64,000 nt of DNA from Heteronotia binoei. Taxonomy: Eukaryota. The notes beneath the pieces are model-generated. The model was not told where the DNA came from. It was given only the letters and a program-made list of their open reading frames with translations, and searched no databases. Location: contig NC_083235.1 in assembly GCF_032191835.1 (NCBI RefSeq), forward strand, positions 62,558,001 to 62,622,000, given 5' to 3'. Numbering within the stretch: the first letter of the stretch is position 1; each line of letters opens with the position of its first letter. The position numbers were made by a program, and so were the translations under genes. Below are positions 1 to 64,000 of this stretch, piece after piece.

Positions 1-607
1 GATAGTGCGGCTACTGAAATCACCCAACAGAGACCGTTTTGACTAGCCACAAAGACAAGACAGTTTGCAGTGATTTCGGAGCAGAGGAAGCACAGGTTGT
101 GGGCCTCACCTTATGAAGGGCTTTGAAGGTAATAGCCAGCTCTTTAAATTGAACTCTGCAGCAAAGCAGTCGTCGATGCACTGGTCTCAGCATGGATGCA
201 ATATGGTCATGTCACCATGCTTGTGACCTACAAATTGTGGATTGTGTAGGGAAAATTAACCCGCATGAGCTCATGCCATCTGCATTTGCACATCTGCACA
301 GGCAACCAGCCATAGCATTTAAATGCAATTCTGTTTAGTGTACATGTGTTCCTAAAATACAGCCGTTATGAAAGACGTCTCGTTTCTAAAGCCAAACAGT
401 AGGACTGTCCCCAAACCTTGCCTGGTGGTTCAAAGTTAGGAAAGGTGCCTCTCTCTCATAACACAAGGATGTCCTCTAGTGTGGTTTTAAAAAGGCCTCA
501 AAGGTGCCTCGTCTTCCTGTCGCAAATGTTCATGATGCTCCTGTTTGTTTGAGAGAGGTTCAAGGATTGTGGGTTTGGGTTTTAATTTTCCTCTTTGCAA
601 TTCACAG

Positions 608-781
608 CAACAGCGACTGGAGCACCTGGAGGAAAAGCTGCGTCTGATGGCGCAGTCCCGTGACGAGGCACAGAATTACTGCCTGCAGCAGAAACAAGCT
701 GTGGCTGAGGCACTCGGAAAGGAGAGCCAGCTGAGCCTACACTTGGAAGGACTCAAGAGGCGGCTGGAAGAGCTTCAGCAG
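608..781 (+). CDS. LRRC45: LRRC45 coding exon (third from last), coiled-coil region [10 protein letters not shown]...RRLEELQQ
   Basis: cacag|CAA acceptor and CAG|gtgagt donor; 174 bp. The translation matches the C-terminal coiled coil of vertebrate LRRC45. The gene starts upstream of the window. Confidence 0.9.
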
Positions 782-1131
782 GTGAGTGGGGAGAGTGGCT
801 TGAAAGGGTTGTGTGTGTGTGGGCAACGTGCATATTCCATAGCCAGTAAACTCAGCTTGGATTACAGCTTTTCAAAGGCATACAATATCTTCTTATTGCA
901 GTATTCTAGGAAAAAGTGGGGTTGGGGTGTTGCAAGAGCAGTGTAGAAAAATTTAAACGCTCAGGACAAGACAGGCAGTTTCTCTGACTGGTGTCCTGGA
1001 CCGTGCCTCAAATTCCCTGTATAATCATAAGAGTCAGCAACTTTTAAAACACATACAATGTGGCATTTTAAAAAAATTTGTTGGGTATTTTAAATCTTTA
1101 ACCTTCCTCTAAGAAACTCAAGGGCAGTGCC

Positions 1132-1504
1132 CAGGGCGGTTTTTTTGTAGAAAAAGCCCAACAGGAACTCATTTGCATATTAGGTCACACCCCCTGCCAT
1201 CGCCATTGTTTTCCATAGAGCTTTTTTGTAGAAAAAGCCCAGCAGGAACTCATTTGCATATTAGGTCACACACACCCCGCCATCGCCATTGTTTTCCACA
1301 GGGCTTTTTTGTAGAAAAAGCCCAGCAGGAACTCATTTGCATATTAGGTCACACACACCCTGCCATCGCCATTGTTTTCCACAGGGCTTTTTTGTAGAAA
1401 AAGCCCAGCAGGGATCAATTTGCATATTAGGCCACACACCCCGAGGCCAGGTCAGCCAGAGCTGCATTCCTGGTGTTCCTGCTAAAAAAACCAAAAAAGC
1501 CCTG
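1132..1504. mobile_element. hAT-type MITE with internal ~82-bp tandem amplification
   Basis: Termini cagggc...gccctg and an exact 8-bp TSD gcagtgcc (1124-1131 and 1505-1512). Confidence 0.8.
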
Positions 1505-1770
1505 GCAGTGCCTGTGGTTCTGCCTCTCATCCTTTTTATCCTGCCAACAGCTCTGTCATGTAGGTTAACCTGAGAGACAGTCATTGATTCAAGCAAAGAT
1601 TTGAATCTGGTTATCCCCTACCTGAGTCCCGCACTCTAGCCGCCACATCATAACAACTGTTGGGACAGGGTTCCAGTTTTTGTGACATACAATACATGTC
1701 AAATTACATACTGCCTCAATGATGCTAATGATGCCTGGCCCCACTGACAGACCTCCTCATGGTGCCTGGG

Positions 1771-1850
1771 TTTTTTGGCCACTGTGTGACACAGAGTGTT
1801 GGACTGGATGGGCCATTGGCCTGATCCAACATAGCTTCTCTTATATTCTT
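1771..1850 (+). mobile_element. CR1 LINE 3' tail fragment
   Basis: ccactgtgtgacacagagtgttggactggatggg...ttatattctt; same tail as 42070-42131, 48330-48404 and 57470-57547. Confidence 0.75.
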
Positions 1851-2130
1851 CACGTGCACATAAACATGTCCCAGTGTTATGACTGCAGAAATCTGTTTCT
1901 ACAGACTACGGAAATTTGTTTCTGTTTATCAACTTCCCAACATAATGGTCTGCCACACTTATATTTCATTGAGGTGTGCATAGCACATATAAAGCTGGAG
2001 GAAGTGCAGCAGAAATTAGGAGAATTAGGATTCCTTCCTTGGTGACAGGGTAGTATCTGTGGCAGGCGATGTGGCTGTGCTCAGACTGTAGGCGTCTTTG
2101 ACTACTCTGCCCCATGTACTTGTATGGCAG

Positions 2131-2278
2131 GAGCTGAGCAGCAAGGAACAGGAGAAAGTAGCCGAGGTCAACAAGGTGCGAGTGGAGCTGCAGGAACAGA
2201 TTGGACACCTGGAAGCAGAGAGGACGGTGCAGGAAGGCTTGCGAGAGAAAATTGCAGCCCTAGATCGGCAACTGAAAG
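2131..2278 (+). CDS. LRRC45: LRRC45 penultimate coding exon [10 protein letters not shown]...AALDRQLK
   Basis: ggcag|GAG acceptor and G|gtgctt donor; 148 bp; in frame with the flanking exons. Confidence 0.92.
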
Positions 2279-2506
2279 GTGCTTGGTTAGAAAGGGTACA
2301 CTTCTGCTTCTCAGAAGGATAGGAAATAAGAGTGTCACAATCTAGCAGGACCTTGAAGCTCATAGTTTTCTGCTGCTTACTTTTCCAAGTGCTTTTATTT
2401 GTTTATAGTTCCCCTTTCTCACTGAGATGGCATGCACGCACACAAAAACTTGTACCCAGAATACGATGCCACTGGACTCAGACTTGGTGGTTTACAGAGT
2501 CTGATA

Positions 2507-2815
2507 CAGGGGTGGCCAGACTGTGACTCAGAAGCCATATGTGGCTCTTTTACACATATTGTATGGCTCTTAAAGCCTCTGGCATCCTATCAGCTGACTT
2601 GGAGAAGANNNNNNNNNNNNNNNNNNNNNNNNNNNNNNNNNNNNNNNNNNNNNNNNNNNNNNNNNNNNNNNNNNNNNNNNNNNNNNNNNNNNNNNNNNNN
2701 NNNNNNNNNNNNNNNNNNNNNNNNNNNNNNNNNNNNNNNNNNNNNNNNNNNNNNNNNNNNNNNNNNNNACATCTGATGCTTATTCTATTACATTAAGCAA
2801 GTTTGGTCACCCCTA
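2507..2815. mobile_element. Probable hAT MITE spanning an assembly gap (N 2609-2768)
   Basis: caggggtggcc start and ggtcacccct end; no clear TSD. Confidence 0.45.
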
Positions 2816-4987
2816 GTATAAGAAAATGCAGTCACTTAGCATGAGACATCCAATGAACAATGCAATAAGACTTGAATTTCAAAAATTAGAAACTGCAAAA
2901 AAAGGCATATCAGATATGATGTGTCATGATGCAAAAACTTGAATATACAAAAGTAGATAAAATGCTATGAGAGTAAGGTAATATGTACAACGAACAGTGG
3001 AACAGATTAAAATCATGTTCCCTTTATAAAAACGTCTTCCATACCACAGTATTATTCCTTTTATAGAAACGCCCTCCTGAACAATTCTGTTTTAAAGTTT
3101 GTGGAATTACAGAAGTGTGTGTGTGCGGGAGGGCTTCCTGAGCCATTTGGGCAGGCCATTCTACAGTGTGGGGTGTTAAATGACCCTGTCTTGATGCTGG
3201 GGAAATTAGCTATGAGACTGAGGAGGCCAGAAGGTTATAGGGATTACACACCCTTGTATACCAAGTTCAAGCTCAATAAGAAGACTCCAGAATTAAAAAG
3301 GCTTTAAGAACTTGGAAAATATGCTGTTTACAATCACACTTAAGTACATACACAATCAAAAACTAGGGAAATAAGAGGTGAAAATATAGACATTTGGGAG
3401 CAGTTATGAGGGTTATACTATCTTTCCAGATGTGCAAACATCCATGTAGAAGGGAGCGTGTACGGCCAGCATGTCATGCAAAGGAGGCCCAAATAACAGA
3501 CTTTGGGGGTGTAATCTATGTAGGTGCCCTCAGATTGCACACTCAGGCATAGTTTGCCCTCAACTTTTATAGGATTTTGAAGCGTGGTCTCCCATTCTGG
3601 AATGCAGTGGGTTTAATTATTGTTGATGGGCTTTCTGGAGCAAATTGAATAGATTTCCAGGTTTAGACAAAAAGTATCAGGAAGAATCATTAATGATTTA
3701 ATATTTGGATTAATTTACCTCTACTCTGAGGGAGGGGACGAGAAGGGTGGGTTTGGTGTACAGTGGATTTGTACATTAACATAGGTATCACGCAGAAAGG
3801 GTTCTGGAGACAGGAGAAAATTAACCAGGTGTTGCCATCCAGCTTTGAGAATGCAGATACTTTACCTGATGGAATTCATTGTTTCTGTCATTCCATTGCT
3901 TGGTGGGCTTGGGCTCGAGGATGCCGTTTGCAGCCCTAGACAGAAATCCATTGTGCACAGCCTTGGCTGGCTCTTTGGCACAGGCTGAGAGTGTTCTCAC
4001 TTGGCTTGTCTTTTTGGGATCTCTGGTTCAAGTCAAGAGTGGGGACCCCTGCTTTTGGGTGATCCCACAAACTAGGCCACAGGGGAAAGCATGTGTATGG
4101 GCAACTGTCAGTCTTACCCATTTGCAGAATGGCACTTTCAGAAGGCTTTGCTCAGATGAGTGAAGCTGGTATGGTGGAACATGTCAGGAGAGGCGGTCTT
4201 GCCGATATAGGGTTCGAAGGCCATTAAGGGCTATATATATATATATATAGGGAATAACCAGTACCTGAACTGAACTTGGTAAATGATATGAGAAGGACTT
4301 ACCTTACTTCAGTTATGACCCAAGCTTAGATCTGGTCTTTTGAAACTTTTGTCTCAAATTTCTATCCCCCAACTAGGTTGAGACCAAAGGAGGTAGGGAT
4401 GGTTGGATACGGGTCTCAACCTTGGAAGAAATGAGAGGGCTGCTTGAAGGACCCCATGAGGCTGTGTGTGCCCTAAATGAAGATGAGCACTTAGAGGAAG
4501 GAAAAGCAGAAGTATTGGTGTGTGGGGAGCGGGATATAGTTTGATTCTAGATATGTGACAGCATGGTTCTAGAATGGGAATGGTGGTACTGGTGAGGACC
4601 TCTGCAGTTTGCCATATGTGGACAGATGTTTCATCCAGCCTACAGCGTTAGGAAGAGCTTTCACTCCTGTTTGCCTGTTATCCCATGTAGGAATTCTACA
4701 AGCAGCAGCATTAACTATCTGTCTGTCTATCTATCACAGCTTATATCCTGCCCTACCCCGTAAGTGGGTTCAGGGTGGCTCGAATCTTTGTTCTGTAAGA
4801 GGGGCTGACAGGAACATCCTGCAGGGAGGCAAGTGATTGGTCACAGTTGGGACCAAATTCTGACTTTTCCATATGAGTGAGTGGTTATCTTTTGCTGCTC
4901 TATAGAACTTACTTGCTCTGAAGAGTATTTTTTTCTTTCTGAACCAGAAAGCTTGAGTCTGCTAATGCTTTATTTCTCCTCATGTAG

Positions 4988-5184
4988 TGCTGTCCAGTAA
5001 TCACCGGGAGGCGCTGTTGGACAAAGATAGTGAAATCTCAAGCCTGCTGGAGAAGCTGCGAGTTCGAGAGGCAGAGATCTCCAGGATGAGGGAAGAGGAA
5101 GCTCAAAGAGCCAGTGTCCTTCAGAATGCCATCATGACTTATGTTCAGGGCTCTCCCCTGAGTTCTTTTATCCCCAGGAAGTGA
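4988..5184 (+). CDS. LRRC45: LRRC45 last coding exon (V)[10 protein letters not shown]...[10 protein letters not shown]
   Basis: catgtag|TG acceptor; TGA ends at 5184; similar to the human LRRC45 C-terminus (...AYVQASPVRTLSPPK). Confidence 0.92.
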
Positions 5185-6589
5185 GCGATAAGTCTTGAAG
5201 GCTCTTGCCCCAGCTTCCATAAACAGGAGTCTCAGATTGAGGATCGTGGTCAGTTTGTGGGATATCCTAGATTCTGGCTTGTATCATTGAGAGCTCACAA
5301 CATTGCATGGGACATTACCTGAGTTTGGGCTGTCATTCCAGGACTTGAAGTTGTTATAGGAACCATTTTCATGGCCTGTGGCCAAGCCTGGCTTTGTTGA
5401 ACCCTACAAGCCGTGTTTTAAGACCCTAAGCCATAGCCGTTCATTCTGTGTTCTAATCTGTAGCCCATTAGGGAAAAGCCTGTTTGAATGAGGTAGGAAC
5501 AATAATATCTTCCTCTGCATATTGGGTAGAACTCACACATTATCCCCTGTACTGTGATTATGCTATGATGGTGCCTAGAAAAACGACATTGGAGTAGTGA
5601 CTGAAACCTCTGATGTCACAAATCACCCCATGCAGTACTTCCTGTGCCACTATTTCACTTCCACGGCAGTAATAGATGAAAAACATCAGAAAAAACCCTG
5701 ATATGCACAACCTGCGTGATCATGAGGGGGGGCATGGTTGAGGAAGGTGCTGCTTGATATAAATCATCTGATTCATAGCCTTTTAAAAGAGCTATGAATT
5801 TATGCTCTGTGCCTGATCATAGCACTATTGCCTAAGCTTTCTGAAGTGTAAGTACAGAGAGCAAGCTTCTGGCACCAGCGTGTGATTTCTTTGGCCTTCA
5901 TACTACAGATCAAGTATCCCAATAGGCACATAAAGGCTTCCTTTCCTGGTTTATCGTTACTGAGCGGTGTCATCCCTTTGCCCTTTACATGTGACAGAAT
6001 TTTAACAGGTTAGAATGAGGGTTGAGGGTCTGGGTTGACTCCTAGGGTTTGCGATGTTCCTTCCTTCCTGCAGGAAATTAACTCAGGGATGGGCAAGCTT
6101 TCTGTAAAATTCTAACTGCAACTTTTAAATCAGGAGGAAAATCAAATGCTTATTTCTGCCTAACTTCAAGGGCCAGTTTGCATTTAGGCGCTCTGTTGCT
6201 CTGTATAATGTTCTTTGTATGTTTTGTCATGTATACATAGCTGCTTTACATTTCCATGTGATAATGATATATTTTAGTCAACTTCCATATGAATTAAGAA
6301 CATAAATTGGCAAAATCTCTCTCTCTCTCTCTCTTTTTTTTTTTGCTGATTTTACGGGGAAACCCTTCAGCTTTTTTCTCCTCAGTACATTTCAGTTTCA
6401 AGGAATATTAATTTAAAAGAGAGTGGAATTTTAATATGTTGTCAAAGGCTTTCACGGATGGAGTCCATTGGCTGTTTTACTGTGGCATTTTAATTTTGGT
6501 AAATTAGAATAGAATTTTAATTTTTGTAAAATATTGTCCATGCTGCTAGGATTTAGGGAAATTATTTCTGAGCAATAGGGTATATTTGA

Positions 6590-8980
6590 AGCCACCTGGA
6601 GGGGAGGGGGTTTGAGGGAGAGCCCCCAAATTTGCAGGGGACTCTCTCCTACAAACCCCCCAAGTCCCAAAAAGATTGGTCCAAGGGGTCCCATTCCAGG
6701 GGCACCCAAAGAAGGTGCCCCTATCCCACCATTATATCCTATGGGCCATTGAAATCAATGGTAATGTAGGGCATAATTAGAGGCTACTGGGGGGCAGGGG
6801 GTTTGAGGGAGAGCCCCCAAATTTGGAGGGGACTCTCTCCTACAAACCCCCCAAGTCCCAAAAAGATTGGTCCAAGGGGTCCCATTCCAGGGGCACCCAA
6901 AGAGGGTGCCCCTATCCCACCATTATACCCTATGGGCCATTGAAATCAAGGCTACTGGGGGGCAGGGGGTTTGAGGGAGAGCCCCAAAAACGGTAGGGAA
7001 CCCGCAGGGAACTCTCCCCTATAAAACCCACAAGTCCCAAAAAGATTGGGCCGGGGGTCCCTGTCTTTGGGCTCCCCAAAAGGCCCATTGCCACCAATGC
7101 TGGGGAAAGCCCAATTAGCCACTTCCTCCACTATAATTGCTGTGGGGAAAGTGGCTCTGGCCAGAGGGGGGTTTGAGGGAGAGGCCCCAAAACTGCAGGG
7201 CAGCTTCAGGGGACTCCCCAGCATGAAACCCCCCTGGCCCAAAAAGACTGCACCCATCAGCGGGCACCCCAAAAGGAACACTGCTCCCAATGGTGAGAAA
7301 AAACCAATTAGAGCCACTTCCCTCACTGTAATTGTCATGGGAAAAGTGGCCCCGGGGAGCAGGAGGTTTTGAGGAGAGCCCCCCAAACTGCTGTGCAGCT
7401 TCAGGGCACTGTCCACACAAAACCCACAAGGCCAAAAAAAAATTGGACCAGGGGGTCCAATTCCTGGGGCACCCAAAGCCAAACCTAACTTCACACCAGA
7501 TAATCTCTATAGGACCCAAATGCACTACATCCCTCTATCTACTCTATGAACCCTGCAGGCCCGGAACCAATATAAACCCAGTTGCCAAAGTCACTGCCAC
7601 ACAAAACACAATCTGCTCAAGGTCTGCTCTGCAGACCTGGCTGCAGCAAACCCAGATGCCAGCTCTCCAGCCCTGCCCCAAACAACACGGGGAGAGCTGG
7701 CTAAGCACAACAAGCCTTCTGGTTCTGGGTCTCTCACCCAGGTGCCAGCTTCCCTGCCACAGAACACACAATCTACAGATGCCAGCTCTCCAGCCCTGCC
7801 CCAAACAACACGGGGAGGGCTGGCCAAGCACAACAAGCCTGCTGGTTCTGGGTCTCTCGCCCAGGTGCCAGCTTCCCCCCCAAAAAACCAGAACCAGGAA
7901 AAGGGACAACAGGAGAAGGCCAAGAAACTCAACTGTTAAAAAGTGGCCTTTTAAACAATGAAAATTAGGCCAAACAGCCCCGCCCCCAAGAACCAGAAGA
8001 GAAAAAGAACAACAGCAGCACAACACAGCAGCAACAAATCAAACATAGAATCCTTTTAAAACAGTAAAAAACTTAACTTTTAATCCTAATCCCAAGAAAT
8101 CCAAGCCACCCAAATCAGGAAAAGTAAAAGGACACTGCACTTTTAAAAGTCCTCTCACTAAAGTAAGATATGGGCAAATTGGCAGAAACCCCCCCACCCT
8201 TGGCCCCCTCCCCCAGCAGAACCCCCGAACCCTAACCCCAAATAAGCTACCCACCACCCAAATCTGGATAAGTAAAGGGACTCTGAGTCTTAAAAAGTCC
8301 TTTTACCAACTAAAATATAAACAAGAACCCCAAGACCTTAGACGTCTTCTCTATTCCAGGCAAGTCTGGTAAGGCTGAGAGAGAGCAGCAGCAGCTGAGG
8401 CCAAGGGCCAGCACAGCACAATCTCTCTCTCACACCAACACAGCAGCAATGGAGGAGTCCAGCCAGGCAGACTCCTTAAAAAGGTTCTCTGGCCCTACAG
8501 AGAGCAGTTTCAAAAAATAGCACTGCTCTGTGATTGGCCAGACAACAGTGCTTACCCAAGTAAGCAAAAGATCAAAAGAACAACAATGTTGCTGATGGCT
8601 GGGGGATCAGCTACACAACAGCCCTGCAAAGCATGCATTTGTAATGCATTTTGCAAATGCATGCTTTGGATTGGCTGCTGGGGCTCCTCTTCCCCCTCCC
8701 TCCCTCTCTGATCCCAGGGAGGCTATGCGAGAGGCGGGAAAAGGCTGCGAGAGGCGGGAAAGGAGGCAAGCAGCTCCCCTGAGGCTGCAGAAGCCCCTTT
8801 CCCGCCTTTTGCATTGAATTCCGTATACTTCCGAATATATATACGGAAGTATATGGGGAGCCATACTCGGCTCCCGCATAATAGGTCCCAATTGGAATCG
8901 GCTGTATGCGATTCCGTATACAGCCGAATGTGGTGATTCGGCGGTTGATTCGGTTCGGCCGAACCGAATGCACACCCCTA
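6590..8980. repeat. Large composite non-autonomous repeat with internal ~190-bp tandem modules, a 123-bp direct repeat and one TIR-like end
   Basis: Repeated gggtttgagggagagcccc...aaaaagattgg...ggggcacccaaa units 6590-7480; direct repeat at 7653/7776; clustered ccgaat/ccgtat subterminal motifs; right end ...aatgcacaccccta at 8980. Confidence 0.6.
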
Positions 8981-11470
8981 ATTGGGGTCACGGTGCTGGA
9001 GAAGGGGCAGGGGCTTTAACTTTTCCCCATTTGTAAATGTCCACCCCTGCTCTGGCATGGTTAATCTCAATTGGAGAAATGGTGCTACAGCAAGAATGAC
9101 AGGGAAAAAAACCCTCCACGCTACAACACCCTTCCACAGCAGTTGATCTTTATGACCAAATTTGTCTGGGATATGTCAGACTCTTATGCAGTTTGACCGT
9201 AAGCTTAATTGTTTGTAAATAGCTAACTGGACAAACAAATATCTGAAATATACTGCACAATGCTAAACAAGAGTTATATCCTGCTAAGCCCATAGGACTT
9301 AGAAGGGTATAACTCTTCATAAAGTAACACCACTAGTAGCTTCCTAATCCAAGAGAGGTCTTCTCTGTGTGCTTTTCTTCCATAGTCCAACTAATGTTCC
9401 TGTTATTGTGCCCCTTAACAAAGAAATAACCTCCTCCCCAAAGCCTCAAAGTGTCAGCAATCTTTTTTATGTCAAACCGCCATCTTAAAAGTTTCTAAGA
9501 CAGGATTCCTGCCTTGGTAGTGATTGGCCAAGGCGGTTTCAACTGGCACAGGCATTCTATGACATTTTATAGGGTTTTTTTTTTAATTGTCTTGTTATCC
9601 TTTTGATTTTTTTTTTTTAGGTTCAGTGCTGATACCTGATCAAGACTGCATGGATATTTTGCAGTGCATATGTTGTGCAAAAAGCTGGTAGGATGTAGCA
9701 GAATGATCAGAATCTGAGAGGGCTAGCTTCAGATCTCCCATCTTGGTGTCCTTGGACCACTCCCACTCATTTTCATCAGTCTCTCTTATATCGCAGGGCC
9801 GTTGTGAGGATAAAATGGGAAGAACTCTGAGCTCCTTGGAGAAAAAATGCATACCTGATGTGGGATCCTGCCCATAAGAATAGCAGCAAAGTAGACAGCA
9901 TTACTGAGGGCATAGCAGGATTGTTTTGCAAAGACAATGTGGTGAGGAAAAGGGCAACACTCGGCCACGATTCCCTTTGCTCTTTTCAGAGCTTGCTTTA
10001 AGTGGTTCTGGAGGGAATTGGAGTGTAGTTCATTCATGCCTGTCTGGAATAATCAACACCTGACAGCCCGCTGGCCAGTGGCAAAGACACTTCCTCTTGC
10101 ATGCACATACAGACAGTGCCCCAGGGCTCTCATTTTACCAGAGTATTAAAAATATCCAACCCAGCTGTTAATGAGACTTGACTGCTTCTATAGGAAGGCA
10201 GAGATTTGTTCTCTCCTGGGCTTGTCCTGCATTTTAGGGAGTTAATACTAAAGGGCATCAAATCAGCATCCAGCAGCAAATCAGCAGATTTGAGGCGTCT
10301 GTAATGTGTGTCGGGGAAGCCGGGAATTTTCATGCATGACACTTTGGGCCTCTCTTGCATTTTGCACTTGTGTGTGGTTGTACTGTATGATGGACAAAAG
10401 CCATTTTTAATCTAAGGTACCTTATACCCAATGTGTGCCTTTGAATTATTTATGTGGAAACTGCAAAAACTAGATCTATGAATCACATGGAAATTCCCTC
10501 AATATCAGTATGCTGGAAACTGAATGGAAGTGGCTAAGCAAACTTGTCCCTTAAAGCAAAGTGATTATATCAATAATTCCCTGGAGAAAGGAGCAATATT
10601 TCAGACTTCAGCAGAGAAAGATTTTCAAGCAGTTTTAAAAGCTCCACCTTTTATATATTAATGGGTTAAATTGCAAACAGCAATATGTTAAAATGTATGC
10701 TGTTCCTTTGAAGAAAATATAACAACTGTACCAATAGTATTAGTAAAGGTCAGAGAATCACTGTTCTCTTTCTAAAGCAAAGGGGCTGTAAAGCTCATTT
10801 AATTGTTTAGAATAGATAGCTGATATACAGAACCAGTGAATTGATACGAAATACACTGACAGAAACGCAGAGCGCTGAACTAACTGAAGCTTGAATTCAG
10901 TGACTGGAATTCTGGACATATTTCTGGAAATTATCTGGTCATCCTAGAAAACCTGCAGTTCTGTACATTCCTTCTTGCCAAGATGGGGAGGTGGAAATTT
11001 GTGTTCAGTTGGCCTCCTAGGTCAGGCCAAGATGTTTCTCTCCGTATGGCAGTGTGACATCTGCCTCAGCCACAGAATTGCTTGCCATTTAGATTTCTGT
11101 GTTGACTTGTAATCTCCATCCTTTTTGCATTGCAGAGTGGAAACTGTAACCCCATAGGTTAAGGAGCACGCACTGGAGGCTTCAGACCCGAATCTGGTCC
11201 CTCTAGCTACTAGCCAAGGCAACAAAGTATGTGTGGAGATACTGGTGTTGGCCATAACAATTGGGTTTACTGGCGGTCTGCTTTGAAGGATAGAGATGGG
11301 AGCTGACCTATCGCTTTACCGTCCTTTCCACAGATTGCTACCCACCCACCCTTGCGCCTTCTGGCACTGTGCAAAACTAATTGTAATGGCAAGAGTTACC
11401 TGAGCCGTGAGTAGTGTTATCACTTTCTCCCGATAGGAAGGGGTACTGAACTGTTAAGGACTGCCCGACA

Positions 11471-11628
11471 GGCAGAAACTCAATGGGTGAAGCATCCTCC
11501 TACTAAGAAAAGCTCTCTATATCTGGCAGAAACTCGATGGGTGACGCATCCTCCTGCTAAGAAAAGCTCTCTATATCTGGCAGAAACTCAATGGGTGAAG
11601 CATCCTCCTGCTAAGAAAAGCTCTATCT
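11471..11628. repeat. 54-bp minisatellite, 3 copies
   Basis: ggcagaaactcaatgggtgaagcatcctcc...ctatatct starting at 11471, 11525 and 11579. Confidence 0.9.
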
Positions 11629-11929
11629 GTTAACAGACAGAAAAAGTGGTCATTGTGGCTCTATCACAGGCAGAGTTGTTGTGTCAACCCTCCGGGGAAG
11701 AGGAAACTCCACATGCCCAGATCCCTCATCCAAGAAGCTGACGCCTTGTTCCATTACCCTGCCCAGCTAAGCTTAAAGATGCCTCTCGAGGGCTGCTTCC
11801 CTTTCTCCTGCTGGTGGCAGCCCCGCAAGGCGCCCGAGCGCTAATTAGCTCGTTGCTAAGATACCGGTGGTTGGTTGCTCCTAAAAGCAAAGGGAGGCAT
11901 CTGTTGGGTCCTAAAATGCGGGACGCTCC

Positions 11930-12900
11930 CAGCCTCCGTTGGTAACACTGGAGCCCCGTCGAGGCGGGAGCCGCTCTCTCTTGCGCTGCTTCCTTTCACA
12001 CGACCCCTCTCCCGAGGGCTGGCGAGGAGGGGCTGCCCCACTCCACCCTCCCGCTCCTCCTCTCCCCCCAGCCCAGCCCCGCCCCGCCCGGCTCTGTCTC
12101 GCCGCGTCTCTCTCTTGCTCGCTCACTGCGGCTGCGGGCTGCATCCATCGCGGAGGAAGCCGAAGAAGGGAGCCGGGAGTCGCAGTCCCAGCCCGCTTCG
12201 CTCCCGGGGCAGATGCAGGCCATCAAGTGTGTGGTGGTGGGAGACGGGTGAGCGCCGCCAGGGACCGCGATCCGGGGCGGGGGGGACGAGAGGCTGGCGC
12301 TGGGCCAGGCGGACCATGTGCCGTCGTCGGCGCCAGGCCAGGGTGGGGTCGGCGAGAGGGCACGGCGCCGCGCTCCCCGTTTCGCTCCCTGGGTCCGGAG
12401 GCGCTTTCTGCACCGACGAGCTGGTGCAAAAACCGGCAGGCGTTTGGTTGCCTTTGAGTCCTCCGACGCACACACCCATTGTGGCCCCCGGCAAATCGAC
12501 GCCGCCCCACCCCGCCCGAGGCGTTCCCGTTGCAATCCTTGCCCCTGGCAGGAGCCGCTCCCCCCCCCAAAAAAACAACACCATTTTCCGGTTCCCTCGC
12601 TCTGCCCCCTCCCATCTGCTGCAGTCTCCAGGGAGGGCCTTCGCCACCCTTGCCATGGAGCTGCCCCTCGGGAGTATTGTTATCTCCGCCATGTGTTTGG
12701 GTGCAGGCTGGGAAGAAGGCGAGCCTTTTATGCAACCAGCTGGCGTTTCAGACAGGGCGGGACCTTTTTTTTTGTAGCCTGTTCCCTAACTACTGGACCC
12801 AGAGCCGGCGGGCTTGTGGTGCGTGGTAGGTAGGCTTTGGAAAAACCTGTGCAGCCGAGAGCGCGGCCATTGTACTCAAAAGTAGGACGTTTCCTCCTGT
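11930..12900. promoter_or_regulatory. CpG-island promoter and 5' end of RAC3
   Basis: Very high GC and CpG density around exon 1; limits approximate. Confidence 0.8.
12213..12247 (+). CDS. RAC3: RAC3 exon 1 (MQAIKCVVVGD G). Full CDS join: 12213-12247, 17890-17961, 18786-18903, 19627-19689, 19982-20141, 20609-20739 = 579 bp, 192 aa
   Basis: Canonical Rac N-terminus, 35 bp, GG|gtgagc donor, inside a CpG island. Confidence 0.97.
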
Positions 12901-14224
12901 GAGCGTGAAGGGGATGCATCCTTCTTTCTGTTCGAGAGTAGTCAACAAAAGAAAGGCAGGCTTGTAGATTTGGCGCCCGCCAGAAACTCAGGTTCTGATC
13001 AGGTCCAGATTGGGTAGCTATGTGAGTCTGTTCTAGCAATGGAATAAAATAGGAGGCCAGGGAGGNNNNNNNNNNNNNNNNNNNNNNNNNNNNNNNNNNN
13101 NNNNNNNNNNNNNNNNNNNNNNNNNNNNNNNNNNNNNNNNNNNNNNNNNNNNNNNNNNNNNNNNNNNNNNNNNNNNNNNNNNNNNNNNNNNNNNNNNNNN
13201 NNNNNNNNNNNNTCCAGTATAAGCATCCTTGAATCAGAACACATTAAACTCACTGATGAAGTCCTCCCAAACACTTATTCCTGCATACATGTTGTTAGCC
13301 TTTAAGGTTGCACCGGACTTCTGGTTTAAGTCCCGATCAAGCGTCCTACTGACTGGCTCACTCAACCGTCTGGTTCCATAGATTAGCCTGGGTGATGAAA
13401 GATTCGATTCTACCAAGAAGGCAAATGCTGTAAGGATATGTTGCAGTACTGACAGCAATAGACGGGAACAGAGGCTACAAGACTAAAGCAGGGATCGCTT
13501 TCCCGTCACACATTGTAGGACCAGAACATGTTTTTGCATCTGGGGTTACATCCGAAACAGTGAGTGGAAACTAGTAGTGGCCAGGCAGAGATAGCCTAGA
13601 GGAGGGGATGGAGATGACAACAAGCAGCTGGTGGCAGAAGATAAAGCCAGAGTAAATGTCTAATGGCCATTGGTGGAAGGCTGTCCTTCATGAATTTGTC
13701 TCACTTCCTTTCTATGGGGAAATTCTCAAGGACCCAAATGAGGGGTTCAATGGAGACGGTTTACTTCAGCAGAAAGTTATTACTTAGTTCAAACTACACA
13801 GAATGTCCAGACATTGAAAACAAGTTCTCTGAAGATCTAATGTACAAGCAAATGGCGGTCACTGTTACATCTTGTGGCAGCAGATTCTACACAATAACTT
13901 TTGTGGGAATATACTGCCTATCAATTTTACTGAGCAAACTCAAGTTCTTGTATTATAAAAGAGGGGGGAATCTATCCACCTATACCACACACAATCTTGA
14001 TCTATACACAATTTTGTAAACCTTTGCCATATCCTGCCGTAGTCTTTTTTTCTAAACTAAAACACTTCAACCTCTTTGTATGTGTAAAAGTCACAGCTGA
14101 TTTACAGCAACCCCAGCAAGGCAAGTGAGAAGCAGAGGTGGTTTGCCATGCCTTCTTTGCAGAGTCTTCCTTGATGGTCTCCCTTCCAAGTACTGACCCT
14201 GCTTAACTTCCAACATCTGAACAT

Positions 14225-14407
14225 ATCAGACCCTCAAAGGTCCATCAAAGTCAGTATTGTCTTCTCAGACTGGCAGCGGCTCTCCAGGGTCTCAAGCTGA
14301 GGTTTTTCACACCTCTTTGCCTGGACCCTTTTTTTGGAGATGCCGGGGATTGAACCTGGGACCTTCTGCTTCCCAAGCAGATGCTCTACCACTGAGCCAC
14401 CATCCCT
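14225..14407 (-). mobile_element. tRNA-derived ~210-bp SINE (Squam2-like)
   Basis: Reverse complement of the unit repeated at 59655-60288. Confidence 0.8.
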
Positions 14408-17245
14408 TACAAGATCAGGCTATACTATGCTGCCTTCCCTGTCTCCAACCCCTTTAGCTTTTCCTCAAAATGAAGAAACTCATACCCTTTGATGACTTCA
14501 CATGCTCTTGGCTGCACTTTTCCCAGCTTTGTGATATCCTTTTGGAGATCGGATCAGAAATATACATCACTATATCTGATTCTGATCATGGCTCCAGAGT
14601 GCAGATCAATCTGCATGATGGAGCCATGTACGGATAGGGTCCCTGCATTACAATCCTGGTGGAACAGCTAGGTTTGCAGAAAGTCCCCAAAATTAAAAAG
14701 AGGTTTTTATTAAATCCAAATTCACAATGTAAAGGGGGGGGGGAATATCTCAGATCCTGGGATGCAACATCACTACTTCTGTTGACATTTTGTGGATCGC
14801 TTAGCAATCTCAAAAATAATGTTGAAGCTGCCCTGCTAGGAAAAGGGTAATTAAGGCAGTGGTGGCCAGGGAAGGGCAAAAGAGAGAAATACAGTGGAAG
14901 AAACATCGAAGGAAGGAGGAGGTGATGGAAGGTGAGGTGAAGAAAGGTATGGGTGAAGAGACAGAAAAAAGCAGAAGGAAGCAAGACCATCCAGGGGAGG
15001 CATAGAATTTTCCCTTGACAGTTCTCACAGGTCCCTGCCTGCAGTACATTAAAAGTGACTACACTGTAGGTATATATAAAGTCAATGTGATGTTGGCTGT
15101 GTTATCAGTCCTTCTCTTAACACACCCTAATAGGGAATTTAATTTGGTGTTATTTGCAAACTTGGCCATTTCACTGCTTGTGGTGGAACAGGTCCTTTCT
15201 GGCCTGCAGGCCCCATTCCACACTACCCACCAAGATTTTCCCCAACACCTAGAGAGGCATTTCTTTCTCTCTTGGAAAACCTACTGCTGCCATCTGACCT
15301 TTGCGGAGTGTCAGAACTCCCAGCTTCCAAGTTCTGAAACCTTGCTTCTGTGTCTCCCGCTGCCCAGTGCCTGGTCACCATGGGAACAGTTTACTGCCTT
15401 GTGCGCTGCCCCTGACAGGATAGCCACTTCCCAACTGCTAGCTATACTCGGGTGCTCTTTTTAAAATAGTGTATCCAAGATGGCTGGGGTCTATGATACA
15501 GAGTAACACTACCAGCATCAAAAGTTATGAAATATTTATTAAAAATAAAATGTTCACAAGCATACTTTTAGCACAGCACCAGATTGAGCAAGGGGTTCAA
15601 AAGAAATGGGTAAAATGGAAATCTTCTGTCCCTGTCTCTATAAATGCTCTCAGTTGTTAGACTATAGGACATGCTCCTCAGCTTAGAAAGTTACAAAACT
15701 CTAAAGAGTTACCTTTACCTTGAAGCTTTCTGTAGCTCTCCCATCCAGCACATGATCAAAGGCTGCTTCCTCCGGACCTCAGTTAAGAGTTCTGACTGCT
15801 CTGATGGACTCAGCACCATAAGAGAGCTTCCTTCACACTCCCCTGAGTTTTATCACCTCCCTTTTCCCCACCCACTGGCCAGGTCAGGCTGGATCAGAAA
15901 AGTTTTTCCTGAAGTTGCCAGAAATTTTCTTCCTGAAGTCCCTCTAGTATTTAGTTCCTCCAAATCTCTGTTCCCTGCTTGGGGAAGGGGGAGAGCTTGA
16001 CCCACCCATTATCTCTTCCGCTAGATCTATTAGCATTTGAATGAAGGTGGGCTGAGGTATGTTAAAAAAGCAATTGAACTGACCTCCCCCTTTCCTGCCA
16101 GCTCTCTGCCCAGAGAGAAAAGAAAAACTTTTAAAATTCAGAGTAAAGGTTATGCTCATTTCCAACCTCCAAAGAAAAAATGCATTTCTTCACATTGACC
16201 ATTCCTGATTCCAGGTCATTTAAGATCATGTACGAAGCATGACACTGAATCACTTCTCCACTCCAATAATGCAAATCCCAAATAACACCTTCAATAGGGG
16301 TGGAATGGTCACAGTGCTTCCTAACAGCGTCACTGGGACATATTGGGCATACAGAAAGGACACCAGCATACAACAGAAAGGTACAAAGCAGTACAATGAA
16401 TACAAAGATGTTTGCATGATGACAAGTAATTCAGACCCTGAATTTATGCCACATTATTTATTAATTCACACTTTTAACATCTAGATTAACCTGCATCTGT
16501 TTTGGTAGTCTCACCAGCAAGCCTGTAGCCAGGATTTCTGGAGGGGTGGGGCTCAAAAAGAGTCAAGGGGCACCATTGGCAGAGTGGAGCTCAAGACACA
16601 GTGCCACATCACCAATGACCCAGCCAGCCTTCAGCCAAACTGCCCCCCGAACCTTCCTCTTCCTCCTTCCATCCCCTTCAGCCTTTGGACAGCACCCTGC
16701 TCTGCAAAGGCAACTCTGGCTTTTTCCAAAGCTCCACCAGCTCCCCCCCTGCCAGCTGGGCACCCCATACTCTGCAGCAGAAGCACAAGTGGCGGCAGGA
16801 GCAAGGGTAAGCTGCTGCAGGGCAAGCTGTGCAGCGACGGGAAGCTGCCGCCACAGCACAGCCTAGCCCCATGAGTCTGGCCAGCAAGCCCCGAATGGCA
16901 GTGGCAGGCTCCAAGAAGCTGCTACTCCTGCGCAGCCTAGCCCCAGGAACCCAGCAGCGGCTGCTGGAAGAAAGCTTCAGCCTGGCAATGGGTCGGGGGC
17001 CCTTGGCCGGAAGTCAGGTGCAGAGTGCTCCCCAAGCTACAGACCTGCTCGCCATTCATTTACTTGCTTCCTTCTCGTGATGAGACTGAATTAAGATTTG
17101 TGGAAACACATTTGCAGAGTGTATGTTCCCCTTGCAACAGAACACTGGAACAATTGATTAATAACTAGGTTTATGTGCAAACTAAGCAAATTATATTTTA
17201 GGGCTGCAGATTATGAAGGAACTCTAATACAACTCCCCCTAAATC

Positions 17246-17531
17246 GCTACGAAGAAGAAGAAGAAGATATTGGATTTATATCCCGCCCTCCACTCCGAAG
17301 AGTCTCAGAGCGGCTCACAATCTCCTTTCCCTTCCTCCCCCACAACAGACACCCTGTGAGGTGGGTGGGGCTGGAGAGGGCTCTCACAGCAGCTGCCCTT
17401 TCAAGGACAACCTCTGCCAGAGCTCTGGCTAACCCAAGGCCATTCCAGCAGGTGCAAGTGGAGGCATGGGGAATCAAACCCGGTTCTCCCAGATAAGAGT
17501 CCGCACACTTAACCACTACACCAAACTGGCT
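17246..17531 (-). mobile_element. tRNA-derived ~280-bp SINE with (TTC)n tail (Squam3-like)
   Basis: Reverse complement of the 20259-20542 copy; A/B-box head. Confidence 0.8.
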
Positions 17532-17667
17532 ATGGGGCCTCTTAAAGTTGACACTGATCAAGGCCCCAGCGTGTCTTAATCCAGCCCTAAATTTATGATA
17601 TTTGGCTAGACTAAGTACCTGACATGTATATACAACAACAACAATTACCTTTATTGGCATGATATCA

Positions 17668-17670
<3 letters not shown>

Positions 17671-17746
<76 letters not shown>
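17671..17746. repeat. (TA)n microsatellite
   Basis: About 38 TA units. Confidence 0.95.
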
Positions 17747-17750
<4 letters not shown>

Positions 17751-17821
17751 GTATATAGAATGTAGAAATGTATATAGAAATTTTGGCTTGAAGCAGTGAC
17801 TTGAAACTTGGAGTAACATAG

Positions 17822-17962
<141 letters not shown>

Positions 17963-18785
17963 TGAGTATTTGGAGATCAACCATAGGTTCGAATACATAT
18001 TTGTGAGTTAAGATGCATTCTAAACTGTGGTTTGTAAAACACAGATTTGGGGATTTTGATATTCTGGATGTTGGATAGATTGGACTCCCAAGGACCACTT
18101 CAACCGCGACAGAGATAGCACATGAAAGAAACTGTGTGTCTGCCCATGTGAAAATCATCACAAGTTATAACACATGCAGGAACATACATGGTTGTACACG
18201 CAGCAAAAAATAAGCACTTACATGGCCATCACTCAAGATTATCTACATGGGAACTGCATGAAATAATGCTGTGATATGAAATAGTCCTAACTATGTTATG
18301 TTATAGAACTTTTATAGATTGTATTCTAGGCCAACCACAGTTTTGCTGTGAATAGATCAGTTCACTCCCGTTACCTCTTTAAATGTGCTTTAACTGTTGT
18401 TTCTGCTCACACAGTTGGAATGGCCAACGTGTAGGGAAGAGAGTGAGTTTCAAATTTCATGTTTGTGTCTACCCTTGCGCATGCTGTTGTATAGTTTTAT
18501 GGAATGGAATGCACAAATTAACAAAATATGTGTAAATTCTGAATAAATTAGGAAGGAGGAGACCCAATTTACTATATTTCAGCCTCTGCCTATACAAAAG
18601 TTGCTTGTGTTCAGGTTTAAATAAGAAAAGTGATTGAGAACTTTCAAGGTGCTTACTGATTAAGACAACAGAACTGGAGAGTGGGAATTATTAATAGTTA
18701 AAATCTAGAATGAAATTACCTTAAGAATATAACATGGAGGTGGGATGGAATGTTTGGGTTTCTGAAAGGAGCAATTTCCCACCAG

Positions 18786-18903
18786 GTTTGATAATTATTC
18801 TGCCAATGTCATGGTGGATGGAAAACCAGTAAATCTGGGGCTGTGGGATACAGCAGGACAAGAGGACTATGACAGACTGCGACCTCTTTCCTACCCACAG
18901 ACA
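18786..18903 (+). CDS. RAC3: RAC3 exon 3 ([39 protein letters not shown])
   Basis: ccag| acceptor, |gtaagt donor, 118 bp. Confidence 0.97.
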
Positions 18904-19608
18904 GTAAGTGCTGTTTTTTGAGCAATGTTTGATTGTATTCCCTTTCAGAGAAGGTCCCCCAAGTTCCTGTCCACAGAAGTAGGCAGCAGCTCTGTATATT
19001 TTGCTGTGTATTTTTCATTTCTGAAAAGAGAATGCCTGAATTAAGAGTATAAAAGAGCTCTGTTAGATCTAGTCTAGCATCTTGTTTCCCACAGCGGCTA
19101 TCAGATGACCCTGGGAAGCCCATAACGCATGAAAGCCTTATTTCCCTCCTTTCCACTACTCCAGAAGTAGCTGATGCTTATGGCCTTTAAATGTGAAAGA
19201 AACATTTACCCATTTCCATTGTGCAGAAATACGTTCCATGACGGTGTTTAATTCCCCCTTTAAAGCCATCTATTTAAAGGCCATCACTACATTTTATGAG
19301 GAAATTATGAGCTGTGTGAACTACTTTATCCTCTCTGTTCTTCGGCCAGTCAATTTCTCATTGACCCCGAGTTCTAGTATTATGGAACAGAGATGTGGCC
19401 ATCTTGCAACCTAAGCCTGTATCATATATTCTTTTTGTGGAATCCGGTACTTATGGTAGTAGTAAATGTTGGGATCTAAAGGGTGGAGAATGGTGAATGG
19501 GATTATTCTAGTGGGAGAAACCAATGATCTGCAATAGCATAAGTGGTTCCGTATACTATTACTTGTAGAGGCATACATCACCCTTATTTTACCCTTCCCA
19601 TGTAATAA

Positions 19609-19758
<150 letters not shown>

Positions 19759-19981
19759 TAGCCAGCATTATGCCTTCTGTACTCACTAAAGCATACATGT
19801 AATGCTTCTAGTATACGATGAAAGTAAGTGTGGTGCAAACAATATAGCAGCGTCAGTCCCTCCCTTTGAAGTCTTCTGACGCAGGTTAGATAAAGGGCCA
19901 GAAATGGCCACTATCCCAGATACCGCTCTCCCCCCCCAGTGACACCAAGCAAGAAAGTTTACTTTTGTCTCCAATTTTTAG

Positions 19982-20155
<174 letters not shown>

Positions 20156-20258
20156 TAGGGCTACAGGAAGGGACAGAGAGATGTGAAGTGGAAACGATTT
20201 CCTCCTCCTTTACGAGGCATTGAAACAAAAAACCAGTGGTCCTGATTCTGATGGCACT

Positions 20259-20542
20259 AGAGCCAGTTTGGTGTAGTGGTTAAGTGTGCGGACTCTTATC
20301 TGGGAGAACCGGGTTTGATTCCCCACTCCTCCACTTGCACCTGCTGGAATGGCCTTGGGTCAGCCATAGCTCTGGCAGAGGTTGTCCTTGAAAGGGCAGC
20401 TGCTGTGAGAGCCCTCTCCAGCCCCACCCACCTCACAGGGTGTCTGTTGTGAGGGGAGAAGACATAGGAGATTGTAAGCCGCTCTGAGTCTCTGATTCAG
20501 GGAGAAGGGCGGGATATAAATCTGCAATTCTTCTTCTTCTTC
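20259..20542 (+). mobile_element. Squam3-like SINE in RAC3 intron 5
   Basis: agccagtttggtgtagtggttaag...gggtttgattcccc head and ttcttcttc tail. Confidence 0.8.
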
Positions 20543-20608
20543 ACCGGAGGGTGAGGGAGAGAAATCACGTCTCCACACTAAATTGTGCTATCCCTTCCCT
20601 TTCTGTAG

Positions 20609-20739
20609 GTTCAGTGAAATATCTAGAATGCTCCGCCCTTACACAGCGAGGCCTCAAGACTGTCTTTGATGAAGCCATCCGTGCTGTGCTTTGTCCCCCA
20701 CCTGTGAAGAAGCCTGGCAAGAAATGCACTGTGTTCTAA
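20609..20739 (+). CDS. RAC3: RAC3 exon 6 ([43 protein letters not shown])
   Basis: ctgtag| acceptor. The hypervariable tail [10 protein letters not shown] with CAAX box is diagnostic of RAC3 (RAC1 ends KKRKRKCLLL). Confidence 0.97.
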
Positions 20740-21450
20740 GGGCATATGAGTTCAGCACGTTAATGAGTGTCTTCTCCTTGTGCGTTCGAGGAGGGAGCAT
20801 TCTCTGGGTGTTCCCGCAAAGGGAGAGGCGGGGCCCTTCATCATGTACGAAGTCAGTGTTTTTTAAATGTCTCTTTGATTTAACGTCTGTGTCAATGTAA
20901 AAAGGGCCGCATGGGAGAAAGAAGAGATTGATGCTGTCCCACCCCAGGGTGCAACAGTGGGAGGGGCATGCTCTCCATGACTCCATGCCAGGGGGTAGCG
21001 TGTGAATGGAAAGAGCAGCCCTTTATACTACTTCAGTTGGTGCTAAAGCACTGTGGTGGGGATGGAAAGACAAATGAGACACAGGTTGAAGGAACATCCA
21101 TTAGTGCAAGACACTAGCTAAGCAGCTTTAGATGGCACGGAGCTGTCTTTACCTTCCAGGGCATCAGCTTGTGAGCTGCTCCGGAGCTGGTTTACTGACC
21201 ATCAGCCCACCCAAATATGGGGAGGAGGAAAGTCGCTTTACCTTGCCCTGTCTGGGCAGGACCGGGCTGTGTGGCAGGAGCCTAAGATGAAAAAGGAAGC
21301 AGGCGGGAGGGTGATGGCCAATCCCTTCCTTTGGTCAGTTGCAATGGATTGGGGATGGAGCAGGGAGAGCTTTGGAGGAGTCAGGGTGGAAACAGGTCCA
21401 GTTTTTAATCATCGTGTAGAGTGATGAGCCAAACACTTCTTATTTTATAC

Positions 21451-21456
21451 AATAAA
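21451..21456 (+). terminator. Probable RAC3 polyadenylation signal AATAAA
   Basis: Canonical hexamer about 710 nt after the RAC3 stop, in AT-rich context. Confidence 0.6.
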
Positions 21457-21639
21457 ACATTTCTCCATAAGTAAGGAGTCATGATTTGTTTAGGACCAGT
21501 AGGGGAAGGAAGGGGCATCTGTATTATGTACTCATTCCAGAGGTCCTGGTAGTGGATCAGTTTCTTTATAACTCCTTTAGGGTGGCTAGATAATCAACTG
21601 AGATCACAGTTCCGTAGGGAATGGAGCATACGCTGTGCT

Positions 21640-21743
21640 TTAACTGACAAGGAATCCCCCATCAACTGGCAGCACGACACCTGTCGTCATGTTGCTTTGG
21701 TCGCTCAGCAGGAAGAGGATGCTGTTCACCACATCAGCCACCT
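21640..21743 (-). CDS. DCXR: DCXR exon 8 ([34 protein letters not shown])
   Basis: tacag| acceptor; TAA at 21642-21640. Confidence 0.95.
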
Positions 21744-21866
21744 CTGTAAAGAGAGATGCACCAAGGGCAACTGAGAGCGATTCTAAAGACAATCATAGCA
21801 GCCTAATCCTCTTGACTTCAGACAGACAGAAACTCCCCCCTCGTCAAACAAAATTGCACTTCCCAT

Positions 21867-22399
21867 TAGGGTTGCCAATTCCAATTTAAGAAATATATGG
21901 GGACTTTGGGGGTGGAGCCAGGAGACTTTGGGGGTGGAGCCAGGAGACATTAGGGGTGGAGCCAAGATCAAGGCTGTGACAAGCAGAATTGAACGCCAAA
22001 GGGAGTTCGGGCCATCACATTCAAAGGGATGGCACACCTTTTCAATGCCTTCCTTCCATAGGAAATAATGAAGGATAGGGGCACCTTATTTTGGGGCTCA
22101 TAGAATTGGACCCCCTGGTCCAATCTTTTTGAAACTTGGGGGATATTTTGGGAAGAGGCACTAGATGCTGTACTGAAAATTTGGTGCCTCTACCTCAAAA
22201 AACAGCCCCCCCCCAGAGCCCCAGTTACCTGCGGATCAATTCTCCATGATTTTCTATGGGAATAAATCTCCATAGGAAATAATAGTGTACCCAGCAGACA
22301 TTTCCCTCCCCTCCCCCTGCTTTCTGACGACCTTGAAGCGGGGGGGAGGGCCTCCAAACCAGGGGATCCCCTGCCCCCACCTGGGGATTGGCAACCCTA
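21867..22399. mobile_element. hAT MITE with TAGGGTTGCC TIRs in DCXR intron 7
   Basis: TIR tagggttgcc...ggcaacccta; exact 8-bp TSD cttcccat; internal 20-bp G-rich repeats. Confidence 0.88.
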
Positions 22400-22672
22400 C
22401 TTCCCATGCTCACTCACACTGACTCAGCACTTCTCCCCGTATCGGTTTTCATCTCTGGGAAAGCACAACCTCAGTGTAAGAGTCCCACACATTGCTGGCG
22501 CTGCACACACCAAGCACAACAACAGTCTTGCATTCCTCCCCAGCTCTGCAGAATATCATTTAAAGAGGACTGCTATGAAGGAGTTGAGTCCTTTCTTTTT
22601 ACCAGGCACCTACAACTACACAAGCCCACCTCACTCATTCACAAACAGAAGCAACCTTGGGCTCCAACTGAC

Positions 22673-22790
22673 CTGCAAACTTCCCCAATGGGATACGGCT
22701 TGTCATAGCTGCAGCCTTCTGGGGATCACTCCAATTGTGGCGTCCCATCTCAGTCAGGACAACAGTCGGGTTAACACTGTTTACCCGGAT
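22673..22790 (-). CDS. DCXR: DCXR exon 7 ([39 protein letters not shown])
   Basis: tcaag| acceptor, |gtcagt donor, 118 bp. Confidence 0.95.
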
Positions 22791-22842
22791 CTTGAAGCAC
22801 AAACAAGGCAGGGGGCAGTGAATGCAGGTTTAGATCAAGTGA

Positions 22843-23532
22843 AGTGATGGTATCACATTACTCTGCTTTGGTTAGACCTCACCTAGAGTATTGTATTCAG
22901 TTTTGGGCACCACAATTTAAGGATATAGATAAGCTGGAATGTCCAGAGGAGGGCAGCGAAAATGGTGAGGCGTCTGGAGACCAGGTACTATGAGGAAAGG
23001 CTGAAGGAGCTGGGTATATAGACGATGGTATGGAGTTTTCTGTTGCCCCAGGAGGTCGGACCAGAACCAATGGGTTGAAATTAAATCAAATGAGTTTTCA
23101 ACTAAACACCAGGAAGAACTTTCTGACAGTTAAAGTGGTTCCTCAATGGAATGGGGTTCCTTGGGAGGGGGTGGGCTCTCCTTCTTTGGAGGTTTTTAAA
23201 CAGATGCTAGATGGCCATCTGACAGCAATACTGATTCTGTGAACTTAGGCAGATCATGAGGAGGGCAGGAAGGGTTGCATTGCACCAGTGCTTAGTTCTC
23301 GTGGCCCCCTCTTACATGCCCAAGGAAATGCTGTTTGCCACTCTGAGGTCTCCGGGCCAGTTTTGCCAGGAGTTTTTTCTTTTCTTTCTTGCCATCTTCT
23401 GGGCTTGGAGCAGGGGTCACTGGGTGTGTGTATGGGGCGGGGTGGAGAAGGTACTTGTGGATTTCCTGCATTGTGCAGGGGGTTGGACTAGATGACTGTG
23501 GAGATCCCTTCCAACTCTACAATTCTGTGATA
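22843..23532 (+). mobile_element. CR1 LINE 3' fragment
   Basis: RT C-terminal coding remnant (agacctcacctagagtattg) and CR1-type 3' end (ggttggactagatgac...ttccaactct...attct). Confidence 0.75.
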
Positions 23533-23831
23533 TGTTTTGGCGATTTCACTCGTCTCCTCCTACAGCTTGATTACAAACAGGATCGCAGTCCAACACTAAT
23601 CTCTGCAGTGTTGGGGTTTTCACCCTCCACTTGGCCCATGAAGATGTCTGTGACTCAGAATCCCATTGTGCTGTCACCAGAGACAGATTCCCACTCAGTT
23701 TGCATCTTCAGCCTAGACACACATATATACCTTGTTTTAATATTACCCTGTCCTGACTGCCCATATCACTGACCAGGCATTGCAGGTCCCATGTATCTAC
23801 CTTGCTCTTTCCATTAGGATTAAGTTCGTAC

Positions 23832-23896
23832 CTTGTGAGGCCCCAGCTCCTGAGCCATTGTTTTGGTCAGCATGTCCAAGGCACTCTTGGTGGAAC
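23832..23896 (-). CDS. DCXR: DCXR exon 6 (C STKSALDMLTKTMAQELGPHK)
   Basis: gaag| acceptor, |gtacga donor, 65 bp; completes the YxxxK motif (YCSTK). Confidence 0.94.
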
Positions 23897-24035
23897 CTTC
23901 AGTAAACAGAAGATTTTAATGTATCAGGCCTCTGCCTTCTCCTTCCTTCCCCACACTTCATAACAGATTGCCTTGAATAAGCATAGCTTGAGTCTAGATT
24001 CTCACTGCAACTGATCTGAAAACCATTAGGAGTTA

Positions 24036-24236
24036 TGAAGCTGCCTTATACTGAATCAGACCCTCGGTCCATCAAAGTCAGTATTGTCTTCTCAGACTGG
24101 CAGCGGCTCTCCAGGGTCTCAAGCTGAGGTTTTTCACGCCTACTTGCCTGGACCCTTTTTTGGAGATGCCAGGGATTGAACCTGGGACCTTCTGCTTCCC
24201 AAGCAGATGCTCTACCACTGAGCCACCGTCCCTCCC
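24036..24236 (-). mobile_element. Squam2-like SINE
   Basis: Same family as 59655-60288, reverse strand. Confidence 0.8.
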
Positions 24237-24310
24237 CGATTGAGATCCTATGTTTCCACCTGTGTTTCAGGTGGAAGGACAACACAGGACAGCTTGAGAG
24301 TTATACTCAC

Positions 24311-24410
24311 AGTATACTGTGTGACAGAGCAAAGCCCTCTGTGAGGCCTGGCTTGAGACATTCACTATTGCACCTGGAGCTCCTCGAGCAATTAGCTTCC
24401 GAGCGACAAT
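24311..24410 (-). CDS. DCXR: DCXR exon 5 ([33 protein letters not shown])
   Basis: ttcag| acceptor, |gtgagt donor, 100 bp; contains the catalytic Ser (VSS) and Tyr. Confidence 0.95.
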
Positions 24411-25139
24411 CTGAAATGTGTGATGTTGGAGAAGGGGATGGAACATTGTAGCTTGGGCTAGGATGGCAGCACTATGCCAGAATATATTTTAGCCCACAGA
24501 GGAAAACTGAAATAGAAGAATTAAAATGAGCACCAGACTTGAGTAAACAAGGAACAGCCTGGTCTCAATTATACATGCACACCAGTGTGGTGTAGTGGTC
24601 AAGAGTAGCAGACTCTTATCTGGAGAACTAGATTTGATTCCACACTCCATATGGAAGCAACAAAAGCAAGACAAAAAAAGGGGGTGGGGGGAGACTTCAG
24701 CCTAGGAGGACCAGGTAACTGAGAAGGTTGATACCAGGCCTAATAACAAAATAAATAATAATGTGTTTTTATATATTAAATGAGTAGAACTTTAATACAT
24801 AGCAAATAGTAAACATTTTTGTTAAAACCAAATGTGTTTTGGCCAAATGGTCTTCCTCTGGATAGTTAAACACACACCATAAAGTACAATTAATCACACA
24901 TCATTTCTGATCTGAGCCTAAAAGCACAATAAATAAGGACAATTTATTAACTGAAGAAGTTCCTCTTAATTTTTAGGATACACCAGGACCCTCAAAAGTC
25001 ATTTTTAAATTGAAGATGTTCCTGGTCCAAAACTCTGTATACTCAAGGTCAGAGAGTAATTCATGACTTTATGGTGTATACATCCACATGCAAGAAGCAA
25101 TTTAAAAATGAATTTTTAACAAAAAATTACACACACACA

Positions 25140-25480
25140 AGACAAGCCTTTATTGGCATATATAGAAATATAAAATAGAAGGTCGGGCAGGTTACAGATT
25201 AGGAGAATACAAAATCCATACAGAATAAAATTAGGATTACAAGATAAAAACAAAGTAGCAACATAGTAAAACCTGATACATAGTACTACTTATCAGGACA
25301 AGTAACCATAGCTCTATAAAGAAACTTTGCTACTAATTCAGTTATTTCCAAATCAGAATTAGCAAGCAAAAAAAAAGAACCTTAAAATCATCAGAGGTCT
25401 TTAAAATTTGGGCCAATATGGGATATAAAAGAAAATTACTATTTGCTATGTATTAAAATTTTGCTAATTTAATATATGCA
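25140..25480 (-). mobile_element. LINE 3' end fragment, family uncertain
   Basis: The minus strand encodes FLLANSDLEITELVAKFLYRAM, followed by a ...gccaataaagg tail typical of non-LTR 3' ends. Confidence 0.45.
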
Positions 25481-25787
25481 AACCCATTATTATTTATTTA
25501 ATTCCCCCCCTCCTCCACACGAAGCCTGCCGAGTGAACCTGGACCAGCCACAGTTCTCTCTAAACTCTCTCAGCCTCACCTACCTCACAAGGTGCCTGTT
25601 GTGGGGAGAGGAAGGGGACTGTTAATCACTTTCAGACTCCTTACAGTAGAGAAAAGCCTGGGGTATATAACCAATGCTTCTTCTTCACAACTATAAGTCT
25701 TCATAGAGGCTACAATACCAGCCTAATCACTTAACAAAATCACTCTCACTTGGTTGCCTACATCCTAGAAGAATGAAATCATATAAA

Positions 25788-26206
25788 CACATGAAGCTGC
25801 CTTATACTGAATCAGACCCTTGGTCCATCAAAGTCAGTATTGTCTTCTCAGACTGGCAGCGGCTCTCCAGGGTCTCAAGCTGAGGTTTCTCACACCTATT
25901 TGCCTGGACCCTTTTTAGTTGGAGATGCCGGGGATTGAACCTGGGACCTTCTGCTTCCCAAGCGGATGCTCTACCACTGAGCCACCGTCCCTCCCCATGA
26001 ACATATGAAGCTGCCTTATACTGAATCAGACCCTTGGTACATCAAAGTCAGTATTGTCTTCTCAGACTGGCAGCGGCTCTCCAGGGTCTCAAGCTGAGGT
26101 TTTTCACACCTATTTGCCTGGACCCTTTTTTTGGAGATGTCAGGGATTGAACCTGGGACCTTCTGCTTCCCAAGCAGATGCTCTACCACTGAGCCACCAT
26201 CCCTCC
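25788..26206 (-). mobile_element. Head-to-tail dimer of Squam2-like SINE
   Basis: Two full units joined at 25996/25997 (ctcccc|atgaacatatg). Confidence 0.85.
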
Positions 26207-26252
26207 TGCTTAGGTTTAACACTGCTCTCCTGATACCACTACCTCTTCTTAC

Positions 26253-26295
26253 CTGGGAGATCTGCAGGGCAGCCCGAAGGTTGACATTGAAAGAC
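26253..26295 (-). CDS. DCXR: DCXR exon 4 (SFNVNLRAALQISQ)
   Basis: tacag| acceptor, |gtaaga donor, 43 bp. Confidence 0.94.
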
Positions 26296-27355
26296 CTGTA
26301 TAAAATTAAAGTCAAATTAAATAGGCAAAGTAAAGAATGCCCAGACAGCAACAGTTTAGCAATGGCTTCTAGAGCCCAAATATACGGCACTGGTAATCTA
26401 CAAACTCAGTCCCCACCTACCCCCAATTTTTCAAGCGTATCTGATGTGGTAATAAGCAAATATAACAAAATGAGTTTGCCTCTTCTGCTTTCATGCGAGG
26501 GTATCGTTTATACCTCTGTGAGCCACCTCTTTACTTTGACAGACTGAGCGAGATTAAAAATTAAACATCAATCTAGGATAAAGGTTTTATTCGCTTCTCT
26601 TCTCTTTCAAGACAAGCTGCAAAAGGTCTCAGGGGCGGGCTGTTAAAATCAACAAGCTATATCAGAGTCTGTCTGCCTACAATACAGAATTGGTCACATG
26701 CTGCCCCCCCCCCCCACAACTGGAAAGAAGTCCACACTTCAGTCCATGACTCCTTCAACACAGATGCTTTTCTGTCTACCAGCTGTTGCTCCTGGGAACG
26801 CAGAGACATTTGCAGGGGCAACAAACCATCATGCAAAAGTATTCTCTACCCCTTCCTTGCCTCAGGCCCTAAGAACCACCATTTCCTCATCTACACCACA
26901 GGGATTTTTAAAAAAAAATTGGAAATTGCTAGATCACTGTAGTGTTATAATGATCAATTGCCACAGCCTAACGTTAAGTCACTTCTGATTTAGGGCAACC
27001 TATGAATTAATGTTTTCCAAAACATCCTATCGTTAACAGCTTTGCTCAGGTCTTCCAAACTGAGGGCTCTGGCTTCCTTTAGGGAGTCAATCCACCTCTT
27101 TTCCTGCTGCACCCAGCCAGTAGGTCTTACTCCTTTTCACTGCAAAGCTGTAATGTGAAATGTGCAGCTTGTGCTTTAAAAAAAATAAAAACTGGGAACC
27201 AGCTAATCTTGGCAATAGGTTGTTCTGACATTCAAATGATCTAGCAATTCCCAAATTATGTTTAAAAATTGCCCCTCCCAGGCCTACTGGTGTGTGTGTA
27301 AGAGAAATGGTAGTCATGGTGGATTAAGGCAAAAAAGGGGGGGGGGGACTCCAGA

Positions 27356-27650
27356 GAGCCAGTTTGGTGCAGTGGTTAAGTGTGCGGACTCTTATCTGAG
27401 AGAACCGGGTTTGATTCCCCACTCCTTCACTTGCACCTGCTGGAATGGCCTTGGGTTAGCCATAGCTATCGCAAGAGTTGTCCTTGAAAGGGCAGCTGCT
27501 GTGAGAGCTCTCTCCAGCCCCATCCACCTCACAGGGTGTCTGTTGTGGGGGGAGAAGATAAAGGAGATTGGAAGCCGCTCTGAGTCTCTGATTCAGGGAG
27601 AAGGGCGGGGTATAAATCTGCAATTCTTCTTCTTCTTCTCCTTCTTCTTC
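27356..27650 (+). mobile_element. Squam3-like SINE
   Basis: Matches 20259-20542. Confidence 0.8.
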
Positions 27651-27883
27651 AATATGTTTGGAACAAAAAAAAAATCATATCATCCTGCCACATAGAGTCC
27701 AAAGGACTGCAAAAGGATTTTACAAAAAGACTGTACAAAACCAGGTCTGAGAAACATCCCAAAAAAATGAGAGAAAATACTGAAGCAAGACGGTGTCATG
27801 TACATGTTCCCAAAGCCAGTGCTACTTCAAGAGAGCCAAGGAGCATTGAAATATTAGTAAGAAACAGCCTGTGTCATGGATTA

Positions 27884-28560
<677 letters not shown>

Positions 28561-28822
28561 TCCCAACAAGATCTCATTTATGTCAGATCTGGCCTTCATA
28601 ACAAATGAGTTTGACACCCCTAACACAGAAGTAGGCTGGAGACACAGTGACAGAGTGGTGATTGATGAGTCGAAGCTAGAGTTATGGGAGACAGTACTTT
28701 CAAACGACACTAAGTGTGTGCGTTGCAACTGTAATAAGAATGTAAGATCCACACTACCTGGAAGGTACATTTAATTTCATAATGATTCTCTACCATTTTG
28801 TTTCCTGCGGTAATATATACAA

Positions 28823-29110
28823 GGAAAGGAAAGGTCCCCTGCGCAAGCACCAGTCGTTTCAGACTCTAGGGTGACGTTGCTCTCACAATGTTTTCACAGC
28901 AGACTTTTTTACAGGGTGGTTTGCCATTGCCTTCCCCAGTCATCTACACTTTCCCCCCCCCCAGCAAGCTGGGTACTCATTTTACCGACCTTGGAAGGAT
29001 GGAAGGCTGTGTCAATCTCGAGCCGGCTACCTGAAAACATTGAACTCAGGTCGTGAGCAGAGTTTAGGACGGCAGTACTGCAGCTTTAACACTCTGCTCC
29101 ACGGGGCTCT
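28823..29110 (-). mobile_element. Sauria SINE (Squam1-like)
   Basis: aaaggaaaggtcccctgcgcaagcacc...agctgggtactcattttaccgacc, the characteristic reverse-strand Sauria SINE sequence. Confidence 0.7.
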
Positions 29111-29428
29111 TCTACAAGAGGATTAAGGGCCCTTTTCATGACATGTAAGGAAATCATCTTAAGAATTAGAAGAAACAACTGCACAATGTTCAACTTCAAC
29201 AGTCACAGCAATTTTGTTGTGATACAGTCATAGCGACATTAAAAGCTGTCAGCTAAGCTTCCCCCCCCCCCAGCAGGGTTCCTTACTTCTTTTACTTGCA
29301 TAACAGCAAATGAAAGTTATCACTACACCGTTCTGCTAGGAAAATATTCTAGCACTGAATTTTTGTTGGTTGTATATTTTAGGCGCAAGAACATGGCATT
29401 TTAAAAACGTTGGCCATCCTAACCACAA

Positions 29429-29582
29429 AACATAGCAGTAAAACAGATTGTGAAAGCTGAGCCTTTTACCTGAAAATGAAAGAAGAAAACTACTGCTGCT
29501 TAGTTGAGGCAGCCCTGTCTGATGCTAAAGAGACTTTAGTGAAGTCTGCAGCTATAGCTTATGAGACAGCTCAGGAAATCAG
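29429..29582 (+). pseudogene. Duplicated fragment of the 14-3-3 pseudogene (copy of 33797-33950) in DCXR intron 2
   Basis: 154-bp ungapped match with 6 mismatches by eye; shares the same nonsense codon (GAA AGC TGA). Confidence 0.93.
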
Positions 29583-29682
29583 CTCAGGAAATCCAGCCTA
29601 GAAATAGCAGCTCTCCAGCAGCCCTGGCCTCACTCAATGCACAGCAGCCAAGAAGGTCAGAGCGCCTGCTCCAGCTGCAACG

Positions 29683-29723
29683 CCACTGAGGATGTTCTCC
29701 GCAGCCGAGAACGAAACCTCGGG
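29683..29723 (+). ncRNA. Degenerate hammerhead motif, first copy
   Basis: Core and helix II intact, but GAAACCUC-GGG replaces GAAACGUC-UGG, so the helix III palindrome and the helix I closing pair are lost. Confidence 0.55.
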
Positions 29724-30140
29724 AAGAAAAACTTTCTCCAGTAGAACATGGCACTTGAGCCCGAAAGATTCTACAAACCCTAATGATGTTACCAGCCGTG
29801 AAAACCTGAAAAGAAAGGAAGGTTTGGAAAATTCTTTTGAGATTTCAGGGTGGAATAGGGTTGCCAGGTCCAACTCAGGAAATATCTGGAGACTTTGAGG
29901 GTGGAGCCAGGAGACTTTGGGGGTGGAGCCAGGAACAAGATTGTTACCATTTGGTGTTCTGGCCATCACATTTAAAGAGACTCTGCTCCTTACAAATACC
30001 TTCCCTTCACCTTAAATAATGAAGGATAGGGGTACCTTCTTTTGGGTCTCATAGAACTGGACCTCCTGGTCCAATATTTTTGAAACTTGCGGGGGGGAGG
30101 GGAGGGCGGTTTGAGGAGAGCGCCTGCTCCGGCTGCAACG

Positions 30141-30181
30141 CCACTGAGGATGTTCTCCGCAGCCGAGAACGAAACGTCTGG
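30141..30181 (+). ncRNA. Minimal type I hammerhead ribozyme motif (PLE type), intact copy
   Basis: CCA-CUGAGGA-U-GUUCUC-CGCAGCC-GAGAAC-GAAA-CGUC-UGG. It has the core CUGANGA/GAAA, a perfect 6-bp helix II, a palindromic ACGU helix III and a 3-bp helix I (CCA/UGG); predicted cleavage after C30178 (GUC). Confidence 0.8.
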
Positions 30182-30619
30182 AAGAAAAACTTTCTCCAGT
30201 AGAACACGGCACTTGAGCCCGAAAGATTCTACAAACCCTAACGATGTTACCAGCCGTGAAAACCTGAAATCTTTGATAAAGAAAGAAAGGTTTGGAAAAT
30301 TCTTTTGAGATTTCAGGGTGGAATAGAGTTGCCAGGTCCAACTCAAGAAATATCTGGAGACTTTGAGGGTGGAGCCAGGAGACTTTGGGGGTGGAGCCAG
30401 GAGACTTTGGGGGTGGAGCCAGGAACAAGATTGTGACCATTTGGTGTTCTGGCCATCACATTTAAAGAGACTGCGCTCCTTATAAATACCTTCCCTTCAC
30501 CTTAAATAATGAAGGATGGGGGTACCTTCTTTTGGGGCTCATAGAACTGGACCTCCTGGTCCAATATTTTTGAAACTTGGGGGGGGGGGTTGAGGAGAGC
30601 GCCTGCTCCAGCTGCAACG

Positions 30620-30660
30620 CCCCTGAGGATGTTCTCCGCAGCCGAGAACGAAACGTCTGG
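30620..30660 (+). ncRNA. Minimal type I hammerhead motif, third copy (core intact, helix I closing pair mismatched)
   Basis: CCC-CUGAGGA-U-GUUCUC...GAGAAC-GAAA-CGUC-UGG; predicted cleavage after C30657. Confidence 0.7.
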
Positions 30661-30718
30661 AAGGAAAACTTTCTCCAGTAGAACACGGCACTTGAGCCCG
30701 AAAGATTCTACAAACCCT

Positions 30719-30780
30719 AATCAGTAATTATTGCATGGAATTTACTAATCCTTTGGCTGGGGCCCTGGATTACACTATGA
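30719..30780 (+). pseudogene. Continuation of the duplicated 14-3-3 fragment (copy of 33945-34006)
   Basis: aatcagtaattattgc...ggattacactatga, 3 mismatches; picks up where 29429-29582 stops, with aatcag present at both ends of the intervening insert. Confidence 0.9.
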
Positions 30781-30901
30781 TTCCACTCCGGGGCAAAGAG
30801 GCGGGAGGCCGGGTGTCTTGCAGGTGGCCAGAAAGGGGAAGGGGTGCCGGAAGGCTAGTGGCCGAAGGTCCAGTCGGGTGGGGGAGAGGCCTTGGCTGTA
30901 C

Positions 30902-30999
30902 CTCTTCCTGCAGGCAGTCGAGGTCCGCCTGGGTCCGGCTCAGCGCCACCACCTGTGCCCCGGCCCGGCTCAAGGCTGCAGCCACAGCTCGGCCGATCC
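30902..30999 (-). CDS. DCXR: DCXR exon 2 (IGRAVAAALSRAGAQVVALSRTQADLDCLQEE)
   Basis: ttgcag| acceptor, |gtacag donor, 98 bp. Confidence 0.95.
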
Positions 31000-31078
31000 C
31001 TGCAAAGGCAAGAGGAAGGAAGCGCGTGAAGGGGGCGTCCAGGCCCTTCGTCCCACCGTGCAGAGCCCCGTCCAATAC

Positions 31079-31127
31079 CTTTGCCCGCCCCGGTCACCAG
31101 AGCCCGGCGACCCACAAAACGCTCCAT
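31079..31127 (-). CDS. DCXR: DCXR exon 1 (MERFVGRRALVTGAGK G). Full CDS join (minus): 31127-31079, 30999-30902, 28039-27885, 26295-26253, 24410-24311, 23896-23832, 22790-22673, 21743-21640 = 732 bp, 243 aa, L-xylulose reductase (SDR family)
   Basis: SDR TGxxxGIG Rossmann motif spans exons 1-2; G|gtattg donor; 49 bp. Confidence 0.93.
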
Positions 31128-31406
31128 CCCGGCAGGCGGATTCTAAGACTCTATTCGCCTTCGGGGGTGGAAACGACACCGCGGCCAATCAGGCCAGCAG
31201 CTGCCCGCCCTTGCTGAAGAAACGCCCCCCTTTGGCCCCTCTCCGAATGGCCGCTTCCCTTCGCTTGATCGCGCATGGCGCAGACCGAGAAGCCACCCCG
31301 CGCTGAGCGACTCCCCTTGTTTTAACGCCGCCGGACCCGGAAAAGCATCTGATGCTACTGCCCAGCTTGCACCCAGCCTTCCTCATTCGTCCATCTCCTG
31401 TTGCCA

Positions 31407-31986
31407 TAGGGTTGCCAAGTCCAATTCAAGAAATATCTGGGGACTTTGGGGGTGGAGCCAGGAAACTTTGGGGGTGGAGCCAGGAAACTTTGGGGGTGGA
31501 GCCAGGAAACTTTGGGAGTGGAGCCAGGAAACTTTGGGGGGTGGAGCCAAGATCAAGGCTGTGACAAGCATAACTGAACTCCAAAGGGAGTTCTGGCCAT
31601 CACATTTAAAGGGAGGGCACACCTTTTCAATGCCTTCCTTCCATAGGAAATAATGAAGGATAGGGGCACCTTCTTTTGGGGCTCATAGAATTGGACCCCC
31701 TGGTCCAATCTTTTTAAAACTTGGGGGTTATTTTGGGGAGAGGCACTAGATGCTATACTGAAAATTTGCTGCCTCTACCCCAAAAAACAGCCCCTCCCCC
31801 CAGAGCCCCCAGATACCCACAGATCAATTCTCCATGATTTTCTATGGGACTAAATCTCCATAGGGAATAACAGAGTTCCCAGCAGACATTTCCCTTCCCT
31901 CCCCCCGCTTTCTGATGACTCTGAAGCGGGGGGAGGGTCTCCAACCCCGGGGATCCCCTGCCCCCACCTGGGGATTGGCAACCCTA
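31407..31986. mobile_element. hAT MITE with TAGGGTTGCC TIRs just upstream of DCXR
   Basis: Exact 8-bp TSD tgttgcca (31399-31406 and 31987-31994); about five internal 20-bp repeats. Confidence 0.88.
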
Positions 31987-32129
31987 TGTTGCCATCGGAT
32001 ACCGCCCCCCCCCCCCGGACTAATCTCTGAATATATCCCGGCAAAAGGATATCCTGACAATTATTTTTGCAGCCTAGGCTTGCCACCTCCAGCTCGTGAA
32101 ATCCCTGGAGATTTGGGGTGATGGAGGAG

Positions 32130-32530
32130 ATTGGCTTCATACCCCACCCTTCGCTCGGAGTCTCAGAGCAGTTTACAATCTCCTTTCCCTTCCCCTCCCC
32201 ACAACAGATATCTGTAAGGTTGGTGGGGCTGAGAGAGCTCTTTCAAGAACTGCTCTTGAGAGAACTGTTCTGCTGAAAGCTTGTGGCTGATCCAAGGTCA
32301 CACCAGCAGCTGCATGTGGAGTGGGGAATCAAACATTTTCATTTCATTTTATTTGATTTACAGACATCTGTAAGGTAGGTGGGGCTGAGAGAGCTCTTTC
32401 AAGAACTGCTCTTGAGAGAACTGTTCTGCTGAAAGCTTGTGGCTGATCCAAGGTCACACCAGCAGCTGCATGTGGAGCGGGGAATCAAACCCTGTTCTCC
32501 AGATTAGAGTCTATGCATTTAACCGCTACT
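32130..32530 (-). mobile_element. Squam3-like SINE with a ~130-bp internal direct duplication
   Basis: acaga(t/c)atctgtaagg...ggggaatcaaac at 32204 and 32360. Confidence 0.7.
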
Positions 32531-32821
32531 GTAGTGGCGCTACAACGAACTGGGTAGAGTTTGGTGAGATGAGAGAGCTAAGTGGGAATGTGATACCACA
32601 GAACCCATCCTCCAAAGCTGTTATTTTCTTCAGGGAAAGTGAGCTTTGTAACCTGGACATCACAGATCAGCTGTTATTCCAGGAGAACTAAAAGCCCCTC
32701 TTTGAGGCTGGAACTCTTATGCAGTTAGGTCTTAAGATGCGTTTCATTTTTAAAGATCCAGACCCTTCCTCCACCCCACAGAATTAGCATCTGTTTCATT
32801 AAAATCAGATCACATCACAGA

Positions 32822-33030
32822 GCCAGCATAGTGCAGTAAATAGGACTCGGATTGGGGATACTCAAGTTCCAATTCTTGTTCTGCTATGGAAGCCTGCTGG
32901 GTAACTTTGGGCCAGACATACAAACTCAGCCTAACCCACCTTAAAGGGATGTTGTGAATATAAAATGGCAGTGAAGACAATGACGTAAAATATTTTTGGT
33001 CCCTACTGGGGAGAAAGATGTATAAATTAA
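32822..33030 (+). mobile_element. Older tRNA-derived SINE (Squam3-like)
   Basis: Degenerate tRNA head and ccttaaagggatgttgtg core. Confidence 0.55.
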
Positions 33031-33479
33031 TCATTAGTGATGTCTGCTGCCAGAGATGAAACTTAAATGCCTGAGCTGTACTGTTTGTCTTCCACCCTTC
33101 ACCTTCCTCTTTCCCCCTTTCACCCCTCAAAGTAGAAGATGGAAGGTACCACTCAGTCTACTTTCTTACCAGTATACAGTACCAGCTTGTAACAGCTTAC
33201 TTGATGATCCCATAAACATAATTCTCTTAACCCACCGTGGATGGGATGACCCAGCGTAATGGGGTTTCTTATCTGGTTTGGTATTTTTTTACTGGCGTGT
33301 ATGATATTTTGCATGGCTGGAATGGAATAGGTTGGCTCTTCTACGATATTCCAGAACTTTCCAATAACATTCCATAACTTTCCTGTTCCTGTGGCAATAC
33401 TTGTTACCTACAACAGTCAGTATGAACCTTCCTCTGACCCATACAGGCCAGTCTGCAATCCTCGGTCTCTCCCTCTCAG

Positions 33480-34208
33480 TGCTGAGTTGCAAGCAGCTGG
33501 TGCAGGGAGAACAGCTGGCGGAACAATGTGGCAGATACACAGATACGGCTGCTGCCATGAAGCAGCTTGTGGTGGCAAGCAAGGATCCATTAACCCACTC
33601 AGAAAGGTCCTTGCTCTCTGAAGCCTATACATTCCTAATATGAGATTGCAGTGCCTCTTGCCATCAGCTAAGGCACTCTGGAACAGAGTGCTGGAAAACA
33701 GAAAGAGCAAGCCTGAGCCTATTGTGAGATCATTGAGGAGGAGCTGGAAGTTGACCGCTGGGAGAGTCTTAAGACTGTTAGACAATGCCCTATTGGAACA
33801 TAGCAGTGAGACAGATTATGAAAGCTGAGCCTTTTACCTGAAAATGAAAGAAGAAAACTACTGCTGCTTAGTTGAGGTAGCCCTGTCTGCTGCTAAAGAG
33901 ACTTTAGTGAAGTCTGCAGCTATAGCCTATGAGACAGCTCAGGAAATCAGTAATTATTGCATGGAATTTACTAATCCTTTAGCTCGGACCCTGGATTACA
34001 CTATGAGGCTGTCAACAACCCTCAACAGAGACAACTAGACACGCAAGGACTGCCTCCGCTAAAGCCATCGCTGCCCTGGAAAATTTCAGTCTAGAATACT
34101 ACAAGGAACCCACAATTATTATGTAGCACCTAAGGGGCATTATGCAGGGCACCAGTGACCCACCAACCACAGCAGGAGGAGAGTAGCGGGGAAGAGTTTG
34201 AAGACTAA
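33480..34208 (+). pseudogene. Decayed 14-3-3 gene, gamma/eta-like (YWHAG/YWHAH clade), coding region uninterrupted by introns
   Basis: Conceptual translation across frameshifts: KQLVQGEQLAEQCGRYTDTAAAMK...SERSLLSEAY; LLDNALLEHSSETDYES*AFYLKMK (gamma: [25 protein letters not shown]); ARTASAKAIAALENFSLEYYKEPTIIM*HLR; QQEESSGEEFED*. It has several in-frame stops, frameshifts and a deletion in the LALNYSVFYYE segment. Confidence 0.88.
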
Positions 34209-34475
34209 CATTGTCCTGAGCCGGCAATTAACAACAGTGAACAGAACCATGGGACCCAGTGATGGGTAGTTGTGTGCATTCATCCCGGTACCACATCCAT
34301 CCTCTCAGTGATTAAGATAGGTGCAGGTATCTTCTGTTTCTTAACGCCAAACCAGAAATAAAAGTCCCATTTCTCAAGCCCTTCAGCTCCACCTCTGTCG
34401 AGGTTTAGATCTTCCCGATCATCACCTGATGCTGGGGACTAGCAAGGCATGGACAGTGCTATAGGGGAGGGGAAA

Positions 34476-34752
34476 GCCAGTTTGGTGTAGTGGTTAAGTG
34501 TGCGGACTCTTATCTGGGAGAACCGGGTTTGATTCCCCACTCCTCCACTTGCACCTGCTGGCATGGCCTTGGGTCAGCCATAGCTCTGGCAGAGGTTGTC
34601 TTTGAAAGGGCAGCTGCTGTGAGAGCCCTCTCCAGCCCCACCCACCTCACAGGGTGTCTGTGGTGGGGGAGGAAGGTAACGGAGATTGTGAGCCGCTCTG
34701 AGACTCTTCGGAGTGGTATATAAATCCAATATCTTTTTCTTCTTCATCTTCT
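34476..34752 (+). mobile_element. Squam3-like SINE
   Basis: Matches 20259-20542. Confidence 0.8.
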
Positions 34753-36619
34753 ATCATGCCCTACCTGCTGATTGTCATGTGCCACCCATCTGGACCAGTC
34801 ACTGTCAAAACACAGAATGCAGTCTAACTGCCCTGCCGGATGGTCAGTGTCAGCATGATAATTCTATGATTTAAATAGAGATTCAGCCCTTTTTCACTGG
34901 AAGATGTTATTGGGGGAAAGACAGGAAGTAATATTCTACAGCCTAAACCCACAAGAATGCGGTAAGGAACCATGTAATACGGTACTTAATACAAGATGCT
35001 TGAGTAGACCCTAAGAGTTTAATGATCTTTCTCAGAAAGTTTGGCAAGAAATTCCCTTGTGGCATTATAGGTCAAATTCAGCACGGACAGCGGATGCACG
35101 TTAGTTGGCAAAACAGACTCACTTCTAGAAAAGTTTAATATTCTCTGGGGAAGAACTAAGATAGTTGTTAAGGCAATAAGTATAAACAGATAAGAAACAG
35201 TTTATAGTTAACATAAAAATAGATGTTGCAGGAATGCACTGAAGGTGGCTGTGTTGGCAAATTGGGGCATATGAACGACATAATAGACTCAGCACCCTTA
35301 TCATATAGCAAAAACTGGCGATCACCCATTACTGACTGTAGTACTTAGTTTATTTTTCCTGTGCCTTAAAATCATTCCCCGTCTTGTACCAATACCAATC
35401 AGACATCAAAACCTGCAACAGACTTAGTTCTTTATTGTCTTGTGCTGGGGTTTCAAAGGGCATCGTGTTAAGAAAAAGCTTATATTTAAGAAATTATACC
35501 CTGAAATTGCTAGGCTCATAAAATGTTACTGCAGTGCAGGATACATATGGCTGGCTTTCTCAAAGATGATAAGAAAAATATGTACTTCTAAAAATATTTA
35601 TTTGCTGAAAGGAGGATGGGAACTTCATGGGGAATGCTCTTGCATTGTTAGGCAGCTGAGGCTGCAACAGTCTCATCATGTACAAACACAATTCAACAGT
35701 CCAAATCAGTTGCTTTAGGTCAGTGCTCTGCACTAACGAAAAGCAGGTACACGCTACAGCTTAGAATGCTACACTATGTGCCAAAGAAACCAGGTTCTGC
35801 ATTGAAAATTAATCATGCAAATATGCCAAATTTGAGAATTTACTGAACTTCAATTTGGGGGGCTACGAATGGAGCAGTGGTGGTGAAAATGGAAGACGTA
35901 CAGCAGAATAATGGAAAGGGCAGGAAACAGGACATGGCGGAGAACACTGCACAGCAGGAGCTCTCCCGCACCCCCAAGACACATCCTGCCTTCCTGAAAC
36001 GTTTTGCACAGATGCACACTAACAATACATTTTCTTGCAATTGTGGGGTTTAAATTTGATATCAAAATCTACATTCCACTCTCATATCCACATGTATTAT
36101 AAAAGGCCCATGGCAAATATTCTGTTCCCAGTGTTGTCTCTAAGTGCCAATTGTAGCAACGTAAGAGATGCATCAGCTGTGGTGGGAGCACTCGACATGC
36201 GGATTGTACTACATGCTGATGCCGCCACAGGGACCAAAAGGAGTTGGAGTTATACTGTCAAACATCAGCGGACCAGCAAACATAATCACAACTGTTCCCT
36301 TGGGGCTTGCAACATGTGAGCACATCTGGCAGTCATGCTCCTCAGAGGTGCATTATGTACATAAGGCACAAAAACTGGAACAAAAAAACCAAAACAAACT
36401 TTAAGGCAATTATTTTAAGAACAGTTTCATTCCTTCTCCTTTGTCCAGAAGAGTGTGTGTATGTGTGTTGCTTCTTCAGAAAGGAGACTGGAAATTACAG
36501 AAGCTTATACCCTACCAGCTGTCAATATTTACCACTTCCTAAAAACAGCTCTTCAGCACATTTACCTTAAGACAGCTGGCACGTCTCATACAAATACATC
36601 ATATGTTCCAAATACATCC

Positions 36620-36729
36620 AACATGTTCCAAGCCTTTAAAATGGTTGTCTGCAGCTAATCATACGTGTATATATATATATATGCATATGATTAGCTGCAG
36701 ACAACCATTTTAAAGGCTTGGGACATGTT
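36620..36729. repeat. Near-perfect 110-bp palindrome centred on a TA run
   Basis: 44-bp arms (36620-36663 and 36686-36729) with one mismatch. Confidence 0.9.
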
Positions 36730-37996
36730 AGCAGACTGATGCACTCCTTCTGCATAAACATCCTAATTTTGGTGGGTTAGATGTTATGGTGTCTTAAAGC
36801 ATTATTCATAGATTCAGACTATGCCCCCTTAGACTTTAGTGTTTATCCTTAGAAAGCCAGGGGAGGTTCTATAAAAGGCTTGTTAAGCGACTGTCTCATC
36901 TCAGGACCATGTACTGTATTCCTTTGCTTTGTTCCAGAGTGCAGCTCCTTTTGGCTTTTGGTTGAATCCTGCCACAGTACTGAGAAGAAGGTATAACATT
37001 CCTTTCATATGAACACTCTCAGGTCGGGAACTCAGAAATGTCTTTTATGGTGTGGATTCCACCAATCATGGAAGGAGCAAAAATGCATTAAATAGGATCA
37101 ATTAATATTGTCATCTCATACATCCAGCATATTGATTGTAGCGTGCATCAAACTATGGAGTCCAGTGACAGTCTAAAAAAGCAAGGATTGTATGGTGGTC
37201 CAGCCAACATAATGTGGATTTTGATGTCTTGAAATAGTGGTTAGTGCACAGAATGTTCAAGGCAAACATGCTTTAGGTGAAGGTCACAGCAGAAGACTTG
37301 TATATGGCACAGCTTGTGAAACAGACAATAAGCCAAGAGTGACATTTACAGTGGCATCCTTAAGCAGGTCTCCTCAGACTCAATGAAACTTACTCCTAGG
37401 AAAGTAGGATTGCATTATTAGTTTGAACGTACTCCAACATTTAACAACCTTAAAGATAGGAGGTTCTTTGCTTAGAGCACAAAAGCAAGATGTTTCTGGG
37501 AGAATGCCTTCTGCGTTTGCTAATCTGTTTTGTTTGATTAGTGGGAAGCCACATCTAGTACTTCCAGAGTGATCCTACAGTGATTTAGATGGGGGCGAAA
37601 TCAGAAAAAAACCGCAGGTGAAACTTTCATGATTATGCTATTGCCCCAAATAGGAACTCTATTTTCATACCTGCAGTCTAAAAATGAAGTTTTGTACTTT
37701 GTACTCCAAGCATATTTATGACTATTAGCCCTCAACCGTATTGCTACAGTACCTGACTGTTGCATTCCTGAGGTTGTACAAATGCAGCAAAGTATAGATT
37801 CAGCTTTAGCTAACTGGACATCCATGAGATTGGGAAAAGAGCCTGTCAAATATGGGTTATTACACATAACCAGATATCTTCCAATAACCCGGAAATTGGC
37901 TTGGACCTTATCTTTGTACTTCTCTGGCAAAGCCACTCCTAGTTCTCATTCAGAGAAAGAGCCAACAGGAAACAAATGTGGCGGTTAGGTGAGATG

Positions 37997-38063
37997 TCAC
38001 TTCACTGTTACCGTAGGGCACCAGGAAGTGTCCGGATAGAGTAGACAGTGGACAGTTTTGAAT
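37997..38063 (-). CDS. RFNG: RFNG last coding exon (FKTVHCLLYPDTSWCPTVTVK*)
   Basis: tttcag| acceptor; conserved HCLLYPDT.WCP; TGA at 37999-37997. Confidence 0.94.
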
Positions 38064-38259
38064 CTGAAAAGAGAAAGGCATGAAGTCACAGGATTCAAAG
38101 CAACTTGGCCTGAAAGAATTTACTGCTGTAGGAACACTGGTTATAATTTGCTAATATATTTGACAAAGTAAATGTCATTTCCTGCCCATTGCTTGGAGTT
38201 ATCCTCCATAGCCAAGCAAGCAGGGCAAGAGATTTCATTCGGGAAATTTATGTACTCAC

Positions 38260-38345
38260 CGAGTTGGATCTTGCTGTACGCTGAACATTTCTCCCACGCT
38301 CACAACGTTATGCTTGTTCTCAGGACCCCCGTAGCTTAAGGTAAC
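38260..38345 (-). CDS. RFNG: RFNG coding exon 7 ([29 protein letters not shown])
   Basis: cccag| acceptor, |gtgagt donor, 86 bp. Confidence 0.95.
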
Positions 38346-39109
38346 CTGGGGAAAACACACATACAAGCATCCTCAGAAACTACACTTGCCGGAGCATAGT
38401 AACCAAATATGTTTTGCGGGGCGGATGATAAGATGCCTTGCGGTCTTTCCACAATGAGTAGCGGCAGTCATGTGAGAAGAAGTTATATAATATAATGCTG
38501 CGGTTGAAGTATTCTGCTGACCATTCCCAGGACTGGGACATTACAACATCCCTGGAGCAAGGTCAGCCAAGGAAACCCTGTAGCACTAGCAGCACTGGAG
38601 GGGTCACGGGGCTCAGATCTGCATAAGCCTCCACCCACTGGCACTGTCGCCATGGCCTGGCCCACAGCACTACAAGCACCACAGGGACTGCCTGGCTCAG
38701 CTTCCTTCTGACTGCCAGAGGCCCTCAGGACATTGGTCTGCTGGGAACTTTATCTGTAAATTCAATGGCCCCCATATTCCCACCCACTAAGGAGAATGCA
38801 AATATAGTTCAGGCCCAAATCTCAAGAAAACAGGTGCACCCATATTGATAACAGAATGAAGAACACCGTAACAAAACAGGTCAATAAAATTCCAGCCTCT
38901 GTACAGATCACATCATTTGTTGCAGATTAATTAGTGGAAACCCGTCAACTTAACCAGATTTCTGATGCGGTGAATTTCTCCATAGTTCCTTCTCTTCATT
39001 GAAAAGCTGCATTTAGGGTTTTCCAGCCATATCAGAAATCCAGCCTTTAAGAGGCCCCAATTTGATTTATAGTTAATCCCAGCAGTTGAAATTGACCTTG
39101 TATAATGGT

Positions 39110-39292
39110 TTAACTGTTTTATCTAACTTTTAACTTAATTTATGAATGTAACTTTTAACTATATTCTAACTGTTTTTATAGTAATGATTGTATTTTACTG
39201 TAATCATGGTATACACCATGTCCTGTGAGCCGCCCTGAGCCTGCCTTCGGCGGGGGAGGGCGGGATATAAAAATAAATTTATTATTATTATT
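39110..39292 (+). mobile_element. L2-type LINE 3' tail
   Basis: gtgagccgccctgag...gggcgggatataaaaataaatttattattattatt. Confidence 0.6.
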
Positions 39293-39522
39293 GTAATTTG
39301 AACACATATGGCTGTTTACATCCACATCTTATTTAATCGTCAACTCTTCTATGATTTTCTATAATTTGTGGGGAGATATTTGTGAATGTTCTGCATTGTG
39401 GTTGGACCAGATGACCCTGGAGGTCCCTTCCAAATCTATGATTCTATTATTCTTTTTTATGGAAATCTATGGAGCAGAAACTTCTGGTTGTCCCATTTAA
39501 AGTAGGCAAAGTTTGCTCATAC

Positions 39523-39688
39523 CTGTTTGAAAACTGCTTCACCACGTAGCCGCTGCAGGTTTTCCAGGTGTGAGTGGAACAAGGGGCTGTGGTGCAACTT
39601 CACTTCCAACAACCCTTCAATGATGTAGCCAACTGTGCAGTCATCAGGGAGGCGAATCCTCTCAGCAGTGCTGATGAAGCTCCCCAAG
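39523..39688 (-). CDS. RFNG: RFNG coding exon 6 ([55 protein letters not shown])
   Basis: ggcag| acceptor, |gtatga donor, 166 bp. Confidence 0.96.
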
Positions 39689-39766
39689 CTGCCACAAGAC
39701 AGGAACTGAAGAGTAAAGTCTCCCTAGGTTCTTATGACGGATGAACATTCTCTAAGCTGTACATAC

Positions 39767-39852
39767 CTAGCCCAGGGGCTCATTTTGAGGGCAAGACCTC
39801 TGCTGATACAGAACCCTGCTCCACCGGTGGCAAACCAGAACTTCACAGTGGC
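39767..39852 (-). CDS. RFNG: RFNG coding exon 5 ([29 protein letters not shown])
   Basis: gctag| acceptor, |gtatgt donor, 86 bp. Confidence 0.96.
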
Positions 39853-41242
39853 CTAGCAAGATAAATAAAAAGCTATTAGAAAAACGATGGACGGTTTAAA
39901 CTCAGAAGGACATGTCAGGGTCTATCCCAGGAATATAAGTATTTGAATGCTTAGCTTTTGTAACTCAGCAGTCCTATCAGATTTGCCCATATGGTCCAGA
40001 TTTCTGTTGAAATCCAACAAGAGGAGCAACTAAACCACTCATGGTCAACTTTTAAGTGTACATAAGGTCATTAAAGAGACTGCCATTCAAATCCAATTAT
40101 ATGCTGATTGCTGGTCTGATTCTTAATGCAACCTGCAGCTATGCCATTTGCTTAGAAATAATGCCCACTAAGCTGAAGAGAACAGCTTCCCATGTAAATG
40201 GGCTTGGGATTTCAGCCATACCACATACATTATTGCAGGGCAGAACAGTCAGCAAAGTCACTTTTGCCTGCAAATTAGCAGAACAACAGAGAATTGGTTC
40301 CATGCAACAATCTGTTCAACAAACCCGCTTGTTTCCTGTCCCATATTCCAGAACTTAATTATTTTCCCCTTTTGTCAGCTTATTCAAATAATTCTCTAAG
40401 ACGGTTGCTATGCTATGTATTGTCAAACTGTGCATAAGTTACAAGACATACTTTCTAAGGGCCTCCCCACCTAAATAGTTAGTGAAAGTACATGATGCCA
40501 CATGAATCAGAAGAAAGAGAAGACTAGCCTTGGTCCATGTTCCTGGCAACTGGTTGTCTGAAGGTTTGTATCAGATAAACTCTCTGCTTATTCCCACATC
40601 CTGTAGCAGAATTACAGAGCAGTGCAGCACCTATGTAGATCTGAAGGACAGAGTCTGAACACTGAGAAAGGGAATTGCTTTTTAAAGGCACCTCTATTGT
40701 GTGCTTTCCTAGCCCAGAACTGCAGTGGGAACTCTCAGGGATTTCTTTGGGCAGCTGTACCATTAATTGGCATGGCTCCACTGGCTTTACTATGAGACGC
40801 ATATGGGGAGGGTAGTAATTCTGTACCTTCCTCATGAAGGGAGCAATATTACAGCATAATCTTTGAACATGTCACATTTACACAACAGAGATATGGTAGT
40901 GATGACTTAAAATCAGGTAGTGCCTATTTCCAGCCGAGTCATAGCTAACACAGCATTTCTGTCAATTGCCTTCTGTGTTTAGAGGTGAATGAAATGATGA
41001 TGCCTGAAAAAGGATGCAACTAATACTGAGTGGAAGCAGTTGCATAAATCCATTTTGCACCTGATTTTTCAGTGAAGTATTTCCTAGTTTTGTGCTGTGG
41101 TGAGGCTCGGAAACCTGGTTCCAAATTCCAAAGAAGAGGACGGAACTCCATGCAGTAGGATTAAGAGGATATGGGGACAATGCAAGAATCTGATCTGTCT
41201 GAATTTTGAGAAAGCAATGACCCAAGCAAAGAACATGCTCAC

Positions 41243-41396
41243 TGATCCATCGTTTCGGACATGATCTGCTGCTTCAATGGGATGATCTAGACTTGGTCTC
41301 CCAACATAGACATCTTGGCTGTGTGAAAAGGCAGACAGGAGATGCAAGAGATTGTGCAGGTTCACATAGTTGTCATCATCCACATGACAAAACCAC
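41243..41396 (-). CDS. RFNG: RFNG coding exon 4 ([51 protein letters not shown])
   Basis: Catalytic DDD motif; ttgcag| acceptor, |gtgagc donor, 154 bp. Confidence 0.96.
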
Positions 41397-41556
41397 CTGC
41401 AAGAAAAGTAGAAATTAAAAAAACCAAAATAAAAGTCACAAGCTCTCTCTCTGTTAAGCTATCTTGGAAAAGGGTCTTCACCTCTCAGAATCATAGCAAA
41501 GAGCATATGTGGTTCTTTGACTAAGAAGAGACAACTGGATTCTTTATTTGAAAGCC

Positions 41557-42131
41557 AGTATCATAATGCCCCTGTATAAATCAATGGTGCGGTCTCATTT
41601 GGAGTACTGTGTGCAGTTCTGGTCGCCGCACCTCAAAAAGGATATTATAGCATTGGAAAAAGTCCAGAACAGGGCAACTAGAATGATTAAAGGGCTGGAG
41701 CACTTTCCCTATGAAGAAAGGTTGAAACGCTTGGGACTCTTTAGCTTGGAGAAACGTCGACTGCGGGGTGACATGATAGAGGTTTACAAGATAATGCATG
41801 GTATGGAGAAAGTAGAGAAAGAAGTACTTTTCTCCCTTTCTCACAATACAAGAACTCGTGGACATTCGATGAAATAGCTGAGCAGACAGGTTAAAACGGA
41901 TAAAAGGAAGTACTTCTTCACCCAAAGGGTGATTAACATGTAGAATTCACTGTCACAGGAGGTGGTGGCGGCCACAAGTATAGCCACCTTCAAGAGGGGT
42001 TTGGATAAAAATATGGAACACAGGTCCATCAGTGGCTATTAGCCACAGTGTGTGTGTATATATAAAATTTTTTGCCACTGTGTGACACAGAGTGTTGGCC
42101 TGATCCAACATGGCTTCTCTTATGTTCTTAT
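41557..42131 (+). mobile_element. CR1 LINE 3' fragment
   Basis: ORF2 C-terminus PLYKSMVRSHLEYCVQFWSPHLKKDI...RRLRGDMIEVYKIM and ttatgttctta tail. Confidence 0.9.
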
Positions 42132-42288
42132 TTGAACATATGCAAGGCGTGTGTGCATTGAAAGCTTATAACCAGAATAAAACTTCCTTGGTCTTAAAGA
42201 TGCCACTGGACTCAAACTTTGTTCTGCTGCTTCAGACCAACACAGCTACCCATATGAATCTACCAACTGGAATAGTGTCCTCACTTAC

Positions 42289-42391
42289 TTTTGCCCAGAT
42301 TCAAGGAATTTATCATATTCCACAGACATCTTGCAGCAGAGTGCTTGGCGGGTGTGGACAGCTGAGCAGTTGGTGTTGATCATGTGATCCC
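42289..42391 (-). CDS. RFNG: RFNG coding exon 3 ([35 protein letters not shown])
   Basis: tatag| acceptor, |gtaagt donor, 103 bp. Confidence 0.96.
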
Positions 42392-42870
42392 CTATAGTAG
42401 AAAGATATTTTCAGTGAGGAGCCTGCATGGTTTGCAAGAGAAACTAAGAATATTAAGGGCAGCACTGCTGGATAAAACCAAAGGTTCATCTAACGCACAA
42501 GGTTTATTCTGGCTGGCTTCACCTAAACCAGAAGGTGACTGTAGATTTGCAAGTGACCCCAGGAGTCATCCATTTCAATTAAAGCAATAATACGGGATCT
42601 GTACAGCACATGCATACCACAACGTTTCATAAAAGAAAGAAATCCCAAGTGGCAGAACAAATACTTTAAACCCCTGGAGCCCCACTTAAAGGCTGTCATG
42701 CAAAAGGCTGGGAAAAGCCCCTGCTCAACACTTTGACCTACTAGTCAGGGCAGATAATAGAAGGGAGAGTAGATGGTTGGTCTGAATCAACCTAAGCAGT
42801 GTCTTGTGTTTTGAACTCATCTACCCATAAAACCCAGCTGTGCCTGTCAGAAATGTGGGAAGAAGCTCAC

Positions 42871-42919
42871 CGGCTCTGTGACGCAGTTCTGGATCCTCCC
42901 AGTCTGTAAATATAAATGT
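42871..42919 (-). CDS. RFNG: RFNG coding exon 2 (TFIFTDWEDPELRHRA G)
   Basis: ctcag| acceptor, |gtgagc donor, 49 bp. Confidence 0.94.
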
Positions 42920-43744
42920 CTGAGGGATACAAGAAAAATAAAGACTTAATTTCTGGATGATTTCTGAGTAACCCTAATGGATTTGCTTCAACTCCTTTTC
43001 CGCTGGCAGTAGAGAGGAGGAACAATCTTGCCTGATTTTCCTCCTTGCTACAGCCCCATCCCATGTTGTCTCTTGTTCCACACATGTCCCACTAGACTTG
43101 TCATGACTTTTTGGGAAGTCAATTGCATATCCATGTAGTCATGTGATCCTAGTAGAAGAAACAATATTTCCAAGCTGTGAATTCTCTAAAGGAACAAGAA
43201 ATGTACCGGCAAAATAAAGTCTTAAACTCTGTACAGCTTGAAGTCTCTTTACCTTTTCTAAATTATAAGTTTTGAAGAGGAACACTAAAGTGCTGACAAA
43301 GCAAGCTTTAACTTTGTATAACTGCTGTTTGCCCCACTGGGGGACCTTATATGTAGCCTTCAATCTAAATAAGTTTCCCCAGCAGGGCAAATAATAATTT
43401 GCCAGGGCTTTTACAAGTTAAGAAATGATGGGGAATTAAGCCCCTTCTCCCTGTCCACCACAATCCCTGTCCAAATCCGGCCTGTGTATCTCTAGGAACT
43501 AAGCTCTGAAAATGGATGGCGCATGTTTAATCAACAGGATTCATGGCAATCATGTGGGGGGATACAAGGACTTTATGCGTAAATTGGCCAAACAGGTCAA
43601 GAGAAAGTCAAACTGTATAATACTGTAAAAAATAACAGAAGCTCACCTCTTCTCAACCCAGAAAATCACCCAACAAGACAAGGGATGATGCAAGAAAAAT
43701 CTTTCTTTTTGTTTAGTTTGTCTTATGCCCCAGAAACTCAAATA

Positions 43745-43999
43745 CCCCAGAAGCTCAAATACTTTGGCCACCAGATGAGAAGGGAGCACTCACTGGAGAA
43801 AATCCTGATGCTGGGAAAGACAGAAGGCAAAAGAAGAAGGGGACGGCAAAAGATGAGATGGCTGGACAGCGTTACTGATGTAACAAACACGAATTTGAGA
43901 AGACTTTGGAGGATGGTGGAAGACAGGAGGGCCTGGTGTGACTTTGTCCATGGGGTCGCAAAGAGTCGGACTCGACTGTGCGACTGAACAACAACAACA
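43745..43999 (+). mobile_element. RTE-BovB LINE 3' end
   Basis: KLKYFGHQMRREHSLEKILMLGKTEGKRRRGRQKMRWLD...HGVAKSRTRL and (caa)n tail. Confidence 0.85.
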
Positions 44000-44487
44000 T
44001 GCTCCAGAAAATAGGTCTGCTTTGTAGCAGCTAACAATCATGCTGATGGGTGGTAGGAAAGCCTACCAGGTATCAATATCTGGTCTGAGAACCAGATAGC
44101 CACTGAAGCTGGCTTAAAGGTGGACCTTTAACAGTCTGTCTGAATTCATAAAGTCATGGATACGGCTGCCATTTCCCCCCGTGTCACCAGGGGAAGCTTT
44201 GTAGCACCGATGTAAGCCTTCTCGGGTATCTGGTCTGGCATTGTGGGAAACATAATGCAGGACTAAATGGTCTGTTGGTATGGTCCAGCAAGGCTCATCT
44301 TTTGTTAATTCTGGAAAGACTGCAATCCTGTACATACATTTCTGGGCAGAAGTCCCACTGAACTTAGTGGATCTAACTATACATAGAATTGGATAGTAAG
44401 AGCCTTAAAACAATATTGTAGCTAACAGAAAAATGTAATTCTGTTGAATAAATGAACATTTTAACTCTCTGGGAAAAGTAGTCTTAC

Positions 44488-44985
44488 CTGCCCCTGAGCC
44501 TTGGAAATCCATGTTTGAAAGAGTAAGTTCAACCTTGTCTTATGGTATTTTCGTGTTGTTTTCACAGCAATAAAGATATCCTTTAACTCCAACTTTTCCT
44601 TCGCAGAGACTCTGTCAGATCCCACATGATTCGCCCTAGTGTACCATGGATTAATTGGGCTCTCATGCATCTTGTTGTTAGCTTTCAGGCTGGATGTCCC
44701 AGCGTCTATGACATGAGGGCTCCATTCTTGTATCAGTTCCTCTTTCATAAACGGTACAATATTGTTAGTTTCATCATTCAGATTATCAACTGAACTCGAC
44801 TCTGCCTGCTGTGACTGGACCTCACTCTTGTTAGAAGCGCTGAAAACGGAAGGTGGACGTGGCTGTGGATAACTTCTAGGTCTCCAATTAGCTTGGAATT
44901 TGGGGATTAATAAGAGGAGGACCGCACAAAAGATAACTGAGAGCAGGAAGCAGATCTTACTGAACCGAATGCAGGAACAGCTCAT
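44488..44985 (-). CDS. RFNG: RFNG first coding exon (TM anchor, long stem, ...[32 protein letters not shown]). Full CDS join (minus): 44985-44488, 42919-42871, 42391-42289, 41396-41243, 39852-39767, 39688-39523, 38345-38260, 38063-37997 = 1209 bp, 402 aa, radical fringe beta-1,3-N-acetylglucosaminyltransferase
   Basis: Hydrophobic N-terminal anchor, Fringe IAVKTT motif, CAG|gtaaga donor; position head-to-head with GPS1 identifies it as RFNG. Confidence 0.92.
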
Positions 44986-46480
44986 TCTTCAGCCCAAAGG
45001 GCCTTTGCCATGTTGTAAGATTGGGACATGTTTCCAAGTGAAGAGGAAGCCTCTGAGAAAAATAGAGACTGATCACAAACTTGGCACAGTAAAACAAATT
45101 TCCAGCTATATCGCATCCTCTTTACGGTTCTCAAACACCACAAAGGTCCACTGAACTTTCAATTTCTTTCCCTTGCCTGGTTAGTAACAGTACAAAGACT
45201 GCTGGCGCCTTTACAGGGTGTGGTCACAGACGCAACCTGCAACCTAATTAATAAATGCATTAATTACAACAAATGCAAACTTAGAAGTACACATTAACTA
45301 GTAGAGGAATTGAGTTCTTGAAGAGGCTGGCTCAAAACTAGGCAAACAGCAGCCCTGGGCACTCACACCTTCAGATCTTGTAAACCCCTTATTAGCATCC
45401 CTGCTCAGTTCAAAGGCAGCTCAGGCTCAACTAACTAAGCATGATTTTTTTTTTTAAAAAGGTCAGTATTCTAATGTTATAAAGCTGAACATGTTATATA
45501 CATTAATAAGGGAGCACGAGTTTTTAAAAGCATCTTTAACTATGCTAAAATAGAAAGAGATGCAACTAAAGCAGAGCCCCCTAATTAAAATCAAGTTATT
45601 CAAAAATCCTCCTGTTGCCCTTAGGAGTGTCTCTTCTATGTCGTTTAACTCTATTTCAACAATCACAGTTACATTAAACCTGATTGTTTTGTCTAATCCC
45701 AAGCTCCACTCGCTTAACATCAATGTATTTAAGGCAACAGCATTCACAAAAAAAAGGACAACTGTGAAAGAACCTTTTGCAATGTAGTCACATAATTTTC
45801 ACTTATTTATTAAAAACATTTATATTCTTCCTCTCCTTATGGCTCAAGGCAGTTTACAAGAATAAAACATTTTCAAGCAAATCAGAATAAAATAACAAAC
45901 CTCAAATCCCCCCACCCCAAAAAAGATGCTTGCCATTCAAACCCCATTCCCTAGAGCAGGAGGTAGGATGGCACACTTAATTAGGCATGCCCTTATTCTG
46001 TACAGAATTGGACTATCCGTTTCACAGACATGGTCTGTCCTGGAACTCTAATAAAGTTGTTCTGAGTTTCCAAACAGAACAGAGGGCCATACATAAGAGT
46101 AACAAAATGAAAACTAAATTTCCACAATGCACCTAAAGTAATTCCAATAATTCCAAATGCAACTTCCCCCCAAACAGGAGGGAGAACAACAGAACTGTAG
46201 CCTGTCCCGGTTTATTTTCAGGCAATAAAAAAAATGTTGAGCATTTACAGGAGCTACCTAACCGCATCAATTTCATAAAATGACAACAACAGTATTTCTG
46301 TTTTGAGTCCAGTGGCACCTTCAAGATTGACAAAGTTTAAATCACAGTATAAGTTTTCATGTGCAAGCACACTTCGTTAGATGCAGGAAACAGAAAATAT
46401 GCACACGAAAGCTTACTCCGTGAATAAAACAAAAGCAGAAGTCATAGCACCTTTAAGACCAACAAACTTTTACTCATAAT

Positions 46481-46514
46481 GTAAGCTTTCGTGTGCATGC
46501 ACACTTCTTCAGAC
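46481..46514 (-). ncRNA. Minimal hammerhead motif in the inverted PLE terminal repeat (sense to RFNG)
   Basis: CUGAAGA-A-GUGUGC-AU-GCACAC-GAAA-GCU-U; AGCU palindromic helix III, CUU triplet, short helix I. Confidence 0.6.
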
Positions 46515-47064
46515 CAGGAATGAGGTACGGTAAGCAGAGCTACATATAGCTGGTGGAGTTTAGAATGCAAAGTGGTACAAAGTTAAAATCCAATAGCAGA
46601 ATAGTAAGATTAACAAATTCAGAAAACCTTTGATCTGGGTTGCATTACTGTGGGAAACCAATGAAACAATAACTTGTCAGAATGTGAGAATGTCTGTTAA
46701 TTATTCTATTGCTAATAAGCCTGGGTCAAAATGAGGGCATTTTTTCCCCAGAAGTTTTTCCTGTCCAACTAATTTACCTTTTAACATGTAACATAAATAT
46801 ATACATCATTCTAGTTTACCATTAGAAAAATACATTAAAATATAGTTCCAGAAAGATTTGTTGTAGATCCTTCAGGTGAGAATCCGTCAGGAGGATCCTA
46901 CTGACACAGAGACTGACCTGAAGGATCTACAACAAACCTTTTTGGAACTAAAGCACCCACCTGATGAAGTCAGGAAACAGATTAACAAAGCCAGAATGAT
47001 ACCTAGAGAAAACCTGTTACAAGACAGATTCAAAAAAGACAACAACAGAATACCACTAGTGGTC

Positions 47065-48404
47065 TCACACAAAATCTTGCCTCACTAACGTGTTACAGTT
47101 CTTTGAGGGGGTGAAAAAACATGTGGACAAAGGGGACCCAATAGATGTTGTTTACCTTGACTTCCAGAAAGCTTTTGACAAAATTCCTCATCAAAGGCTC
47201 CTTAGTAAGCTCGAGAGTCACGGAGTAAAAGGACAAGTCCTCTTGTGGATCAAAAACTGGCTAATTAATAGGAAACAGAGTGAGTATAAATGGGCAATCT
47301 TCGCAGTGGAAGACGGTAAGCAGTGGGGTGCCGCAGGGCTCAGAACTGGGTCCCATGCTCTTTAACTTGTTCATTAATGATCTGGAGTTGAGAGTAAACA
47401 GTGAAGTGGCTAAGTTTGCAGGTGACACTAAATTTTCAGGGTGGTGAGAACCAAAGAGGATTGTGAGGCACTCCAAAGGGATCTGTTGAGGCTGGGTGAG
47501 TGGGCATCAACGTGGCAGATGAGGTTCAATGTGGCCAAGTGCAAAGTAATGCACATTGGGGCCAAAAATCCCAGCTACAAATACAAGTTGATGGGGTGTG
47601 AACTGGCAGAGACTAACCAAGAGAGAGATCTTGGGGTCGTTGTAGATAACTCACTGAAAATGTCAAGACAGTGTGCGATTGCAATAAAAAAAGGCCAACG
47701 CCATGCTGGGAATTATTAGGAAGGGAATTGAAAACAAATCAGCCAGTATCATAATGCCCCTGTATAGATCGATAGTGTGATCTCATTTGGAATACTGTGT
47801 ACAATTCTGGTCACCACACCTCAAAAAGGATATTATAGCATTGGAAAAAGTCCAGAAAGGGCAACTAGAATGATTAAAGGTTTGGAACACTTTCCCTATG
47901 AAATGCTTGGGGCTCTTTAGCTTGGAGAAAAATCAACTGCGGGGTGACATGATAGAGGTTTACAAGATTATGCATGGGATGGAGAAAGTAGAGAAAGAAG
48001 TACTTTTCTACCTTTCTCACAATACAAGAACTCATGTGCATTCAATGAAATTGCTGAGCAGTAGGGTTAGAACGGATAAAAGGAAGTACTTCTTCATCCA
48101 AAGGGTGATTAACATGTGGAATTCACTGCCACAGGACGTAGTGGCAGCCACAAGCATAGCCAGTTTCAAGAGGGGTTTAGATAAAAATATGGAGCAGAGG
48201 TCTCAGTGGCTATTAGCTACAGCATATTATTGGAACTGTCTGGGGCAGTGATGCTCTGTATTCTTGGTGCTTGGGGGGGGGGGCAAAGTGGAAGGGCTTC
48301 TAGCCTGACTTGTGAACCTTTTTTTTTTCGGCCACTGTGTGACACAGAGTATTGGACTGGATGGCCCACTGGCCTGATCCAACATGGCTTCTCTTATGTT
48401 CTTA
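47065..48404 (+). mobile_element. CR1 LINE (~1.3 kb, 5'-truncated) nested in the PLE
   Basis: RT motifs (GDPIDVVYLDFQKAFDKIPHQRLL; WQMRFNVAKCKVMH) with frameshifts; ttatgttctta tail. Confidence 0.9.
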
Positions 48405-49261
48405 CAACTCTCAACTGAAAACAGTTCAATATATCATCAATGACATACAATCTCAGTCTATTGGACAGTGACAACTCTCTTTCAACAGCACTGGGGGGGT
48501 GGGGTAAACCTTTTATTGCACGCAGACAGCCCCCTAATCTCAAACAACTCCTCACCCACAACAATACAACATCTCACTTGAGCATGGACACTGGTACCAG
48601 AGCTTGCAATAAACCCAAGTGCCAACTTTGCTACCACATACAACCAGACCACACAATCACAGGACCTATCAACATTAACTACACCATCTCAGGCTCCTTC
48701 ACTTGTTCATCTTCTAATATTATATGTGCCATTAAATGCCAACAATGCCCTTCGGTTCTCTACATAGGGCAAACGGCAAATCCCATGACAAAGGATAAAT
48801 GGACACAAATCTGACTTCAGGAATCACAAAACTGAAAAACATGTGGAAGAAGACTTTAACCATCCAGAACATTCATTGGGTGACTGCAAAGATGCTGTTT
48901 TACTGCAAAGGAACTTCAAGAACAGAATGGAGAGGGAAACTGCTGAATTACAAATTATTATGAAACTTGGAACAAACACCTCCCCAGGACTGAACAGGAA
49001 AATTGGGGTTTTTTATCTCATTTCATATGCTAAACCCACTTTCACCAAATATGGCTATATATCCACAGTATTCCAGCGTATTTCTCTTTTAGGACAGTAT
49101 ATAAGAATAATGTTTTTTGAATAGACATACTCAAGCAAGGGATATTAGCTGTTTGTCTCATTACATATACTAAACCCATCTTCCACTATATTTTAATGTA
49201 TTTTTTTTCTAATGGCAAACTAGAATGATGTATATATGTATGTTACATGTTAAAAAGTAAA

Positions 49262-49606
49262 TTCTCTCTCTCTCTCAGCTTGACTTGGCGAACGAAGATT
49301 TAAGAAGGGTGCAGTAGTCCACGTCTGCTGCAGGCTCGCTGGTGGCTGACAAGACCAATGCGGGACAGGCAGATCCGGCCACAGTGCCTGCAGGGAAAAG
49401 TCTGATTTGGGGTTGGTGCTGTAGCAGTGCGATTCTTCCTCAATCTCCTTTTGTCCTCAAGACCAGCTATGCGTGTGTTCTCAAAGGAAGAGACAGCCTG
49501 GTGGATGGTGTGCCTCCATGCTTTGCGATCTGAGGCTAGGTCAGACCACTGGTGATGGTTGATGCGACAGGTGCCAAGGGATTTCTTCAAGGAGTCCTTG
49601 TACCTC
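49262..49606 (-). mobile_element. RTE-clade LINE 3' end nested in the PLE terminal repeat
   Basis: RYKDSLKKSL...WSDLASDRKAWR...FPCRHCGRICLSRIGLVSHQRAC; (GA)n tail; flanked by a duplicated aatt. Confidence 0.85.
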
Positions 49607-49869
49607 TTAATTAGTTGGACAGGAAAAACTTCTGGGAAAGAAATGCCCTCATTTTGACCTAGGCTTATTAGCAATAGAATAATTAACAGACATTCTCACA
49701 TTCTGACATGTTACTGTTTTATTGGTTTCCCACACTAACGCAACCCAGATCAAAGGTTTTCTGAGTTTGTTAATTTTTACTATTCTGCTATTGGATTTTA
49801 ACTTTGTACCACTTTGCATTCTAAACTCCACCAGCTCTATGTAGCTCTGCTTACTGTACCTCATCCCTG

Positions 49870-49903
49870 GTCTGAAGAAGTGTGCATGCACACGAAAGCT
49901 TAC
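49870..49903 (+). ncRNA. Minimal hammerhead motif in the 3' PLE terminal repeat
   Basis: CUGAAGA 49872-49878, GUGUGC/GCACAC helix II, GAAA 49894-49897, GCUU. Confidence 0.6.
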
Positions 49904-50439
49904 ATTATGAATAAAAGTACGTTGGTCTTAAAGGTGCTCCTTGACTTCTGCTTTGTTCTACTGCTTCAGACCAGCGCGGTTGCCCACCTGTGAATAAAAC
50001 TTTGCCGGTGTTAAAAATGCCACTGGACCCAACCTTTGTCCTGCTGCTTCAGACCATCAGGGCTGTCCCACCTGAAAGTAGTTTTGTTGGTTTGTTTCCT
50101 GGGACACTTTAACCCCCCCACCGCCAAGGCCAGTCTAGGGACGCGAGACCAGGAGCAAAGTCTGGAAGTCTTCCCAACCCGGTTGGCCTGAGGACTCCTG
50201 CAACCCCGAGTGGTCACCATGGCAACAGGGCATGACACACACCTTAACACCCCCCTTCCGCCGCTGGACGAACGCTGCGGGGATCCTGGCCGGTATCTAA
50301 TTGCCGCATCGCTAGGGAGACTTTCTCTTTCAAGGGGCGGCGAAAGAAACTGCAGTAGCCGCTGCTCGCCTCGCTTATCAGCGACTTCGTTTAGGCTCCG
50401 GAGCCATCGTCACACCCTCCTGCAAACGATGCCGCGGCT

Positions 50440-50560
50440 CCTTTAAGGGCTTCACCTGTAGGACGGACGTGATCCAATGAGCTCCTGCGAGCGACCTGGA
50501 AGTGGAAGTGGGTGGGGAGGGTTAGTGACCCGGAAGTGTAAGGTGCGGGGGTCAATATGC
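50440..50560. promoter_or_regulatory. Bidirectional CpG promoter shared by GPS1 (+) and probably RFNG (-), with ETS/GABP-type GGAAGT motifs and a CCAAT box
   Basis: ggaagtggaagtg at about 50498-50510, CCGGAAGT at 50530-50537 and ccaat near 50474; CpG-rich region about 50130-50800. Confidence 0.7.
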
Positions 50561-50589
50561 CGCTACCCGTCCAAGTCTTTAATTTACAG
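50557..50589 (+). CDS. GPS1: GPS1 (COP9 signalosome subunit 1) exon 1a (MPLPVQVFNLQ)
   Basis: Matches the known CSN1 N-terminus; CAG|gtatcg donor; 33 bp. Confidence 0.93.
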
Positions 50590-51801
50590 GTATCGAGGAA
50601 GTTTTGGGGGGGCTGGTTGGGTTTTTTTTTAATGGAGGGACGCGCGTGAGGCCGGTTAGGTGGTGGTCTGAGAGGGGTGGATCTGGTGGGCCCATTCCGG
50701 ATACCTCCGAAGCTCGCGCTCCTTGAGTGAGCGAGCGCGTGTCAGTCGGGTTGGCTGGCTGACTAAATCTTTAGGCGTCGGGAAAGAAAAGCGAATATGT
50801 GGGCTGGAATGGAAGCTGGGCCCGTTGCCTGAGGCAGGGCAAAGACGTTCGGCTGCCACTGCAGTTAGAGAGCTTCCTTCTCTCTTGGGCAACGAAGAGG
50901 TCCTTCAGCCTGTCCTGCAGTCTCACGCTTTTGGTTCCTCGTCTCCTATCGTTGACTCTTGGATTCGAGCCCTTTTATTCGGTGGACGTTGTTACGGTGG
51001 TTCCTGGGGACGGTTGGCATCAGGGCTTGAACATACGTTTTTGGGTGGCCAACATAGTCACTTTGGTTTTTTTTTTTTTGTTATGTGTGCTTACAGTGAA
51101 ATGTAATGTAAATTAGATAATGGCATAATATCTTTTTGTGTAGAATTCTGAAGGAAACAAATATTTTTTTCCCCCAGAAATTTTGTAATGTAGCATAAGT
51201 TGAAGAAGGGGTTTTGTTTTGGCTTTAGAAAAAGCAATCACTTCCTTTCCTACATGCACCATAGTAGGGCCTCAAATGTGACCGTAATATTTCTCACATG
51301 GGGAATTGTCTGATCACCTGACCATGACATGCTGCTTCTGTATTTGGATAGATTTTGTTCTTGTCATAATACAAAATAGGTGTTGTGTTGAAAGGCTGGA
51401 GTAATTGAAGAGTATTCTGTTACTTTTTTTTTTTTTAGCAAACTCATTGTTTTGTGATCCACCTGAATATCTGTTTCAAGAGAGTAGTCAGATCAAAATC
51501 AAAAGAGACATTATATATGAAATATGGAGCAGTTCTTCAATATCATATATAGAGTTGTTGTAGCATAGTACCTTCATAGAGAAAGAAATGAAAAACAGTG
51601 CCATTCTAAACAGAATTGCACCCTTCTAGCCTGTTGACCTCAGGGGGCTTAAAAGAGAGTCACTGCTTAGGATGGCACTCTAAAGCACTGTTTCCCAAGC
51701 TCAGACTAAGCATTACTCCTTGACTTTTCTATCTCAGACATATTTGGGTCTTTTACTTTGATGGCAATATAACTGTACAATGTGCTTTTGATCCCGTAGG
51801 G

Positions 51802-51938
51802 CAGGGGTGGCCAACGGTAGCTCTCCAGATGTTTTTTTCCTACAACTCCCATCAGCCCCAGCCATTGGCCATGCTGGCTGGGGCTGATGGGAGTTGTAGG
51901 CAAAAAAACATCTGGAGAGCTACCGTTGGCCACCCCTG
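51802..51938. mobile_element. Fold-back hAT MITE (near-perfect hairpin) in GPS1 intron 1
   Basis: caggggtggccaac...gttggccacccctg with ~64-bp arms; TSD ccgtaggg/ccttaggg (7 of 8 match). Confidence 0.85.
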
Positions 51939-52609
51939 CCTTAGGGTGTTTGAACAAAATATTTGTAGTATAACTTGGGAAGAAATGCGTGGGTCTGTTC
52001 TCTAACATGTGCTGCCATCTCCAGTGGGGCTCACCATTTCAGACTGTATTTGCCAGATTGAAATTCACAGCCTATATTTCCATATAACTATCCAAAGTGC
52101 TGTGATGGACTAGCACATGAATCTCTGGCAGCATCTGTGTGTGTGTCAGTCAAAGCTAAGATATAGTGTAAAGTACTGTTCATCTTGAGCGTTTCAGTTT
52201 CCTAGCTTTCACCTTTGTAAAGGTCCATGCACAAATTTTACTCCCTGCTCCATCTCCTAGAGATGCTCTGTAGTTACCCTTACACCATGAGAGAAACTGA
52301 CTGCAGATGCTACCTAATAGAGAATTTTTTGGAATTGATCTAATCTGCTAATTGTAATTTATCAGATCTGATGATTGTAATTACTGGGTGTTGAATTCAA
52401 GCCTGTGATGTCTTGAAATTCTTTGACAGTTTCTTAAGCATGGAAGAAATACAGGCCTACAATGAAAGCATAAGATAGCCAGAGCATATTATTCTAGCCC
52501 CGGTGTGAGTGAGATTGTCTATGTCTGCCAAGGTATTAACTGCCTTTCTTTCCTTTAGCAGCCGGCGAGCTCTGTATCAGGGCGAGGGGGTGCAGAGAGT
52601 CAGGACAGG

Positions 52610-52762
52610 ATGAGGGATAGTTCAGTTCCAAGCTCAGCTTCATCATCAGTGACAGATCTATTCTGCACCCCCCGCAGCAGTAGGTCAGACCTCTTCCTCC
52701 CAGGTACATCTGGAGACTTCAGCCTGAGTGCCAGCTTATCAGCCTGTACCCTGCTCTATGAG
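52610..52762 (+). CDS. GPS1: GPS1 alternative first coding exon 1b (MRDSSVPSSASSSVTDLFCTPRSSRSDLFLPGTSGDFSLSASLSACTLLYE)
   Basis: Closely matches the alternative N-terminus of the long human GPS1 isoform (MRDSSAPSSASSSVTDLYC...); GAG|gtatct donor; 153 bp, phase 0. Confidence 0.85.
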
Positions 52763-53989
52763 GTATCTCAAAGGAGAAAGCACTCTGGGATTATTGAGTG
52801 AGAATGGCTTAAATGGTATCAACCTTAAGGCATATTTCTCAGAAATGAATTCATCTGTTTCAAACAATAATGGATTTCATATGGTATGTCTGAATGCCAT
52901 ATTTAAATGTTTGTGGTACCCTAAGGGTGGACAGTGGGATTGGCAGACCAAGTCGGGGTGAGGGGGAAGGAATGAGTTATAATACAGGGTGGTCTGAGAA
53001 GTTAAAATGGCCCTAGAGCAGATCAAACAAAATGGCTCCTGTGTTGTGACAAGGTAGCACTACAGGGCCACTCACTTTAGCATTGTCACCAGTAGGTATT
53101 GGCTCATGCATTTCCCCCTCTTGCAAATTGGCAGCAGTGTGAGGAGAACCCATTGGTGAGCTTACACTGATCATCATTACCATTAAAGGTCCAGGACAAG
53201 TGTCCACTGAGGTACTGGCAGAGTTTCTGCAGCTTGCTCCTAGGCACTGACCTACCAGGAAATTACCTTATAAATTAAAACGTGTCTGCTGTAACATTTT
53301 GCAGATAATGAAAATGAATAGTTCTGTGTTTTAGCACCAGACTTGTTCACTAATAAGAAGGAAACTAAAATTCTATCTGAAAACCTTCCAAAATACTGTG
53401 TTCAGAAATCTTACATTTTACGGAGGGGTGGGTAATAGGTCTGTGGTTTGAATGCAGAGAATTCCAGGTTCAGTTCCTGCTGTCTCTTGTTAAATGGATT
53501 TCAGGTAGCAGAGTTGGGGTAGACCTTTGGGATAGTCCTTGGAGAACAGCTGCCACTGAAGGTCACCAGTAGTGGGCTAGATGGACCAACTAGTTCAACT
53601 TTATCTTGCATAAGTGTCTCTCTCCCCCTCCCTCCCTGCAATATGTGGTAAGGTGTCAGTGGGAAGGACAGAAGGGCCTGGTCTTGAGGGCAGTGTAGAG
53701 AGTATTAATGCATGGAAGGTTCAGACATTCTTTTCAGCATTATTAAATGACCAACCATCTTTCTGCTCCCTGCGTGTTTTAGTTTTCTCTTAAAATACAA
53801 GGGTACGCAAAAAAATTAAGTTGAGACTAAGGAACCTAAAAGGTTTAGCTCCGTTACTGCCCATATGTGTCTAATTTTACATGATTTGTTGCTTTAGCTA
53901 ATAGGGTATAAAAAGAACAATTTTCCTGGAGCAATTTTATATTTCTGTCCTTCAAGAAAACCTTTTGATACTCTGACCTGGATAACACA

Positions 53990-54430
53990 GGCAAGCCCAA
54001 TCTTGTCAGATCTCAGAAGCTAAGCAAAATTTATTCTGGTTAGTACTTGGATGGGAGACTTCCTTGAAATACTAAGTTGGGAGGATGGGGCAGGCTTTTT
54101 TCAGCCATCTCTCTGAATATCTTCCAGAATCCCAGTAAGGGGTCAGTCACCAGAAATTGCCATGACTTCCAGGTGCGGACATACAAATGCACACGCACAA
54201 AAAAAATTTAAAACCCTTTTGACATCCAGACCTGACCTTGTCAGATCTCTGAAACTAAGCAGGGCCGACTCTGGCAAGTACTTGGATGGGAGACCTCCTT
54301 GGAATACCAGCACTGGGAGGCAAGGGCAGACTTTATTCAGTCACCTCTCTGAATATCCTCCATGCTCCCAGTATGGGTCAGTCACCAGAAGTCGCCATGA
54401 TTTTCAAGTGTGCACATGTGCACACACTGA
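53990..54430 (+). mobile_element. Two tandem 5S rRNA-derived SINEs (5S head plus Sauria-like tail)
   Basis: gatctcagaagctaagca...ggttagtacttggatgggagac 5S-like head twice (about 54000 and 54235), each followed by cagtcaccagaa..gccatga..tccag tails. Confidence 0.7.
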
Positions 54431-55963
54431 AAACAAAGAAAGAACCCTTCTGACATCCAAAAGAGCTATTCAGCTCTTGTGTGTAGTGGAAGATTCTGGC
54501 TGATGTTTTGGGGTTTTAATATTACGGCATAAACTGCATGTTTATCTTTGTTGGTTTCTTCTTTTTAGTGAGCAGTCTTGAGAGTCTGTAGTTTTATATG
54601 GAGGTATGTGAAGAGGTGCTGAAGCACTTTTCTTTGTTTTTCCTCTCAAACTGGCTTCCCAAACTGCATTTCCTATAGAATTTCAGGTGCATAATACTCA
54701 CTGTAGATATGCATCTGAAGCAGTAAAAGAAGGGAGTGCTTTTGAGTAGGAAACCAGCTGGAAGGTAAAAAGATCCCTCCAACTCAATTTAAAATTGCAA
54801 TTTTCCCACTTTTAGTTTAAAGCAAAAGAATTGTCAGAATTCATTGCACACACTTAAATGTAATGTATAGTTTGCGCAAGACAGTGACCAAGCCTGCTGG
54901 GTCTCATTGATGCCCCGCATCAACTGAACTGGATTTTGCAGAAGGCATACATTTTCCTGCTCATCTGTATCATGACTCATTTGTAAATTATATCAAGATA
55001 CTAACTTGAATTTGTGAGCCTACCAATTATAGTAAAGTGATAGTGTACATTTGTTTGTTTTCTATCCTTGCTTTCCCAAATAGCTTTGCTCTTTAAAGTT
55101 GCTTTTCTGTGTCATGATTGGAATGCAGGAGCATGCAGAGTTGTGTTTTGTGGAATTATGAAACAGCTTCCTCTGGACACATGACAAACCAAAGCATGCT
55201 TCTCTCTTAGACTGGACTTAGGGAGAAACAGTAAGGCTGTGAGTTTTTTTTTAACATACTGATTCTTGCTCTAAACACAAGGTTAAGTAGGCCTGGGTAA
55301 ATTAAAAGAAGAAGGGAGACCTTTTTTGTTTCCTTATTCTACCTTTAAAAATAAATTCTCTTCCAAACATAAAAAGGTCTTCATTTATACTTGATCCCTT
55401 GGTTTAGGTGTGTCATTAGGTCATGACTATGAAAATCGATAATCTCAGATCTTATAGGTAAAAGAAGTTTTCAGGTGTTTGTAAAGACCTTTCTCATGCC
55501 TGAGATCTTGGAGTGCTGCAGCCAGTCAGGAAACATTAGTAACCTACATGGACTGTGGCTCAGTGGTAGAGCAACTGCTTGGCAATGTAGGCTCAGGTTC
55601 AATCCTTAGTATTTCCAGTTAAAGGATTAAGTAAAAGGTGATGAGAAATATCTCTACCTGTTGGACACCCATTTTACTAGACAGTACTGATCTTGATGGA
55701 TCAGTGGCCTGATTCAGTATAAAGCAGCTTCATGAGTTCCTGGGCCAGTGGTCTAGCTCAGGAGAAGGCAGCTTGGTAAGTTATCATCAAATCTTCCATG
55801 CTTCACCCTGAAAAGCCACTAAGATTATTGCTAGAAAGAGATGTGGAAGAGCAATGCTTGAAATGGTAGCCAGGTCACATATGCTGATGCAGAGGGATCT
55901 TTCTCATATGATTGGGAAGGAGACTCTTAGGTTCTGTGTTACATACGTATGTTGCTGTTGCAG

Positions 55964-56056
55964 GGTGCGGTAGAGCCCATGCAGATCGATGTAGACCCAC
56001 AAGAAGATCAGCAAAATGCACCTGACATCAACTACGTGGTGGAGAACCCAACTCTG
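55964..56056 (+). CDS. GPS1: GPS1 exon 2 ([31 protein letters not shown])
   Basis: ttgcag| acceptor, |gtatgt donor, 93 bp. Confidence 0.96.
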
Positions 56057-56812
56057 GTATGTACTAGAAGGTAAAAACAGCAGTCAGGTTATAGTTTGGC
56101 TGTATAGAATTAGGGGTCGAAACAGACCGTATCTAACTTAGATAACGTTTTCCTCAAAAGCATTTGCCAAACATTCCAGTTTAACTCGTGTGTTACGTCT
56201 TGTTTGTAAATCTGCATTGTCTATCAGGGTTGTGAAAATATTTGTCAAGGATTGGTATAATACCACACAGGGAGCAAGTGTGGGATACTGCCAGAGAAAT
56301 CGCGTTCCCAACTACCTAGTTCAAGGGTCCCCAACCTTTTTGAGCCTGCAGGTGAATTTGGAGTTCTGACATGGCATGTGGGTGTAGCAACAAAGTGGCT
56401 GCACAAAATGACCGCTGCAGTAGGCCGGACCAGCTACAAAATGTTATCCGCAGCTTAACCTCAAAAATGCAGCGTAGATCCTTGTGCTGTAGTGGCAGCT
56501 GTTGCCAAAGCAACATTTAAAAAAAACCCTGCATAGCCAATCAGAAGTCTTGCTGGGCAAAAGCCCTACCTGGTCCCATCCACTCGCTCAAAACTCGGTG
56601 GGCATCAGAAAAGGTGCTGATGGGTACCATGTTGCAGCAGTTCCTACATCACGTCTGGCTTCAGAGGTTTTTATCTATTGTCTGTCTATTACAGTTTTAC
56701 TATACCTTTCTTCTAAGGAGCTCAGAATTGTGGATGTGATAATCTTCCTTCATTTTATCTTCATAACAATCCTTTGCAGTAGGTTAGGCTGAATGACTGG
56801 CCTAGGTGAGCA

Positions 56813-57547
56813 CTATGGGGTGTGAACTGACAGAGACTGACCAAGAGAGAGATCTTGGGGTCGTGGTAGATAACTCACTGAAAATCTCAAGACAGTGTGC
56901 GTTTGCAATAAAAAAGGCCAACGCCATGCTGGGAATTATTAGGAAGGGAATTGAAGACAAATCAGCCAGTATCATAATGCCCCTGTATAAATCGATGCTG
57001 CGGTCTCATTTGGAGTACTGTGTGCAGTTCTGGTCGCCACACCTCAAAAAGGATATTATAGCATTGGAGAAAGTCCAGAAAAGGGCAACTAGAATGATTA
57101 AAGGGCTGGAACACTTTCCCTATGAAGAAAGGTTGAAACGCTTGGGACTCTTTAGCTTGGAGAAACGTCGACTGCGGGGTGACATGATAGAGGTTTACAA
57201 GATTATGCATGGGATGGAGAAAGTAGAGAAAGAAGTACTTTTCTCCCTTTCTCACAATACAAGAACTTGTGGGCATTCGATGAAATTGATGAGCAGACAG
57301 GTTAAAACGGTTAAAAGGAAGTACTTCTTCACCCAAAGGGTGATTAACATGTGGAGGTGGTGGCAGCCACAAGCATGGCCACCTTCAAGAGGGGGTTAGA
57401 TAAAAATATGGAGCAGAGGTCCATCAGTGGCTATTAGCCACAGTGTGTGTGTGTGTGTGTGTATAAAAAATTTGCCACTGTGTGACACAGAGTGTTGGAC
57501 TGGATGGGCCATTGGCCTGATCTAACATGGCTTCTCTTATGTTCTTA
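56813..57547 (+). mobile_element. CR1 LINE 3' fragment
   Basis: Open ORF2 C-terminus (RDLGVVVD...HLEYCVQFWSPHLKKDI...); ttatgttctta tail; near-identical to 41557-42131. Confidence 0.9.
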
Positions 57548-58977
57548 TCACTGAATGGTAATTTGAATCTAAATCTTCCTGGTCTTAGTCCAGTAATCTG
57601 ACTGCCTTTCTTCTAGTTCAGAGCTGAACATTTTTCAGCAGAAGCAGTACACAATTTTTCTCTCCTTTCCTTTATGACTGGGGATGGCCTTTTTACATTA
57701 ACTAATCAAAACCAAACTAAAAATAACCTGTTATTTAATATTATAACTAATCTGAACTGAAAGAATAACAAAGACATATTTGAAAACATTCTGATCTGGC
57801 TATTGTTTGGTAGTGTCTTTAACAGCATATATGGACTCTCTACCCCTGCGTTTAAAATGTATGGGATGTACTGTCTTCCTACCTTAGATTGTCAAATGCC
57901 TCCCTGTGCCTATTCTGCACAAAGGAGTTTAACTGCCTATAAAATGGGTACCTGTTCTCCTACCCGCCTGAGATCTGTCAGGAAAGAATTGTGCGAGAAG
58001 AAAAAGTTAACAGATGAAAATGTGTTTCCTGTTGAAATCTACAGAAATAAATAATAAATAAAACGAGAACTTGGGAAAAAAAGAAAAATAATATTTTTGC
58101 ATAACCCTATTCTTTGATAACAGTTTTTATCGTACCTTTTTACAAATACTGCTGTTTATATCATTTTTATAGCACTGCTGATTATTCATAGTGGTTCTCA
58201 TTATCCTATATAAGCATGATAAAAAATCCTGTGATGATTGTGTGTTTTTTTCTTTATCCCCCCATATTGCAGAAAGGGGGCTGGGGCTGAGAGGTGATGG
58301 TTTGTCTAAGGCCAGTTAGTGATTTTATGACAGAGGTGAGATTTGAACTGGGGAAGGGCCTGAGTAGTTGGCTGTTGCCTTAGCCTCTACCGGTCAGGAA
58401 AAGCCATTGTGCCTGTGCTTAGAAAGAACATGTAGTGGGATTGCACCCCATCCAGTTTTCTAGCCCCATCCCTGTCTTCTGCCCTGCTCTGAGAATGTTG
58501 GGTCAGTTTCCTTGATTGGTCTTGGTACATGATGGCTCTGCAGTATTCCCTGTTGAAAATGTCTGGGGAAGTGACAGTAATTGAACATGTCCTAGTTGGT
58601 TTTCCAACTTGATCTTTTTAGCATCTTGAGTAACTGGCTGACCACACTATATAATGAGTTCCCTGCATAGCATTTCCTATTCTGAAATGAGAACATCTTC
58701 ACAATGCCTGTACTTCGGGGTAGGGGAGGGCTGCAGTGCCAGGGCGTTTCTTGAAACCAAGGCGACCCACACTGCCTCTTTGATGAATCTGGGGGACCTA
58801 TTTGGTTTTGTGATATAAGCCTTTCCCTCAGTAACAAGGTGTTCTTAGGGTACCAAGTGTAAGGGCTTTGAGTCAGTGAGGTAAGTTTTGTATTGAGCCT
58901 GAAGAGCAGAGATCACTGAAATGGGAGGTTTAATGAAGCAACAAAGAAGATTTGAGTATATACAGGTTATGTGGTGA

Positions 58978-59223
<246 letters not shown>

Positions 59224-59654
59224 TAACATGAAGAAGAAGCTCGAAATAACTTGTCTGAGATACGTAACTCTGAAGAGAAATCTCTAGTTATTGAGAATCT
59301 CCGTAATGGCCAAAACAAAAGGAGTTTTGTGACCTGCTTACTGAAGGAACTCTTTTGTGGGCTAGAGTCCATGTTGTCAGATGCATGAAGTCAAATCTCA
59401 GCAGAGTGATACAGGTAGCAGAGAGAATTATCAGCAATGGTTAGAAGGCTGTGAAGTGGAGGAGGTTCAGCTTGTGATTTTTCTGTATAAACCATAACTG
59501 TATTCAAGATAAGCACAGTGACCATTTTCAAGAGCACAGACTACTTAGTGTTAAGCCATTTAATTCTTGTTGTGGAGACTAAGGTGTTAGATCTGTCCAG
59601 CTCTTTCAAAGGGAGATTCCAATGAGAAGTTGTTGGATTAGAATTCATAATTAG

Positions 59655-60288
59655 GGGGAGGGACAGTGGCTCAGTGGTAGAGCATCTGCTTGGGAAGCAG
59701 AGGGTCCCAGGTTCAATCCCCGGCATCTCCAAAAAAGGGTCCAGGCAAATAGGTGTGAAAATCCTCAGCTTGAGACCCTGGAGAGCCGCTGCCAGTCTGA
59801 GAAGACAATACTGACTTTGATGGACCAAGTGTCTGATTCAGTATAAGGCAGCTTCATATGTTCATGGGGAGGGACAGTGGCTCAGTGGTAGAGCATCTGC
59901 TTGGGAAGCAGAAGGTCCCAGGTTCAATCCCTGGCATCTCCAAAAAAAGGGTCCAGGCAAATAGGTGTGAAAAACCTCAGCTTGAGACCCTGGAGAGCCG
60001 CTGCCAGTCTGAGAAGACAATACTGACTTTGATGGACCCAGGGTCTGATTCAGTATAAGGCAGCTTCATATGTTCATGGGGAGGGATGGTGGCTCAGTGG
60101 TAGAGCATCTGCTTGGGAAGCAGAAGGTCCCAGGTTCAATCCCCGGCATCTCCAAAAAAGGGTCCAAGCAAATAGGTGTGAAAATCCTCAGCTTGAGACC
60201 CTGGAGAGCCGCTGCCAGTCTGAGAAGACAATACTGACTTTGATGGACCGAGTGTCTGATTCAGTATAAGGCAGCTTCATATGTTCAT
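59655..60288 (+). mobile_element. Head-to-tail trimer of Squam2-like SINE (211/212/211 bp)
   Basis: Units start at 59655, 59866 and 60078, each with a tRNA-like head (gtggctcagtggtagag...ggttcaatccc) and a catatgttcat end. Confidence 0.9.
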
Positions 60289-60915
60289 AATCTTTTCATT
60301 GGAGTCTCCCTTTGAAGAATGGTGAACCTCAGATCTGCCTAAGAGAATCCTGGTAGATCAAAACATTTTGTTACAGATTTTTGAATGTTTTATGATCTTG
60401 AATTTGTGTTCTTTTTAGTTCTGCATAGAAGCATGACCAGTTTGTCCTATGTAGACAGCAGATAGATGTTGACAGATGATAATGCACATCACACTGGGGG
60501 GAGTGCAGTTTAATGATCCCCTGCAAGCGTGCCTGATGTTATTAGGTCCTGAAATAGTATTGCCTGAAGAGATATGAGGACAGAGTTAGTATCCGGGCTT
60601 GTTGGAGGGAGTCACCTCTGGGTTAATGTCTTTGGAAGGTAGTCCCTTGTTGGGGCTGGCTGTAAGCAAGTAAAATCGTGCTGCCCAAGGTCTGTGCAAT
60701 GAGTTCTATGGATGGGACTTACTCTGAAATGAAAACATCCCCACAGTGTCTTGACTTGGGTTAGGGGAGCTAACAAAAATAAAGCTACAATACACAAACT
60801 GAAAATCTGAATACGACTCTTACTGTTTACCACTCTTCACCACTCTTACTGTTTGTTGTATGTAGATGATAGTTGACTGTGTTGCCCATACACATTTACT
60901 GCCTCTTTTTTGCAG

Positions 60916-61080
60916 AGAGCTCCAGAACACACCTGATGCTGTTCCGGATGGAGGAATGGAGCCCCCTCCTCTAGACACAGCTTGGGTTGAGGCAACACGC
61001 AAAAAAGCTCTTCTCAAGTTGGAAAAGCTGGATACAGATCTAAAGAACTATAAGGGGAATTCAATCAAGGAAAGCATCAG
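60916..61080 (+). CDS. GPS1: GPS1 exon 4 ([55 protein letters not shown])
   Basis: ttgcag| acceptor, |gtgatg donor, 165 bp. Confidence 0.95.
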
Positions 61081-61554
61081 GTGATGTGCACTGAGATCAG
61101 TTAGACCAAAACAAAACAAAATATCCTGATTTGGCAATAGGGAATTTTACATCGGTTCCAGAATATTGTTTCATCCAAGAAGTGCCTTTGGGAGTCGCTT
61201 TGTGGGTGTACAGCTGAGGTGCGTCTTTCAAAAGTTTGCTGGCATCTAATCCATTGAAGTAGATAGTTCCAGGAACCTGACTCAAGTTCATCAGGTCATC
61301 TGTGTGTAAATGTTGCATGGATGGTCTGTTTAGATAGAAGACCTTTCATGTGACTGTTCTCTCAGAATCATCTGCTTTGTAGATGTGAAATGCCTGTCTG
61401 AACTGTTTCCCACCCACCTTCACCTCAGATTCTGCAGCCAGAATATATTGTGTTATGTAAACTTCCGTATTCATGATTTTCACAGAAGTAGCATTATTTC
61501 TTTGTGATAGGCTTCTGAATATGGGGATCCAGGGGACAGCCTTATAATGGTTTA

Positions 61555-62832
61555 CCTCCTTTCTCCAGGTTGCGGACAGAGGGTGGTGGTAGGGTGGAGG
61601 GTTTCATATACTCATTGCTATGTGGAGTCTTCCAGGGGATATTCTCTCCCCGATGTCATTTAACATCTTTATGCACCCCTTTTCCAACTGACACCGAATC
61701 ACGGACTCAGATATCCCCAGTATGCTGATGACACCCAGCTCTATCTGTTGATGAGCAGCCAGCCAGAGGCCAACTCAGAATATCTGGCTAGGGGTTTGGA
61801 GGCCTCGGTTAGTTGGTTAAAATATAGCAAGCTGAAACTAAATCCAGTGAAGATGGAGGTCTTGTAGTTGGGCCGGGTGCGGGGGGTGGTGGTGGCAGAG
61901 CAGGTTGCCAACTCTCCTCTCTTGCTGGAGTCCCGTTGATAGCTGGACCATCCATGAAGACTTTGGGAGTGATCCTGGATGCACCTTTTCAAGTGAGGCC
62001 CAGATCACAAAGGTGGTTAAGCTGGCATTTTGCCACCTTCAACAGGTTAAATACATGTTGTCTTCTGACCTAGCCATGGTGATCCATGCAGTGGTCACCT
62101 CCAGACAAGATTACTGTAACTCGCTCTACATAGGGCTTCCCTTGAGAACGATCCAGAAAATGCAGCTGGTCCAGAATGCAGCTGCGAGAGTGTTGACAGT
62201 AACATTCTTTAGAGTGCGTATCCAACCAGTGTTCTGTCAGCTGCAGTGGCTCTAGATTGAGGACCGGATCAAGTTCAAGGTTTTGGCGCTGACCTTCAAA
62301 GCCCTTAAGTGTCAGGGACGAGCACGCCTTCAGGACCACATATCCTGGTACGTCCCCCGTAGAGTGTTACGCTCAAGTGACCAAAATCTGCTGGTGGTCC
62401 CCAGCCCAAAGAGCGTCCTTCTTAGCCCTGGCTGCAGCATGGTGAAACACTCTTCCAGGAGAGATGAGGCCCCTGTGGGATCTGGTACAATTTGGCAGAA
62501 CCTGCAAAACAGAGTTGTTCTGCTGGGCCTATGATTGAGGGCAGTACCAGGCCCCTGGCCAATAGGCTATGGCTAGTTTTTGGCCTCCATCATCCTTCCC
62601 TTTCCCTCTTGTTTCCCCCCTTCTTACCTTCTCAGATATTTGCTTACCGCCCCCTGTGCAAGTTTTTAATGCCATCTTGACTTTTTATAAAAATTGTTTT
62701 ATTGGTTTGATTGTATTTATTGATTAGTTGTATGTTCTCTTTCAGTATTTTAAATTGTGTATGTAAATTGTGTATTTATAAGCGTCACCCATCCCAGGCT
62801 CAGGGAGAGTGGGATACAAATTTAATAAATAA
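61555..62832 (+). mobile_element. L2-clade LINE fragment
   Basis: YADDTQLY RT motif (tatgctgatgacacccagctctat), VTSRQDYCNSLYIGLP...LVQNAAARVL and an L2-type 3' tail. Confidence 0.85.
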
Positions 62833-63113
62833 TAATATTTTGACAGGAAGTGAATGTGTAGATGCAAAAGTGGAGCTGTCTGTGAACAACAGATGGAGAC
62901 TTTGTAGCACAAAAGCACCAAGGAACAGTTCCTAAATACCTTTAGTGAGTCATATGTCTCTCGAGATGGTTGCAGAATCCTAATACAGAGTTGTAGCATC
63001 GCAAGCATATTTTCTGTAACTTGTCAAAATCTGTGAAAATATTTATAACGTTAGAGTCCGTGAAACCCTGAAGAAAAGTGTTCTTTCCCTATAGCTTGTG
63101 GTTTGGCACCTAG

Positions 63114-63425
<312 letters not shown>

Positions 63426-63660
63426 TAACCCATTAAAAAATCTCCCCTTTTCTTTCCCCTGTGCTCTTCGAAATATACCGACTGTTAACCCCTTCCTAGC
63501 CTTTGGTAATTGCTGGCTTGGGCTGCCCCCCCCCCCCCGAAGCCTTCCTGTTCACAGCTATACATGTTACAGGAACACAGAATGACCACTAACTGGTAAC
63601 CTTTGTTCTTACCGTAAGTCCTCTTGCAGTATTGTAGTATTTCTGCTTGTTTCCTTGCAG

Positions 63661-63738
63661 GTCAGTGTTTACCTTCAGAATTGGTCCCATGTCCTGAGCT
63701 ATGTGAGCAAGGCAGAGTCTACGCCAGAAATTGCAGAG
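63661..63738 (+). CDS. GPS1: GPS1 exon 6 ([26 protein letters not shown]); gene continues beyond the window
   Basis: ttgcag| acceptor, |gtagtt donor, 78 bp. Confidence 0.95.
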
Positions 63739-64000
63739 GTAGTTTGCTTTTTTCAACATGAATATAACCAGAAATCCCATTTGACACTTCAGGCCCATGC
63801 TGTTATTTCATATGATACCCTAGCTTATTATGCTGAGGCTCTCACAGTCTCCTTGGTCTCTGCGGTCTAGCTCTGGATAAGTCTGTTTAGGTTGCCTTAA
63901 ATAGCTCTGTTCTTCCTTGGATTGCGAGGAAGAGAGTATCAAGATAAATTAGTGATTGAATTTTGAGGTAGTGATCAGGTTCAGGAATATCCCTTGTGAA

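Follow-up and report, generated by a model that had tools for sequence, protein, structure and literature searches.

A retrozyme-like hammerhead array in intron 2 of DCXR in Heteronotia binoei is best explained as a single chimeric Penelope-like insertion

Introduction

Insertions of Penelope-like elements (PLEs) are marked by heavy 5' truncation, partial tandem copies, adjacent inverted truncated copies and an optional tail of 30-40 nt (Craig et al. 2021, PMC8557442). Minimal hammerhead ribozymes in these elements were described in 2014, with mention of reptiles (Cervera & de la Pena, PMC4209133). PAc, a Poseidon-clade PLE of Anolis carolinensis, carries a hammerhead that cleaves only with the PLE protein; the ribozyme is dispensable for insertion in vitro, RNA-seq shows no read ends at its cut site, and the tail of the element has been traced to two internal reverse-transcription start sites (Frangieh et al. 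2024, PMC11167929). Non-LTR retrozymes, which are thought to be derived from the terminal regions of PLEs, were found in four of five sampled reptiles (Li et al. 2026 preprint, bioRxiv 10.64898/2026.07.22.740005).

Here we describe a tandem array of hammerhead motifs in a 64,000-nucleotide stretch of the Heteronotia binoei genome (the window, to which all coordinates refer). An earlier note on this DNA had regarded the array as a possible mobile retrozyme and knew of no earlier account of such an element; given the layout of PAc (PMC11167929), the minimal hammerheads of reptile PLEs (PMC4209133) and the reptile retrozymes (10.64898/2026.07.22.740005), that claim of novelty was too strong. We report the structure of the array, the family from which its hammerheads come, and the events that may have assembled it.

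Results

Three minimal hammerhead motifs lie head to tail

A direct-repeat search of the window recovered three tandem, head-to-tail copies, which start at 29659, 30117 and 30596 and are spaced by 458 and 479 nt. A pattern search for CTGAGGA-T-GTTCTC-(7-nt loop)-GAGAAC-GAAA-CGTC found exact matches at 30144-30178 (copy 2) and 30623-30657 (copy 3), and none in 100 dinucleotide shuffles of the window. The conserved core and the NUH triplet (CUGAGGA ... GAAA-CGUC) are exact in both of these copies. A bulged U, the unpaired nucleotide between A9 and 10.1, precedes helix II, which opens with a G10.1-C11.1 pair, has six base pairs (GUUCUC/GAGAAC), longer than usual, closed by the 7-nt loop, and forms also in the fold of the whole unit. 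A helix III hairpin is absent, and copies 2 and 3 have at 15.2-16.2 a palindromic ACGU through which two copies could pair; helix I comprises three base pairs (CCA/UGG) in copy 2 and two in copy 3, where an A-to-C change directly before CTGA (C30622) leaves a mismatch. Cuts are predicted after C30178 in copy 2 and after C30657 in copy 3. Copy 1 (29686-29720) is damaged and reads GAAACCTC then G; its core boxes are kept, but it runs ...ACCUC, with a G-to-C change within the ACGT palindrome, which is lost (ACCU), and a T-to-G change at the first base past the cut site. In these features the motifs are minimal type I hammerheads as PLEs carry them, helix III being the palindrome ACGU. The earlier note had described the array in just these terms, and the repeat and pattern searches, together with direct reading of the sequence, bore it out on the number and spacing of the copies, on the condition of each of them (copy 2 intact, copy 3 with an intact core and a helix I mismatch, copy 1 degenerate) and on the class of ribozyme.

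When Rfam was searched, no hammerhead family was matched either at the gathering threshold or at E<=10. We reasoned that the motif lacks the helix III hairpin that the models would match, and the null result was not counted against it. A search of the 2.63-Gb assembly for the exact motif gave 8,736 occurrences (4,379 + 4,357), and 0 for the reversed control.

The hammerheads come from an abundant Penelope-like family

A segment of about 165 nt around the motif is 97-99% identical to its best other copies in the genome. The termini of the family were mapped on 92 copies spanning the motif: 5' starts varied widely, the nearest lying at -2 and the farthest beyond -431 (counted from CTGA), and 3' ends fell into two classes about 35 nt apart, at +96..+105 (40 of 92) and at +130..+151 (52 of 92). 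Tail-bearing copies end at ...TCTTTGATA and are followed by unrelated flanks. Head-to-head inverted pairs were present at 7 of 23 sampled sites and numbered about 16 among the first 100 places listed, about half of the sampled motifs being so arranged; no adjacent inverted truncated copy was found at the DCXR array. A second hammerhead on the same strand within 1.5 kb was seen at none of 59 sampled family loci.

Helix II begins with the start codon of the element, an ATG at 30150 in copy 2, and the cut site follows 26 nt past this ATG. A scan for open reading frames behind the hammerhead ATG at 59 loci gave a longest frame of 156 aa, which ran into flank, and no full-length element. The first 44 aa of the ORF, compared by phmmer with 1.84 billion proteins, recovered no PLE protein and gave four weak, multi-stretch matches to unrelated proteins with unrelated Pfam domains. 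Pieces coding for GIY-YIG are dispersed in the genome (645 candidates); 24 of the 150 that were scored passed E<=0.001, all of them over the Pfam cut-off. The hammerhead belongs to a young and very abundant PLE, probably of Poseidon type, and the probable tie between this family and an ORF encoding RT and GIY-YIG is drawn from homology with PAc. Next to one PLE piece, a 103-nt satellite was considered as a candidate true retrozyme; it was rejected, as it lacks the hammerhead core and is the continuation of a tRNA-derived SINE.

The array is a single insert in intron 2 of DCXR

DCXR lies on the minus strand of the window. An exon 1 ORF (MERFVGRRALVTGAGKGIGR...) was found at ~31127, exon 2 at 30902-31000 (best PDB match, human L-xylulose reductase 1PR9, E=1e-5) and exon 3, by translation of minus-strand sequence, at ~27900-28020. 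The positions of exons 2 and 3, which flank the array, place it in intron 2, with the sense of the hammerheads antisense to DCXR; its assignment in the earlier note to a DCXR intron in this orientation was therefore correct.

The sequence bordering the array on the plus strand is a copied piece of a neighbouring 14-3-3 pseudogene: the left half of the target (29429-29581) is 96% identical to 33797-33950, and the right half (30721-30780) is 95% identical to 33945-34006. The paralogous site itself (33797-34006, plus strand), part of a decayed 14-3-3 pseudogene with 14-3-3-like ORFs, is empty; there the left half runs straight into the right half, as in the state before insertion. Because this paralog is contiguous across the block, the whole of 29582-30720 (1,139 nt) is a single insert, and the span of 29583-30720 given in the earlier note was near base-exact. 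A target duplication of 3-5 nt, TCA (up to AATCA), is present at both junctions. The 5' junction carries 10 nt of filler (29582-29591, plus strand) which repeats target bases 29569-29578; TRF reported a 13-nt repeat of 2.1 copies at 29567-29593. At the other end, the block stops at +97, the canonical PLE 3' terminus of the no-tail class.

The repeated unit joins PLE, spacer and MITE sequence

Within the insert, all components read on the plus strand, in the order filler, PLE piece 1, X, M, PLE piece 2, X, M, PLE piece 3, amounting to 2.3 units. PLE piece 1 (29592-29810), as aligned to longer family copies, extends from -94 relative to CTGA to a tail-bearing 3' end, with a 10-nt deletion, and contains the degenerate hammerhead. 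PLE piece 2 (30117-30278) extends from -27 to +134, also bears the tail and contains the intact hammerhead, and PLE piece 3 (30596-30720) extends from -27 to the no-tail end at +97, within the +96..+105 class of family 3' ends, and contains the intact core with the helix I mismatch at C30622. The tail of each of the first two pieces is followed by spacer X (29811-29855 and 30279-30323), a unique sequence of 45 nt which lies between the PLE tail and the terminus of a MITE. Identity between the two full units is 96.4%, with 16 substitutions over 447 aligned sites; in addition, three indels (10, 22 and 11 nt) set them apart.

The remainder of each unit, M (29856-30116 and 30324-30595), comes from a hAT-like MITE, of which it holds the ~260-275 nt at the 5' end, beginning from the terminal inverted repeat. 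A full copy of 580 nt at 31407-31986 has terminal inverted repeats TAGGGTTGCCA and an 8-bp target duplication TGTTGCCA, features that identify the source of M as a hAT-like MITE. Unit positions ~143-421 (30324-30599 in the window) are 82-84% identical to more than 5,500 genomic candidates and belong to an older and very abundant repeat, and contigs of other genomes begin at 29856 and 30324, the two starts of M. Both junctions from M to the following PLE piece are identical and fall at a GAG microhomology. X and M are both absent from the empty site and hence came in with the insert; they were not resident.

The composite unit is found only here. A 32-mer from the core of X, allowing <=3 mismatches, occurs twice in the whole genome, both times in the array; a search of the genome for the PLE-X-MITE junction gave no other locus, matches to the MITE-to-PLE junction elsewhere ran through the MITE half only, and a search of the 2.63-Gb assembly with the whole 479-nt unit gave no further copy. 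A PLE 3' piece, a unique 45-nt spacer and the first ~275 nt of a MITE are combined in this one-off 479-nt chimera. We rejected the idea that X continues the PLE ORF, as other tail-bearing copies diverge after the shared terminus given above and X is found nowhere else. The translation of X faintly resembles PAc, probably by chance.

Origin of the array

We consider it probable that the block 29582-30720 is a single chimeric PLE retro-insertion which became, or arrived as, a partial tandem, and that it is retrozyme-like in shape only. In the scheme that we favour, the PLE reverse transcriptase would have started at its normal internal no-tail site, copied back to -27 and, at the GAG microhomology, switched to a read-through transcript of another PLE copy adjoining a MITE; copying would have halted at -94, giving PLE-X-M-PLE. 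The insert landed in the copied scrap of 14-3-3 pseudogene within the second intron of DCXR. The middle unit could then have been added, during insertion or shortly afterwards, by a single unequal exchange of the two direct PLE pieces of 125 nt. The reach of piece 1 to -94, past the -27 junction, fits a two-template cDNA followed by unequal exchange and does not fit pure rolling-circle copying. No source locus with a PLE tail, X and MITE in succession was found in the assembly, so the second template is hypothetical; this gap is left unexplained by unequal exchange and by single-event models alike.

A less likely course, to which we nevertheless give some weight, is that one retrotransposition produced all 2.3 units of the array, the reverse transcriptase either copying a concatemeric or circular chimeric RNA or making repeated jumps from the 5' end of one 479-nt RNA to the 3' end of the next, and finishing on normal PLE RNA. 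PLE insertions are typically partial tandems, circular templates have been proposed for them (PMC4209133), and the proper PLE ends and the one small target duplication are as such an event would leave them. Variant sites and haplotypes were compared with respect to in-place duplication versus a single-event multimer; the sites are few and form a star. PLE piece 2 has, at the four sites examined that are polymorphic in the family, the haplotype G,C,A,C of a subfamily that already exists, and at the remaining sites where the three copies differ it has the family majority. Private changes in the three PLE pieces number 0, 4 and 5 (9 in ~500 nt), with piece 2 unmutated, a star-like pattern that gives no sign of a duplication younger than the insertion. 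The units differ from one another by 3.6%, roughly double the divergence that each PLE piece shows, and therefore look as old as the insertion, which also suits a single event. All three pieces share a minority C at +20, which 18 of 95 family copies have; this mildly favours one template over two. Against a single event, the 5'-most piece reaches past the M/-27 junction, which would demand an extra homologous switch; a circle made by hammerheads requires a prior locus with two hammerheads, and none exists elsewhere; and the 479-nt monomer RNA is not unusually structured (MFE -154.7 kcal/mol; shuffles averaged -146.5 kcal/mol, which gives z = -1.25, and 12 of 100 were at least as stable), so that the 479-nt unit is not predicted to be a compact, highly paired RNA.

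The earlier note had proposed that copies 2 and 3 form a dimeric hammerhead which frees a 479-nt RNA, to be circularised and mobilised by PLE reverse transcriptase. The tandem layout, with two intact cores exactly 479 nt apart, invites this proposal; retrozymes are now thought to be PLE-derived and do occur in reptiles (10.64898/2026.07.22.740005), and sequence of the PLE family is present in RNA libraries of related organisms. We nonetheless judge a functional non-LTR retrozyme to be very improbable. Nowhere else in the 2.63-Gb assembly does the unit occur, which speaks against a mobilised element; the two units have drifted apart, and copy 1 is dead. In fold predictions of the isolated hammerhead segment, helices I and II (-8.1 kcal/mol) lose to a local alternative (MFE -12.8 kcal/mol), and the helix III duplex between copies has only 4 bp (-3.1 kcal/mol). 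The PAc ribozyme needs its protein, is not needed when insertion is assayed in vitro and has yielded no read ends where it should cut, and eight of nine tested Xenopus retrozyme dimers failed to cleave in vitro. Cutting by the hammerheads of the array would require a transcript of the plus strand (antisense to DCXR) and, by analogy with PAc, probably the presence of PLE protein as well. As for transcription of the array, the four public sequencing runs examined bear on the repeat families only, as contigs from other organisms, with zero depth on the unique flanks; the runs gave one weak and unreliable joint, from 30279 to 30328 (side 25), and no read-end data. The raw-read run placed 0 reads on the stretch, and no run was listed when the unique junction was used as the query.

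Least credible is a plain local tandem duplication of resident intron DNA, an old PLE fragment beside a MITE, which would suit a unit unique to the DCXR locus and the microhomology at the repeat junction but is contradicted by an empty-site paralog that has no X or MITE half and is contiguous across the block, by the passage of piece 3 into 14-3-3-derived target and not into the rest of the MITE, and by the stop of the array exactly at the canonical PLE 3' terminus. The earlier note had coupled a unit confined to this locus with just such a duplication; the genome search upheld the confinement, and the empty-site paralog told against duplication of resident host DNA. We also rejected a model in which two PLEs inserted independently on either side of a resident spacer and MITE and an unequal crossover came afterwards, on the grounds that the empty site is without X and M and that the sequence after piece 3 is not MITE.

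Discussion

The array has the architecture of a retrozyme, three type I hammerheads head to tail, and it lacks the family: with the composite unit at the DCXR locus alone, nothing points to a family of retrozymes that propagates. As part of the chimeric retro-insertion that we favour, the array is probably a dead-end by-product and not a member of a spreading family. Consequences for the host are likely to be slight for an antisense intronic insertion. The layout of hammerhead and start codon, the tail and the presence of retrozymes in reptiles were all known already, and the one unusual aspect is the foreign cargo between hammerheads.

The locus serves as a worked example of how a hammerhead array in a vertebrate intron may be explained by the tail signature of PLEs, internal starts of reverse transcription, 5' truncation and template switching. 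Events of this sort can bring two hammerheads and foreign cargo together in one unit, and it is from such material that non-LTR retrozymes are believed to arise. If the single event by concatemeric or circular copying were the true course, the array would be a naturally 'bar-coded' snapshot of the birth of a retrozyme-like unit, a step inferred from phylogeny only in the preprint on reptile retrozymes (10.64898/2026.07.22.740005). With about 8,700 near-identical motifs, the genome of Heteronotia binoei should in addition be a good system for the study of a recently active, hammerhead-bearing PLE.

Among studied elements, PAc comes closest to the family in the DCXR array. In both, the hammerhead lies over the junction of pLTR and ORF, the start codon opens helix II and the cut falls 26 nt past the ATG. 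The ORF of PAc starts (PMC11167929, supplement) with ATG, 18 nt and then GAAACGTC, as it does here, with a helix II that is different and still pairs; ETSG and SPKD occur in both N-termini, as compared by eye and not by formal alignment, and both families have two classes of 3' end about 35 nt apart. Because the two differ in helix II and in most of the sequence around it, the family of the array is a separate one in another host genome, and the PLE pieces of the array, unlike PAc, are short 5'-truncated ends without the body of the ORF.

The metazoan non-LTR retrozymes (Cervera & de la Pena 2020, PMC7229834; 10.64898/2026.07.22.740005) resemble the array in being head-to-tail repeats of a few hundred nt with type I hammerheads that depend on a partner. 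They differ in that retrozymes are multi-copy families, with arrays and monomers genome-wide and abundant circular RNAs, whereas the DCXR unit exists once. More than half of that unit, again unlike retrozymes, is captured spacer and MITE fragment. In this respect the array is similar to LINE-1 chimeric retrocopies and 3' transductions, in which unrelated or flanking RNA is joined through read-through and template switching of the reverse transcriptase at microhomology; LINE-1, however, uses a different class of reverse transcriptase and endonuclease, and PLEs start internally on their RNA, so that copying of downstream flank is less obvious. The typical partial-tandem and inverted insertions of PLEs with pseudo-LTRs (Craig et al. 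2021, PMC8557442) are matched by the array in their 5'-truncated upstream copy, repeated terminal region, optional tail and complex junctions; where those insertions normally hold the element's own ORF between the terminal repeats, the array holds foreign DNA.

Genomic abundance of the PLE family and components of the array

The hammerhead-bearing Penelope-like element (PLE) family is very young and abundant, with 8,736 exact-pattern hammerhead motifs across the whole genome and identities of 97-99% for its top copies. Head-to-head inverted pairs account for roughly half of the sampled motifs, with 60-380 nt between the two motif starts, and at least two subfamily haplotypes were distinguished by positions +20 (T/C), +41 (G/A) and +98 (T/C) relative to the hammerhead CTGA.

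The MITE that supplied its 5' half to the array is also present as a complete 580-nt copy at window positions 31407-31986, which carries terminal inverted repeats (TAGGGTTGCCA), is flanked by an 8-bp target duplication (TGTTGCCA) and is hAT-like; an internal 22-nt tandem repeat differs among MITE copies, from 2 to approximately 5 units. In RNA-library run X1, from a related organism, a single contig joined a PLE tail end to a MITE start (30279/30328) without spacer X, one side spanning just 25 nt; this joint may be due to chance, or to a similar PLE-beside-MITE arrangement elsewhere.

The target of the PLE insertion is the copy, in DCXR intron 2, of a 212-nt stretch of a decayed 14-3-3 pseudogene (33400-34040, plus strand; ORF fragments include ...AAIAYETAQEIS... 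and ...SERSLLSEAY...).

Further tandem repeats and probable SINE heads

A tandem repeat of 156-nt period occupies 32204-32490 (1.8 copies, 97% matches). Elsewhere, at sampled PLE locus L033 (1955-3090) and its near-duplicate L036, a 103-nt satellite of approximately 11 copies, lacking a hammerhead core, lies approximately 290 nt downstream from a PLE end piece and prolongs the body of a tRNA-derived SINE.

Seven tRNA-like matches exceeded the Rfam threshold in the window, four on the minus strand (14335-14406, 24161-24232, 25920-25991 and 26132-26203) and three on the plus strand (59660-59731, 59871-59942 and 60083-60154). All seven are nearly identical, and each has three mispaired pairs in the acceptor stem. 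Most probably these matches represent the head region of a SINE of tRNA origin and not genuine tRNA genes.
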